Below are positions 1-64,000 of a DNA stretch of 64,000 nucleotides, in pieces. How positions within the stretch are numbered: position 1 is the first letter of the stretch; every line of letters starts with the position of its first letter. The notes under the pieces were generated by a model that had not been told where the DNA came from, did no database searches, and was given only the letters and a program-made list of their open reading frames with translations. The stretch comes from Rhizobacter sp. (lineage in GTDB: Bacteria; Pseudomonadota; Gammaproteobacteria; Burkholderiales; Burkholderiaceae_C). The position numbers and the translations under genes were made by a program. The DNA is taken from assembly GCA_035702065.1 (NCBI GenBank), contig DASSRA010000142.1, forward strand, positions 2,947 through 66,946. Reading direction: 5' to 3'.

Positions 1-1
1 C

Positions 2-1153
2 TGGGCTGGCCAGGTCAGCGCACGTCGCGCCGAGCTGAGCCTGCGCGCGCTCTTCAACGAGGAGCTGGGCGCCGTGATCCAGGTGCCCACCGCGCAGCGC
101 AACGAGGTGATGCAGACGCTGCGCGAGCACGGCCTGAGCAAGCACAGCCACTTCGTCGGCAAGCCCAACGACAAGGGCGTGGTCGAGGTGTGGCGCGATG
201 CCAAGCCCATCTTCAGCGCGCCGCTGCGCGAGCTGCACCAGGCCTGGGACGAGGTGAGCTGGCGCATCGCGACACTGCGCGACAACCCGGTCTGCGCCGA
301 TGCCGAGCACGCCGCCGCGGGCCAGGCCGATGACCCCGGCCTGCACGTGCACCTCAGCTTCAAGCCCGAGGCGCCCGCCGTCGTCACGCGCCGGCCCAAG
401 CTGGCCATCCTGCGCGAGCAGGGCGTCAACAGCCACGTCGAGATGAGCTACTCGATGGACCAGGCGGGCTTCGATACCTTCGACGTCCACATGAGCGACC
501 TGCACACCGGCCGCGCGCGACTCGACCAGTTCCAGGGCTTCATCGCCTGTGGCGGCTTCAGCTACGGCGACACCCTGGGTGCCGGCGAAGGCTGGGCCCG
601 CTCGGTGATGTTCAACCCGGTGTTGGCCGAGCAGTTCGCCGCCTTCTTCCAGCGCACCGACACCTTCGCGCTGGGCGTGTGCAACGGCTGCCAGATGATG
701 GCGGCGCTCTCGCCCATCATCCCCGGCGCGCAGGCCTGGCCCAAGTTCACCCGCAACAAGAGCGAGCAGTTCGAGGCCCGCCTGAGCCTCGTCGAGGTGC
801 TGGAGAGCCCGTCGATCTTCTTCACAGGCATGGCCGGCAGCCGCATGCCCATCGCCGTGGCGCATGGCGAGGGCTTCGCCGACTTCTCGCAGCGCGGCGA
901 CGCGAAAGCCGTGCACCGCGCGATGCGCTTCGTCGACCACAGCGGTGCGCCCACCGAGGCCTACCCGTTCAACCCCAACGGCAGCCCCGACGGCCTGACC
1001 TCGGTGACCACGCCCGACGGCCGCTTCACCGTGCTGATGCCGCACCCCGAGCGCGTGTTCCGCAACGTGCTGATGAGCTGGACCTCGGGCGACAAGAGCG
1101 AGCAAAGCCCCTGGATGCAGATGTTCCACAACGCGCGCCGCTGGGCCGACTGA
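2..1153 (+). CDS. purL: Phosphoribosylformylglycinamidine synthase, 3' part (gene starts before the window)
   Basis: Frame is open from position 2. Motifs LFNEELGAVIQV, ILREQGVNSH, GGFSYGD, catalytic GVCNGCQ and MPHPER of the glutaminase domain. Confidence 0.97.
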   Translation, partial: WAGQVSARRAELSLRALFNEELGAVIQVPTAQRNEVMQTLREHGLSKHSHFVGKPNDKGVVEVWRDAKPIFSAPLRELHQAWDEVSWRIATLRDNPVCADAEHAAAGQADDPGLHVHLSFKPEAPAVVTRRPKLAILREQGVNSHVEMSYSMDQAGFDTFDVHMSDLHTGRARLDQFQGFIACGGFSYGDTLGAGEGWARSVMFNPVLAEQFAAFFQRTDTFALGVCNGCQMMAALSPIIPGAQAWPKFTRNKSEQFEARLSLVEVLESPSIFFTGMAGSRMPIAVAHGEGFADFSQRGDAKAVHRAMRFVDHSGAPTEAYPFNPNGSPDGLTSVTTPDGRFTVLMPHPERVFRNVLMSWTSGDKSEQSPWMQMFHNARRWAD

Positions 1154-1181
1154 CAACTCGAAGCAACGGGAGACAGACGAG

Positions 1182-1424
1182 ATGCACAAGACGCCGGTCA
1201 AGTACCTGGTTCTGATCGAATCCGATGGCGCGATGGTCGCCAAGCTCTACGACGGCGCGTTCGCCCACGTGAACGACATCGACGCCGGCTCGGAAGAGGT
1301 CGCCGTGATGACCAAGGGCCTCACGCCCACACGCGACGCCAACAGCCCCACCTGGGCCAAGGTGCTGGTGGGCCACGGCGAGGCCGAGCGCCGCGCGGCC
1401 TTGCTGTTCAAGCTCGACGTCTGA
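1182..1424 (+). CDS. Hypothetical 80-aa protein
   Basis: ATG preceded by GGGAG, GC3-rich codons, fills the purL-monooxygenase gap on the same strand. No motif recognised. Confidence 0.75.
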   Translation: MHKTPVKYLVLIESDGAMVAKLYDGAFAHVNDIDAGSEEVAVMTKGLTPTRDANSPTWAKVLVGHGEAERRAALLFKLDV

Positions 1425-1432
1425 GAACGGCC

Positions 1433-2671
1433 ATGGAGATTGCAATCGCCGGTGGGGGCATCGGCGGCCTGACCCTGGCCCTGGCGCTGCACCAGCGCGG
1501 CATCCCCTGCACCGTGTACGAGGCCGCCTCGCAGCTGCGCCCGTTGGGCGTGGGTGTGAACCTGCTGCCGCATTCGGTGAAGGAACTCGCCGAGCTGGGC
1601 CTGCAGGAGGCGCTGGCCGCCACCGCCATCGAGACGGCCTCGCTCACCTACTACAACAAGTTCGGCCAGACGATCTGGAGCGAGCCGCGCGGCGTGGCGG
1701 CGGGTTACCCGGTGCCGCAGTACTCCATCCACCGCGGCGAGCTGCACATGATCCTGCTCGATGCGGTGCTGCGCCGCCTGGGGGCGCAGCGCGTGGTGCT
1801 GGGCCATCAGCTGACCGGCTTCGAGAACATCGGCAACAAGGTGCAGGCCTCGTTCAACCGCCTCGCCGATGGCCGAGCTGTCGTCATCGAAGCAGATGCC
1901 CTGGTCGCGGCCGACGGCATCCACTCCGCTGCCCGCAGGCAGATGTGGCCCAACGAAGGCCCGCCGCGCTACGGCCAGCGCGTGCTGTGGCGTGCCATCA
2001 CCGAGGGCGAACCCTTCGGGGACGGCCGTTCGATGTTCATGGCCGGTCACCCCGACGTGAAGTTCGTCGCCTACCCGATCTCGCGCAAGCTGGCCGAGCA
2101 GGGCCGCTCGCGCATCAACTGGATCGCCGAGCTGTCGGTGCCGGGCGAGACGCCATCGCGCACCGACTGGAACCGCGAGGTCGACATCAGCGTCTTCGCC
2201 CAGCCCTTCGACAGCTGGAAGTGGCCGTGGATCGACATCCCGGCGCTGATCCGCGGCGCCTCGGCGGTGTACGAGTTCCCGCTCGTCGACCGCGACCCGC
2301 TGCCGCACTGGAAGCAGGGCCGCGTCACGCTGCTGGGCGATGCGGCGCACCCGATGTACCCCATCGGCTCCAACGGCGCCTCGCAGGCCATCCTGGATGC
2401 ACGCAGCCTGGCCGACGCGCTGGCCGAGCAGCCAGGCATCGACGCCGCCTTCGACGCCTACGAGGCCGAGCGCCTGCCCAAGACGGCCAACATCGTGCTG
2501 CTCAACCGCCAGAACGGCCCCGAGCAGGTGATGGCCATCGCCGAGCAGCGCGCGCCGCAGGGCTTTGCGCACATCCACGACGTGATGCCGCGCGAGGAGC
2601 TGGAAGGCATCTCCGCCCGCTACAAGCAGGTGGCCGGCTTCGCCAAGGCGCAACTGGCGAAGCAGCCCTGA
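1433..2671 (+). CDS. FAD-dependent (class A flavoprotein) monooxygenase
   Basis: Rossmann GGGIGG, ADGIHS (DG motif) and GDAAHPM (GD motif). Confidence 0.9.
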   Translation: MEIAIAGGGIGGLTLALALHQRGIPCTVYEAASQLRPLGVGVNLLPHSVKELAELGLQEALAATAIETASLTYYNKFGQTIWSEPRGVAAGYPVPQYSIHRGELHMILLDAVLRRLGAQRVVLGHQLTGFENIGNKVQASFNRLADGRAVVIEADALVAADGIHSAARRQMWPNEGPPRYGQRVLWRAITEGEPFGDGRSMFMAGHPDVKFVAYPISRKLAEQGRSRINWIAELSVPGETPSRTDWNREVDISVFAQPFDSWKWPWIDIPALIRGASAVYEFPLVDRDPLPHWKQGRVTLLGDAAHPMYPIGSNGASQAILDARSLADALAEQPGIDAAFDAYEAERLPKTANIVLLNRQNGPEQVMAIAEQRAPQGFAHIHDVMPREELEGISARYKQVAGFAKAQLAKQP

Positions 2672-2680
2672 GGCTGGGCG

Positions 2681-3271
2681 TCAGCGCACGCCATCGACCA
2701 CGGCGCGCACGAAGAGCGCCGTGGTGTCGGTGAGCGAGGTGAGTTCGCCGATGCGGTCCTGCTCGATCAGCTCCAGCACCAGCTCGTTGATGCCGCCCAC
2801 GATGCTCATCGCGAGCGCCGGCGGCAGCGGCTTGCGCTTCTTCTCGCCGGGGCGGTTGATCAGCTCCAGGATCAGGTCGGCCAGCTGCTGGTTGACGCGG
2901 CGACGCGCCTGGAGCCCGTCTCTTCCCAGGCCCAGGATGGCGATGAACAGCGTCTTCAGCAGCACCGGGTTGCTGGCCATGGTGGCGAGATACGCGCCCA
3001 GCGCACGCTCGGCCTGGGTGAGCGGGTCGTGCTTTGGGTCGATGGCATCGCGCAACACCGACAGCGCCTGCCGGCTGGCCGCTTCGTAGAGCGCGATCAG
3101 GCACTCCTCCTTGCTGCCGAAGTGCTCGTAGAAGGTGCGGCGAGACACCCGCGCGCGGGCCGCGAGGTCGGCGATGGTGGTGTCGGCATAGCCCTTGTGC
3201 GCCACGGCATCGGCCATGGCGTCGAGCAGGCGGTGGCGGTGGTCGTTGGGCTTGGCGGCAGGGGTGGGCAT
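2681..3271 (-). CDS. TetR/AcrR family transcriptional regulator
   Basis: HTH signature KGYADTTIADLAARARVSRRTFYEHFGSKEE. Start set at ATG 3271 (MPTPAAK), downstream of the ORF-track start. Confidence 0.92.
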   Translation of the reverse strand: MPTPAAKPNDHRHRLLDAMADAVAHKGYADTTIADLAARARVSRRTFYEHFGSKEECLIALYEAASRQALSVLRDAIDPKHDPLTQAERALGAYLATMASNPVLLKTLFIAILGLGRDGLQARRRVNQQLADLILELINRPGEKKRKPLPPALAMSIVGGINELVLELIEQDRIGELTSLTDTTALFVRAVVDGVR

Positions 3272-3298
3272 GCGGTATGACCGGGGCAGGGTCAAAAA

Positions 3299-3316
3299 TG
3301 GTACTTGACAGTACCA
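3299..3316. promoter_or_regulatory. Palindromic operator TGGTAC-N6-GTACCA enclosing a TTGACA -35 box
   Basis: TGGTAC TTGACA GTACCA. A candidate -10 CACATT lies 17 bp downstream at 3328-3333. Confidence 0.75.
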
Positions 3317-3342
3317 CATGCGGCATGCACATTGGCAGAACC

Positions 3343-3358
3343 GGTACTGAGCCGTACC
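3343..3358. promoter_or_regulatory. Second operator copy GGTAC-N6-GTACC
   Basis: GGTAC TGAGCC GTACC, with the same arms and spacing as 3299-3316. Confidence 0.7.
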
Positions 3359-3380
3359 AAGTGTTTCCAGGAGCCTTGCC

Positions 3381-4199
3381 GTGACCGACCTTGTTGTGCG
3401 CCGCCTGCTGATCGACCTCGAAACGCCCATCCCGCGCCGCTGGGCCGGTGGCGACGCGTTCCGCACGGCCTTGTTCAACGCCTTGTCCATGAGCTTCCCG
3501 GTGGGAGAGCAGTTCTTCATCGACTCGTTGCGCGCCGGCATGAAGCAGTTGCCTGAAGACAAGCGCGAGCAACTGGCCGTCGAGGTGCAGGGCTTCATCG
3601 GCCAGGAGGCGACGCACCGGCGCATCCATTCGCTGTTCAACGGCCACCTCGACAAGCTGGGCTACGCCAACACATGGGAGCAGCGCATCGAGAAGCGCAC
3701 GCCAGTCTTCGACCAGGTCGACGCGCGCCACCTGGTGGCCGCCACGGCCGCCACCGAGCACTTCACCGCCATCCTGGCCGAATGGATGCTGGCCCACCCC
3801 GAGGCGCTTGAAGGCGCCGAGCCCCGCCTGCGCACCATGTGGATGTGGCACGCCTCCGAAGAGTCCGAGCACCGCAGCACCGCCTTCGACATGTACCAGG
3901 CGTTGGGTGGCAACCACGAGTGGCGGGTCAAGTGGTTCCGCAACGTGACCACGCTTTTCCTCAGCGACGTGCTGCGCCAGACCGTGCGCAACCTCTGGCA
4001 CGACGGTGACCTGTTCCGCCCCAGCACCTGGGTGAGTGCGGCGCGCTACCTGTTCGGCAAGCACGGCCTGGTGCGCTGCACCTACAAGCCCTGGCGCGCC
4101 TACTTCAAGGCCGACTTCCACCCGCGCCAGCAAGACGATGCGCTCTCGCGCGAGTGGCTGCGCAGCAATGCGGCGCAGTATGCGGAGGTGGGCCGCTAA
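3381..4199 (+). CDS. Metal-binding protein of the family annotated 'predicted metal-dependent hydrolase'
   Basis: Family-like motifs LSMSFPVGEQFF, QEATHRRIH, EHFTA and WHASEESEHRSTAFD. GTG start after AGGAG. Confidence 0.8.
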   Translation: MTDLVVRRLLIDLETPIPRRWAGGDAFRTALFNALSMSFPVGEQFFIDSLRAGMKQLPEDKREQLAVEVQGFIGQEATHRRIHSLFNGHLDKLGYANTWEQRIEKRTPVFDQVDARHLVAATAATEHFTAILAEWMLAHPEALEGAEPRLRTMWMWHASEESEHRSTAFDMYQALGGNHEWRVKWFRNVTTLFLSDVLRQTVRNLWHDGDLFRPSTWVSAARYLFGKHGLVRCTYKPWRAYFKADFHPRQQDDALSREWLRSNAAQYAEVGR

Positions 4200-4202
4200 A
4201 GA

Positions 4203-4300
4203 GTCATCCCGGCGAAGGCCGGGATCCACTGAACCACCATCGAACCGCGGCACGAGGCCATGCCGTGCCGGCGGTGGATCCCGGCCTTCGCCGGGATGAC
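4203..4300. repeat. REP doublet (REPIN-like) extragenic palindrome
   Basis: Perfect 27-bp inverted repeat GTCATCCCGGCGAAGGCCGGGATCCAC (4203-4229 and 4274-4300). Each arm is itself a hairpin. Lies between convergent genes. Confidence 0.88.
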
Positions 4301-4309
4301 AAACAGGCC

Positions 4310-6496
4310 CTAAGCCGCCGACACCTCCACCGCCACACCACCCAGCACGGCGTTGCCCGAGAGCGGGTCGCGCAGGTCTTCGTCGAGCACCGCGTTGAGG
4401 TTGCTGCCCGGCCGCTCGGCGGCCACGCCCAGTTGCGAGCCCGGCAGGTTGTGGCCCCAGCCGTGCGGCAGGCTGATCACGCCTTGCATGATGGTGTCGC
4501 TGACCTCCACCTGCGCTTCGATGGCCTTGCCCGCGCCGCGTGCGATGCGCGCGGTGGCGCCGTCGACCAGGCCCAGGCGTTGCGCATCCGCCGGGTGAAC
4601 CAGCGCCGTGCAGCGGAATGGCCCCTTGGCCAGCAGCGGCAGGTTGTGCATCCAGCTGTTGTTGGAGCGCACGTGGCGGCGGCCGACGATCACCATCGCG
4701 GGCGCGGGCTCGGCCAGCGATTGCACGGCGCGCGCCACGTCGGCGATCAATGAGGGCGGTGCGAGTTCGATCTTGCCGCTGGGCGTGCGCAGCACCTCGG
4801 GCACGCGCGGCTGCAGCGGGCCGAGGTCGATGCCGCCGACGCTGGCCTTCACCTTGTCGAGCGTGAGCCCGTAGGGCCCGTTCCGCAGCGACAGATCGAG
4901 CCGGCGCTCAGGGCCGGTGTGATGCGATATCTCGGCCATCACCGCCCCGGCGCGTTCGCCGAAGCTGCGCTCCAGTTCGGCAGCCAGCATGGCGTCGTCG
5001 AGCTGCTGAGCGTCCACGCCCGCGCCCTTGCCCTGCGCGATGCCGATCAGCTTCACCAGCATCTCCCAGTCGCGCAGATGCCCTGGCGGCGCCGGCAGCA
5101 CCGGCCCGCTGTAGCGCACGTAGTTGCGGTACTGGAAGGCCGGCAGCGCCACGTCGTAGTGGCTGTCTTCCAGCGGCGAGAGGCCGGGCAGGATCACGTC
5201 GGCATGGCGCGAGGTCTCGCTCAGGTAGATGTCCAGGCTCAGCATGAAGTCGAGCTGGTCCAGTGCCTTGGCGAGGCGTTCACCATTGGGTGCGGACAGC
5301 ACCGGGTTGCTGGCGATGGTGATGAGCGCCTTCACCTGGCCCGGGCCGGGTGTTTCGATCTCTTCGGTCAGGCAGCCCATGGGGAACTCGCCGAATACTT
5401 CGGGCGCCCCGCTGACGCGAGAGCGGTGGCGGCCGGTGGCCACGCCCTTGCCGGTGCCGGGCTTGCCTTCGGTGTTGGCCGAGAACGCGGCGGCCTTGGG
5501 GAACATGGCACAGCCGGGCTCGTCGAGGTGGCCGGTGAGCACGTTCAGCACGTCGATCAGCCAGCTCGCCAGCGAACCGAAGCTCTGCGCGCAGGTGCCC
5601 ATGCGGCCGTAGACGGCAGCGCGCTCGGCCTGCGCCAGTTCGCGCGCGAGGCTGCGGATGGTGTCGGCGGGGATGCCGCAGCGCGCGGCCACCACGTCGG
5701 CAGAGAAGGCTTGCACGGCGGCGCGCAGTTCGCCGACGCCGGCCACGTGCTCGGCCAGCCGGCCCAGCTTGACCAGGCCTTCGTCGAACAGCGTGTGCAC
5801 CATGCCCAGCATCAGGTAGGCGTCGCCACCGGGGCGGATGGGCAGGTGCCGGTCGGCGATCTCGGCCGTCTCGGTGCGGCGCGGGTCCACCACCACCAGC
5901 TTGCCGCCGCGTGCGTGCATCGCCTTGGCCTTGCCGCGGAAGTCGGGCACCGTCCACAGGCTGCCGTTGCTGGCCATCGGGTTGGCACCCAGCATCAGCA
6001 GGAAGTCGCAGCGCTCGATGTCGGGCACGGGAATCGTCAACCAGCTGCCGAACATCAGTCCGCTGGAGAGCTGCTTGGGCATCTGGTCGAGCGTGGAGGC
6101 CGAGAAGACGTTCTTCGAGCCCAGCGCCTTCAGCATGCGGCCCAGGTAGAGCATGAAGCCGAACTTGTGGCCGGCGGGGTTGCCCACGCTCACGGCCACC
6201 GCGTCGTTGCCGTGTGCGGCGCGCAGGGGCAGCAGGCGGCGCTCGATCTCGGCGAAGGCTTCGTCCCACGTCGCTTCGACGAAGGCGCCGTTGCGCTTGA
6301 TCAGCGGCGTGCGCAGGCGGTCGGGGTCTTCATGCAGGTCTTTGAGGGCCACGCCCTTGGGGCACAGGTAGCCCTTGCTGAAGCCGTCGCTTTCCTGGCC
6401 GCGGATGGCGATCACCTTGCCGCTCTCGACGTGGACGTCGAGCCCGCAGCAGGCTTCGCAGACCGGGCAGATGCGTTGCGCGATGGTGGTGGTCAT
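4310..6496 (-). CDS. Molybdopterin-dependent oxidoreductase (DMSO-reductase superfamily, uncharacterised subgroup)
   Basis: CPVCEACCG...GYLCPKG 4Fe-4S motif, DPDRLRTPL, GANPMASNG, VVDPRRTETA, C-terminal GRRHVRSNNSW and LPHGWGH. Confidence 0.9.
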   Translation of the reverse strand: MTTTIAQRICPVCEACCGLDVHVESGKVIAIRGQESDGFSKGYLCPKGVALKDLHEDPDRLRTPLIKRNGAFVEATWDEAFAEIERRLLPLRAAHGNDAVAVSVGNPAGHKFGFMLYLGRMLKALGSKNVFSASTLDQMPKQLSSGLMFGSWLTIPVPDIERCDFLLMLGANPMASNGSLWTVPDFRGKAKAMHARGGKLVVVDPRRTETAEIADRHLPIRPGGDAYLMLGMVHTLFDEGLVKLGRLAEHVAGVGELRAAVQAFSADVVAARCGIPADTIRSLARELAQAERAAVYGRMGTCAQSFGSLASWLIDVLNVLTGHLDEPGCAMFPKAAAFSANTEGKPGTGKGVATGRHRSRVSGAPEVFGEFPMGCLTEEIETPGPGQVKALITIASNPVLSAPNGERLAKALDQLDFMLSLDIYLSETSRHADVILPGLSPLEDSHYDVALPAFQYRNYVRYSGPVLPAPPGHLRDWEMLVKLIGIAQGKGAGVDAQQLDDAMLAAELERSFGERAGAVMAEISHHTGPERRLDLSLRNGPYGLTLDKVKASVGGIDLGPLQPRVPEVLRTPSGKIELAPPSLIADVARAVQSLAEPAPAMVIVGRRHVRSNNSWMHNLPLLAKGPFRCTALVHPADAQRLGLVDGATARIARGAGKAIEAQVEVSDTIMQGVISLPHGWGHNLPGSQLGVAAERPGSNLNAVLDEDLRDPLSGNAVLGGVAVEVSAA

Positions 6497-6523
6497 GTGC
6501 AGTCTCCCTTTGCAGTGCGGCCG

Positions 6524-7351
6524 TTATGGCTGCTGGGCCGCCTTCTGTCCGTCACTCAGGTGACGCAGCGCCTGGGTGGTGAACTCGTCGGCGGGGAAGA
6601 AGGTCTCCAGCGCCAGCTCGGAGAGCGTGATGTCGATGGGTGTGCCGAAGACAGTGGTCGTGCTCAGGAACGACAGCACGCCCACCGAGGAGCGGATCTT
6701 CAAGGGCACTGCCACGGCGTTGCCGGCGATCGGTTCGTGCTGCTCGGCATCGGCAGGCACCGGGTAGCCCTGCAGCTCCTTCAGCAGCGCGGCCAGCACC
6801 GGGTCGGCGCTGACCGTGATCTGGTGGCGCAGCCGCTCGAACAGATGGTCGCGCCAGGCCAGCAGGTTGACGATCTTGGGCGCCACGCCTTGCGGGTGCA
6901 GGCTCAGGCGCAGCACGTTCACCGGCGGCTGCAGCAACTCGGGCGGGATGCCCTGCATCAGCAGCAGCAGCGATGGGTTGTGCGCGAGCATGTTCCAGTG
7001 CCGGTCGACCGCGAGCGCGGGGTGCGGCTCGTGCGCCTTGAGCAGTTGCTCTACCGTGGCGCGTGCGGCCTGCAGCGCGGGATCGTCGAGCTTGCGTTCG
7101 GGGTAGAGCGGCGCGTAACCCGCGGCGGCGAGCAGCGTGTTGCGCTCGCGCAGCGGCACCTCCAGCTGCTCCGCCAGGTGCAGCACCATGGCCCGGCTGG
7201 GCGTGGCGCGGCCGTTCTCCATGTAGCTCAGGTGGCGTGTGGAGATGTCGGCATCGAGCGCGAGGTCGAGCTGGCTCAGGCGGCGGCGCTGCCGCCATTC
7301 GCGCAGCAGGGCACCGACGGGCGGGGGCGAGGAGGCGAGGGCGGTGTGCAT
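6524..7351 (-). CDS. XRE-family HTH regulator with MmyB-like ligand-binding domain
   Basis: LREWRQRRRLSQLDLALDADISTRHLSYMENGRATPSR and C-terminal LSFLSTTTVFGTPIDITLSELALETFFPAD. Start is 7351 or 7363. Confidence 0.9.
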   Translation of the reverse strand: MHTALASSPPPVGALLREWRQRRRLSQLDLALDADISTRHLSYMENGRATPSRAMVLHLAEQLEVPLRERNTLLAAAGYAPLYPERKLDDPALQAARATVEQLLKAHEPHPALAVDRHWNMLAHNPSLLLLMQGIPPELLQPPVNVLRLSLHPQGVAPKIVNLLAWRDHLFERLRHQITVSADPVLAALLKELQGYPVPADAEQHEPIAGNAVAVPLKIRSSVGVLSFLSTTTVFGTPIDITLSELALETFFPADEFTTQALRHLSDGQKAAQQP

Positions 7352-7384
7352 GGCGGCAACCATAGCGCAGGCCCGTCAGTCCGC

Positions 7385-7405
7385 CCATGACCTGCCAGGT
7401 CATGG
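7385..7405. promoter_or_regulatory. Perfect 10-1-10 palindrome, probable operator of the XRE regulator
   Basis: CCATGACCTG-C-CAGGTCATGG in the divergent intergenic region. Confidence 0.78.
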
Positions 7406-7480
7406 ACGCTGCACCGGCGCCTGCCGACCATGCGGCCATGCCGTCGCCTGTTGCGGCGGCTGCCAACTCAGGAGCTCACC

Positions 7481-7888
7481 ATGTCCCAAGTCCTTGTCTC
7501 CCGATTCGTTCGCAACGTGCTGCTGGCCGATGCCGGCGTGAGTGCCGCCGCCGGGGCGGTGATGGTGCTGGGCGGAGCGGCGCTGCAGGCGCTGCTCGGC
7601 CTGCCAGGCTCGCTGCTGCTGCCGGCGGGCCTGTTCCTCTTCGGTTACGCCGCCGCGCTGGCCTGGCTGTCGAGGCGCGAGCGGCTGCCCCGTGCGGTGA
7701 TGTGGGTGCTGGTGCTGGGCAACGTGGTCTGGGCGGCGGATTGCGGGTTGATCGCCTTCGGTGCTGGCTTCGCGCCCACAACCTGGGGACAGGCCCTCCT
7801 CGGTGTGCAGATCGTGGCGGTGCTGGTGTTCGCGGAGCTGCAGTTCGTTTGCCTGCGCCGGGCAGGTCGCCAGCCGGTACTCGCCTGA
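7481..7888 (+). CDS. Small integral membrane protein (~4 TM), function unknown
   Basis: AGGAG SD then ATG 7481. Four hydrophobic stretches. Confidence 0.85.
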   Translation: MSQVLVSRFVRNVLLADAGVSAAAGAVMVLGGAALQALLGLPGSLLLPAGLFLFGYAAALAWLSRRERLPRAVMWVLVLGNVVWAADCGLIAFGAGFAPTTWGQALLGVQIVAVLVFAELQFVCLRRAGRQPVLA

Positions 7889-8018
7889 GCCCTTGGGCGC
7901 CATTGCCAGCAGGGGGTCAGGGTTTCTGCCGCCATGTTGTCGATTCGTGGCACCGTCATTCGTCGTGAGACAGAGGCGCCGGAGGAGGGCTCCGGCGCAG
8001 CAATCCAGGAGATGGCCC

Positions 8019-8456
8019 ATGAAGACACTGAAGTTCGAGATCGCGATCAAGGCGCCGCGGCCCCGGGTCTGGACGACGATGCTCGCGCCGGACACCTACA
8101 AGGCCTGGACCGCCGCGTTCTGCGAAGGCTCCTACTACGAGGGCTCGTGGGACAAGGGGGCGAAGATCCGGTTCCTGGCCCCGTCTGGTGACGGGATGAC
8201 GGCCGAGATCGCCGAGAACATTCCCAACGAGTACGTCTCGATCCGCCACCTCGGCATGTTCGAGAAGGGCGTCGAAGACACGACGAGCGAGAAGGTCCGT
8301 GCCTGGGCGCCGGCCTATGAGAACTACCGCTTCGCCGACATCCCCGGCGGCTGCCAGCTGAGCGTGGCCCTCGACACCGCGCCGGAGTGGGAGCAGTACA
8401 TGCAGGAGACCTGGCCGAAGGCGCTGGCCGTGCTCAAGGGCCTGTGCGAGCGATAG
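8019..8456 (+). CDS. SRPBCC/AHSA1-like ligand-binding protein
   Basis: EIAIKAPRPRVW...YKAWTAAFCEGSYYEGSWDKGAKIRF and C-terminal helix WPKALAVLKGLCE. Confidence 0.85.
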   Translation: MKTLKFEIAIKAPRPRVWTTMLAPDTYKAWTAAFCEGSYYEGSWDKGAKIRFLAPSGDGMTAEIAENIPNEYVSIRHLGMFEKGVEDTTSEKVRAWAPAYENYRFADIPGGCQLSVALDTAPEWEQYMQETWPKALAVLKGLCER

Positions 8457-8460
8457 CGGG

Positions 8461-10257
8461 CTAAACCACCGTGTCCCACGGCGCCGACAGCCGCACCGCG
8501 CCGTTGATCACGCCCACCATCGAATAGGTCTGCGGGAAGTTGCCCCACAGCTCGCCCGTGCTCGTGTGCAGGTCTTCGGACAGCAGGCCCAGGTGGTTGC
8601 GGCTGGCCAGCAGCGCTTCGAAGATCTCGCGTGCCTGCGCGGTGCGGCCGATGCGCGCGAGCGCGTCGATGCGCCAGAACGAGCAGACGTTGAAGGCCGT
8701 CTCGGGCAGGCCGAAGTCGTCGGGGGCCTCGTAGCGGCGCATGAAGGGGCCGTCGCACAGCGTGTGCTCCAGGGCGTCGACGGTGCTCACGAAACGCGGG
8801 TCGCGCGGGTCGATGAAGCCCACCTCGGCCATCAGCAGCACGCTGGCGTCGAGGTCCTTGCCGCCGAAGCTCTCGACGAAGGCCTGGCGCGTGTCACTCC
8901 AGGCATGGGCGAGGATGGTGTCGCGGATGACGGTGGCGCGCCCACCCCAGAACGCGGCACGCTCGACCGCACCCAGCGTGCGCGCGATCTTGGCCAGGCG
9001 GTCGCAGGCGGCCCAGCACATGAGGGACGACGAGGTGTGGATGCGCGAACGCGTGCGCAGCTCCCACATGCCGGCGTCGGGCTGGTTGTGCAAGCTCCAG
9101 GCTTGCTCGCCCATGCGTTCGAGCAGGGTGAAGTCGTTCTCGTCGGCACGACGGAAGAGGCGGTGGTCGTGGAAGGCCTGGGCCGCGCCGAGCACGATGT
9201 TGCCGTACACGTCGTGCTGGAAGTGCTCGGCCGCCTGGTTGCCCACGCGCACCGGGCCCATGCCGCGGTAGCCGGCCAGGTGCGTGAGCATGCTCTCGGG
9301 CAGGTTCTTCTCGAGGCCGATGCCGTAGAGCGGTTGCACGTGGCCACCGCTCGCGCCGCGCATCACGTCGTTGAGCCAGCGCAGGTACTCCTCCATCGTG
9401 CCCACTTCGGAGAGGCTGTTGAGCGCACGCACGACGAAGAAGGCGTCGCGCAGCCAGCAGTAGCGGTAGTCCCAGTTGCGCTGGCTGTGTGGCGCTTCGG
9501 GGATGCTGGTGGTCATGGCCGCGATGATGGCGCCGGTGTCCTCGAATTGGCACAGCTTGAGCGTGATGGCGGCGCGGATCACCGCGTCCTGCCATTCGAG
9601 CGGCAAGGCGAGGCGGCGCGTCCAGGTGCGCCAGTAGAGCGAGGTCTGCTCCTCGAAGTCGCGCGCGGTCTCCTCGATGCCGCCGGCCAGCGTTTCGTCG
9701 GGACCGAACAGCAGGCTGATCGGCACCTGCAGCGCGAACCAGTTCTCGTGGCCGATGTAGGTGAGCGGTGCGTTGGTGGTGAGCCGCAGCGTCTGCTCGG
9801 GGCTGACGTAGCGGATGTGGTTGCTGCCATGCGTGAGGACCGGCGAGACAGTGCCCCAGCGGCTGAGCGGCTGCACGGCGATGCGGATGCGCGGGCGGCC
9901 CGCCAGCACGCGCACGCGGCGCACGATCTGCGCGGGGCGGAAGACGCGGTCCCGGTGAAAGAAGCGGGGCGCGAAGTCGGTGATCTCGACAGCGCTCCCC
10001 TCGCTGTCGAAGAGCCGGGTTCGCAGGATGGCCGTGCCGGCGTCGTAGGCCTGCTCGCTGCGCGCGAGCTTCTCCAGTTCGATGGAAAAACTGCCGGCAT
10101 CGGCAAGAGCTTCTGTCGAATTGAGCAGGGAATGAAAGATCGGGTCGCCATCGAAGCGCGGCCAGCAGCACCAGCCGATGCGTCCTTGCGTGTCGACGAG
10201 CGCGCTGACGGCGCAGTTGCCAATCACACCGAGGTCGAGAGAGGCGTGTCGCTTCAT
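8461..10257 (-). CDS. Glycoside hydrolase family 15 (trehalase/glucoamylase-like)
   Basis: LGVIGNCAVSALV, AAMTTSIPE...RNWDYRYCWLRDA, DAGMWELR, GLLSED, GNFPQTYSMVG. Start set at MKRHASL (10257). Confidence 0.93.
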   Translation of the reverse strand: MKRHASLDLGVIGNCAVSALVDTQGRIGWCCWPRFDGDPIFHSLLNSTEALADAGSFSIELEKLARSEQAYDAGTAILRTRLFDSEGSAVEITDFAPRFFHRDRVFRPAQIVRRVRVLAGRPRIRIAVQPLSRWGTVSPVLTHGSNHIRYVSPEQTLRLTTNAPLTYIGHENWFALQVPISLLFGPDETLAGGIEETARDFEEQTSLYWRTWTRRLALPLEWQDAVIRAAITLKLCQFEDTGAIIAAMTTSIPEAPHSQRNWDYRYCWLRDAFFVVRALNSLSEVGTMEEYLRWLNDVMRGASGGHVQPLYGIGLEKNLPESMLTHLAGYRGMGPVRVGNQAAEHFQHDVYGNIVLGAAQAFHDHRLFRRADENDFTLLERMGEQAWSLHNQPDAGMWELRTRSRIHTSSSLMCWAACDRLAKIARTLGAVERAAFWGGRATVIRDTILAHAWSDTRQAFVESFGGKDLDASVLLMAEVGFIDPRDPRFVSTVDALEHTLCDGPFMRRYEAPDDFGLPETAFNVCSFWRIDALARIGRTAQAREIFEALLASRNHLGLLSEDLHTSTGELWGNFPQTYSMVGVINGAVRLSAPWDTVV

Positions 10258-10335
10258 TGGAATGGGATTTGCACTCAAGGCGGGTGGTTCCTCGGTTCTT
10301 CTGAAAGGATTCCCCTGCTGCAAGATCTGGTCTCG

Positions 10336-12576
10336 TTGAAAACACTGCGCCTGCAACTGAGGTTTCTCGTGCCTCTGGTTCTGACCCTGACCGCAGCGGC
10401 GTACATCGCTCTCCCCTTGATGGACCGGCTGACGCTGCGCTGGTTTGCGCGTGATCTCAACATGCGCGGGGCGCTCGTCGCCAGTGCGCTGTCCGATTCC
10501 ATCGAGGACGCCTTGCAGCAAGGCCGGGACGGCCGCGTGCAATCCTTGCTCAACCGGGCTGTGCAAGACGAGCGCCTGGTGGCGGTGGGCCTGTGCGCGG
10601 AAGACGGCCGCCTGCTGCAGCACACCGGCAACTACCCCAAGACGCTCGACTGCCGCACCGCACAGCAGACCGCCACCTCGAAGGAGCCGTTGCTGCGCCT
10701 CTCGGGCGGGGCGCTGCAAGTGGGCCTGTACCCGGTGGACAACCAGGGCCGCCACATCGGTGACCTGATCCTGTTGCATGACCTGAGCTTCATCGACCGC
10801 CGCAGCCAGGACACGCGCCGCTACCTCATCCTGCTGATCGTGGCACTGGGCGTGACGATGGCACTCATCACCATGGTGGTGGCGCAGCTCAGCTGGCACG
10901 GCTGGGTGAAGGGCATGCGCTCGATCCTGCGAGGCGAGGGCCTGCTGCGGCCGATGGCCGAAGGCAGTGCGCCGCCCGAACTGGCCCCGCTGGCGGCCGA
11001 CGTGCGGGCGCGCCTGCGCGATCTGGAAGACCAGTACCGACGCGCGCTGGGCAGCGACGAGGAGTGGAATCCTGACCGACTCCGGTCGTTGTTGCAGACG
11101 CAATTACGCGGCGACCAGGTGATCGTCGTGTCGAACCGCGAGCCCTACATCCACATCAAGACACCCGAGGGCGTGGTGGTCGAGCAGCCGGCGAGCGGCC
11201 TGGTGACGGCCGTTGAGCCGGTGATGCGTGCCTGCTCCGGCACCTGGATCGCGCACGGCAGCGGCGACGCCGACCGCGGGTCGGTCGACGCACACGACCG
11301 CGTGAGAGTCCCCCCTGGCCACCCCGAGTACCTGCTGCGTCGCATCTGGCTCACGCCGGAAGAAGAGCAGGGCTACTACTACGGCTTCGCCAACGAAGGA
11401 CTGTGGCCGCTGTGCCACGTGGCGCACGTGCGGCCGGTGTTCCGCGAGTCCGACTGGCGCAAGTACCGCGAGGTCAACCAGCGCTTCGCCGACGCGGTGG
11501 TGGCCGAGGCCCGCGGCGAAGACCCCATCGTGCTGGTGCAGGACTACCACTTCGCCTTGCTGCCGGCCATGGTGCGCGCCAAGTTGCCGCGCGCCACCAT
11601 CATCACCTTCTGGCACATCCCCTGGCCCAACCCGGAGTCGTTCAGCATCTGCCCGTGGCGGCAGGAGCTGCTGCAGGGCATGCTGGGCAGCAACATCCTG
11701 GGCTTCCACACGCGCTTTCACTGCAAGAACTTCATCGAGACGGTGGACCGCAACCTCGAAGCGCGCATTGAGCACGAGCACTCCACCATCTCGTACCAGG
11801 CCGACGAGACGCTGATCGAGAGCTACCCGATCTCCATCGCCTGGCCGAGCCTGGAAGAGACCCTGAGCGTGCCGCCGGCTGCGGTGTGCCGGGCCCGGGT
11901 CTATGCGCGCATGGGCTTTCATCCCAAGCTCAAGCTGGCCATCGGCGTGGACCGCTTCGACTACACCAAGGGCATCTTGGAGCGGCTGCATGCGGTGGAG
12001 AACCTGCTCATCAAGCACCCCGAGTGCATCGGCGAGTTCGCCTTCGTGCAGGTGGCGGCGCCCACACGCTCGTCGCTGGAGGAGTACCGCGTGTTCCAGG
12101 AGCGCATTCTTCAGGTCACCCAGCGCATCAACGACCGCTTCAGCCGGCCGGGCTACCAGCCGGTGCACCTGCTGGCCAAGCACCACGGCCACCACGCGCT
12201 GACCGAGCTCTACCGGGCGGCCGACGTGTGTGCCGTGACCAGCCTGCACGACGGCATGAACCTGGTGTGCAAGGAGTTCGTGGCGGCCCGTGACGACGAA
12301 CAGGGCGTGCTGGTGCTGAGCCGCTTCGCCGGCGCGGCCCGCGAGCTGGGCGAGGCGCTGATCGTCAACCCATACCACGTGGAGGAAACCGCCGAAGCCC
12401 TGTACCGCGGCATCATCATGCCTCCGGCCGAGCAGCGCGAGCGCATGGCCAACATGCGCGCGACGGTGCGCGAGTTCAACGTCTTCCGCTGGGCCGGCCG
12501 CATGCTCGCCCACGCGGCGCGCCTGCGGCTGCGCAGCCGCGTCGAGGCGCGCGTGCTGCTCCACCAGGCTGAATAG
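10336..12576 (+). CDS. otsA: Trehalose-6-phosphate synthase (GT20) with an N-terminal two-TM receptor-like extension
   Basis: GT20 motifs [39 protein letters not shown] and IVNPY start about 260 aa into the ORF. The TTG 10336 start is inferred and could be slightly upstream. Confidence 0.9.
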
Positions 12577-13340
12577 ATGACGCCGCTCTTCTCACCTGCC
12601 GGAGACCAGGCGCTCGTCGACCTGCTGCAGCGGCGCCCGCTGCTGGCCTTCGATTTCGACGGCACGCTGGCCCCCATCGTCGACCGGCCCGAGCGTGCGC
12701 GCGTGCCGATGGCCTGGGCCGAGATGCTGATCGAGCTGGCGCGCCTGCTGCCCACCGCCATCGTCACCGGGCGCTCGGTGACGGACGTGACGGCGAGACT
12801 TCCGTTCTCGCCGCGCTACGTGCTGGGCAACCACGGCGCCGAAGACCCGAAGGGCGCGATGCGCCCCGGCTCGGTGGCGCGGCTGGCGCCGGTGCGCCAC
12901 GCGCTGGACCAGCTGGCCCCCCAGTGGCAGGCCCTGGGCATCGAGCTCGAGGACAAGCAGTTCTCGCTCGCCTTGCACTACCGGCGCGCGCCCGACCTGC
13001 TGGCCGCACGCGAGTGGATCGACGCGCTGCTGCGCAATGGCGACCAGGCCGGGCTGCACATCTTCCATGGCAAGTGCGTGCTGAACATCGCCCCGGACGA
13101 TGCGGCCGACAAGGCCGATGCGGTGATGTCGCTGGTGCGGCGCGCCGGCACCACGGCGGCCCTGTTCGCCGGCGACGACATCAACGACGAGCCGGTGTTC
13201 GAACGCGTGCCGCACGACTGGCTCACGCTCAAGGTCGGTGACGATGGCCACCCCAGCCGCGCACGCTATGTCATCGACACCCAGGAAGACGTCGGCAAGC
13301 TCCTGAAGCGGCTGCTGGAGCTTGCCGTGCTCGGCGCGGC

Positions 13341-13353
<13 letters not shown>
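12577..13353 (+). CDS. otsB: Trehalose-6-phosphate phosphatase (HAD)
   Basis: [22 protein letters not shown] in [12 protein letters not shown]. Starts immediately after the otsA stop. Confidence 0.93.
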
Positions 13354-16235
<2,882 letters not shown>

Positions 16236-16275
16236 GTCGTCGGTTCCTGCGGGGCGTGGGGCAAAGAAGGAGGGA

Positions 16276-16650
16276 TCAGGCGTTCTTGACGAGTTCGTCG
16301 TAGGCCGGGGCGTCGAGCAGGTGCTCGAACTCGGCCATGTCGGCCACGCGCACCTTGAAGAACCAGCCGTTGCCCAGCGGGTCGGTGTTGGCCAGGGCCG
16401 GGTCGGCGCGCAGGGCTTCGTTCACCTCGACGACTTCGCCGCTGACCGGCATGTACAGGTCGGCCGCGGCCTTCACGGACTCGACCACGCCCGCCACGTC
16501 GCCCTTCTTGAAGCTGCGGCCGACCTCGGGCAGATCGACGAAGACCACATCGCCCAGCGCATCTTGCGCATGCTGGGTGATGCCCACGGTGGCGGCCTCG
16601 TGGTCTTCGATGTTGATCCACTCGTGGTCGGGGGTGTACATGGTCGTCAT
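16276..16650 (-). CDS. gcvH: Glycine cleavage system H protein
   Basis: [19 protein letters not shown], lipoyl-lysine motif VESVKAA. Confidence 0.98.
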
Positions 16651-16692
16651 GGGAAGGCTCCTGGTTTGAATGGGGATGAAAAGGGGGTGATC

Positions 16693-17814
16693 TCAGCCGC
16701 GGTGGTAGCGGTGGGGCGTAAAGGGCATGGCGGTCACGCGCATGGGCTGCGCCTTGCCGCGCACGTCGGCATACACCTCGTGGTGCGGCAGCGCGTGGTT
16801 GCCGGCGAGGTAGGCCATGGCGATGGGGTGGTTGACGGTGGGCGACAGCGTGCCGCTGGTCACCTGGCCCAGCTTGTGGCCCTTGGCGTCGGTGATGACG
16901 GCGCCCTCGCGCACCGGCACGCGTTCCAGGCCCAGCAAGCCCACCCGCTTGTGGCTGGGCCCGCTGGCGAGCTCCGCCTCGATGACGCGTGCGCCGGGGT
17001 AGCCGCCGGCACGGGCACCGCCGGGGCGGCGCACCTTCTGGATGGCCCAGGTGAGACCGGCCTCGACCGGCGTGGTGTTCTCGTTGATGTCGTGGCCGTA
17101 GAGGCACAGGCCGGCTTCCAGGCGCAGCGTGTCGCGTGCCCCCAGGCCAGCCGGCTTGACCTCGGGCAGCGCCAGCAGCGCGCGGGCCAGCGCTTCGGCC
17201 TTGTCGGCCGGCACCGAGATCTCGAAGCCGTCTTCGCCGGTGTAGCCGGAACGGGTGACGAAGCAGTCGGCGCCCGCGATGTGGGCGTGCATGCCGGTCA
17301 TGAAGGTGAGGCTGGCGACCTCGGGGTTGAGGCGGCGCAGCGCGGCCACCGCCTTGGGGCCTTGCAAGGCCAGCAGGGCCTGGTCGGGCAGTGGCTGCAC
17401 CGTGCAGCGGTGGCCGATGTGGGTGACCAGGTGGCGGATGTCGGCGGCCTTGCAGGCGGCGTTGACGACGAGGAAGAGGTCGTCCGCGCGGCGGGTGATC
17501 ATCAGGTCGTCGAGGATGCCGCCGTTGGCGTTGGTGAAGAGCGCGTAGCGCTGCTTGCCAACCGCGAGGTCGACCACGTCGACCGGCACCAGCGTCTCAA
17601 GCGCCTTGGCGGCGTCGGCACCGACCAGCCGCAGCTGGCCCATGTGGGAGACGTCGAACAGCGCGGCCGACTCGCGGCAGTGCTTGTGCTCCGCGATGAT
17701 GCCGCCGGGGTAGTTGACCGGCATGTCGTAGCCGGCGAACGGCACCATCTTGGCGCCGAGTTCGAGGTGCAGCGCGTACAGCGGGGTGCTCAGCAGGGGG
17801 GCGTTGGCGGACAT
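16693..17814 (-). CDS. gcvT: Glycine cleavage system aminomethyltransferase T
   Basis: FAGYDMP, FDVSHMGQ, RSGYTGEDGFE, GLGARDTLRLEAG. GGAG SD before ATG 17814. Confidence 0.97.
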   Translation of the reverse strand: MSANAPLLSTPLYALHLELGAKMVPFAGYDMPVNYPGGIIAEHKHCRESAALFDVSHMGQLRLVGADAAKALETLVPVDVVDLAVGKQRYALFTNANGGILDDLMITRRADDLFLVVNAACKAADIRHLVTHIGHRCTVQPLPDQALLALQGPKAVAALRRLNPEVASLTFMTGMHAHIAGADCFVTRSGYTGEDGFEISVPADKAEALARALLALPEVKPAGLGARDTLRLEAGLCLYGHDINENTTPVEAGLTWAIQKVRRPGGARAGGYPGARVIEAELASGPSHKRVGLLGLERVPVREGAVITDAKGHKLGQVTSGTLSPTVNHPIAMAYLAGNHALPHHEVYADVRGKAQPMRVTAMPFTPHRYHRG

Positions 17815-17879
17815 GGCGTTCTCCGAGGGCATTGTTGTGGCGCGAGCATCCTCCACCTGCGTGGCGAATGCCGCAATGC

Positions 17880-18091
17880 CCTCACTGTCCGCTCTACCTG
17901 AGAGATTGGTGCGGGCCGATCAACGGCCGTGCACTTGCCCCTTCGGTGGGCCCACTCGGGGTGGGCCTCTCTCCAGCGAGGAACGCCATGTTTCCATGGC
18001 GTGTGCCAGTCCTTTTGCCTGAGCGTTCGAGCCGTGCATCTCTGCGCGGCCCTGCGCCTTCGGCGGCTTCACGGGGAAGCTCTCTCCTGGC
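17880..18091 (-). ncRNA. Tandem glycine riboswitch upstream of gcvTHP
   Basis: Two aptamers, each with GGAGAG...CCGAAG...CTCAGG cores (about 18091-18005 and 17981-17880), directly 5' of gcvT. Confidence 0.93.
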
Positions 18092-18118
18092 TTTGGGGAG
18101 TGTAGCTCTCCCCGTTGG

Positions 18119-19804
18119 TCACATCCCGGAATAGTTGGGGCCGCCACCGCCTTCGGGGGTGACCCAGACGATGTTCTGCGTCGGGTCCTTGATGTCGCAG
18201 GTCTTGCAGTGCACGCAGTTCTGCGCGTTGATCTGCAGGCGGTCGGTGTTGTCGGCGTTCTTCACGAACTCGTACACGCCGGCCGGGCAGTAGCGCGCTT
18301 CGGGGCCGGCGTACTTGGCGAGGTTGATGGCCACCGGCACGGACGCATCCTTCAGCGTCAGGTGGGCCGGCTGGTGCTCTTCGTGGTTGGTGTTGCTCAC
18401 GAAGACGCTGCCCAGGCGATCGAAGGTGAGCTTGCCATCGGGCTTGGGGTAGCTGATCTGCTCGCACTCGGCCGCGGGCTTGAGGTACAGGTGGTCAGCC
18501 TTGGTGCGGTGGAACGACCAGGGCGGTGCTTTGAACCCCAGGCGCGGCAAGAGCCAGTGCTCGATGCCGACCATCAGGCCACCGAAGATGTTGCCGAACT
18601 TGAACCAGCTCTTGAAGTTGCGCGAGGCTTCCAGCTCGGCGCGCAGCCAGCTCTTGTCGAAGGCGGCGGGGTAGTCGGTGAGCTCGTCGTACTGGCGGCC
18701 GGCCGTGACGGCGGCGAAAGCCGCTTCGGCGCACAGCATGCCGCTCTTGATCGCGGCATGGCTGCCCTTGATGCGGGCGCCGTTGAGGTAGCCGGCATCG
18801 CAGCCCACCAGGGCACCGCCCGGGAACACCGCCTTGGGCAGGCTCATGATGCCGCCGGTGGTGATGGCGCGCGCGCCGTAGCTGATGCGCTTGCCGCCTT
18901 CGAGGAAGGCCTTGATGCGCGGGTGGGTCTTCCAGCGCTGCATCTCCTCGAACGGGCTGAGGTACGGGTTGCTGTAGTTGAGGCCGGTCACCAGGCCCAG
19001 CGTCACCTTGTTGTCTTCGAGGTGGTACATGAAGCCGCCACCGTAGGTGTCGTCTTTCATCGGCCAGCCGGCGGTGTGGATCACGAGACCCGCCTTGTGC
19101 TTGGCCGGGTCGATCTCCCACAGCTCCTTCACGCCGATGGCGTAGGCCTGCGGGTCTTTGCCGGCATCGAGCTTGTACTTGGCGATGAGTTGCTTGCCCA
19201 GATGGCCGCGCGACCCTTCGGCAAACACGGTGTACTTGGCATGCAGCTCCATGCCGAGCTGGAAGCTGTCGTTCGGCTGGCCGTCTTTGCCGATGCCGAG
19301 GTTGCCGGTGGCGATGCCCTTGACGCTGCCATCGTCGTTGTAGAGCACCTCCGCAGCGGCGAAGCCGGGGAAGATCTCGACGCCCAGCGCTTCGGCCTGC
19401 TGGCCCAGCCAGCGCACCACGTTGCCCAGGCCGACGATGTAGTTGCCTTCGTTGTGGAAGCAGTTGGGGATCAGGAACTGCGGCGTGTCGAAGGCGCCGT
19501 TCTGCGTGAGCCACAACAGCTTGTCGCCGGTGACGGGCTGGTTCAGCGGGGCGCCATCGGCCTTCCAGTTGGGCAGCAGCTCGGTCAGAGCCTTCGGGTC
19601 CATCACGGCGCCGCTCAGGGTGTGGGCGCCGGGCTCGGAGCCCTTCTCGAGCACCACCACCGAGATCTCCTTGCTGTGTTCGGCTGCAAGCTGCTTCAGG
19701 CGGATCGCCGTGGCAAGGCCAGCCGGGCCGCCACCGACGACGACGACGTCGTACTCCATGGCTTCGCGGGGGCCGTACTGGGCCAGAATTTCGGCGGGGG
19801 TCAT
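18119..19804 (-). CDS. etfD: Electron transfer flavoprotein-ubiquinone oxidoreductase
   Basis: DVVVVGGGPAGL, EKGSEPGAHTLSGA, RYCPAGVYE, NCVHCKTCDIKDP, WVTPEGGGGPNY. Confidence 0.96.
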   Translation of the reverse strand: MTPAEILAQYGPREAMEYDVVVVGGGPAGLATAIRLKQLAAEHSKEISVVVLEKGSEPGAHTLSGAVMDPKALTELLPNWKADGAPLNQPVTGDKLLWLTQNGAFDTPQFLIPNCFHNEGNYIVGLGNVVRWLGQQAEALGVEIFPGFAAAEVLYNDDGSVKGIATGNLGIGKDGQPNDSFQLGMELHAKYTVFAEGSRGHLGKQLIAKYKLDAGKDPQAYAIGVKELWEIDPAKHKAGLVIHTAGWPMKDDTYGGGFMYHLEDNKVTLGLVTGLNYSNPYLSPFEEMQRWKTHPRIKAFLEGGKRISYGARAITTGGIMSLPKAVFPGGALVGCDAGYLNGARIKGSHAAIKSGMLCAEAAFAAVTAGRQYDELTDYPAAFDKSWLRAELEASRNFKSWFKFGNIFGGLMVGIEHWLLPRLGFKAPPWSFHRTKADHLYLKPAAECEQISYPKPDGKLTFDRLGSVFVSNTNHEEHQPAHLTLKDASVPVAINLAKYAGPEARYCPAGVYEFVKNADNTDRLQINAQNCVHCKTCDIKDPTQNIVWVTPEGGGGPNYSGM

Positions 19805-19869
19805 GCAGTCTCCTTGGATAGAACGCTTGGATGGACGATTACCGCGCATTCTAATTGGCAAGAAGCTCG

Positions 19870-19889
19870 AATAGAACGATCGTTCGTTT
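19870..19889. promoter_or_regulatory. Palindromic TF site, FadP-like (TetR-family fatty-acid regulator of Burkholderiales)
   Basis: AATAGAACGATCGTTCGTTT with a perfect core palindrome GAACGATCGTTC (19874-19885), between divergent etfD and SDR. The FadP assignment rests on a recalled motif. Confidence 0.65.
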
Positions 19890-19983
19890 CTGTTTCGCTC
19901 TGCAGTCCACGAGGTGTGCGACGCGCCGAATGCGCGTGATATCTTCATCGCCACTTTGTTGTAAAGACGCTGAGGAGAACGAC

Positions 19984-20766
19984 ATGGGCTACACCATCGA
20001 TCTGTCGGGCCGCGTGGCCCTGGTCACCGGTGCATCGAGTGGTTTGGGCACGCAGTTCGCCAAGACGCTTGCGGGTGCGGGGGCCGCGGTGGTGCTGGCT
20101 GGCCGGCGCATCGAGCGTCTGAAGGCGCTGCGTGCAGAGATCGAGGCGGCGGGCGGCGATGCCCACGTGGTCACGCTCGACGTGACCGACCACGACAGCA
20201 TCAAGTCGGCCGTGGCCCACGCCGAGACCGAGATGGGCACCATCGACATCCTGGTGAACAACTCGGGCGTGAGCACCACGCAGAAGCTCACCGACGTGAC
20301 GCCCGAAGACTACGACTACGTGATGGACACCAACACCAAAGGCGCTTTCTTCGTGGCCCAGGAGGTGGGCAAGCGCATGCTGGCGCGCGCCAAGGGCGCG
20401 GCGCCGGGCACCTTCACCGGCGGGCGCATCGTCAACATCGCTTCGATGGCCGGCCTCAAGGTGCTGGGACAGATCGGCGTGTACTGCATGAGCAAGGCGG
20501 CGGTGGTGCACATGACCCGCGCCATGGCCTTGGAGTGGGGCAAGTACGGCATCAACGTGAACGCGATCTGCCCCGGCTACATCGACACCGAGATCAACCA
20601 CCACCACTGGAAGACCGACCAGGGCCAGAAGCTCATCGCCATGCTGCCGCGCAAGCGCGTTGGCCAGCCGCAGGATCTGGACGTGGTGCTGATGATGCTG
20701 TGCTCGAACGAGAGCCACTTCGTGAATGGCGCAGTGATCCAGGCCGACGACGGTTTTGCGGTCTGA
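19984..20766 (+). CDS. Short-chain dehydrogenase/reductase (SDR)
   Basis: VTGASSGLG, LVNNSG, catalytic YCMSK, NAICPG. Confidence 0.93.
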   Translation: MGYTIDLSGRVALVTGASSGLGTQFAKTLAGAGAAVVLAGRRIERLKALRAEIEAAGGDAHVVTLDVTDHDSIKSAVAHAETEMGTIDILVNNSGVSTTQKLTDVTPEDYDYVMDTNTKGAFFVAQEVGKRMLARAKGAAPGTFTGGRIVNIASMAGLKVLGQIGVYCMSKAAVVHMTRAMALEWGKYGINVNAICPGYIDTEINHHHWKTDQGQKLIAMLPRKRVGQPQDLDVVLMMLCSNESHFVNGAVIQADDGFAV

Positions 20767-21428
20767 TGCGTGAGTTGTCATTGCTGGAGGCGCGGGTTCT
20801 CGGTGTCCTGATCGAGAAGGCCCATACCGTGCCCGACAGCTACCCGCTGTCGCTGAACTCCCTGGTGTCGGGCTGCAACCAGAAGACCACGCGCGACCCG
20901 GTAATGAACGCGACCGACTCCGAGGTGCAGGGCGCTGCCGATGCACTCAAGAGCCTGCACCTGGTCTTCGAGTCGAGCGGCTCGCGGGTGATTCGCTACG
21001 AGCACAACATGGGCCGTGCGATGGCCTTGCCTTCGCAGTCGGTGGCCTTGCTCGCGGTGCTGATGCTGCGCGGCCCGCAGACCAGCTCGGAGCTGCGCGC
21101 CAACTGCGACCGGCTGCATCGGTTTGCCGACGTGTCGTCGGTGGAAGCGTTCCTCGAAGAGCTCGCGGAGCGCAGCGAAGAGAAGGGCGGTCCGCTGGTG
21201 CTCAAGCTGCCCCGGGCTCCCGGCGCGCGCGAGCCGCGCTGGACGCACCTGCTGTGCGGTGCAGTCGACGTGGCCAGCCTGCCGGTGGCGGCGCAATCGG
21301 AGGACTTCGTCGCCACGAGCGAACTGGCCGCACTCAAATCACAACAGCTGAACATGCAACGCGAGCTCGACGAGTTGCGCGCGCTGGTCGACAGGCTGTA
21401 CGCTGAATTGGGTGTGAGCAAAACCTGA
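20766..21428 (+). CDS. yceH: YceH family (DUF480) protein
   Basis: RVLGVLIEK..TVPDSYPLSLNSLVSGCNQKTTRDPVM, LMLRGPQT..ELR, REPRWTHLL. TGATG overlap with the SDR gene. Confidence 0.88.
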   Translation: MRELSLLEARVLGVLIEKAHTVPDSYPLSLNSLVSGCNQKTTRDPVMNATDSEVQGAADALKSLHLVFESSGSRVIRYEHNMGRAMALPSQSVALLAVLMLRGPQTSSELRANCDRLHRFADVSSVEAFLEELAERSEEKGGPLVLKLPRAPGAREPRWTHLLCGAVDVASLPVAAQSEDFVATSELAALKSQQLNMQRELDELRALVDRLYAELGVSKT

Positions 21429-21440
21429 GGGAGTGGCGCA

Positions 21441-21860
21441 ATGCGCATCGAGATACCGGATGAGAAACGCCTGGTCCATGAGATGCGCATCCCGATCCGG
21501 TGGGGTGACATGGACGCCATGGGCCATGTCAACAACGTCAGCTACTTCCGCTACCTGGAGACGGCGCGCATCGAGTGGCTGAACGGCGCGGGCTTCCAGC
21601 CCGACCCGGGCGGCGAAGGCTTCGTGATCATCAACGCCTTCTGCAACTTCCTGATCCAGCTCGAATACCCGGGCGAGATCGTCGCCAAGACCTACGCGGC
21701 CAACCTGGGCCGCAGCAGCTTCGACAGCTTCACCACGCTGGAGCGTGCCGACCAACCTGGGGTGATCAGCGCCGCGGGCGGCGCCACCATCGTGTGGGTG
21801 AACTTCCCGCAGCAGAAGTCGATGCCGTTCCCGTCGCGGCTGCGTGAGCTGATCGCCTGA
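21441..21860 (+). CDS. Acyl-CoA thioesterase (hotdog fold, 4HBT/YbgC-like)
   Basis: RWGDMDAMGHVNNVSYFRYLETAR. Confidence 0.92.
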   Translation: MRIEIPDEKRLVHEMRIPIRWGDMDAMGHVNNVSYFRYLETARIEWLNGAGFQPDPGGEGFVIINAFCNFLIQLEYPGEIVAKTYAANLGRSSFDSFTTLERADQPGVISAAGGATIVWVNFPQQKSMPFPSRLRELIA

Positions 21861-21872
21861 CCCCCGAGCGCC

Positions 21873-24245
21873 ATGCGGTTCTTGCGCAGCCTGCTCAGCC
21901 TGACTCTTCTGGCCTGGGCCGGGGTCGTGTTCGCGCTGGGGCTCGAGTTGTCGCCGCTGGAGCGCGCCTGGGTGCAGACGCATCCGCAGCTGCGACTGGG
22001 CGTGTCGCGCGAGTACCCACCGTACTACTTCGTTCCTGCGGCACCGGCGCGGCCACACGGCTTCGTGATCGGCATGGTCGACCTGTGGGCCGAGCGGCTG
22101 GGCATGTCGGTGGACATCCGCCGCTTCGACAACAACGACGAAGCCGTGCGCGCCCTGCTCGCCGGGGAGATCGACATGATCCCCTACGCCCTGCCCCAGG
22201 CAGGCAATGCCTTGCTCAACCTGCCGGTGTTTGCCGCCGACCAGGTGCTGGTGGCGCGGCGCGACCTGCCCGACATCTCGCCCAACGACAGCTTCGGCCG
22301 CTACCGCGTGGCGGCGGTCGAAGGCTCGCCCGCCGCAGCCTTGCTGGCCACACGCTTCCCCGCCGCCAAGGTGGCCTTGTTCGCCAATGCCGACGAGGCG
22401 CTGCGTGCCGTGGCCTCGGGCAATGCCGATCTGTTTGTGGGTTATCAGCAGGTGGTGGTCTACCACGTGGAGAAGCTGTTCCTGGCCAACCTCGTGATCC
22501 GCCGCAACCTCGGCCCGGGCAGCGTGCCCATCGGCCCCATGGTGCGGCGTGATGCCACGGCGCTGCGCGGCGTGCTGGCCCGTGCCATCGACTCGGTAAC
22601 GGCCGCCGACCGCTCGGCACTGGTGGCGCGCTGGTTGCCGGCCAGCGCGCTGGCCGCGCCAAGCGGCGAGGCCGCGGCGCTCACCCCGGCCGAGCGGGAA
22701 TGGGTCGGCCGCTACGGCCGCATCCGTGTGGGCTTCGATGCCGACTTCTCGCCCATCACACGCGCTGGCGACCTGGCCGAGCCGCAGGGGCTGGGGATCG
22801 ACTACCTGCGTTTGGTGACGCGCAAGACGGGTCTGGCGATCCAGAGCGAGGTGGGTGGCGCGTTCGCCGACGTTTATGCCAAGGGGCTGGCCGGTGAGAT
22901 CGACGTGATCGTGGGCCTCGTGCGCACACCGCAGCGCCGTCTCGACTACGAGTTCGTCGGGCCGTTCTCGCGCGTGCCGACCGCCATCGTCATGCGCGAC
23001 GACGACACCAGCCTTCTCACCGAGACACGCGAGTTCGGCGTGCGCAAGGTGGCGCTGCTGAGGCAGCACTTTCTGATCCCCGAGTTGATGGCGCGCCACC
23101 CCGGCATCCGGCTGGTGGAGTTCGACCGCCAGGACCAGGCGCTCGCGGCCGTGGCCGAGGGCGCGGCCGATGTGGCGCTGGGCAACCTCAAGGTCGTCAA
23201 CGAGCTGATCGAGCGGCGCTTCGGCGGCATGCTGCGCATCACCGGCACCGTGGCGGGCGGCGACAGCGAGCTCTACTTCGGCGTACGCCCGGGGCAGGGC
23301 GAGCTCAAGCAGATCCTGCGCAAGGGGCTCGACGCGGTGAGCGACGCCGAGTCGAGCGCGATCGCCCAGCGCTGGCTGGTGGTGGAGGTGCAACCCGGCG
23401 TGGCCTGGCGCAAGCTCATTGCCTGGGGTGGGCCTTTGCTGCTGGCCTTGCTCGTGGGCATGGGCCTGCTCTGGCACAGCCGGCGCAAGATGGCCGAGGC
23501 GCGCGAGATCGAGGCGCGTGGCCGCCGCCTGGCGGAGGACGCGGCCGCCTCGCGTGGCCGCTTCCTGTCGTACCTGTCGCACGAGTTGCGCGGCACCTTG
23601 GGCGCGGTGGCCAGCGGTGCAGCGATGGCCAAGAGCCATCCCGACCCGGCTTTTCAGGCAACCTTGCTCGATGCCATGGCCGAGTCGCTGCGCGGCCTGA
23701 GCCAGGTGTTCGAGACCACGCTGGCTTTCGAGCAGACGCTGGCCAAGCCGATCGAACTCCAGCCCGAGGCGCAAAGCCTGTCCTCCCTCTGGACGCGCCT
23801 GGTCGCGCCCGGCCAGCTGGCAGCCCACCAGAAGGGCATTGCCTTCGACGCGCGTTGCGAAGCGGGCGACGAGACGGTGCTCGTCGACGGGCCGCGCCTG
23901 CAGCAGGTGGTGAGCAACCTGCTGCACAACGCGGTGAAGTTCACCTCCCAGGGGCAGGTGAGCATCCGCGGGTGCTGGGTCGACGACGGCGAGCCCGCCA
24001 CGCCACGCGAGTTCGAGATCACCGTGGCCGACAACGGGCCGGGCATGTCGGCCGAGGAGATCGAGCGCGTCTTCGAACCCTATGCGCAGGGCGCCGAAGG
24101 GCAGCGGCTGCGCCATGGTGCGGGTCTGGGGCTCGCGATTTCGCGCCAGATCGTGATGGCGATGCACGGCAGTCTCACGGCGCACAGCACGCCGGGGCTG
24201 GGCGCGACCTTCGTGGTGCGCGTGCCTCTGGAACTCAGGCGCTGA
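21873..24245 (+). CDS. Sensor histidine kinase with two periplasmic solute-binding (Venus flytrap) domains, BvgS/EvgS-like, no receiver domain
   Basis: Signal peptide, two repeats starting L(S/T)PxERxWV, one TM, SHELR, NLLHNAVKFT, DNGPGM, GAGLGLAIS. Confidence 0.88.
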   Translation: MRFLRSLLSLTLLAWAGVVFALGLELSPLERAWVQTHPQLRLGVSREYPPYYFVPAAPARPHGFVIGMVDLWAERLGMSVDIRRFDNNDEAVRALLAGEIDMIPYALPQAGNALLNLPVFAADQVLVARRDLPDISPNDSFGRYRVAAVEGSPAAALLATRFPAAKVALFANADEALRAVASGNADLFVGYQQVVVYHVEKLFLANLVIRRNLGPGSVPIGPMVRRDATALRGVLARAIDSVTAADRSALVARWLPASALAAPSGEAAALTPAEREWVGRYGRIRVGFDADFSPITRAGDLAEPQGLGIDYLRLVTRKTGLAIQSEVGGAFADVYAKGLAGEIDVIVGLVRTPQRRLDYEFVGPFSRVPTAIVMRDDDTSLLTETREFGVRKVALLRQHFLIPELMARHPGIRLVEFDRQDQALAAVAEGAADVALGNLKVVNELIERRFGGMLRITGTVAGGDSELYFGVRPGQGELKQILRKGLDAVSDAESSAIAQRWLVVEVQPGVAWRKLIAWGGPLLLALLVGMGLLWHSRRKMAEAREIEARGRRLAEDAAASRGRFLSYLSHELRGTLGAVASGAAMAKSHPDPAFQATLLDAMAESLRGLSQVFETTLAFEQTLAKPIELQPEAQSLSSLWTRLVAPGQLAAHQKGIAFDARCEAGDETVLVDGPRLQQVVSNLLHNAVKFTSQGQVSIRGCWVDDGEPATPREFEITVADNGPGMSAEEIERVFEPYAQGAEGQRLRHGAGLGLAISRQIVMAMHGSLTAHSTPGLGATFVVRVPLELRR

Positions 24246-24798
24246 GCAGCTTGTGCACCAGGTCTGGCGTGGTCGAGGCCGCGTACTTGCGCATCAGGCG
24301 GGCGCGGTAGACGTCGACGGTGCGAGGGCTGATGCCCAGCTTCTTGCCGATCAGCTTGCTGGTCAGGCCGTCGATCAGCAGCGCGGCGATCTCGCGCTCG
24401 CGTGCGGTGAGCTCGGCCTTGAGCTGGCGCACCGATGACAGGTCTTCGAACGACCAGATGCCGGCTGCATGCGGCTGCGTCGGGTCGAGCGAGCGGCCCG
24501 ACACATGGCACCAGAACAGCTCGCCGCGCTGGGGGCCGTCCACGCGCTTCATCACGCGCTCGTCGGCGTACCAGCCGCTGGCGTTGAGGCTGGCAGCGAT
24601 GCGCTGGCCGGTGCGCTCGAACTCTTCGTGCGTGGGGTAGAGCATCTCGAACGACTGGCCGAGCAGCTGCTCCTTGGAGGCACCGAACATGTCGAGCAGC
24701 TGCTGGTTGCAGTCGAGCATGAGGCGGTTGCGCGACAGCACCATGCCGATCGGCGCGAGGTCGAAGGCGGTGCGGTAGTCGTCGGCGCTGAGGGTCAT
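24235..24798 (-). CDS. PAS + LuxR-type HTH one-component regulator
   Basis: N-terminal PAS (AFDLAPIGMVL...DCNQQLLDMFG) and C-terminal LTAREREIAALL.DG.TSK.IGKKLGISPRTVDVYR. Confidence 0.9.
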   Translation of the reverse strand: MTLSADDYRTAFDLAPIGMVLSRNRLMLDCNQQLLDMFGASKEQLLGQSFEMLYPTHEEFERTGQRIAASLNASGWYADERVMKRVDGPQRGELFWCHVSGRSLDPTQPHAAGIWSFEDLSSVRQLKAELTAREREIAALLIDGLTSKLIGKKLGISPRTVDVYRARLMRKYAASTTPDLVHKLLSA

Positions 24799-24842
24799 AG
24801 GCAGGGTGTGGTTGGGCTGCGCGGGTATGTTGCTAGTCAAAT

Positions 24843-24873
24843 CTACGTAACGTCTACTTAACGCGTTACGTAG
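24843..24873. promoter_or_regulatory. 10-bp perfect inverted repeat, candidate operator for the PAS-LuxR regulator
   Basis: CTACGTAACG-N11-CGTTACGTAG in an AT-rich divergent intergenic region. Confidence 0.7.
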
Positions 24874-24913
24874 TACGCTTCCGGGCTGCAATTTACCCTC
24901 GCAGGAGACAGCA

Positions 24914-25615
24914 ATGAATAAGGTGTACCCCAGTGCCGCCGAGGCGCTGAAAGGCATCGTCAAGGATGGCCAGCTGATGGCCGTGGGCGGCTTCGGCTTG
25001 TGCGGCATCCCGGAAGCGCTGATTGCTGCGCTGCGCGACAGCGGCGTCAAGAACCTGAGCGTGATCTCCAACAACGCCGGTGTCGACGGCTTCGGCCTCG
25101 GCCAGCTGCTCGAGACGCGCCAGATCAAGAAGATGATCTCCAGCTACGTGGGCGAGAACAAGGAGTTCGAGCGCCAATACTTGGCCGGTGAACTGGAGCT
25201 GGAGTTCACGCCCCAGGGCACGCTGGCCGAGAAGCTGCGCGCCGGCGGCGCCGGCATCCCGGCCTTTTTCACCCGCACCGGTGTTGGCACCATGGTGGCC
25301 GAAGGCAAGGAGACGCGCGAGTTCGACGGCCAGCTCTACGTGATGGAGCGAGCCCTGGTGCCCGACGTGGCCCTGGTCAAGGCGCACATCGCCGACAAGA
25401 GCGGCAACCTCGTGTTCCGCCGCACCGCGCGCAACTTCAACCCGGCCTGCGCGATGGCCGGCAAGCTCACCGTGGTCGAGGTGGAGAAGGTCGTCGAGAC
25501 CGGTGAGATCGATCCCGACGCCGTCCACCTGCCTGGCATCTACGTGCACCGCATCGTGGTGAACGCATCGCCCGAGAAGCGCATCGAGAAGCGCACCACC
25601 CGCCCGGCCGCCTGA
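24914..25615 (+). CDS. scoA: 3-oxoacid CoA-transferase subunit A
   Basis: [38 protein letters not shown]. Confidence 0.93.
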
Positions 25616-25626
25616 AGGAGAACAAC

Positions 25627-26268
25627 ATGCCCTGGACCCAAGACGAAATGGCCGCGAAGGCCGCCTCCGAGCTGAAGGACGGCTATTACGTGAATCTCGG
25701 CATCGGCATCCCGACGCTCGTCGCCAACCACGTACCCAAGAACATCGAGGTCTGGCTGCAGAGCGAGAACGGCATGCTGGGCATCGGCCCCTTCCCGACC
25801 GACGACGAGGTCGACGCCGACCTCATCAACGCCGGCAAGCAGACCGTGACCACCATCCCCGGCACCAGCATCTTCGGCTCGCACGACAGCTTTGCCATGA
25901 TCCGCGGCGGCAAGATCAACCTCGCGATCCTCGGCGCCATGCAGGTGAGCGAGAAGGGCGACCTGGCCAACTGGATGATCCCCGGCAAGATGGTCAAGGG
26001 CATGGGCGGCGCCATGGACCTCGTGGGCGGCGTGCCGCGCGTGCTGGTCGTGATGGAGCACGTGGCCAAGAAGAAGGACGGTTCCACCGACCTCAAGATC
26101 CTGCCCAGTTGCACGCTGCCGCTCACCGGCGTGGGCGTGGTCAACCGCATCATCACCGACCTCGCGGTGATGGACGTGACGCCGCAAGGCCTGAAGGTGG
26201 TGGAGCTCGCCAGCGGCGTGACCCGCGAGGAGCTCCAGTCCAAGACGGGCGTTCCGCTGCGCTACTGA
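25627..26268 (+). CDS. scoB: 3-oxoacid CoA-transferase subunit B
   Basis: VNLGIGIPT, catalytic Glu in [16 protein letters not shown]. Confidence 0.93.
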
Positions 26269-26269
26269 T

Positions 26270-27313
26270 TCAGCCGCGCTGAGACTTCAGGGCTCGTGCC
26301 GCTTCGGTCACGAGCCCTGGTCCTTTGTAGATGAAGCCGGTGTAGAGCTGGACCAGGTCGGCCCCGGCCGCGAGCTTCGATTGCGCGTCGGCGCCGCTCA
26401 GCACGCCGCCCACGCCGATGATGGGGAAGCCCTTGCCCAGCGCGGCGCGCAGCTGGCGGATCACGCGGTTGCTGGCTTCCAGCACCGGCGCGCCCGACAG
26501 GCCGCCCACTTCTTCGCCATGCGGCAGGTGCTTGACGGCGTCGCGTGCAATGGTGGTGTTGGTGGCGATCACGCCGTCGATACCGTTCTTCTGGATGGTG
26601 GCGGCGATCACCGCAACCTGCGTTTCATCGAGGTCGGGCGCGATCTTCACGAACACCGGCACCTGGCGGCCGTGCGTCTTGGCGAGCTGGGTCTTGCGCT
26701 GCTGTACGGCCGAGAGCAGGGCGTCGAGCGCCTGGTCGCTTTGCAGCTCACGCAGGTTCTTGGTGTTGGGCGATGAGATGTTGACCGTCACGTAATCGGC
26801 GTGCGGGTAGACGCCGTCGAGGCAGATCAGGTAGTCGTCCACCGCCCGCTCGATCGGCGTGGCGGCGTTCTTGCCGATGTTCAGGCCCAGGATGCCGCCC
26901 GACTGGCGGAAGCGGCTGCGCTTGACGTTGGCGATGAAGGCATCGAGCCCCTCGTTGTTGAAGCCCAGGCGGTTGATCAGCCCCTGCGCCTCGGGCAGGC
27001 GGAACATGCGCGGCTTGGGGTTGCCCGGTTGCGCCTTGGGCGTGACCGTGCCCACCTCGACGAAGCCGAAGCCCATGGCACCGAACGCGTCGATCACGCG
27101 GCCGTTCTTGTCCAGTCCGGCGGCCAGGCCCACGCGGTTGCGAAAGCGCAGGCCGGCCAGCGTGAGCGGGTCGTCGACCGGCGTCTGCGACACAGCGCAG
27201 ATCAGCGGCGTGTGCTGGATGCGCGCCAGGGCGCCGAGCGTGAGTTCGTGGGCTTGCTCGGGGTCGAGGCCGAACAGGAAAGGGCGGGTGAGGGCGTAGG
27301 GGACGAGAGGCAT
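26270..27313 (-). CDS. pyrD: Quinone-dependent dihydroorotate dehydrogenase (class 2)
   Basis: [41 protein letters not shown]. Confidence 0.97.
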
Positions 27314-27377
27314 GCGGTGGACGCGGGGAGAGGCTCTTGGATAATCCCTGCATTCTCTCAAACGCACACGCAAACCC

Positions 27378-28037
27378 ATGACTCAAGACGAACTCAAGGC
27401 CCTGGTGGGCCAGGCCGCACTGGCCTACGTGGTGCCCGGCAGCGTGGTGGGCGTCGGCACCGGCTCCACTGTCAACTGCTTCATCGACGCACTGGCCGGC
27501 ATGAAGGACCGCATCGCCGGGGCGGTGTCCAGCAGCGAGAAGAGCAGCGAGCGGCTGCGCGCCCATGGCATTGCGGTGCTCGACAGCAACACCGTGGAGA
27601 GCATCCCCGTCTACATCGACGGCGCCGACGAGATCGACCACGGCGGGAACATGATCAAGGGCGGTGGCGCCGCGCTCACGCGCGAGAAGATCGTCGCCGA
27701 CAAGGCCGAGCGTTTCATCTGCATCGCCGACGAATCCAAGCTCGTGAAGACGCTCGGCACCTTCCCGCTGCCGGTAGAGGTGATCCCGATGGCCGCGGCA
27801 CAGATCGCGCGGCGCCTGCGCGGCCTGGGGGGCGATGCGCAGCTGCGTGCCGGGGTCGTGACCGACAACGGCTGCCACATCCTCGACGTGCGCGGCCTGG
27901 CCATTACCGACCCGGCCGGCATGGAGCGCGAGATCAACCAGTGGCCCGGCGTGGTGAGCGTGGGCATCTTCGCGCGCAACAAGGCCAGCGTGTGTCTGCT
28001 CGGCACATCGCAGGGCGTGAAGACGCTCACTTTCTGA
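27378..28037 (+). CDS. rpiA: Ribose-5-phosphate isomerase A
   Basis: [33 protein letters not shown]. Confidence 0.98.
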
Positions 28038-28121
28038 GCCGCGCCGCCCAGTGCAGGCCGAAAAGCGCGTACCCTCGGCCCTGTCGCCCAGCGTTCACTC
28101 AGCTCACAGGAAGGACGGCCC

Positions 28122-28295
28122 ATGGCCAAACCAAACTACTCGTTCGAAAAGCGCCAGCGTGAACTGGCCAAGAAGAAGAAGAAGGAAGAAAAGCTGAAGG
28201 AAAAGGCCGAGCGCAAAGCCGGCGGTGAGCCTGCCCAGGAAGACGGCGAGCCCCCCGAGCAAGACGCTTCGCCGACGCCTCCCAGCGAGAGCTGA
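28122..28295 (+). CDS. Small 57-aa protein (basic N-half, acidic/Pro-rich C-half), below the ORF-track cutoff
   Basis: AGGAAGG SD then ATG. Translates as MAKPNYSFEKRQRELAKKKKKEEKLKEKAERKAGGEPAQEDGEPPEQDASPTPPSES-TGA. Confidence 0.82.
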   Translation: MAKPNYSFEKRQRELAKKKKKEEKLKEKAERKAGGEPAQEDGEPPEQDASPTPPSES

Positions 28296-28320
28296 GACGC
28301 TCGGACTCCCGGCGCCCGCC

Positions 28321-29553
28321 ATGCCCAAGCGCCGCAAGCCTGAACACGACGACGGGGCGACAGCGCCCCCCACCCGGCAAGCGACCTACGCGCCGGTGTT
28401 CAAGGCGGGCCTTCAGGCCACCACCACGCGCGTGCAGGAGATGCACAACGCGATCTCCGGCAAGACCTTCGACGCACTGCAGAGCGTGCCCGGCCTCTCG
28501 ATCCCGGCGCGCCTGGTGCAAGGCACCCACGATGCGATCACCACCGGCGTGTACGCCGCCGTTCGGCACGGCGCGGGCGCGCTGATGTCGCTGGCCGGCG
28601 AGGCCGAGCGCTTTCTGCTCGACCCGGCCCGCCAGCCTGCCGGCCGCGAGCTGGCGTTCCGCAGTGCCCTCAATGCCGCCGCAGGCGATGCGCTGGCGCA
28701 GGCCGGCAGCCCCCTGGCCGTGCAGATGGGCTTGTACGCGCATGGCCAGCCGCTGGCGCTGACGCAAGCTGAACTGTCTGCGCTGAACGAGCGCGTGTGC
28801 GTGTTCATCCATGGTCTGGCTTGCGACGAGCAAAGCTGGTCGCTTTTCACCGAGGCGTGGCGTGGCGCGCCCTGGGAACACCTGGGCACGAACTACGGCA
28901 GCGTGCTCGCGGCCGAGCTGAACCTCAGCCCCCTCTACCTGCGCTACAACACCGGGCTGGCAATCGACGACAACGCCCACCAGCTGTCGGCCTTGCTGAC
29001 ACGCCTGGCCGAGTCGGCGCCGCAGGTGCGCGAGATCGCGCTTGTCGGCCACAGCATGGGCGGCCTGGTGGCACGCCGTGCCTGCGAGCTGCCCGACGAG
29101 GCCTCGGCCACATGGCGCAACCACGTGCGCACGGTGATCTGCCTCGGTTCGCCGCACCAGGGTGCGCCGCTTGAGAAGCTGGGCCACTTCGTGGCGGTGG
29201 CGCTCAGCCTGACGAACGTGACGCAGCCCCTGGCGGACATTGCCGGCGCGCGCAGCCGCGGCGTCAAGGACTTGCGTCACGGCCTGCGCGGCAAGAAGCG
29301 CGCGGCAAAGGGCCCGGCGCTACGCCTGGTCGCCGGCAGCGTGGCCGACGAATCCAACACCATCCTCGGCCCGGTGCTGGGCTCGGTGGTTGGCGACGGC
29401 CTGGTGACCACCGCCAGCGCGTCAGATGCCAGTCTCGGCGGCGACGTGCAACGCGCCGAGCTGGCCGGCCTGGGCCACATGGCCTTGCTCAATCACCCGC
29501 GGGTTTATGCGTTGATTCGGGATTGGTTGCAGCCCGCCGCACCGCCCGGCTGA
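28321..29553 (+). CDS. Alpha/beta-hydrolase (lipase/esterase, PGAP1-like)
   Basis: FIHGL oxyanion motif, nucleophile elbow GHSMGG, GSPHQGAPLEK, GDGLV, GHMALLNHP. Start uncertain. Confidence 0.85.
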   Translation: MPKRRKPEHDDGATAPPTRQATYAPVFKAGLQATTTRVQEMHNAISGKTFDALQSVPGLSIPARLVQGTHDAITTGVYAAVRHGAGALMSLAGEAERFLLDPARQPAGRELAFRSALNAAAGDALAQAGSPLAVQMGLYAHGQPLALTQAELSALNERVCVFIHGLACDEQSWSLFTEAWRGAPWEHLGTNYGSVLAAELNLSPLYLRYNTGLAIDDNAHQLSALLTRLAESAPQVREIALVGHSMGGLVARRACELPDEASATWRNHVRTVICLGSPHQGAPLEKLGHFVAVALSLTNVTQPLADIAGARSRGVKDLRHGLRGKKRAAKGPALRLVAGSVADESNTILGPVLGSVVGDGLVTTASASDASLGGDVQRAELAGLGHMALLNHPRVYALIRDWLQPAAPPG

Positions 29554-31447
29554 TGAAGCGCGCCGGGTCGATGGCGTCAAGCAGACTGGCCTCGATGGGG
29601 CAGGGCGCGCCGCTGATCAATGCCGCCAGAGCCTGAGCGCCCAGCGCAGACCAGGTGATGCCCCGCGACCCCAGGGCGGTGAACACGTAGAGCCCTGCGA
29701 TACGCGGGACGAAGCGGGGCTGGTCGAGGGGCCGGCCGATGGCGAGGGCTGCTGGATCGGGCACCGCGCCGATCACGGGCAGGCGGTCGGGTACGGACCA
29801 GCGCCAGCCGGTGCGCCCGCGCAGTGCGCCGGGCGCGACATCGACGGGTTCGCCGAGCAGGCGAGCCAGCTGCGCCAGGTTGGCGGTGTGGTCGATGTCT
29901 CGCACGCTGCCGTCCATGTCGGCCGGCTGCGAGGTTGCGCCAAAGAGCGTGAAGCCGTTTGACTCCGGCAAGAGGTAGCCCGCGCCGGCGATGGGCAACG
30001 CGGTGCGTGGCAGCCCGGCGCTGTCGCTCATGCTGATCTGGCCGCGCACCGGTGCGAGGGGCCAGGCCGCGTGGCCGAGCAGGCGCAGCGCATCGCCAGC
30101 GTTGGCCAGCACCACCACGTCGGCCTCGTCGATGACATGGCCTTGCGCATCCAGTGCCTGCCAAGCGGTGCCGGCTTGCTGCAGGCGCGCGACTTCGGTG
30201 TGGCCGCGGAAGCTGGCTGAGGGTGCGGCCTCCGCCAGCCAGTGGCGCGCCAGGGCAGCTGGCTGAACCCAACCGCCGCCCGGGTAGAACCAAGCCGACT
30301 GCGCGAGGCGCAGGCCGCACAAGTCGCTGGCCTCGGCCGGCGACAGCGCGCGCACGTAGTCGGCGGGCATGCCGAGGCGGGCGAGGGTGTCGCGCATCGC
30401 GTCGACAGGGGCCTCTTCGAGCCGCAGCAGGCCTTGCACCGCACCGCTGACTGCACCGCTGTGCAGGGCGCGGCTCACGCTGCGCTGGGCGTGGAGCGCG
30501 GCAGCACGATTGAAGCGGGCATGGGTGCCGTCCTGTGCATTCACGATGCCGTGGAAGAGGCCACCCGGGTTGCCCGAGGTCTCTAGCGCAGGCTGGGCCT
30601 GGCGGTCGAAGACGACGCTGTGCCAGCCGAGCTCTGCCAGCGCCGCAGCCGTGGCGCAGCCGGCCAGGCCGGCACCGACGACGAGTGCACGGTGTCGCTC
30701 GAAAGCGGGTGGGCGCCGTGACGGCGCACCGCGCGGCGCGAAGGCCGGTGCGTAGTCGGCCAGGGTGATGTCGCGCTTGCCGCCGCGGCCCGGTGCCTTG
30801 CGTGCCTCGAAGCCGGCGGCGCGCAAGCCCTCGCGCACGCTGCTGGCGGCGGTCCAGGTGGCGAGCGTGGCGTGTGGCGCGGCCAGCCGGGCCAGGGCCT
30901 TGAACAGCTGCGCTTGCCACATCTGCGGGTTGCGCGCAGGGGCGAACCCGTCGAGGTAGAACGCGTCGACCTGCGCGACCAGTTCGGGCAACCAGCTGCG
31001 CACATCACCCAGCGCCAGCAGCAGCTGCACCCGTCCGCCCTCGAACGACAGTGTGTGCAGGTTGTGGGTCAGGGGTGGCCAGGCGGCGATCAGTTCGTCG
31101 GCCAGCGGTGCAGCTGGCGAGTGGGCGTGGGCGCGGCGCAGGTCGTCGGCGCTGAACGGGCTTTGCTCGATGGAGATGAACACCAGCCGCTGGCTGCGGT
31201 CGGGATCCTCCCGCCAGGCTTGCCAGGTGGCGAGGAAGTTGTTGCCCAGGCCGAAGCCCGTTTCCAGCACGACGAAGCGCTCGCGCGCCTGCCAACGCTG
31301 CGGCAGCCCATTGCCCGCGAGGAACACATGCTGTGCCTGCGCAAACGCGCCGGCCAGCGGGTGGTAGACGTCCTGGTAGTCCGGCGAGTAGGGCAGGCCG
31401 TCGCTGTCAAAGCTCAGGGTTGCCGGAACGATGGGCCGCGTGTTCAT
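29489..31447 (-). CDS. mnmC: Bifunctional tRNA mnm5s2U34 biosynthesis protein (methyltransferase + FAD oxidase)
   Basis: DVYH, ETGFGLGNNF, DGFAPARNPQMW, VGAGLAG, SGNPGG, ALGSRG. Confidence 0.96.
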   Translation of the reverse strand: MNTRPIVPATLSFDSDGLPYSPDYQDVYHPLAGAFAQAQHVFLAGNGLPQRWQARERFVVLETGFGLGNNFLATWQAWREDPDRSQRLVFISIEQSPFSADDLRRAHAHSPAAPLADELIAAWPPLTHNLHTLSFEGGRVQLLLALGDVRSWLPELVAQVDAFYLDGFAPARNPQMWQAQLFKALARLAAPHATLATWTAASSVREGLRAAGFEARKAPGRGGKRDITLADYAPAFAPRGAPSRRPPAFERHRALVVGAGLAGCATAAALAELGWHSVVFDRQAQPALETSGNPGGLFHGIVNAQDGTHARFNRAAALHAQRSVSRALHSGAVSGAVQGLLRLEEAPVDAMRDTLARLGMPADYVRALSPAEASDLCGLRLAQSAWFYPGGGWVQPAALARHWLAEAAPSASFRGHTEVARLQQAGTAWQALDAQGHVIDEADVVVLANAGDALRLLGHAAWPLAPVRGQISMSDSAGLPRTALPIAGAGYLLPESNGFTLFGATSQPADMDGSVRDIDHTANLAQLARLLGEPVDVAPGALRGRTGWRWSVPDRLPVIGAVPDPAALAIGRPLDQPRFVPRIAGLYVFTALGSRGITWSALGAQALAALISGAPCPIEASLLDAIDPARFISRAVRRAATNPESTHKPAGD

Positions 31448-32382
31448 GCGCCGCTGCGGCTGGCCAGCCAGGCCAGCAGCCTGTCACGGGCGTCGGCCAG
31501 CCCGCGGTAGGCCAGCACTGCAGGGCTCATGCTGGCGAGCGCGTCGTGTACCGACTTGGCCTGCGCTGGGTTCGCCAGCGCCTGGGCCAGCGGCTGCAAC
31601 TCGACGTGGATGGTGAACACCGCTTGCCGCAGCGATGGCAGCGGGATGAAGGTCTGGCGCTCGGTGCGAAAGAACGCGCCGTGTGCCACCTCGTCGGGCG
31701 TGGCGTCGGCCGGCCAGGGGCCGCTGTCCTTGCGGTTGGGGTGGGCATGCAACCGAGGGTGTCGCGTGATGGTCCACACGAAGCGTTCCCAGCGGTCGTC
31801 GCCGGTGACGAGACGGGCCAGGTGCTCGCCGGCCGTCACGAGCAACTGGTTGTCGGCCACCGGTGCGTGCACGTGCGCGAAGTGGCGGCCGATCTTCTCC
31901 TCGGGTGCCCAGCCGGAAGGCAGGCATACCGCCAGCCACGGAATGTGGGCGGTCTGGCCGTCGATGACGGCAAAGTCTTCGGCGAAGGCCAGGCACAGCA
32001 AGGCGGGCAGGCGCCATTCGGGCGGCAGCGCGCGCAGGCAGGTGCCGACCTCGGGCAGCGTGTCGTTGTGCTGGCGCACCTCGGGGCCTTGCAGCGACCA
32101 GCCGAGCCAGTGCGCGTGCACTTGGCTGCTCGCATCGTGCGACCAGGCCGAAGGGTGCTCGTCGGCCGCTTTCCGGCTGAGCGCCAGCAGGGCCGGCGCG
32201 GCGTCGAAGCCCGGTGTGCTCAACAAGGCCTGCGGTGCATAGGCGCCGAGCACAGCGAGCTTCTCGCGCAAGGCGCGGTCGCCGGGGGCATTGGGTGTGA
32301 GCTGCGGGGCGCCGGGTGCCAGCCGGCGCAGGCCGGGCTGCATGCGAAACGGGACGGAGATGCTGGCGAAGTCGAAAGCCAT
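31444..32382 (-). CDS. DUF3445 / heme-dependent oxidative N-demethylase alpha-subunit-like protein
   Basis: EDFAVID, VCLPSGWAPEEKIG, VHAPV, RFVWTI, FRTERQTF..LP....VFTI. Start could be 32382 or 32394. Confidence 0.8.
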   Translation of the reverse strand: MAFDFASISVPFRMQPGLRRLAPGAPQLTPNAPGDRALREKLAVLGAYAPQALLSTPGFDAAPALLALSRKAADEHPSAWSHDASSQVHAHWLGWSLQGPEVRQHNDTLPEVGTCLRALPPEWRLPALLCLAFAEDFAVIDGQTAHIPWLAVCLPSGWAPEEKIGRHFAHVHAPVADNQLLVTAGEHLARLVTGDDRWERFVWTITRHPRLHAHPNRKDSGPWPADATPDEVAHGAFFRTERQTFIPLPSLRQAVFTIHVELQPLAQALANPAQAKSVHDALASMSPAVLAYRGLADARDRLLAWLASRSGA

Positions 32383-32400
32383 GCCGCGGATCATGCCCAC

Positions 32401-32428
32401 AAAAGAGAAGGGCCCGCAAAGCGGGCCC
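32401..32428 (-). terminator. Intrinsic terminator of efp
   Basis: GGGCCCGC-N3-GCGGGCCC stem followed by UUCUCUUUU on the minus strand. Confidence 0.8.
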
Positions 32429-32451
32429 AGCTTGCGTGCGGCCGGGAGGCC

Positions 32452-33006
32452 TTAGACGCGCTTGCGGTACTCGTGTGTGCGGGTGTCGATTTCGATCTTG
32501 TCGCCGGTCTCGACGAACAGCGGCACAGCGATCTCGAAGCCCGTGGCCAGCTTGGCCGGCTTCATGACCTTGCCCGAGGTGTCGCCCTTGACGGCCGGCT
32601 CGGTATAGGTGACTTCGCGCACCAGGCTGGTCGGCAGTTCGACCGAGATGGCCTTGCCGTCGTAGAACACCACTTCGACGGGCATCTGGTCTTCCAGGTA
32701 CTGGATGGCGTCGCCCATGTTCTCGGCCTCGACCTCGAACTGGTTGTACTCGGCGTCCATGAATGCGTACATCGGGTCGGCGAAGTAGGAGTAGGTGCAC
32801 TCCTTCTTGTCCAGAATGATCTGGTCCATCTTGTCGTCGGCCTTGAAGACGACTTCGGTGCCCGAGTTGTTGAGCAGGCTCTTGAGCTTCATGCGCACGG
32901 TGGCGGCATTGCGGCCACCGCGGCTGTATTCGGTCTTCAGGACGACCATCGGATCCTTGCCGTGCATGATCACGTTGCCGGCGCGAATTTCTTGAGCAAT
33001 CTTCAT
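32452..33006 (-). CDS. efp: Elongation factor P, Arg32 (rhamnosylated) type
   Basis: SRGGRNAA with R32, PAVKGDT, VPLF, DTR. Adjacent to earP. Confidence 0.98.
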
Positions 33007-33103
33007 AGCGATTTCCGTGTGCGTGCTCTCCTGCAAGAGCAGCGAGAACTGTGGGTAGCGCGCACCGGACAGTCGTGCACCAGAACGCGCAAAGCCCGTT
33101 ATT

Positions 33104-34114
33104 TTAGCGTGATTCGGTAACGAAGCCCATGAGTTGGGTCGTCAAGTCCACTTGCCCGACCAACTTGTCACGCCAGGCTTCGCACAGCGATTGCCAGGCC
33201 GGCAGCGGGGGCAACTGCTCCGGCATGGCGCCGAGGCCATTCCAGCCACGCCACAGTTCGCGCAGGCCGGGCAGCGCGGGCAGTTTGTCGAGGAAGGCAG
33301 CCAGCTTGGCGGCGTGGGCCTGGTCGGCCTGGGGATAGATCTGCCAGACGAATGGCTGGCCGGCCCACTGGGCGCGCACGAAGGAGTCTTCGCCGCGCAC
33401 GAAGTTGAGGTCGCAGCTCCACAGCAAGCGGTCGTAGTTGACCTGGGTCAAGTAGGGCAGGCGCTGGCTGCGCATGTTGGCGGGCAACGCGCGCGGCGCG
33501 GCCACGCCGGGTGTCAGCAGCAGCAGGGTGGGGGTGCTGCCCAGGGCGCGAAGCATGTTGGCCTGCGCAGGGTTGTCGTAGCTGAACAGGCTGACCAGGC
33601 GCTCGCCTTCACGCAGGTCGATGCCGTGTTCGTGCAGCCAGACTTCTCGGTTGAACAACTGCCGGGCCTGCATCAAGCCGGGCTCGCGGATCAGTCCGCC
33701 CGTGGCGGGGGTGAAGCCAGGGTAGAAGAAGTGTTTGGTGAGCCCGCGGCCCGGCTCGCTGAACTGGGGTGAGGGCAGCCGGTGGCTGCGCTCCACGTAG
33801 CTTTCGGCACTCAGGTACTCGAGGTTGATCCACACGGGCCGGACGTGCGCCATGCGTTCGACGAAGCGGGCAGGCAGCTCGCAGCCAAAAGCCTCGATCA
33901 CCACGTCGCCAGGGGTGACGTCGAGTGAAGCTTCATCCCAGGGCCGGACTGCGAGATTGGGCGCCCCGGTCGGTGCCATCCACGCAAGGGCCGAAGGATC
34001 GTCGACCCACAGTCGCACCAGTTCGCCGCGCGACGCCAGGTCGGCAGCAAGCCGCCAGCACACGCCGATGTCGCCAAAGTTGTCGACCACGCGACAGAAC
34101 ACATCCCACTGCAT
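33104..34114 (-). CDS. earP: EF-P arginine rhamnosyltransferase
   Basis: [54 protein letters not shown]. Confidence 0.96.
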
Positions 34115-34148
34115 GCGTGGATTATCGAGGCGGCACAATCCGGCTCCG

Positions 34149-36059
34149 ATGAGCGAACCTCTCTCCACCGACGAGCTGCCAGACCCTCAGCGCGAGCGGC
34201 TGCTGGCCGAAGTGGCGGCGTTGCCCGGACTGCCCGGCGTCTACCGCTACTTCGACGCGCAGGACGCCGTGCTGTACGTGGGCAAGGCGCGCGATCTGAA
34301 GAAGCGCGTGTCGAGCTACTTCCACAAGAACCACGGCGGCACGCGCATCGGCCACATGGTCAGCAAGATCGTGCGCATGGAGACGACGGTGGTGCGCTCC
34401 GAGGCCGAGGCGCTGCTCCTCGAGAACAACCTCATCAAGACGCTCAACCCGCGCTACAACATCCTGTTCCGCGACGACAAGAGCTACCCCTATCTCAAGA
34501 TCGCGTCGCATGCGTTCCCGCGCATGGCGTACTACCGCGGGTCTGTCGACCGCAAGCACCGCTACTTCGGGCCCTACCCGAGCGCCTGGGCGGTGAAGGA
34601 GTCGATCCAGCTGCTGCAGAAGGTGTTCAAGCTGCGCACCTGCGAAGACACGGTCTTCAACAACCGCACGCGGCCCTGCCTGCTGTACCAGATCAAGCGC
34701 TGCTCGGGGCCGTGTGTGCAGTACATCGGCGCCGACGACTATGCGCGCGATGTGGCCAACGCCGAGCGCTTCCTGCTGGGCGAGCAGCAGGAGGTGATGG
34801 ACACCCTGCAGACGCAGATGATGGCCCATGCCGACGCGCTGGAGTTCGAGCAGGCCGCCGAGATCCGCAACCAGTTGGGTGCACTCAACAAGGTGCTGCA
34901 CCAGCAATCGGTCGAGGACAACACCGGCGTCACCACCAAGGACGCCGACATCCTGGCGGTGAAGGTGCAGGGCGGCCGTGCCTGCGTGAACCTCGCCATG
35001 GTGCGCGGTGGCCGCCACTTGGGCGATCGGCCGTATTTCCCAAGCCACGTGGACGACGGCACCACGGTCGACCTGGAAGAAGAGGAAGAACGCTCGTCAC
35101 CCGAAGTGCAGGTGCTGGAGGCGTTCATCGCGCAGCACTATCTGGAAAGTGCCGTGCCGCCCCTGCTGGTGTTGAGCCATGCGGTCGACAAGGCGCTGGT
35201 CGAAGCGCTCTCGTTGCACAGCGGCATCAAGGTGTCGGCACAACATCAGCCGCGCGATGCGCGCCGTGCCTGGCTCGACATGTGCATCCAGGGCGCCGAC
35301 ATCAAGCTCACGCGGCTGCTGTCGGAAGAGGGTTCGCAGCAGGCCCGCACGCGCGCCCTGGTGGACGCGCTCGATCTGGGCGTGGAGAGCCTCGACACCT
35401 TTCGCATCGAGTGTTTCGACATCAGCCATACCGCAGGCGAGTCGACACAGGCATCCTGCGTCGTGTTCGAAGGCCACAAGATGCAGAGCTCGCAGTACCG
35501 CCGCTACAACATCGAAGGCGTCACCGGGGGTGACGACTACGCCGCCATGCGCCAGGTGCTCACGCGCCGCTACAGCAAGCTCGCCGCCGCGGCACAGGCG
35601 GGCGACGGGCGGCTGCCGGACCTGGTGCTGGTCGACGGTGGCAAGGGCCAGGTCAGCATGGCGCGCGAGGTGTTCGAAGAACTCGGCCTCGACTTGAGCC
35701 TGATCGTGGGCGTGGAAAAAGGCGAGGGCCGCAAGGTCGGCCTGGAAGAACTGGTGTTCGCCGACGGGCGCGACAAGGTCTACCTCGGACACGATTCGGC
35801 GGCCCTGATGCTGGTGGCCCAGATCCGCGACGAGGCCCACCGCTTCGCCATCACCGGCATGCGTGCGCGGCGCGCGAGCGTGCGCACGGGAGGCAGCTTG
35901 CTCGAAGACATCCCGGGCATCGGCCCGAAGAAACGTGCGAAACTTTTGCAGCGCTTCGGAGGGGCTCGCGGCGTGGGCCATGCGAGCGTGGAAGACCTCG
36001 CCAGCGTGGATGGAATTTCCAGAGAACTCGCGGAGGAGATCTACCGTGCATTGCACTGA
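34149..36059 (+). CDS. uvrC: Excinuclease ABC subunit C
   Basis: GIY-YIG region PGVYRY...[46 protein letters not shown]-terminal HhH. Confidence 0.98.
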
Positions 36060-36081
36060 CACCCGGTCGCTGAAGCGTGGC

Positions 36082-36531
36082 ATGCGTTGGTTTGCCTGGG
36101 GGGCGTTACCCCTGGCGCTGGCCGGTTGTGGCAGTTCGCCTTCGGCGCCGACTGCGCCCACGGCTGCCGGGCCTTCGACCAAGCTGGCTGCTCCGGCGGC
36201 GACCAAGAACTGGACCGACTTCAAGATCCAGGCTGCGCGACGAATCGTCGAGGCCAACCCCAACGGTGTTTATACCGGTGCGCCGCAGCAGGTGTTGCTG
36301 GCCATCCCGGTGCTCGAGGTCGAGCTCAATGCCGACGGCAGCATCAAGCGCATCGAGGTGATGCGCCGCCCCGGCCAGGCACCCGAGACCTTGCAGATGG
36401 CCATCGATGCGGTCAAACGTGCTGCGCCGTTCGGCGATGTGTCGAAGCTGCCCAAGCCCTGGAAGTTCACCGAAGTCTTTCTCTTCAACGACGACAAGCG
36501 CTTCAAGCCGCGCACGCTCGATGCACTGTGA
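36082..36531 (+). CDS. Lipoprotein with a TonB/TolA C-terminal-like domain
   Basis: Lipobox LAGC, Pro/Ala/Thr linker, then VLEVELNADGSIKRIEV...AIDAVKRAAPF. Confidence 0.72.
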   Translation: MRWFAWGALPLALAGCGSSPSAPTAPTAAGPSTKLAAPAATKNWTDFKIQAARRIVEANPNGVYTGAPQQVLLAIPVLEVELNADGSIKRIEVMRRPGQAPETLQMAIDAVKRAAPFGDVSKLPKPWKFTEVFLFNDDKRFKPRTLDAL

Positions 36532-36591
36532 TCGGCCGGGGTGATTGAACGCACGCCCGGCTCCAGCGGGCAACTTCGGCACAATGCCCGC

Positions 36592-37158
36592 ATGTTTTTC
36601 AATCTGCCCACCCTGCTGACCTGGGCGCGCATCGTCGCGATTCCACTGATCGTCGGCATCTTTTACCTCGACGGGCATGAGCCCACCAAGAACCTGGTGG
36701 CGACCATCCTCTTCGTCGTGGTCGCACTGACCGACTGGGCCGATGGCTACCTTGCGCGCAAGCTCAACCAGACATCCTCATTCGGCGCGTTTCTCGACCC
36801 TGTGGCCGACAAGTTCCTGGTCTGTGCTTCGCTGCTCATCCTGGTGCAGCTCGACCGGGTGGGCGCTCTGGTGGCGCTCGTCATCATCGGGCGCGAGATC
36901 GCCATCTCGGCCCTGCGCGAGTGGATGGCGCAGATCGGTGCTTCGCGCAGCGTGGCCGTGCACATGCTGGGCAAGCTCAAGACAACGGTTCAGATGATCG
37001 CCATTCCCTTCCTCCTCTACAACGGCAAGCTCTTCGGGTTGATCGACACCCACTTGTTCGGCACCGTGCTCATCTACATCGCTGCCGTGCTGACCATCTG
37101 GTCGATGGTTTACTACCTGCAGAAGGCACTGCCCGAGATCCGAGCCAAGGCTCGGTAG
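36592..37158 (+). CDS. pgsA: CDP-diacylglycerol--glycerol-3-phosphate 3-phosphatidyltransferase
   Basis: TDWADGYLARKLNQTSSFGAFLDPVADK, GREIAISALREWM. Confidence 0.97.
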   Translation: MFFNLPTLLTWARIVAIPLIVGIFYLDGHEPTKNLVATILFVVVALTDWADGYLARKLNQTSSFGAFLDPVADKFLVCASLLILVQLDRVGALVALVIIGREIAISALREWMAQIGASRSVAVHMLGKLKTTVQMIAIPFLLYNGKLFGLIDTHLFGTVLIYIAAVLTIWSMVYYLQKALPEIRAKAR

Positions 37159-37164
37159 CCACGC

Positions 37165-38064
37165 GTGACCTCGTCTCAACGGGGCGCACTGCTGCGCGCC
37201 ATGCCTGCGGTGTTCGTGCTGATCTGGAGCACGGGGTTCATCGTGGCGCGCTACGGCATGCCCTACGCGCCGCCGATTACCTTTCTGAGCATTCGTTATG
37301 CGCTGTCGGTGCTGTGCTTCGGGGTCTGGATCGCGCTCAGCCGCGCCGAATGGCCGCGGTCACGTGTGCAGTGGGTTCACTTGTGCGTGAGCGGAGTTCT
37401 GATGCACGCGGGCTATCTCGGTGGGGTCTGGGCCGCTGTGAAGGACGGCATGGGCGCAGGCACGATCGCGTTGCTCGTCGGCCTGCAGCCTGTGCTCACG
37501 GCGGTGTGGCTGAGCGGCGTGGCCGGCGCGCGCGTGTCTCGGCAGCAATGGGTGGGCCTGCTGCTTGGCCTGGGCGGCTTGCTGTTGGTGGTGTGGCGCA
37601 AACTGGGGGGCGGTGAGTTGTCTGCCTGGAACCTCTCTCTGGCGTTGTTCGCCCTGCTCTGCATCACGGCGGGTACGCTTTACCAGAAGCGCTTCGTCGC
37701 GCCCTGCGATGTGCGCACAGCGAACACCGTGCAGTTGATAGCCGCTTTCGCAGTCAGTTTGCCGCTGGCGCTGCTGGAACCCGAGCACATCGTGCTGCAT
37801 TCGCACTTCCTTGGTGCCATGGCGTGGTCGGTGATCGGGCTCACCCTGGGCGGAAGCTCGTTGCTCTATCTGTTGATTCAGCGCGGTGCAGCAACGCAGG
37901 TCACCAGCCTTCTCTATCTCGTGCCGCCGACCACGGCGCTGATGGCATGGCTGCTGTTTCGAGAGCCCTTGACTCCGTTGATGCTGATCGGCATGGCGCT
38001 CACGGCCGTCGGTGTCTCGATGGTCGTGCGCACCGAGGGAAAGCCCGCAGCTGCGGCGGCATGA
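37165..38064 (+). CDS. DMT/EamA family transporter
   Basis: About 10 TM helices, IWSTGF, LQPVLTA, duplicated EamA pattern. Confidence 0.9.
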   Translation: MTSSQRGALLRAMPAVFVLIWSTGFIVARYGMPYAPPITFLSIRYALSVLCFGVWIALSRAEWPRSRVQWVHLCVSGVLMHAGYLGGVWAAVKDGMGAGTIALLVGLQPVLTAVWLSGVAGARVSRQQWVGLLLGLGGLLLVVWRKLGGGELSAWNLSLALFALLCITAGTLYQKRFVAPCDVRTANTVQLIAAFAVSLPLALLEPEHIVLHSHFLGAMAWSVIGLTLGGSSLLYLLIQRGAATQVTSLLYLVPPTTALMAWLLFREPLTPLMLIGMALTAVGVSMVVRTEGKPAAAAA

Positions 38065-38164
38065 AGCTCGAGTTAGGCGCGACACCAAGGCTTGTCAAGC
38101 GAGGAAGCACGCGGCGTAGCGCCCTGGTGATGCAGTTGATTACGCATAGAATCCGCTTCCGCGC

Positions 38165-38193
38165 TTGACACTGGGTGGGCGTGCGGCTGTAAT
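38165..38193 (+). promoter_or_regulatory. Sigma-70 promoter of hupB
   Basis: TTGACA (38165-38170), 17-bp spacer, TGTAAT (38188-38193). Confidence 0.75.
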
Positions 38194-38279
38194 CAATTGA
38201 GCCGCTGCAACCACCTGAGACGCGGCCCAGATCATCCACACTGAATTTTTCGAGACACCTTTTTTGAGGGGGTACCTTC

Positions 38280-38552
38280 GTGAACAAATCCGAATTGATT
38301 GAACACATTGCCAAACAGGCTGACATTTCCAAGGCAGCTGCCACCCGCGCGCTGGAAGCCCTGATTGGCGGTGTGAAATCAACGCTCAAGAAGAACAACA
38401 GCGTTTCGCTGGTGGGCTTCGGCACCTTCAGCGTGAGCAAGCGTGCAGCACGTGCCGGCCGCAACCCGCGCACCGGTGCCACGATCAAGATCAAGGCAGC
38501 CAAGGTGCCCAAGTTCCGCCCCGGCAAGGCCCTCAAGGACGCGGTCAACTGA
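38280..38552 (+). CDS. hupB: DNA-binding protein HU
   Basis: [35 protein letters not shown]. Confidence 0.97.
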
Positions 38553-38562
38553 TTAGGTTCTC

Positions 38563-38638
38563 GGGTGCTTAGCTCAGTTGGTAGAGCGGCGCCCTTACAA
38601 GGCGTAGGTCGGGGGTTCGAGCCCCTCAGCACCCACCA
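38563..38638 (+). tRNA. tRNA-Val (anticodon TAC)
   Basis: GGGTGCT/AGCACCC acceptor stem, loop CT-TAC-AA, GGTTCGA T-loop, encoded CCA, 76 nt. Confidence 0.97.
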
Positions 38639-38706
38639 GCCAGACACCGGGCGCGCTTAGAAAAGAGGCTCGGAGCCATCGGCTAAAATTGTTAGTGTCC
38701 ACCCCG

Positions 38707-38732
38707 CAAAGGCGAACCTCGGTTCGCCTTTG
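38707..38732. terminator. Stem-loop between tRNA-Val and ppiD (terminator or processing hairpin)
   Basis: CAAAGGCGAAC-CTCG-GTTCGCCTTTG. Confidence 0.6.
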
Positions 38733-38789
38733 TTGCATCTGGGGTGCTCTGTTGTTCCACGTTCCGCGACCCAACGATCGAGGTCATCG

Positions 38790-40697
38790 ATGTTTGATTT
38801 TGTCCGCAAGCACACGCGCATCCTGCAGTTCGTTCTCGTGCTCCTGATCTTCCCGTCGTTTGTGTTCTTCGGGATCCAGGGCTACAGCCGGTTCTCCGAT
38901 GGCGCCAACGCGACGGTCGCCACGGTGGGGCAGCGCAAGATCACTCAGGCGGAACTCGATGCGGCACATCGCCGCCAGGTCGACATGCTGCGTGCGCAGA
39001 TGCCCGGTGTCGACGTGAAGCTCTTTGACACGCCGCAGGCGAAGCGCAACACGCTCGATGGTTTGGTGCGCGAGCAGGTGCTGCTCACCGCCGGCGAGAA
39101 GGCCGGCTATGTGACGACCGACGACCGCCTGCTGCGCGAGTACCAGACCGACCGCCAGTTCGACAGCTTCCGCCGGCCTGATGGCAGCCTGGACATCACG
39201 GCACTCGAACAAGCGCTGGCCCAACAGGGGCTGAGCAAGCAAGGCTTCGACAAGCTCAAGCGTGAAGAGCTGGTGATGCGCCAGGTCCAAGCTGGGATCG
39301 TAGGTACCGCGCTCGCTCCGGCCGCATCGGCATCCGCTGCGCTGGACGCGGTGTTCCAGCAGCGCGAAGTGCAGGTGCAGCGCTTCGATGCCAAGGACTA
39401 CCTCGGCAAGGTGAACCCGAGCGATGCCGACATCGAGGCTTACTACAAGGATCCGGCGCACGCGGCTGAATTCCTGACGCAGGAAAAGGCCGACATCGAG
39501 TACGTGGTGCTCGACCTTGAATCCATCATGAAGGGCATCAAGGTGCCCGAGGACGAACTCAAGAAGTACTACACCGAGAACGAGAAGAACTTCACGGTGG
39601 CCGAAGAGCGCCGCGCCAGCCACATCCTGATCAAGGCAGGGCAAGGCGCACGTGCCAAAGCAGACACCCTGCTGGCTGAGCTCACCAAGAACCCCAATGC
39701 GTTTGCCGACGTGGCGCGCAAGAACTCGCAGGATGCCGGCTCGGCCGACAAAGGCGGCGAGGTTGATATCTTCATCGGACGAGGCGACACCGACAAGGCG
39801 TACGAAGATGCCCTGTTCGCGTTGAAGAAGCCGGGTGACCTGAGCGCTGTCACGGAAACCAAGGAAGGTTTCTACATTCTTCAGCTCAAAGGCGTGCGCG
39901 GCGGCGAGAAGCGTAGCTATGAAAGCGCTCGTGCCGAGATCGAAGCCTTGCGCAAGAAGCAGATGGCCCAGGTTGAATATGCCAAGGCGGCTTCCGAGTT
40001 CAGCAACCTGGTCTACGAACAGGCGGACAGCCTCAAGCCCGCGGTCGACAAGCTCAAGCTCGAGTTACAGACCGCCAAGGGCGTGACCCGCGCCCCGGCT
40101 GCCGATGCCCGTGGCCCGCTGGCATCGCCCAAGCTGCTGGAGGCTCTCTTCGGTGCGGATGCACTGCGCAACAAGCGCAACACCGAGGCCATCGAGACGG
40201 CGCCCAACACCTTGGTGTCGGCGCGCATCGCCGAGTACAGCCCGGCGGCAACGCCGCCGCTGGCTGAGGTGCGCGCCCGTGTGCGCGAGAGGGTGATCGC
40301 TGCGCAAGCGGCCGCGCTGGCCCGCAAGGAAGGCGAGGCGCGCTTGGCGGCGCTACGCCAGGCACCTGCCACGGACCTCGGGACACCGGCGCAGACGATA
40401 TCGCGCGCGCAGGCCAAGGACCTGCCGCGCCCGGTGGTCGATGCCGCACTGAAGGCACCTGCCACATCGCTGCCTGGCGTGGCTGGTGTCGAGTTGGGTG
40501 ACCAGGGCTATGCGGTGGTTCGCGTCCTGAAGGTGCTGGGGCGCGATCCCGCGGCGGCCGATCCGGTGCGGGCCTCGGCCCAGTACACGCAAAGCTGGGC
40601 AAGCGCTGAGGCGCAGGCTTACTACGCAGCACTGAAGTCGCGCTTCAAGGTGGAGGTGCATATGCCTTCATCTGGGGACGGTAGCTCAGAGAAATAA
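38790..40697 (+). CDS. ppiD: PpiD-like membrane-anchored periplasmic chaperone (SurA N-domain + parvulin domain)
   Basis: N-terminal TM (ILQFVLVLLIFPSFVFFGI), ERRASHILI, SQDAGSADKGGE. Located after hupB. Confidence 0.9.
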   Translation: MFDFVRKHTRILQFVLVLLIFPSFVFFGIQGYSRFSDGANATVATVGQRKITQAELDAAHRRQVDMLRAQMPGVDVKLFDTPQAKRNTLDGLVREQVLLTAGEKAGYVTTDDRLLREYQTDRQFDSFRRPDGSLDITALEQALAQQGLSKQGFDKLKREELVMRQVQAGIVGTALAPAASASAALDAVFQQREVQVQRFDAKDYLGKVNPSDADIEAYYKDPAHAAEFLTQEKADIEYVVLDLESIMKGIKVPEDELKKYYTENEKNFTVAEERRASHILIKAGQGARAKADTLLAELTKNPNAFADVARKNSQDAGSADKGGEVDIFIGRGDTDKAYEDALFALKKPGDLSAVTETKEGFYILQLKGVRGGEKRSYESARAEIEALRKKQMAQVEYAKAASEFSNLVYEQADSLKPAVDKLKLELQTAKGVTRAPAADARGPLASPKLLEALFGADALRNKRNTEAIETAPNTLVSARIAEYSPAATPPLAEVRARVRERVIAAQAAALARKEGEARLAALRQAPATDLGTPAQTISRAQAKDLPRPVVDAALKAPATSLPGVAGVELGDQGYAVVRVLKVLGRDPAAADPVRASAQYTQSWASAEAQAYYAALKSRFKVEVHMPSSGDGSSEK

Positions 40698-40717
40698 AGC
40701 AAGGCGGGTTCCTCCGC

Positions 40718-40723
40718 TATAAT
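40718..40723 (+). promoter_or_regulatory. -10 box of the tRNA-His promoter
   Basis: Perfect TATAAT followed by GC-rich GCGCGGC, ending 12 bp before the tRNA. Confidence 0.65.
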
Positions 40724-40735
40724 GCGCGGCTCTGC

Positions 40736-40812
40736 GGTGGCTGTAGCTCAGTTGGTAGAGTCCAGGATTGTGATTCCTGTCGTCGTGGGTTCGAGTCCCA
40801 TCAGCCACCCCA
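40736..40812 (+). tRNA. tRNA-His (anticodon GTG)
   Basis: 8-bp acceptor GGTGGCTG/CAGCCACC including G-1, loop TT-GTG-AT, encoded CCA. Confidence 0.97.
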
Positions 40813-40821
40813 AGATTCAAG

Positions 40822-40850
40822 AAAGGCCTCCGGTTTTCCGGGGGCCTTTT
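40822..40850. terminator. Intrinsic, likely bidirectional, terminator
   Basis: AAAGGCCTCCGG-TTTT-CCGGGGGCCTTTT between tRNA-His and the convergent kinase. Confidence 0.82.
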
Positions 40851-40863
40851 ACTTTGTGGGGAC

Positions 40864-43158
40864 TCAGGTCCGTTCCGAGAGTTGGCGGATGCACACGCGG
40901 CAGCAGATGCCGCCGCCTGGGACTTCCCGCCAGTCGACCTCACCACCCAGCTGCTTGACGCGCTTGCGCACACCGCCCAGGCCCAGGCCGTGCGCCCAGG
41001 CTTGCGGGTTGCGGCCGACGCCGTTGTCGCTGACGCTCAGGTCGAGGCGGTCGCCTTCGAGTTGAAAGGCGATCTCCACGCGGCGGGCCTGCGAGTGCGA
41101 GATGACGTTGTTGACGAGCTCGCGCATCACGCGTGTCAGGCCAGACCACTGCACCACGGTGAGCGAGATGTCGCGATCCGCGCTGAAGTCCCAGCCCAGA
41201 GAGATGTGGGCGGCGGTGAGGCGTTGGGTGAGGTCGGCCTTCCACTCGGCTGCGGCGTGTGAGAGCGGGTGATTGGGCGCGGCCAGGCCGCGCGTCAGCG
41301 TCTTCAGGTCTTGCAGTGTGTGGCGAACGTAGTTCTCCATCTCGGGCGACTGGGCCTTGTACATCAGCGTCAGCAGCCGGGCGCCGATGTCGTCGTGCAG
41401 GTCTTGCGCGAGGCGCAGGCGCTCTTCGCTGCGGCCCTGCTCGACGGCCTTGTCAAACGCGACTGCGCGCCGCAGTTGCTCCACCACGCGTTCTGCCAAC
41501 CGGGCGTCTTCAGTCGTGAAGAGGCGCCGCCCGTGGTGCGCGTAGCGGATGACGATGGAACTCGCCTCGGCCTCGCCGTTGATCAACCCGGGCACCGGGA
41601 TCAACAAGGTCGAGCCGCCTCCCGTCACACGTGTGGTCGAGCTGCGCTTGTCGATGACGGTGGCTTCCATGGGTTCGAACAGTTCGCGCAACAACTGCGT
41701 GAGCAAGGCTGGTGTGCGCTCGGGGTGTGCTTCGACTTCACGCGCGATCCGGTAGAGCTTTTCGAACATGCGCTCGGTGGTGATCACGTTCTGGTTGCGC
41801 AACTGGTTGAGCAGCCATTGGCGGGCACCGGAGTACAGACCAAGCGACAAGAACAGCGCCAGCGTCAGCGAGGCGAACTGGCCGAGCGAGAAGGCCGCGA
41901 CGAACAGCAGATCGAGCGAGGTGGCGATGGTGCTGATCGCCGCGAGCAACGAGAACTCGCGCATGATCTGCTGCGACTTCGACAAGAAGGGCAGCAGCAG
42001 CAGCAGCGAAGCCAGGAACACGTACCAGATCGTGGGGCCGACCGAGGCAATCTGCTGCTGGACGAGCGGCATGCTCTCGGCCGCGGTGAGCGACAGCGTG
42101 AGGAGCGTCCAGGTGAGCAGGGCCAGAATGCCCAGTCGGCGCATCACGATCGCGAAGGGATGCGGTTCGATGTGGTGCGACCACGTCTGCAAGGCGATCG
42201 TTGCCAGGCACAACAGCGCCACGCCGCCTTGCACCCACCACCAGGTGCCTGCCAGTTCGCCGCTGGCCAGCAGCACGATGAGTGCGCCCACGCCCAGCCA
42301 GGTGGCCCAACCGATGCCGGTCGCGCCCGGAACCCGGCGCGGGTGCAGGGTCGAGACGTGCACCACGGCAGCGGCGGTGAGCAGGTCGAGGCTCATGCGG
42401 ACCGGCATGTTCCACGCCGGCAGCGGCCAGGGCAGGGCCAGCTCCATCGTCGATTCGATGGCGATGAAGGCGAGGTTGCCCGCTTGGCACAGCGCGGCCA
42501 GGGTGTAGAGCAGATTGCGCGCCGTGGGCCGGGCCAGCAGCACCACCATGGCCACCAGGTAGAGCACCAGGGCCAGGCCGGAGAGCAGCCAGAACATCGC
42601 GCCCAATGACCCCAGTCCACGCGGGGACAGGGTCTGCTCGACCATCTCACCTTCGGAGAAGAAGAGCCGCACCTTGTCATGCGACAAGGCGGCGGACAGC
42701 TGCTCGTGCATGGCGCGATGGCGCTCACGCTCGATGTCGTTGCCGAGCCAGCGCGAGGAGCGGCGCAGCGTGAGCGCGTCGACGACAGCCACGCTGTTGT
42801 CGCTGCCGATCACGCCGATCAGGGCGCGGCCTTCGTGCGCCATGAGCGCGGGTACCGGAGACGAAGCCAGCTCGAGCTGGCCCTGCGTGCCAGCTCGCCA
42901 GGTCGCGTCGATGTGGTGCGAATCCGCCAACCAGCGCGCCAGCAGCAGCACAGCCACGCAGCCGAGGAGGGCCGCACCCACCAGCAGGCGCAGGCGCCAG
43001 CCCATCCAGCGTGACAAGGGCTCGTCGCGGCCGAAGCTGCCTTCGATCAGCGCCGAATCGAGTGTGGAAGACTCCGCGCCTGCCTGGTTGAAGCCGCTGG
43101 GCTCGTTGAGGGCTGCAGCGGGGGTGGAGGCAGCCTCACCGCGCGAGCGCATCTCCAT
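40864..43158 (-). CDS. Polytopic membrane sensor histidine kinase (HisKA_3, NarX/UhpB/ComP class)
   Basis: ERLRLAQDLHDDIG, RELVNNVISHS, DNGVG, GLGLGGVRKRV. About 10 hydrophobic segments in the N-half. Confidence 0.9.
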   Translation of the reverse strand: MEMRSRGEAASTPAAALNEPSGFNQAGAESSTLDSALIEGSFGRDEPLSRWMGWRLRLLVGAALLGCVAVLLLARWLADSHHIDATWRAGTQGQLELASSPVPALMAHEGRALIGVIGSDNSVAVVDALTLRRSSRWLGNDIERERHRAMHEQLSAALSHDKVRLFFSEGEMVEQTLSPRGLGSLGAMFWLLSGLALVLYLVAMVVLLARPTARNLLYTLAALCQAGNLAFIAIESTMELALPWPLPAWNMPVRMSLDLLTAAAVVHVSTLHPRRVPGATGIGWATWLGVGALIVLLASGELAGTWWWVQGGVALLCLATIALQTWSHHIEPHPFAIVMRRLGILALLTWTLLTLSLTAAESMPLVQQQIASVGPTIWYVFLASLLLLLPFLSKSQQIMREFSLLAAISTIATSLDLLFVAAFSLGQFASLTLALFLSLGLYSGARQWLLNQLRNQNVITTERMFEKLYRIAREVEAHPERTPALLTQLLRELFEPMEATVIDKRSSTTRVTGGGSTLLIPVPGLINGEAEASSIVIRYAHHGRRLFTTEDARLAERVVEQLRRAVAFDKAVEQGRSEERLRLAQDLHDDIGARLLTLMYKAQSPEMENYVRHTLQDLKTLTRGLAAPNHPLSHAAAEWKADLTQRLTAAHISLGWDFSADRDISLTVVQWSGLTRVMRELVNNVISHSQARRVEIAFQLEGDRLDLSVSDNGVGRNPQAWAHGLGLGGVRKRVKQLGGEVDWREVPGGGICCRVCIRQLSERT

Positions 43159-43183
43159 GATGGTGCTAGCGGCCGCGCCGCGC

Positions 43184-43927
43184 TCAGACCAGGCCTTGCT
43201 TGCTGGCCAGTACGGCGGCCTCGGCCCGGCTGGAGACGTTCAGCTTCTTGTAGATCGACTTGATGTGGTCGTTGACCGTGAACCACTTGATGCCCATCAG
43301 GTTGGCGATTTCCTTGATGGTGAAACCCTTGCTGAGATACGTCAGCACTTCGCTCTCACGAGGAGTCAGACGTTCGTGGTCGAGCGGGGCGCCGCGGCCC
43401 AGCGGCATGGGGCGGCTGCTCTGGAAGCCGGAGGTGCCGGCCAAGCCGGGTTCGGCCAGCCCGCCCATGCCGCCCGGCCCTTGGCGGAAGTGGCTCAGCA
43501 GGCGGCGCGCGATGGCAGGCGACAGGGGCGGTTGCCCACGCACGATCTTCTGCAGCTCTTCGACCAGCACCTCGAAACGATCTTCCTTCAGCAGGTAGCC
43601 GTCGGCGCCGCATTGCAGGGCAGGGAAGAGGTGGTCGTCGTCGGAATACAGCGTGGTGACGATCTTGGTGGCTGGGTAGCGGGCCAGCTCGGCCAGCAGC
43701 TCCATGCCGTTGCCATCGGGCAGTTCGAGGTCGACCAGCACCAGTTTGAAGGGGTCGGCGGGCGGCTCACCGCGCTGAGGGTCGAGCAGGCCCACCTGTC
43801 GGCGTGCTGTCTCCAGGTCGCCGGCTTCGGTGATGACGATGACGTCGCTGAAACTCTCGCGCACCACGCGGCACAGGAAGCTGCGGGCAACCGGGTTGTC
43901 TTCGACGATCAGAACCTTGATAGCCAT
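43184..43927 (-). CDS. NarL/LuxR-family response regulator
   Basis: VLIVEDN, phospho-Asp in LVDLELPDGNG, GADGYLLKE, LTPRESEVL...TVNDHIKSIYKKL. Confidence 0.94.
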   Translation of the reverse strand: MAIKVLIVEDNPVARSFLCRVVRESFSDVIVITEAGDLETARRQVGLLDPQRGEPPADPFKLVLVDLELPDGNGMELLAELARYPATKIVTTLYSDDDHLFPALQCGADGYLLKEDRFEVLVEELQKIVRGQPPLSPAIARRLLSHFRQGPGGMGGLAEPGLAGTSGFQSSRPMPLGRGAPLDHERLTPRESEVLTYLSKGFTIKEIANLMGIKWFTVNDHIKSIYKKLNVSSRAEAAVLASKQGLV

Positions 43928-44000
43928 GCCGTGGCGATGCCTCTCGAAAGGGAGCGAGCATCGTAGCGCACTCACTCCGCCGGCCGGTATCCCTCAGATG

Positions 44001-44990
44001 TCAGGGGCGTGGATTGGCGGCGTTGGCCTGCAGTGCACGGGCCAGCCGGCCGTAGCGGTCGCGCAGGTCGAGCAGCTTTTCGTTCTTCTGGGCTTCGGTG
44101 AGCCTGGTGTCGAGCAGCACCTCCGAGCGCAGCTTGAAGTCTTCGATCTCCAGCACGAACTTGAGCTGCTGGTTGCTGGAGGCCTTGAAGCCTGCCAGGT
44201 CGAACATCTGCTTCAGGCGGTCTTTCTCTTCGGGGGTCTTGCCATAGGAGAACAGGAAGTTCGAGATCCGCATGCGCAGCGACAGCGGCAGGTCGGTGCG
44301 CCACAGCAGCGGATCCTTGGGGATCAGGGCCGATTCCCACAGCACGCGCAACTGGGCCGCCTGTGTCGGCTGGCGGATCTTCAGGCGTTCGAGTTCTTCC
44401 GTGTTGTAGGTGCCCGCGTGGGCCTTGCCCGCCAGCACCGCGTCCACCGTCTGGGCGTGGGTGCCGCGCAGCAGGGGGCTGAACTGCTCCTGCGGCCGGA
44501 TGTTGCGCGGCACGAAGAGCGCATACGACGGCATCAGGTGGCCGCTGGTGGAGATGTCTTCACCCAGCGCGAAGCCATAGGCCTTGGGCCGCGCCAGCAA
44601 CTGCTCGATGGAGCTGACGCCCGAGTCGCGCCGGGTGACGATCAAGGCGCGGTAGCCGAGAGAGCCGTTGGAGTCGACCAGTTGCGCAAACACCTCCACG
44701 TTGGCGCGTTCGATGCAATCGAGGGCAGCCTTGCTGGAGACCCAGGCCAGCTGCACCTTGTTGGTGACCAGCGCTTCGGCTGCATCGAGGTAGCTCTTGG
44801 CGTACCAGCCTTGCACCGGCACGCCGGTGGCGGCGCGCATGTCGGCGAAGAAGGGCTCCCAGGCCTTGCGCGAGTCGTCGACCGTGGTGGTGGTGATCAC
44901 GCCGAAGTTCAGCGTCTCGGCACGGTACTGTGCGCGTGCGGCGTGGGGCCAGAGGGCCAGCAGGGGCAGGTGGAGAAACAGTCGGCGCAC
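44001..44990 (-). CDS. PhnD-like phosphonate/phosphate-type periplasmic binding protein, no transporter genes adjacent
   Basis: Signal peptide, LNFGVI, GYRALIV, STSGHLMP, THAQTVDAV, IPKDPLLWRTDLP. Confidence 0.82.
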   Translation of the reverse strand: MRRLFLHLPLLALWPHAARAQYRAETLNFGVITTTTVDDSRKAWEPFFADMRAATGVPVQGWYAKSYLDAAEALVTNKVQLAWVSSKAALDCIERANVEVFAQLVDSNGSLGYRALIVTRRDSGVSSIEQLLARPKAYGFALGEDISTSGHLMPSYALFVPRNIRPQEQFSPLLRGTHAQTVDAVLAGKAHAGTYNTEELERLKIRQPTQAAQLRVLWESALIPKDPLLWRTDLPLSLRMRISNFLFSYGKTPEEKDRLKQMFDLAGFKASSNQQLKFVLEIEDFKLRSEVLLDTRLTEAQKNEKLLDLRDRYGRLARALQANAANPRP

Positions 44991-45051
44991 CGGGGATCCT
45001 CTGCGAGATCAGCTCGCGCAGCGGGATTATGGGCGGTGCGCCGAGTGGTCT

Positions 45052-46029
45052 TCAGTCGTTGACGAGCACCAGCTTGCCGCGAACCTGGCGGCTGCCCATG
45101 CGGGTAAAGGCTTCTTTCAGCGACTGCATCGGCAGGCGCGTGTCGATCACCGGCTTGATCTTGCCTTGCGCGTACCAGCTGGCCAGCTCGGCCAGCGCGG
45201 CGGCATTGTTCTTGGGCTCGCGGCGCGCGAACTCGCCCCAGAACACGCCGACGATGGACGCGCCCTTTAGCAGCGCCAGGTTGAGCGGCAGCGCGGGGAT
45301 GCCGCCCTGGGCAAAACCGATCACGAGGTAGCGGCCTCGCCAGGCGATGGAGCGGAACGCCGGCTCGGCCATGTCGCCGCCGACCGGGTCGTAGATGATG
45401 TCGGGGCCCTTGCCGTCGGTGAGCGTCTTCAGCTCCTCGCGCAGGTTGCCCTTGCTGTAGTTGATGGTGGCATCGGCGCCCAGCTCCTTGCACAGCGCGC
45501 ACTTCTCGTCGGTGGAGGCGGCGGCGATCACCCTGGCGCCGGCGGCCTTGGCGATCTGGATGGCGGCCGTGCCCACACCGCCGGCGGCGCCCAGCACGAG
45601 CACGGTCTCGCCGGCCTTGAGGGCGCCGCGATCCATCAGCGCGTGGTGCGTGGTGCCATAGGTGCAGAGGAAGGCAGCCGCGTCATCGAACGCAAAGCCC
45701 TTGGGCAGGGGCATCAGCAGCGAGGGCTTGGCCACCACGTGCGTGCCGAAGCCGCCGCCGCCACCGAAGGCCGCGACGGCATCGCCCACCTTGAAGCCGG
45801 TGACGCCTTCGCCAACCGACTCGATCACGCCGGCGTACTCCGAGCCCGGCACGAAGGGCAGCGGCGGCTTCATCTGGTACTTGTTCTGGACGATGAGCAG
45901 GTCAGGAAAGTTGAGGCTCGCCGCACGGATGGCGATGCGCACTTCGCCGGCCTTGGGCTCGGGCGTTGGCAGGTCTTTCCACTCCAGCGCTTCCGGGCCA
46001 ATCGGGTTCTCGCAAAGCCATGCCTTCAT
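45052..46029 (-). CDS. NADPH:quinone oxidoreductase (zeta-crystallin/MDR family)
   Basis: SLNFPD, PFVPGSEYAG, LGAAGGVG, YDPVGG. GGAGG SD. Confidence 0.92.
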   Translation of the reverse strand: MKAWLCENPIGPEALEWKDLPTPEPKAGEVRIAIRAASLNFPDLLIVQNKYQMKPPLPFVPGSEYAGVIESVGEGVTGFKVGDAVAAFGGGGGFGTHVVAKPSLLMPLPKGFAFDDAAAFLCTYGTTHHALMDRGALKAGETVLVLGAAGGVGTAAIQIAKAAGARVIAAASTDEKCALCKELGADATINYSKGNLREELKTLTDGKGPDIIYDPVGGDMAEPAFRSIAWRGRYLVIGFAQGGIPALPLNLALLKGASIVGVFWGEFARREPKNNAAALAELASWYAQGKIKPVIDTRLPMQSLKEAFTRMGSRQVRGKLVLVND

Positions 46030-46123
46030 CGTCGCCTCCATCGGGTTTTGTGAACTCTTGATGATAAGCAGAGCATGGCGCGCAGAGGCGTCACGCAGGT
46101 GACGAGTCCTTACAATCGCGGCC

Positions 46124-46870
46124 ATGCGCATACTCATTGCCAACGACGACGGATACCTCGCACCCGGGCTTGCCGCGCTCGTGAAAGCCTGCGAAGGCCT
46201 GGGCGAGATCGACGTGGTGGCACCTGAGCAGAACGCGAGCGGGACGTCGAACTCCCTCACGCTGAACCGGCCGCTCTCTGCCTTCACTGCGGCCAACGGC
46301 TTCCGCTACTTCAACGGCACGCCTTCCGATTGCGTGCACGTGGCCCTCACCGGCTTGCTGCCGCACCGCCCCGACCTGGTTCTCTCCGGCATCAACAACG
46401 GCGCCAACATGGGCGACGACACCTTGTACTCGGGCACTGTGGCCGCCGCGATGGAAGGCTTTCTCTTCGGCATCCCGGCCATTGCGTTCTCGCAGGTCGA
46501 CAAGGGCTGGGCGCACGTGGACGAGGCGGCCAAGGTGGCGCGCTCCATCGTCGAGCACGTGCTGGCCTCACCGCCGGCGTCGGGGCCTTGGCTGTTGAAC
46601 GTGAACATCCCCAACCGTGCCGATGCGACGACGCTGCCGCGCGAGATGACGCGCCTGGGCCGGCGCCATGCGAGCCAGCCGGTGATCCGCCAGACCAACC
46701 CGCGCGGCGAGCCCATCTACTGGATCGGCCCTGCCGGTGATGCGCGCGACGCGGGCGAGGGCACCGACTTCTACGCCACGGCGAATGGCCGGGTCTCGAT
46801 CACACCGCTGCAGGTCGATCTCACCGACCATGCGCGCCTGCCCGGGTGGCGCGAGTGGGTGGCCCAATGA
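46124..46870 (+). CDS. surE: 5'/3'-nucleotidase SurE
   Basis: [47 protein letters not shown]. Confidence 0.97.
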
Positions 46871-47676
46871 GCAGCCCGGCGCGCCCGCGGCCCAAGTTCC
46901 CCCTGCAGCTGGACGGCCTGAAGAATCCGGCCAGGAAGACGGCGCTGTTGCGCCCGCAGCAACCGCTGCAGCAGGCCGCAGCCGAATCGGCGCGCGTGGT
47001 CAAGCCTTCCGGCCTGGGTCTGGACTCGGCCGACGTTCGCCAGCGCATGGTGAACCGGCTGCACGCGGCGGGCCTGCGCGATGAGCTGGTGATGGCGGCC
47101 ATGGCCAAGGTGCCACGCCATCTGTTCGTCGACACCGCGCTGGCCACGCAGGCCTATGAAGACACCAGCCTGCCGATCGGGCTCGGTCAGACCATCTCCA
47201 AGCCTTCGGTCGTCGCCCGCATGATCGAGTTCCTGATGGCGGGCGCCGGCGCACAGGCGCGTCGCTCGCTCGGACACACACTGGAGATCGGTACCGGCTG
47301 CGGCTACCAGGCTGCCGTGCTGGCCCAGCTGTCACGTCAGGTGATGAGCATCGAGCGCCTCAAGCCCCTGCACGACAAAGCACGCGAACTGCTGGGGCCG
47401 TTGCGGCTCACGAACATCCGGCTGGTGTATGGTGACGGGATGCGAGGGCATGCACCCAATGCGCCCTACGACAGCATCATTGCCGCAGCAGGCGGCGAAT
47501 CATTGCCCGAAGCGTGGCTTGCACAGCTCGCGGTCGGCGGGCGCCTGGTGGCGCCTGTGCACGACGCAAGCGGCCGCCGCCAGGTGCTGGTGGTGGTGGA
47601 CCGGACTGAAGAGGCTTTCGTGCGCTCGGTGCACGAAGCCGTGCACTTCGTCCCTCTAAAATCAGGAACGGATTGA
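46867..47676 (+). CDS. pcm: Protein-L-isoaspartate O-methyltransferase
   Basis: [36 protein letters not shown]. Confidence 0.95.
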
Positions 47677-48647
47677 TGACATTGGCCATGATGGGATCCC
47701 TGCCGAGCGAAGTGCGCCGCGTGCGCAACAGTGGCTTTGTGCGGCTCGCAATCGCTGCGCTGGCCGCAGTTGCGCTCGTGGGCTGCGCATCGCCCAACAA
47801 ATACCGCGCGCCGGTCGAGGACCGCGCGGTCACGAACCGGCCGGCCGGCTCCACCGCCACGGCGCCGAACGGCGCCGCATCGTCCACGGTCGCTGCCGCA
47901 CTGCCCACAGACACGAAGGTGCTGCCGGGTGCCGAGAACGCCGGCAAGCCCGGCTTCTACACCGTCAAGCCGGGTGACACGCTGATCCGCGTGGGCCTGG
48001 AGACCGGCCAGAACTGGAAAGACATCATCAAGTGGAACAACCTCGACAACCCGAACGTCATCGAGGTCGGGCAAGTGCTGCGCGTGACGGCACCGGGTGC
48101 CGACCCTAACGCCGTGGCCACGCGGGGTGTGACGTCCTCCAAACTCGAAACACGCCCCCTCGACGCACCCAAGGCCCAGCCGGCCGCTGCGTCGGGTACG
48201 GCGCCGGTGCCGACCCCGGTTGCCGTCGCACCACCGTCCGCGACCCTGCCGACGCCCCCTGCGCCGCGTGAAGGTGACGACGACATCAACTGGTTGTGGC
48301 CGGCCACCGGCCCGGTCGTCGGGGCCTTCGATGAGACCCGCACCAAGGGCCTGGCCATTGCCGGCAAGGCCGGTGATCCCGTGATGGCGGCTGCCGACGG
48401 CAAGGTGGTGTATGCCGGATCGGGCTTGCGCGGGTACGGCAACCTCGTGATCCTCAAGCACAACAACACGTACCTCACCGCGTATGCGCACAACCAGGCG
48501 CTTCTGGTGAAGGAAGAGCAGACCGTGAAGCGCGGACAGAAGATCGCCGAGATGGGCGCCACCGATGCGGAGCGCGTGCAACTGCACTTCGAGATCCGCA
48601 AGCAAGGCAAGCCGGTGGACCCGGCACGGATTCTCCCGCCGCGCTGA
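47676..48647 (+). CDS. nlpD: LysM + M23 peptidase-family lipoprotein NlpD
   Basis: Lipobox LVGC, LysM YTVKPGDTL, GYGNLVILKH, YAHN, LHFEIR. Start uncertain. Confidence 0.92.
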   Translation: MTLAMMGSLPSEVRRVRNSGFVRLAIAALAAVALVGCASPNKYRAPVEDRAVTNRPAGSTATAPNGAASSTVAAALPTDTKVLPGAENAGKPGFYTVKPGDTLIRVGLETGQNWKDIIKWNNLDNPNVIEVGQVLRVTAPGADPNAVATRGVTSSKLETRPLDAPKAQPAAASGTAPVPTPVAVAPPSATLPTPPAPREGDDDINWLWPATGPVVGAFDETRTKGLAIAGKAGDPVMAAADGKVVYAGSGLRGYGNLVILKHNNTYLTAYAHNQALLVKEEQTVKRGQKIAEMGATDAERVQLHFEIRKQGKPVDPARILPPR

Positions 48648-48688
48648 GCGACGGCGAGACGGTTCAAGCCCCCGACCTGTGCACGACC

Positions 48689-49720
48689 ATGAGCAAGCGG
48701 CGCAGCACGGGGAACGGTCTGGCAGCGGACTCTGGGGTGCAGGCGGCCGTGCCGCTGTTCTCCCCGCCCAGCTTGCAATCGGTGCTGCAAGTGGCCGCCG
48801 ACCCGGCCGCCGACGCAGCGGAGCCGCTGGGTGAGGATCTCCCGACCGGCGCCGAGATCGCCGCCGGTGACGGTGAAGTCGGGAACACGCTCCAGACCTA
48901 TCTGCGCGAGATTCGCCGCGCACCCTTGCTGACACCCCAGGAAGAGTTCGATACCGCGACACGCGCGCGGGCTGGCGACTTTGCGGCGCGCCAGGCCATG
49001 ATCGAACGCAACCTGCGGCTCGTCGTGAGCATCGCCAAGAACTACCTGGGCCGCGGCCTGCCCATGACCGACCTGATCGAAGAGGGCAACCTCGGGTTGA
49101 TGCATGCCATCGGCAAGTTCGAGCCCGAGCGCGGCTTCCGTTTCTCGACCTATTCGTCGTGGTGGATACGCCAGAGCATCGAGCGCGCGATCATGCACCA
49201 GGCGCGCCTGGTGAGGTTGCCTGTGCACGTGGTGCGCGAACTCAACCAGGTGCTCAAGGCGAGGCGTGCGCTGGAAGCCGAGGCGGGGCATGTGGATGGT
49301 GAACAACCGGTGCGGGTGGAAGACATCGCCGCCCGCGTGGGCCGTCCGGTGCAGGAGGTGAGTGAGCTCTTGAAGTTCTCCGAGGCGCCGGCGTCGCTGG
49401 ATGCACCGCTTGACCGCGACGGGTCTGAATCCATGCTCGACAGCGTGGCCGACGATGGCGCCAGCGACCCCGTCAACCTCACGCTCAACAACGAAGTTGG
49501 TGTGCTGCTCCAGCACGGGCTGGACGAACTCAACGACCGCGAGCGCGAAGTGCTGGCTGGCCGCTATGGCCTGCGCGACCGCGAACCCGAGACGCTCGAA
49601 GTGCTGGCCGAACGGCTCGGCCTCACGCGCGAGCGCATCCGCCAGATCCAGCAGGAAGCCCTGGTCAAGCTCAAGCGCCGCATGGCGCGCAGCGGCATCA
49701 ACCGCGAGTCGCTTTTCTAG
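48689..49720 (+). CDS. rpoS: RNA polymerase sigma factor RpoS
   Basis: YLREI, NLRLVVSIAK, DLIEEGNLGLMHA, FSTYSSWWIRQ, LTRERIRQIQ. Position nlpD-X-rlmD. Confidence 0.88.
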   Translation: MSKRRSTGNGLAADSGVQAAVPLFSPPSLQSVLQVAADPAADAAEPLGEDLPTGAEIAAGDGEVGNTLQTYLREIRRAPLLTPQEEFDTATRARAGDFAARQAMIERNLRLVVSIAKNYLGRGLPMTDLIEEGNLGLMHAIGKFEPERGFRFSTYSSWWIRQSIERAIMHQARLVRLPVHVVRELNQVLKARRALEAEAGHVDGEQPVRVEDIAARVGRPVQEVSELLKFSEAPASLDAPLDRDGSESMLDSVADDGASDPVNLTLNNEVGVLLQHGLDELNDREREVLAGRYGLRDREPETLEVLAERLGLTRERIRQIQQEALVKLKRRMARSGINRESLF

Positions 49721-49726
49721 AGGGAA

Positions 49727-51091
49727 ATGGCTGAGACAATCGGCCACATGACAGCAGCAGATGAATGGCTCAAGGTCGAATCCCTCGACCTCGAAGCGCA
49801 AGGCGTGGCGCACAACTCGGAAGGCAAGGTGGTCTTCATCGACGGCGCCTTGCCCGGTGAAGAAGTCCGGGTCAGTGTCCAGCGCAAGAAGAACAACTGG
49901 GAGCAGGCCACGCCGGTGGCCTTGCGGCGCGAGAGTTCGCAGCGGGTCACGCCTGCCTGCCGCCACTTTGGCGTCTGTGGCGGCTGCAAGATGCAGCACT
50001 TCCACGTGGGCGCGCAGGTGGCAACCAAGCAGCGCGCACTCGAAGACGCGCTGTGGCACCTGGGCAAGGTCAAGGCGGAGCGCGTGTTGCGGCCGATCGA
50101 AGGGCCGTCCTGGGGTTATCGCTACCGGGCTCGTTTGTCGGTGCGCTACGTGGTGAAGAAAGAGCGTGTGCTGGTCGGCTTCCATGAACGCAAGTCGAGC
50201 TACGTGGCCGACATGGACAGTTGCGAGGTGCTGCCGCCGCATCTGAGTGCCATGCTGGTGCCGCTGCGGGATCTGGTTGCCGACATGGATCAGCGCGACC
50301 GCCTGCCGCAGATCGAGGTGGCGGTGGGTGACCAGGTCACCGCGCTGGTGTTGCGCCACCTGGAGCCGATGAGCGCTGGTGACCTCCAGCGCCTGCGCGA
50401 GTTCGCGCAGCGGCACGCGGTGCAATGGTGGTTGCAGCCCAAGGGCCCGGACACCGTCCATCTGCTGGACGCTGGCGGCCCACCGCTGGCCTACACGCTG
50501 CCCGAGTTCGGCATCACGATGCCCTTCAAGCCGACCGACTTCACCCAGGTCAACCACCAGATCAACCGCGTGTTGGTGAGCCGTGCCTTGCGTCTGCTTG
50601 ATGCGGGTTCGAACGACCGCGTGATCGACTGGTTCTGCGGCCTGGGTAACTTCACGCTGCCGATCGCCACGCAGGCGAACGAAGTACTGGGCATCGAGGG
50701 CAGTGACGCGCTGGTGGCCCGTTCACGCGAGAACGCCGCACTCAACGCGCTGCAGGCGAAGGCGAGCTTCGTGGCGCGCAATCTGTTCGAGATCACTCCG
50801 GAAGAACTGGCCAGCTATGGCCGGGCCGACAAGTGGCTGGTCGACCCGCCGCGCGAAGGGGCGTTTGCGCTCGCCAAGGCCTTGGCCGATCTGCACGCCG
50901 AGCCAACCCGCGCCGAGGGCTACGTGCCGCCGTCGCGCATCGTCTACGTGAGCTGCAACCCGGCCACGCTGGCCCGGGATGCCGGCTTGCTGGTGCACCA
51001 GGCCGGCTACCGTTGCGTGGCTGCAGGAGCCATCAACATGTTCCCGCACACCGCGCACGTTGAAAGCATGGCGGTCTTCGAGAAAGACTGA
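49727..51091 (+). CDS. rlmD: 23S rRNA (uracil-1939-C5) methyltransferase
   Basis: TRAM domain, [10 protein letters not shown] 4Fe-4[42 protein letters not shown]. Confidence 0.96.
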
Positions 51092-51104
51092 ACCCACCAA
51101 AGAG

Positions 51105-51135
51105 AAGGGGCCCTGCGAGGGGCCCCTTTTTTTTA
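51105..51135. terminator. Intrinsic terminator between convergent rlmD and yccA
   Basis: AAGGGGCCCT-GCG-AGGGGCCCCTT followed by a T tract. Confidence 0.82.
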
Positions 51136-51154
51136 CTTGGTACCGTCAGGCGCG

Positions 51155-51856
51155 TCAGTCGCGTTCGCCACCAAAGATGCCGAGCAGGCTCAGCAGGTTG
51201 GTGAAGACGTTGTAGACGTCCAGGTAGATCGCCAGTGTGGCGGTCACATAGTTGGTTTCACCGCCATCGACGATGCGCTTCAGGTCATACAGCATGTAGG
51301 CCGAGAAGATCAGGATCGCCAGGACCGAGACGGTCATCATCAAGGCCGGCATCTGCAGCCAGATGTTGGCGACGCTGGCGACGATGATGCCGATCAGGCC
51401 GACGAACAGCCACTTACCCATGCCGGAGATATCGCGCTTGATGGTGCTGGCCAAGGTGGCCATGCCGAAGAACACCAGCGCGGTGCCACCAAACGCCATG
51501 GTGATCAGCTGGCTGCCGTTGCGGAAGTTGCCCAGGATGCCGCCGAGCAGGCGCGACAGCATCAGGCCCATGAAAAAGGTGAATGCCAGCAGCAGCACAA
51601 CGCCCAGGCCGGAGTTCTTGGTCTTTTCGATGGCGAAGAAGAAGCCAAAGGCCACGCCCATGAACACCATGAAACCGATGAGTGGGTTGGCTGCGAACCA
51701 GTTGAAGCCCATCTGCAGGCCCACCCAGGAGCCCAGCACGGTGGGAACCATGGAAAGCGCCAGCAGCCAGTACGTGTTGCGGAGCACACGGTTGCGCTGG
51801 TCGGCGGTGGTGACCGTTCCGGTAAAACCGTAAGCGGTCTGCAGGTTGTCGTTCAT
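51155..51856 (-). CDS. yccA: Bax inhibitor-1/YccA family membrane protein
   Basis: NRVLRNTYWLL, 7 TM, IVDGGETNYVTAT.AIYLDVYNVF. Confidence 0.92.
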   Translation of the reverse strand: MNDNLQTAYGFTGTVTTADQRNRVLRNTYWLLALSMVPTVLGSWVGLQMGFNWFAANPLIGFMVFMGVAFGFFFAIEKTKNSGLGVVLLLAFTFFMGLMLSRLLGGILGNFRNGSQLITMAFGGTALVFFGMATLASTIKRDISGMGKWLFVGLIGIIVASVANIWLQMPALMMTVSVLAILIFSAYMLYDLKRIVDGGETNYVTATLAIYLDVYNVFTNLLSLLGIFGGERD

Positions 51857-52002
51857 GAATCCTCCTGTTTGAAGAAACTGCGTGTGTTCAGAGCCGGTTC
51901 ATCGCATTCTAGTTCCCTGCTGCGGCCTCAGACATGCCTGCAAACCTCCATGCCTTGGCATAGAGCATGCTGCTGGTTCCTTGAACCACAGGAGAAGTGC
52001 GC

Positions 52003-52416
52003 ATGAAAAGCAAACCAGTGCTCGGGTTGGATGAGGTCAAGCGGATCGCTGCCGCGGCCGAAGCCGAGGCGCTAGCCCATGGCTGGGCGGTGACCATCGC
52101 CATCGCGGATGACGGTGGGCATTTGCTGTGGTTGCAGCGGCTCGATGGGGCGGCGCCGATATCGGCCCACATTGCGCCGGCCAAGGCGCATACGGCGGCT
52201 CTCGGGCAACGCGAGAGCAAGACCTACGAAGACATGATCAATCAGGGGCGCACGGCCTTCCTCAGTGCGCCTGAAGTCCAGGGGCTGCTGGAGGGTGGGG
52301 TGCCCATTCTGGTGCAAGGGCAGTGCGTGGGCGCAGTGGGCGTCAGCGGTGTCAAAGCCAGCGAGGACGCGCGGGTTGCCAAGGCGGGTGTGGCGGCGCT
52401 GGGTCTGCCCGGCTGA
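52003..52416 (+). CDS. GlcG/HbpS family heme-binding protein
   Basis: IAIADDGGHL...RLDGA, AKAHTA, GGVPI, GAVGVSG, D..VA. Confidence 0.88.
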   Translation: MKSKPVLGLDEVKRIAAAAEAEALAHGWAVTIAIADDGGHLLWLQRLDGAAPISAHIAPAKAHTAALGQRESKTYEDMINQGRTAFLSAPEVQGLLEGGVPILVQGQCVGAVGVSGVKASEDARVAKAGVAALGLPG

Positions 52417-52420
52417 AAAC

Positions 52421-52636
52421 TCAGGCCGAGACGGGGATCAGCGCGAAGGTTGCTGCGTGGGGGCGGGCACCCGAAGAGCGGGCGGATTCAAAGACATCAC
52501 GGGCGCAATCGGCGCAGCGGCCACAGCATGAGGCCACGCCGCTGTCCATCTGCAGTTCGTCGAAGCTCGCGCAACCATCGCGCGCGTGGCGCTCGATGTC
52601 GCGGTCTGAAATCCGTTGGCACACGCAAACAATCAT
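52421..52636 (-). CDS. bfd: Bacterioferritin-associated [2Fe-2S] ferredoxin
   Basis: MIVCVCQRISD...CCGRC. Confidence 0.93.
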   Translation of the reverse strand: MIVCVCQRISDRDIERHARDGCASFDELQMDSGVASCCGRCADCARDVFESARSSGARPHAATFALIPVSA

Positions 52637-52683
52637 CTTGGATCGCTCCCGGCCCAGACGTCAGGCCGACGGAAGCGATCTTA

Positions 52684-52702
52684 AATAAGAATGATTCGTA
52701 AT
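52684..52702. promoter_or_regulatory. Fur box upstream of bfd
   Basis: AATAAGAAT-G-ATTCGTAAT, a 9-1-9 imperfect palindrome (7 of 9 arm positions match). Confidence 0.72.
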
Positions 52703-52751
52703 TCAAGATCCCGCCCTACACCCATGCACTGGGGCGGGATTTGTGCGCATC

Positions 52752-53231
52752 TCAGGCCTCGATTTCGCCCATTTGAGACTGCAGGTAGTTTTGGAGGCCC
52801 ACTTTGGCGACCAGTTCGATCTGGGTTTCGAGGAAGTCGATGTGCTCCTCGGTGTCGTCAAGGATTTCCTGCAGCAGGTCGCGCGACACGTAGTCGCGCA
52901 CCGATTCGCAGTGGGCGATGCCTTCCTTGATGGTCGCTTGCGCGCCTGTCTCCGACTTGAGGTCGCAGTTCAGGATCTCCACTGTGTCTTCACCGACCAA
53001 CAGCTTGCCAAGGTCTTGCAGGTTGGGCAGTCCGTCTAGCGTGAAGATGCGATCCATCAGCTTGTCGGCGTGCTTCATTTCGCCAATGGATTCGGCGTAC
53101 TCCTTGGCGGCCAGCTTGTCCAACCCCCAGTGCTTCAGCATCCGGTAGTGCAGGAAGTACTGGTTGATGGCGGTGAGTTCGTTCTTGAGCTGCGCGTTGA
53201 GCAGCTCGATGACCTTGGGGTCGCCTTTCAT
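52752..53231 (-). CDS. bfr: Bacterioferritin
   Basis: [29 protein letters not shown] (heme Met), TEEHID. Confidence 0.97.
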
Positions 53232-53509
53232 GTTCCAACTCCTCTTGTTGTGTGCAAAGCGGATTATGGAAGCCTGCGAGGTGCGCGATTCGCTTCTCCC
53301 GGGACAGTGCAGGGCTCTAGAAACGATAAGCGTTCCTACTCGTATGGGGGGGCGTTGAGGGTCAACCCTCGGGTACAATTCGAAGGTTTACCCGCAACCC
53401 CACCGCCCAGCGAATCTCTCGCTGTTTCCTGCCGAAAACTCCAACAGTTTTCTCAACCGGTCTTGTGCTCGAAGAGCAGAGCTGGGCGCGCACAAAATCG
53501 GAGAATCGT

Positions 53510-57941
<4,432 letters not shown>

Positions 57942-57968
57942 ACTTTCTCGATCTTCTCCATCCATCGG

Positions 57969-58013
57969 CCGCCGCCGAAACTCCCGCAAGGGAGAAGGCG
58001 GCGGTTCTCTTTT
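57969..58013 (+). terminator. Terminator/attenuator hairpin between carB and greA
   Basis: CCGCCGCC-GAAA-CTCCC-GCAA-GGGAG-AA-GGCGGCGG then TTCTCTTTT. Confidence 0.7.
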
Positions 58014-58031
58014 GAGTTTCAAGGTTTCACC

Positions 58032-58508
58032 ATGGCTACCATCCCCATTACCACCCGCGGCGCACAGTTGCTGAAAGACGAACTGCACCGCCTGAAGACC
58101 GTGGAACGCCACGCTGTGGTCCAGGCCATTGCCGAGGCGCGTGCGCAGGGTGACCTCTCCGAGAACGCAGAGTACGAAGCCGCCAAGGACAAGCAAGGCT
58201 TCATCGAGGGCCGCATCCTGGAAGTCGAGGGCAAGCTTGCCGCGGCTCAGATCATTGATCCCGCTGCATTGAATGCCGAAGGGCGGGTGGTTTTCGGGGC
58301 CACGGTCGACCTGGAGGAAGAGGACAGCGGCGCTGCCGTCACGTACCAGATTGTTGGCGAAGACGAGGCCGACCTGAAGCAGGGCCGCATCTCCATCAGC
58401 TCACCCATTGCCCGCGCGCTCATTGGCAAGGAAGAAGGCTCGGTGGCCGAGGTGCAGGCCCCTGGCGGCATCAAGAGCTACGAAATCATCAAGGTCCGCT
58501 ACATCTGA
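58032..58508 (+). CDS. greA: Transcription elongation factor GreA
   Basis: [31 protein letters not shown]. Confidence 0.97.
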
Positions 58509-58516
58509 GCGGCACC

Positions 58517-58960
58517 GTGCGCTTGGACATCCGGCGTTCGGCCGCGTGCATCGCCGGGCTCTGGGCGGGGCTGATCCTCAGCATCGCGGTGATCGGCGCG
58601 CCATCGGCATTTGCGAGTTTGCCGGCCGATACCGCCGGGCGGATTGCCGGGCGCATGTTCATGCAGGAGGCCTACGCAGGCCTGGCCGTTTCGGTCATCC
58701 TGTTGCTGATGGTGCGACGCTTGGCGCGTACCGACTCGCAAGCCGGCCAGGGCTCGGTGTTCAGCACCAACGTCGTGCTGGTGCTCGGCACCCTGTTCTG
58801 CACGATGTTCGGCTACTTTGCCCTCCAGCCCATGATGGCTGCCGCTCGGGCGGGCCAAGGGGCATGGTCGTTCGGGGCATTGCACGGCGTGTCTGCCGTC
58901 TTCTTCGGGCTCAAGGGCCTGCTGGCCGTGGTGCTGGCCTGGCGCCTGGCGGCAGCCTGA
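58517..58960 (+). CDS. DUF4149-like membrane protein
   Basis: 4 TM, APSAF...AGRIAGRMF, FGALHGVS. Located downstream of greA. Confidence 0.78.
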   Translation: MRLDIRRSAACIAGLWAGLILSIAVIGAPSAFASLPADTAGRIAGRMFMQEAYAGLAVSVILLLMVRRLARTDSQAGQGSVFSTNVVLVLGTLFCTMFGYFALQPMMAAARAGQGAWSFGALHGVSAVFFGLKGLLAVVLAWRLAAA

Positions 58961-58968
58961 CGCAGAAC

Positions 58969-59442
58969 TCAGTCGGCTGCGGTGCGCTTGATGCTAGTGA
59001 TGCGCTTCTTGGCGCGCTTCACTTCGCCGCCGGCAGCGAGTCGCTGGTTGCCCAGCAGCTTGATCTTCTTGACCTGCGGGCGGTGGTTGCCGCTCTTGGA
59101 GAACTTGAGGATCTTCACCATCTTCGGGCCGGCGCCGCGGTCTTCACGTTCGGCCTTTTCCTTCGGAGGCACCGGGCGCCACAGCACCAGCAGCTTGCCG
59201 ATGTGCTGGATGGGGGCGGCGTTCAGTTCGTCACTCAGGCGCGCCAGAATGGCTTCGCGGGTTTCGCGCTCATCGGAGAAGACCCGCACCTTGATCAGGC
59301 CGTGCGCGTTGAGCGCGGCATCGGTTTCCTTGATCACGGCGGCGGTAAGGCCTTCGGCACCGATGCGAACCACGGGCTCGAGGTGATGGGCTTCGGCGCG
59401 TTTTTCCTTGCGCTGGACGGGGCGGAGTTCGATGGCAGGCAT
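58969..59442 (-). CDS. yhbY: YhbY/CRM-domain RNA-binding protein with a basic C-terminal tail
   Basis: AHHLEPVVRIG.EGLT, HGLIKVR, IQHIGKLLVLWR. Confidence 0.92.
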   Translation of the reverse strand: MPAIELRPVQRKEKRAEAHHLEPVVRIGAEGLTAAVIKETDAALNAHGLIKVRVFSDERETREAILARLSDELNAAPIQHIGKLLVLWRPVPPKEKAEREDRGAGPKMVKILKFSKSGNHRPQVKKIKLLGNQRLAAGGEVKRAKKRITSIKRTAAD

Positions 59443-59474
59443 GGCTCTATTATCGGTCGACCTAGAGCAGGCAC

Positions 59475-60137
59475 ATGAAAACCCAAACAAAAAGCAAGAA
59501 GGTCAACAAGGCGTGGCTGCACGACCATGTGAACGACACCTACGTCAAGCTGGCCCAGAAGGAAGGGTACCGTGCCCGCGCGGCCTACAAGCTCAAGGAA
59601 ATCGACGAGACCTTGAAGCTCATCCGGCCCGGCCAGCTGGTGGTGGATCTGGGTTCCACGCCCGGGGCGTGGAGCCAGTACGTGCGCCGCAAGTTCGTCG
59701 GCGAGGCGGGCGCTGCGGTCGGCGAACTCAACGGCACGATCATCGCTCTCGACATCCTCCCCATGGAGCCGATCGAGGGGGTCACCTTCATCCAGGGTGA
59801 CTTCCGGGAAGATGCAGTGCTGGCCCAACTGGATGCCTTGGTTGCCGGTCGCCCGGTCGACGTGGTGATTTCCGACATGGCCCCCAATCTCTCGGGCATT
59901 GCGAGTACCGACGCCGCCCGGATTGAACACCTGGTCGAACTGGCGGTGGACTTCGCCCAGAACCACCTGAGCCCTAACGGGGTTCTGGTGGCCAAGGTCT
60001 TTCACGGTGGCAGCCACGCTCCCCTGACCGAGCTCTTCAAAAGCACTTTCCGGGTGGTGAAACCCATCAAACCCAAGGCATCTCGTGACAAGTCGGCCGA
60101 AACCTTTCTTGTCGGCCTGGGTCTCAAGAAGCCGTGA
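59475..60137 (+). CDS. rlmE: 23S rRNA U2552 2'-O-methyltransferase (RlmE/FtsJ)
   Basis: [41 protein letters not shown]. Confidence 0.97.
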
Positions 60138-60225
60138 TCCAAGCCGATGAACGTTCGTGAAGTAGTGCCCTGTTGGCCCGTCATACACCCTTGCCACGGA
60201 GGGGCGCCTTGACCCGGCCGCTCCC

Positions 60226-60253
60226 CTTGTCTGAACTAGAATCCGCCCCATAT
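60226..60253 (+). promoter_or_regulatory. Sigma-32 (RpoH)-type promoter of ftsH
   Basis: CTTGTC-N14-CCCCATAT versus consensus CTTGAA-N13/14-CCCCATAT. Confidence 0.62.
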
Positions 60254-60315
60254 GCCGTGGATGTGGGGCACGCCGTGCGCCTGTGCGGAAGTTTTGATTT
60301 GCAGAAGGAGCCGCG

Positions 60316-62199
<1,884 letters not shown>

Positions 62200-62224
62200 C
62201 GCGTCGAAGCGGTATCCATGCGAC

Positions 62225-62250
62225 ACGGGGCTTCGGCCCCGTTTCCGTTT
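62225..62250 (+). terminator. Intrinsic terminator or attenuator after ftsH
   Basis: ACGGGGC-TTCG-GCCCCGT followed by TTCCGTTT. Confidence 0.72.
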
Positions 62251-62275
62251 CTGTTTCCACTTCTTGCGAGGCTGC

Positions 62276-63121
62276 ATGGCCGTCTGGCAGACCACCCGAT
62301 TCCGCATCGACCTGAGCCGCCCCCAGGTGATGGGCATCGTCAACATCACACCGGACTCGTTTTCGGATGGCGGTCAACATGCCACCACGCAGGCCGCGCT
62401 GGCGCATTGCGAGCAACTGCTCAAGGATGGCGCCGACATCCTCGACCTCGGCGGGGAATCGAGTCGCCCCGGAGCCGAGCCGTTGCCGCTGGAGCAAGAG
62501 CTCGCGCGCGTGCTGCCGGTGCTGCGGGGCGCGCTGAGCCTGGGCGTTCCAGTCTCCATCGACACCTACAAGCCCGAGACCATGCGAGCCGTGCTCGACC
62601 TCGGTGCCGACATCGTCAACGACATCTATGCCTTGCGCTGGCCCGGCGCCCTGCAAGCGGTGGCGGCCCACCCGACCTGTGGCGTCTGCCTGATGCACAG
62701 GCAGGGCGAGCCGCAGTCGATGCAGGTCAAGCCCATCTATGGCGACGTGCTGGCTGAAGTCAGGCAGTTCCTGGCGGAGCGGGCCACTGCGCTGCGCAGT
62801 GGTGGCGTGGCGGCGGAACGCATCGCCCTCGACCCGGGTATCGGCTTTGGCAAGACGGTGGAGCACAACTTTGCGTTGCTTGCCCGCCAGCCTGAGCTAC
62901 TGGCGTTAGGTTATCCCTTGCTGGTGGGCTGGTCACGCAAGAGCAGCCTGGGCGCTCTCACCGGGCGACCGGCCGGCGAACGGCTGGCTGCCAGCGTGGC
63001 GGCCGCCATGGCATCCGCCCAGCTGGGCGCCAAGGTGTTGCGGGTGCACGATGTGGCGGCCACTGTGGACGCCCTCAAGGTGGTGGGGGCGGCCCGTTTG
63101 CTGGGCCATCCGCAGGGTTAG
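62276..63121 (+). CDS. folP: Dihydropteroate synthase
   Basis: MGIVNITPDSFSDGG, DLGGESSRPGA, SIDTYK, DPGIGFGK, SRKS, RVHDV. Confidence 0.97.
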   Translation: MAVWQTTRFRIDLSRPQVMGIVNITPDSFSDGGQHATTQAALAHCEQLLKDGADILDLGGESSRPGAEPLPLEQELARVLPVLRGALSLGVPVSIDTYKPETMRAVLDLGADIVNDIYALRWPGALQAVAAHPTCGVCLMHRQGEPQSMQVKPIYGDVLAEVRQFLAERATALRSGGVAAERIALDPGIGFGKTVEHNFALLARQPELLALGYPLLVGWSRKSSLGALTGRPAGERLAASVAAAMASAQLGAKVLRVHDVAATVDALKVVGAARLLGHPQG

Positions 63122-63160
63122 CTGCTGCACAAGTCCGGGCGGCACAAGGGACACACAACA

Positions 63161-64000
63161 ATGAGCAGAACCTATTTCGGCACCGACGGCATCCGCGGCA
63201 CCGTGGGCCAGTCGCCCATCACCCCTGACTTCATGCTCCGCCTCGGGCATGCGGTCGGCCGTGTGCTGAAGGCCCACATTGCCCGGCCCAGCGTGCTGAT
63301 CGGCAAGGACACGCGCATCTCCGGTTACATGATCGAGTCGGCCCTCGAGGCCGGTTTCGCCTCGGCGGGCGTCGACGTGCTGCTGACGGGGCCCTTGCCC
63401 ACCCCCGGGGTGGCCTACCTCACGCGCGCGCTGCGACTCGATCTGGGTGTGGTGATCAGTGCCTCGCACAACGCCTACGCCGACAACGGCATCAAGTTCT
63501 TCTCTGCTGCGGGCGAGAAGCTGCCCGACGCCTGGGAGCAGGAGGTCGAGGCCGCCTTGGCGCAACCGCTGCATTGCGTGGAATCCGCCCAGCTGGGCAA
63601 GGCGCGTCGGATCGAAGATGCGCGTGGCCGCTACGTGGAGTTTTGCAAGAGCACCTTCGCCAACGATCTGTCTCTCAAGGGCTTGAAGATCGTGGTCGAT
63701 GCGGCGCACGGTGCGGCCTACCAGATCGCGCCGGAGGTCTTCCACGAACTGGGTGCCGAAGTGATCGGCATCGGCTGCAGCCCCGACGGCATCAACATCA
63801 ATGCAGGCTTTGGTGCGACGGCTCCGGCCGCGCTGGTCAAGGCGGTGAAGGAACACCGCGCCGACTACGGCGTGGCGCTCGACGGTGACGCAGACCGACT
63901 GCAGCTCGTCGATTCGACCGGGCGGCTCTACAACGGCGACGAATTGCTGTACGTGATGGTGGCCGACCGACTGGCCCAGGGCCAACGCGTCCCGGGGGCC
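63161..64000 (+). CDS. glmM: Phosphoglucosamine mutase, 5' part (runs off the window)
   Basis: [35 protein letters not shown]. Confidence 0.97.

Follow-up and report, generated by a model that had tools for sequence, protein, structure and literature searches.

The gene considered here lies on the plus strand at positions 10336–12576 of a 64,000-nt window of a Rhizobacter sp. contig, to which all coordinates in this text refer. It is an open frame encoding 746 aa, beginning with TTG and closed by TAG, and its product is a membrane-bound form of OtsA. Directly downstream on the same strand lies otsB (12577–13353), encoding a trehalose-phosphatase (Pfam Trehalose_PPase, E 7e-23), whose ATG follows the otsA stop codon without a gap (TAGATG). 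Upstream, and divergent from otsA, is a minus-strand gene (8461–10257) for a 598 aa trehalase-like protein of the GH15 or glucoamylase family (Pfam Glyco_hydro_15, E 2.9e-46; TREH_N, E 5.9e-10), the two genes being separated by a divergent intergenic region of 78 bp (10258–10335). Neither a sigma-70 consensus promoter nor an intrinsic terminator was found in 10100–13500. When 80 related loci were compared, a set gathered with a narrow alignment and hence biased toward Burkholderiales, otsB was directly downstream in most of them and the GH15 gene was a conserved divergent neighbour in approximately 35. Judged by their families, OtsA and OtsB would be expected to make trehalose in this cell, with the GH15 enzyme as its probable means of degradation.

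The TTG at 10336 is supported as the start codon because homologs initiate with ATG at the equivalent codon, and the N-terminus (M and the ten residues that follow it) is conserved. The public gene call for the contig (P0002) begins 11 codons downstream at a GTG (10369) and gives a protein of 735 aa that still includes the first transmembrane segment (TM1). The same frame is open already from 8566, which would give 1336 aa; this longer frame was rejected as an artefact of high G+C content that overlaps the real minus-strand GH15 gene. Met codons are absent between residues 207 and 297. Residues 1–260 are conserved at the protein level in hundreds of genomes, down to 27–35% identity. In comparison with the closest relative dN/dS was 0.106 for these residues and likewise 0.106 for the catalytic domain, the estimate being taken from that pair only because dS was saturated or compositionally distorted in other pairs. 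A soil metatranscriptome contig of 239 nt is identical to 10606–10844, inside the sensor-coding part of the gene, and counts as weak evidence because carry-over of DNA is possible. The N-terminal module is genuinely protein-coding.

The catalytic portion of the protein (residues 261–746; 11116–12573, plus strand) comprises a GT20 (OtsA) domain and a C-terminal helix. An earlier note on this DNA had described about 260 residues ahead of an intact GT20 domain, and the match to Pfam Glyco_transf_20 does begin at residue 261, running to 726 (E 7.5e-120; 401.3 bits, the gathering score being 32.5) and covering model positions 2–470 of 473. OtsA structures in the PDB were matched down to E 1e-78, and the best matches, to families as well as to the PDB, were OtsA, well above GgpS. 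The cut-off of the NCBIfam OtsA equivalog TIGR02400 was missed (417.9 against 564.85 bits), as was that of PRK14501, the bifunctional TPS/TPP model (470.7 against 634). The domain represents a divergent subfamily, and because its score lies below the TIGR02400 cut-off we infer, from the remaining evidence, that its product is trehalose-6-phosphate (T6P). The residues which we take to be those for substrate binding and catalysis in E. coli OtsA (R9, G22, Y76, W85, D130, H154, R262, K267, R300, D361 and E369; 1GZ5/1UQU) are all invariant in an alignment with E. coli OtsA and two relatives, in which the numbering is that of the literature plus 1. By this comparison the active site is intact and the domain catalytically complete.

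The architecture that had been proposed ahead of this domain, namely TM1, a presumably periplasmic sensor-type domain, TM2 and a cytoplasmic linker leading into the intact GT20 domain, is real. A Kyte-Doolittle window of 19 residues passes two segments only, residues 10–29 and 163–185. TM1 (10363–10422, plus strand) follows a short and basic N-terminus (K2, R5, R9), forms part of a long helix (2–61) in the AlphaFold2 (AF2) model and has a mean conservation of 0.77 over 231 family sequences, while TM2 (10822–10890, plus strand) is the strongest hydrophobic peak and sits within a continuous AF2 helix (151–198). For neither segment does the positive-inside rule give a clear orientation. The cytoplasmic substrates of GT20, the presence of two TMs and an invariant Cys pair together suggest that the intervening residues 30–162 (10423–10821, plus strand) face the periplasm. 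The two cysteines to which the earlier note had drawn attention are C87 (10594–10596), at the end of strand beta1, and C106 (10651–10653), at the start of helix alpha3; they are Cys in 231/231 and 229/231 family members respectively, so that the pair is essentially invariant, and they may form a disulfide.

The periplasmic loop is predicted to fold as a PDC/single-Cache-like sensor domain. The AF2 model has pLDDT >90 over residues 40–110 and shows an alpha/beta PDC topology, in which a long N-terminal helix comes first, helices are interspersed in an antiparallel sheet at the centre, and the C-terminal helix continues into TM2. Foldseek matched this model with a probability of 1.0 to the ectodomains of WalK, CitA, Tlp3, PctA, LuxQ and DctB, and the top matches were exclusively extracytoplasmic sensor domains of kinases and chemoreceptors, the latter including the dCache type. 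The match to the full-length WalK model gave E 2.5e-6 and TMq 0.52, and single-domain targets (the WalK and CitA ectodomains) gave TMt values of 0.55–0.65. The likeness to Cache/PDC receptors named in the earlier note holds at the level of the fold but not at that of family models, as Pfam Cache models gave no match to 11 diverse family members at E up to 10; one of the 11 matched PAS_4 (E 0.17). With the N-terminal module as query, nothing in Pfam or NCBIfam rose above threshold, and a sequence-profile search of the PDB returned spurious helical matches only. Weak similarities were seen among NCBIfam models, collinear to CusS/CopS-type sensor kinases over residues 4–236 (E 9.9e-5) and to YfiN over residues 13–186 (E 0.0027). 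The alignment to CusS by hhalign was again collinear (E 0.006), and since its probability was merely 6% this homology is kept as a lead and not as a finding. No other protein with the same periplasmic domain was present among the best 150 representatives; matches that had no GT20 domain were rejected as frameshifted or truncated metagenomic calls. A search of 61 related genomes (E up to 0.1) showed no paralogs of the domain, on signalling proteins or elsewhere.

Conservation over the 231 sequences is unevenly spread through this module. W36, D40, R44, D78-E79-R80, P101, D149 and R156 are invariant or near-invariant, as are W190 and W244 of the linker. The most highly conserved stretches are those that flank the membrane on either side of TM2, residues 150–162 (0.81) and 186–198 (0.83). 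The least conserved segment is 97–118 (0.50), which carries insertions and is presumably the part that usually lines the ligand pocket of PDC domains; its poor conservation makes it less likely that a single small-molecule ligand is shared by the whole family.

The cytoplasmic linker (residues 186–260; 10891–11115, plus strand) was delimited by AF2 secondary structure and conservation. It consists of a juxtamembrane helix to approximately residue 198 (with W187 and W190), a variable Gly/Pro connector (199–213), an amphipathic helix (214–238), the invariant W244 and a short helix (246–256). Model confidence is low in the linker, with low pLDDT in the connector. This region had been described as an amphipathic, HAMP-like linker; the amphipathic helix is indeed present in the AF2 model, but the linker is not recognisable as a HAMP. 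Pfam HAMP (PF00672) matched neither the protein nor 11 relatives, and a genome-wide Pfam scan recovered 44 HAMPs, none of them in otsA. When 29 HAMPs of this genome were made into an HMM, it gave the linkers approximately 0 bits, and hhalign of the linker against HAMP gave a probability of 0.4% over 14 columns, the positive control (the CusS HAMP) giving 96% and E 4.7e-9. A HAMP has two helices joined by a connector of roughly 14 residues right behind TM2; the order after TM2 in the model is helix-disordered-helix, with a short first helix and a connector that varies in length among relatives. The second half of the linker (residues ~214–262) is also found in an OtsA of Mesorhizobium that has one TM and is without the first HAMP helix. 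No HAMP, DHp or PAS transmitter was detected anywhere in the protein.

The N-terminal 260 aa of the query are found in more than 1342 proteins, nearly all of them approximately 744 aa long and with a GT20 domain. The family is a common one, recorded in at least 186 species genomes and in 933 clusters at 50% identity. In the related loci the module was fused to GT20 in 80 cases out of 80. Many Burkholderiales of fresh water and soil carry it, its distribution elsewhere in the Pseudomonadota is scattered, and culturable carriers include species of Rubrivivax, Ramlibacter, Aquabacterium, Curvibacter, Ideonella and Piscinibacter. A genome search showed the otsA described here to be the sole GT20 gene of its genome; the host is a betaproteobacterium. 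Among the sampled genomes of this genus none has more than one GT20 protein, and that copy is either the membrane-bound type or a canonical soluble OtsA; in one possible exception (G403) a canonical OtsA was accompanied by a PDC-domain fragment on a separate contig. The membrane-bound type replaces canonical OtsA in the genomes that carry it. Its GT20 clade lies far from E. coli-type OtsA, the separating branches exceeding 2 substitutions per site. Database entries for the family read 'trehalose-6-phosphate synthase' only, and since current annotation in this way hides the N-terminal domain, that domain deserves a family model of its own. The earlier note knew of no characterised example; none was found in the literature searched, where no OtsA is described as membrane-bound or fused to a sensor, most subscription journals being outside its coverage.

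The synthesis of trehalose by OtsA and OtsB is a textbook stress response. In bacteria its control is regarded as chiefly transcriptional (RpoS, osmotic induction), with OtsA viewed as a soluble enzyme. The reading that we favour, with a probability of roughly 55%, is that otsA encodes an inner-membrane T6P synthase built as a receptor-enzyme, by which trehalose synthesis is controlled post-translationally. The periplasmic domain would perceive a cue at the level of the envelope; candidates are a small ligand, an osmotic or membrane change, and the redox state of the Cys pair. A conformational change would then pass through TM2 and the helices 186–198 and 214–256, as in sensor kinases of the same fold, and GT20 domains within a dimer or tetramer would be rearranged or altered in activity, and trehalose synthesis would in this way be adjusted after translation. 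That a periplasmic signal, of whatever identity and sign, regulates the enzyme is plausible. A more specific form of this proposal, put forward tentatively, is that of a one-component receptor-enzyme in which the PDC domain directly gates compatible-solute synthesis through the Cys87/Cys106 redox pair or through a membrane-proximal charged cluster, the one-TM enzymes of Mesorhizobium being natural sensor-less derivatives. Several observations count against the receptor-enzyme reading: the existence of that single-TM OtsA without a sensor, the poor conservation of the segment 97–118, a linker that has no HAMP and is modelled with low confidence, the ambiguity of the positive-inside rule for both TMs, and the score below the TIGR02400 cut-off.

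It is possible, if rather unlikely, that the N-terminal module serves purely as anchor or scaffold, holding the T6P synthase at the inner membrane and transmitting no signal. The Cys pair would then be a purely structural disulfide, the module might fix the oligomeric state or dock a periplasmic or membrane partner, and trehalose would be controlled by transcription or substrate supply as with canonical OtsA. Anchoring alone can suffice in the same clade, as the Mesorhizobium relatives demonstrate with their one TM and no periplasmic domain. The failure to detect HAMP or another known transmitter, the poor conservation of the putative pocket region and the lack, in the 61 related genomes, of any signalling protein with a paralogous domain all point in the same direction. 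Against this, a folded domain of 130 aa under the same purifying selection as GT20 is more than mere anchoring needs, and it retains invariant charged residues (D40, R44, D78-E79-R80, D149, R156) beside the Cys pair. Its fold is one used almost exclusively in extracytoplasmic sensing, and the peak of conservation within the module falls on the juxtamembrane helices flanking TM2, as is expected of a transmission path.

That the enzyme is no housekeeping T6P synthase but a GT20 that uses another acceptor or donor at the membrane is improbable. It would in that case make, for instance, a different glucosyl-phosphate osmolyte, or the precursor of a trehalose-containing envelope glycolipid, and the membrane module would place it beside a lipid acceptor or an exporter. 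The membrane location, the scores below both NCBIfam cut-offs (OtsA and bifunctional TPS/TPP) and the great distance of the clade from E. coli-type OtsA would all fit such a role. They are set against the conservation of every E. coli OtsA residue for binding UDP-glucose and the phosphate of glucose-6-phosphate, the ranking of OtsA well above GgpS among the best matches, a gene that abuts that of a trehalose-phosphatase and has a trehalase-like GH15 gene nearby, and the alternation with canonical OtsA within the genus, where no sampled genome has two GT20 genes. That the first 260 codons are outside the functional protein and translation starts near the GT20 domain, a possibility named in the earlier note, is scarcely credible: high-G+C DNA does give long spurious frames here, as the one open from 8566 illustrates, and internal initiation is possible from the sequence alone (dual transcription starts have been suggested for AlgC; 10.1101/589796), but this is contradicted by the conservation and dN/dS of residues 1–260, by their invariant residues and confidently modelled domain, by a start position shared with relatives that use ATG and by the stretch devoid of Met codons.

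If OtsA is a receptor-enzyme, an envelope, osmotic or redox signal would act on trehalose post-translationally, without a kinase, a second messenger or transcription, and control of catalysis by the periplasmic domain would couple the synthesis of an osmoprotectant quickly and directly to the condition of the envelope. A large conserved family in any case substitutes a receptor-shaped membrane enzyme for soluble OtsA, and natural controls exist in the canonical OtsA of sister species and in the one-TM Mesorhizobium enzymes.

Canonical soluble OtsA (E. coli, PDB 1GZ5/1UQU; Mycobacterium thermoresistibile, PDB 5JIJ) resembles the membrane-bound enzyme in its full-length GT-B GT20 domain, in the residues taken to bind UDP-glucose and glucose-6-phosphate, and in its pairing with otsB. 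It differs from the present protein, which has 260 additional N-terminal residues with two TMs and a periplasmic domain, and the E. coli type forms a separate and deeply divergent clade that is also present in sister species of the same genus. The Mesorhizobium OtsA (~597 aa), annotated as trehalose-6-phosphate synthase only, belongs to the same GT20 clade (support 100/100), is membrane anchored and shares the cytoplasmic helices before the catalytic domain, including a W-x-P-x-x-L helix, but it crosses the membrane with one TM only and is devoid of the periplasmic domain.

Among sensors, kinases of the WalK, CitA/DcuS, CusS and PhoQ type have the same fold in the same position between TM1 and TM2. 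The weak collinear similarity to CusS/CopS-type kinases extends through TM2 and beyond, and conserved membrane-flanking helices are likewise a feature of PDC/sCache histidine kinases. The output of the latter is a kinase, in contrast to the glycosyltransferase found here, and membrane-bound OtsA is without their HAMP, DHp and PAS transmitter or a Pfam Cache/PAS match, while it possesses an invariant Cys pair. A pair of conserved periplasmic cysteines between two TMs, joined to a cytoplasmic enzyme, is found in the CSS-domain c-di-GMP phosphodiesterases PdeC and PdeB of E. coli. In PdeC the enzyme is less active once DsbA/DsbB have made the disulfide, and dimerisation takes place through TM2 (Herbst et al. 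2018, PMC5897775). The output domain is a different one, no sequence relationship was detected and the Pfam CSS-motif matched neither the protein nor 11 relatives; the shared pair is a common feature and not evidence of homology. By analogy PdeC offers a worked example of how C87 and C106 could act, were OtsA under redox control.

The closest published analogue of membrane-bound OtsA is AlgC, a phosphomannomutase/phosphoglucomutase of which a membrane-bound form with TM-dCache-TM at its N-terminus has been described (Qian, Fei & Galperin, bioRxiv 10.1101/589796). In that work the fused enzyme was found as the sole copy in a genome or alternating with a stand-alone enzyme, had been missed by annotation, and was predicted to be regulated (10.1101/589796). 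AlgC is an alpha-D-phosphohexomutase unrelated to GT20, and its hosts are Gammaproteobacteria. The sensor of AlgC, which sequence models do detect, is a double Cache of ~200 aa; that of OtsA is a single PDC domain which Pfam misses. The two nevertheless share a Cache-superfamily sensor held between two TMs and joined to a cytoplasmic sugar-phosphate enzyme, the occurrence as a sole copy or in alternation with a stand-alone form, and a history of being overlooked in annotation. If the receptor-enzyme reading is correct, OtsA would join AlgC as only the second enzyme of sugar metabolism described as being coupled directly to a Cache-type sensor.

The product of otsA (window 10336-12576, plus strand) emerges from sequence comparison and structural modelling as a membrane-integrated, catalytically complete OtsA with a predicted extracytoplasmic sensor-fold domain. 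The gene's reading frame spans 746 codons and closes with TAG. Residues 261-726 match the Pfam GT20 model (E 7.5e-120), and a Kyte-Doolittle scan of the 746-aa protein finds exactly two hydrophobic segments of membrane length, residues 10-29 (TM1) and 163-185 (TM2). The roughly 130 residues separating these segments contain Cys87 and Cys106, and the linker stretch that the earlier note quotes follows TM2. Frame, scan and Pfam search therefore confirm the ORF, membrane segments, two-cysteine loop, post-TM2 stretch and GT20 domain of that description.

A public gene call on the same contig starts at GTG 10369 (735 aa), with GAGG 6 nt upstream of this codon; no clear Shine-Dalgarno sequence was seen upstream of TTG 10336. 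Relatives have ATG at the codon matching TTG 10336 and hold the N-terminus (Met and the ten residues after it) in common. We think on this comparison that TTG 10336 rather than GTG 10369 is the true start. The otsA frame is also open for another 590 codons upstream, antisense to a GH15 gene, and 8566-12576 (plus strand) appears in the ORF listing with 1336 aa. The longer frame from 8566 is a high-G+C artefact overlying a real minus-strand gene and could mislead ORF-based annotation. In comparison with the closest relative, dN/dS is 0.106 both for residues 1-260 (the N-module) and for the GT20 domain. In a soil metatranscriptome one contig of 239 nt is 100% identical to window 10606-10844, in the part coding for the sensor domain, which is weak evidence; other pieces from this run are 90-95% identical to the window and come from relatives. 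A translation start near the GT20 domain, named in the earlier note as refuting its reading, is contradicted by homolog starts, N-module homologs, dN/dS and invariant residues and is effectively excluded, and the N-module is taken to be translated.

Trehalose-6-phosphate synthases account for all the top-scoring matches in NCBIfam and the PDB. Alignment with E. coli OtsA showed conservation of all eleven residues that we take, from the 1GZ5/1UQU work, to bind UDP-glucose and glucose-6-phosphate (R9, G22, Y76, W85, D130, H154, R262, K267, R300, D361 and E369). The protein scores below the NCBIfam OtsA equivalog cut-off, so that its identity as a working trehalose-6-phosphate synthase is inferred rather than certain. 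The genome has no second GT20. The otsA stop abuts the ATG of otsB (trehalose-phosphatase; 12577-13353, plus strand), and 78 bp upstream, in divergent orientation, lies a GH15 gene (8461-10257, minus strand) whose N-terminal domain is trehalase-like (TREH_N); the three genes form a locus for synthesis and, probably, degradation of trehalose. Convergent with otsB is gcvP (glycine cleavage P-protein, 964 aa; 13341-16235, minus strand), the 3' end of which extends 13 nt into the stop region of otsB. In every one of 80 related loci the N-module is fused to GT20, with otsB downstream in most and GH15 as divergent neighbour in about 35; a Ramlibacter group has neither neighbour.

Neither Pfam models nor PDB sequence profiles matched the N-module. 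AlphaFold2, run on 28 family members, modelled the periplasmic part with confidence (pLDDT >90 over residues 40-110): a long helix leaves TM1 and is followed by another helix, two strands, a third helix, three further strands and a last helix that leads into TM2. Foldseek against the PDB returned extracytoplasmic sensor domains only: the model of full-length WalK (E 2.5e-6; TMq 0.52, 268 columns), the ectodomains of WalK and CitA (TMt 0.55-0.65), the dCache domains of chemoreceptors (Tlp3, PctA, CtaA, Mlp37), LuxQ and DctB. Because of this topology and these matches the loop is assigned, at the level of the predicted fold, to the PDC/single-Cache-like domains. Weak collinear similarities to TIGR01386 (CusS/CopS-type kinases; residues 4-236, E 9.9e-5) and YfiN (E 0.0027), with a collinear hhalign match to E. 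coli CusS at just 6% probability, may be regarded as leads only. The periplasmic domain was found on no other protein, either as a second copy in 61 related genomes or among the best 150 representatives.

With residues 1-260 as query more than 1342 proteins were recovered, almost all of about 744 aa with GT20, forming 933 clusters at 50% identity and including full-length members down to 27-35% identity. In an alignment of 231 members C87 is Cys in all and C106 in 229; D40, R44 and R156 are invariant, and W36, D149, W190, P218 and W244 are each kept in 229 or 230. Conservation peaks in the helices flanking TM2 (0.81 for residues 150-162, 0.83 for 186-198). It peaks as well in a set of charged residues (D40, R44, D78-E79-R80, D149, R155, R156), which from the topology of the fold probably sit at the base of the domain, next to the membrane. 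Conservation is lowest in region 97-118, where the pocket usually lies and where insertions occur. Indels cluster after reference residues 110, 120 and 137-139 (the alpha3 region and beta4-beta5 hairpin), and six loci from Burkholderiaceae and Vitreoscilla MAGs have an N-module 30-50 aa longer.

The linker had been described as HAMP-like. A Pfam scan of the genome found 44 HAMP domains and none in otsA, an HMM made from 29 of these gave about 0 bits on the linkers of 39 family members, and hhalign aligned the linker and HAMP profiles over 14 columns at 0.4% probability, against 96% (E 4.7e-9) for a positive control, the CusS HAMP. The HAMP reading is therefore rejected, and the only remaining resemblance is a predicted helix-connector-helix pattern. 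Since the second linker helix and the W244 helix also precede GT20 in one-TM enzymes of Mesorhizobium, which have no first helix, the conserved cytoplasmic helices are a trait of this GT20 clade and not a borrowed HAMP.

A pattern search kept narrow on purpose located the N-module in 186 species genomes, with cultured carriers in Ramlibacter, Aquabacterium, Rubrivivax, Ideonella, Piscinibacter and Curvibacter; in an even phylum sample the full module occurred in 8/401 genomes from five families, and a distant member lies in a Bdellovibrionales/Alphaproteobacteria MAG. No sampled genome of the window's own genus has more than one GT20: some have the membrane type, some a soluble, canonical OtsA like that of E. 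coli (about 465 aa), and others lack GT20. This alternation within the genus argues that the two types share the same job, and it looks like one displacing the other. One genome (G403) has the canonical OtsA and, on another contig, a 192-aa open-frame PDC-domain fragment that could be a remnant, contig break or contamination; in another (G409) the GT20 is of a third type. On a tree of GT20 domains, the membrane-anchored enzymes, PDC-bearing and Mesorhizobium one-TM together, form one clade (100/100) distant from the canonical type. The Mesorhizobium enzymes (for example L093:1351-3138) are of about 597 aa, with one N-terminal TM helix and no periplasmic domain, and are annotated simply as trehalose-6-phosphate synthase. 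Their nesting in an unresolved set of PDC-bearing lineages is consistent with, but not proof of, loss of TM1 and the sensor domain.

These one-TM enzymes show that anchoring by itself is viable, and the main rival explanation is that the N-module is an anchor or scaffold only. This leaves unexplained why a folded domain should be constrained as strongly as the active site. In the most likely mechanism the periplasmic domain would perceive a periplasmic or membrane-level cue and relay it to the GT20 domains, by way of TM2 and then the conserved helices on the cytoplasmic side, altering their activity or assembly. The earlier interpretation is partly supported: its PDC sensor fold and receptor-like topology stand, its HAMP does not, and post-translational control of OtsA by the N-module is a plausible hypothesis. 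The cue could be redox, through the Cys87/Cys106 pair, with PdeC as a worked precedent; it could be a change in the membrane or in ions felt at the charged base, in the manner of PhoQ; or it could be a small ligand. Because the pocket region is the least conserved, with insertions, lineage-specific ligands, or a cue other than a ligand, seem likelier than a single universal ligand.

The earlier note knew of no characterised example, and literature searches, which reached few subscription journals, likewise turned up no trehalose-6-phosphate synthase described as membrane-bound or fused to a sensor. In design, the nearest published counterpart is a membrane-bound AlgC phosphomannomutase with a TM-dCache-TM module, a form overlooked by annotation and whose regulation is still just predicted (10.1101/589796). 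The membrane OtsA architecture has been overlooked by annotation in the same way. We rate the fusion of a sensor domain to an enzyme as a known design; what is new is the GT20 output and a sensor-domain family covered by no model.
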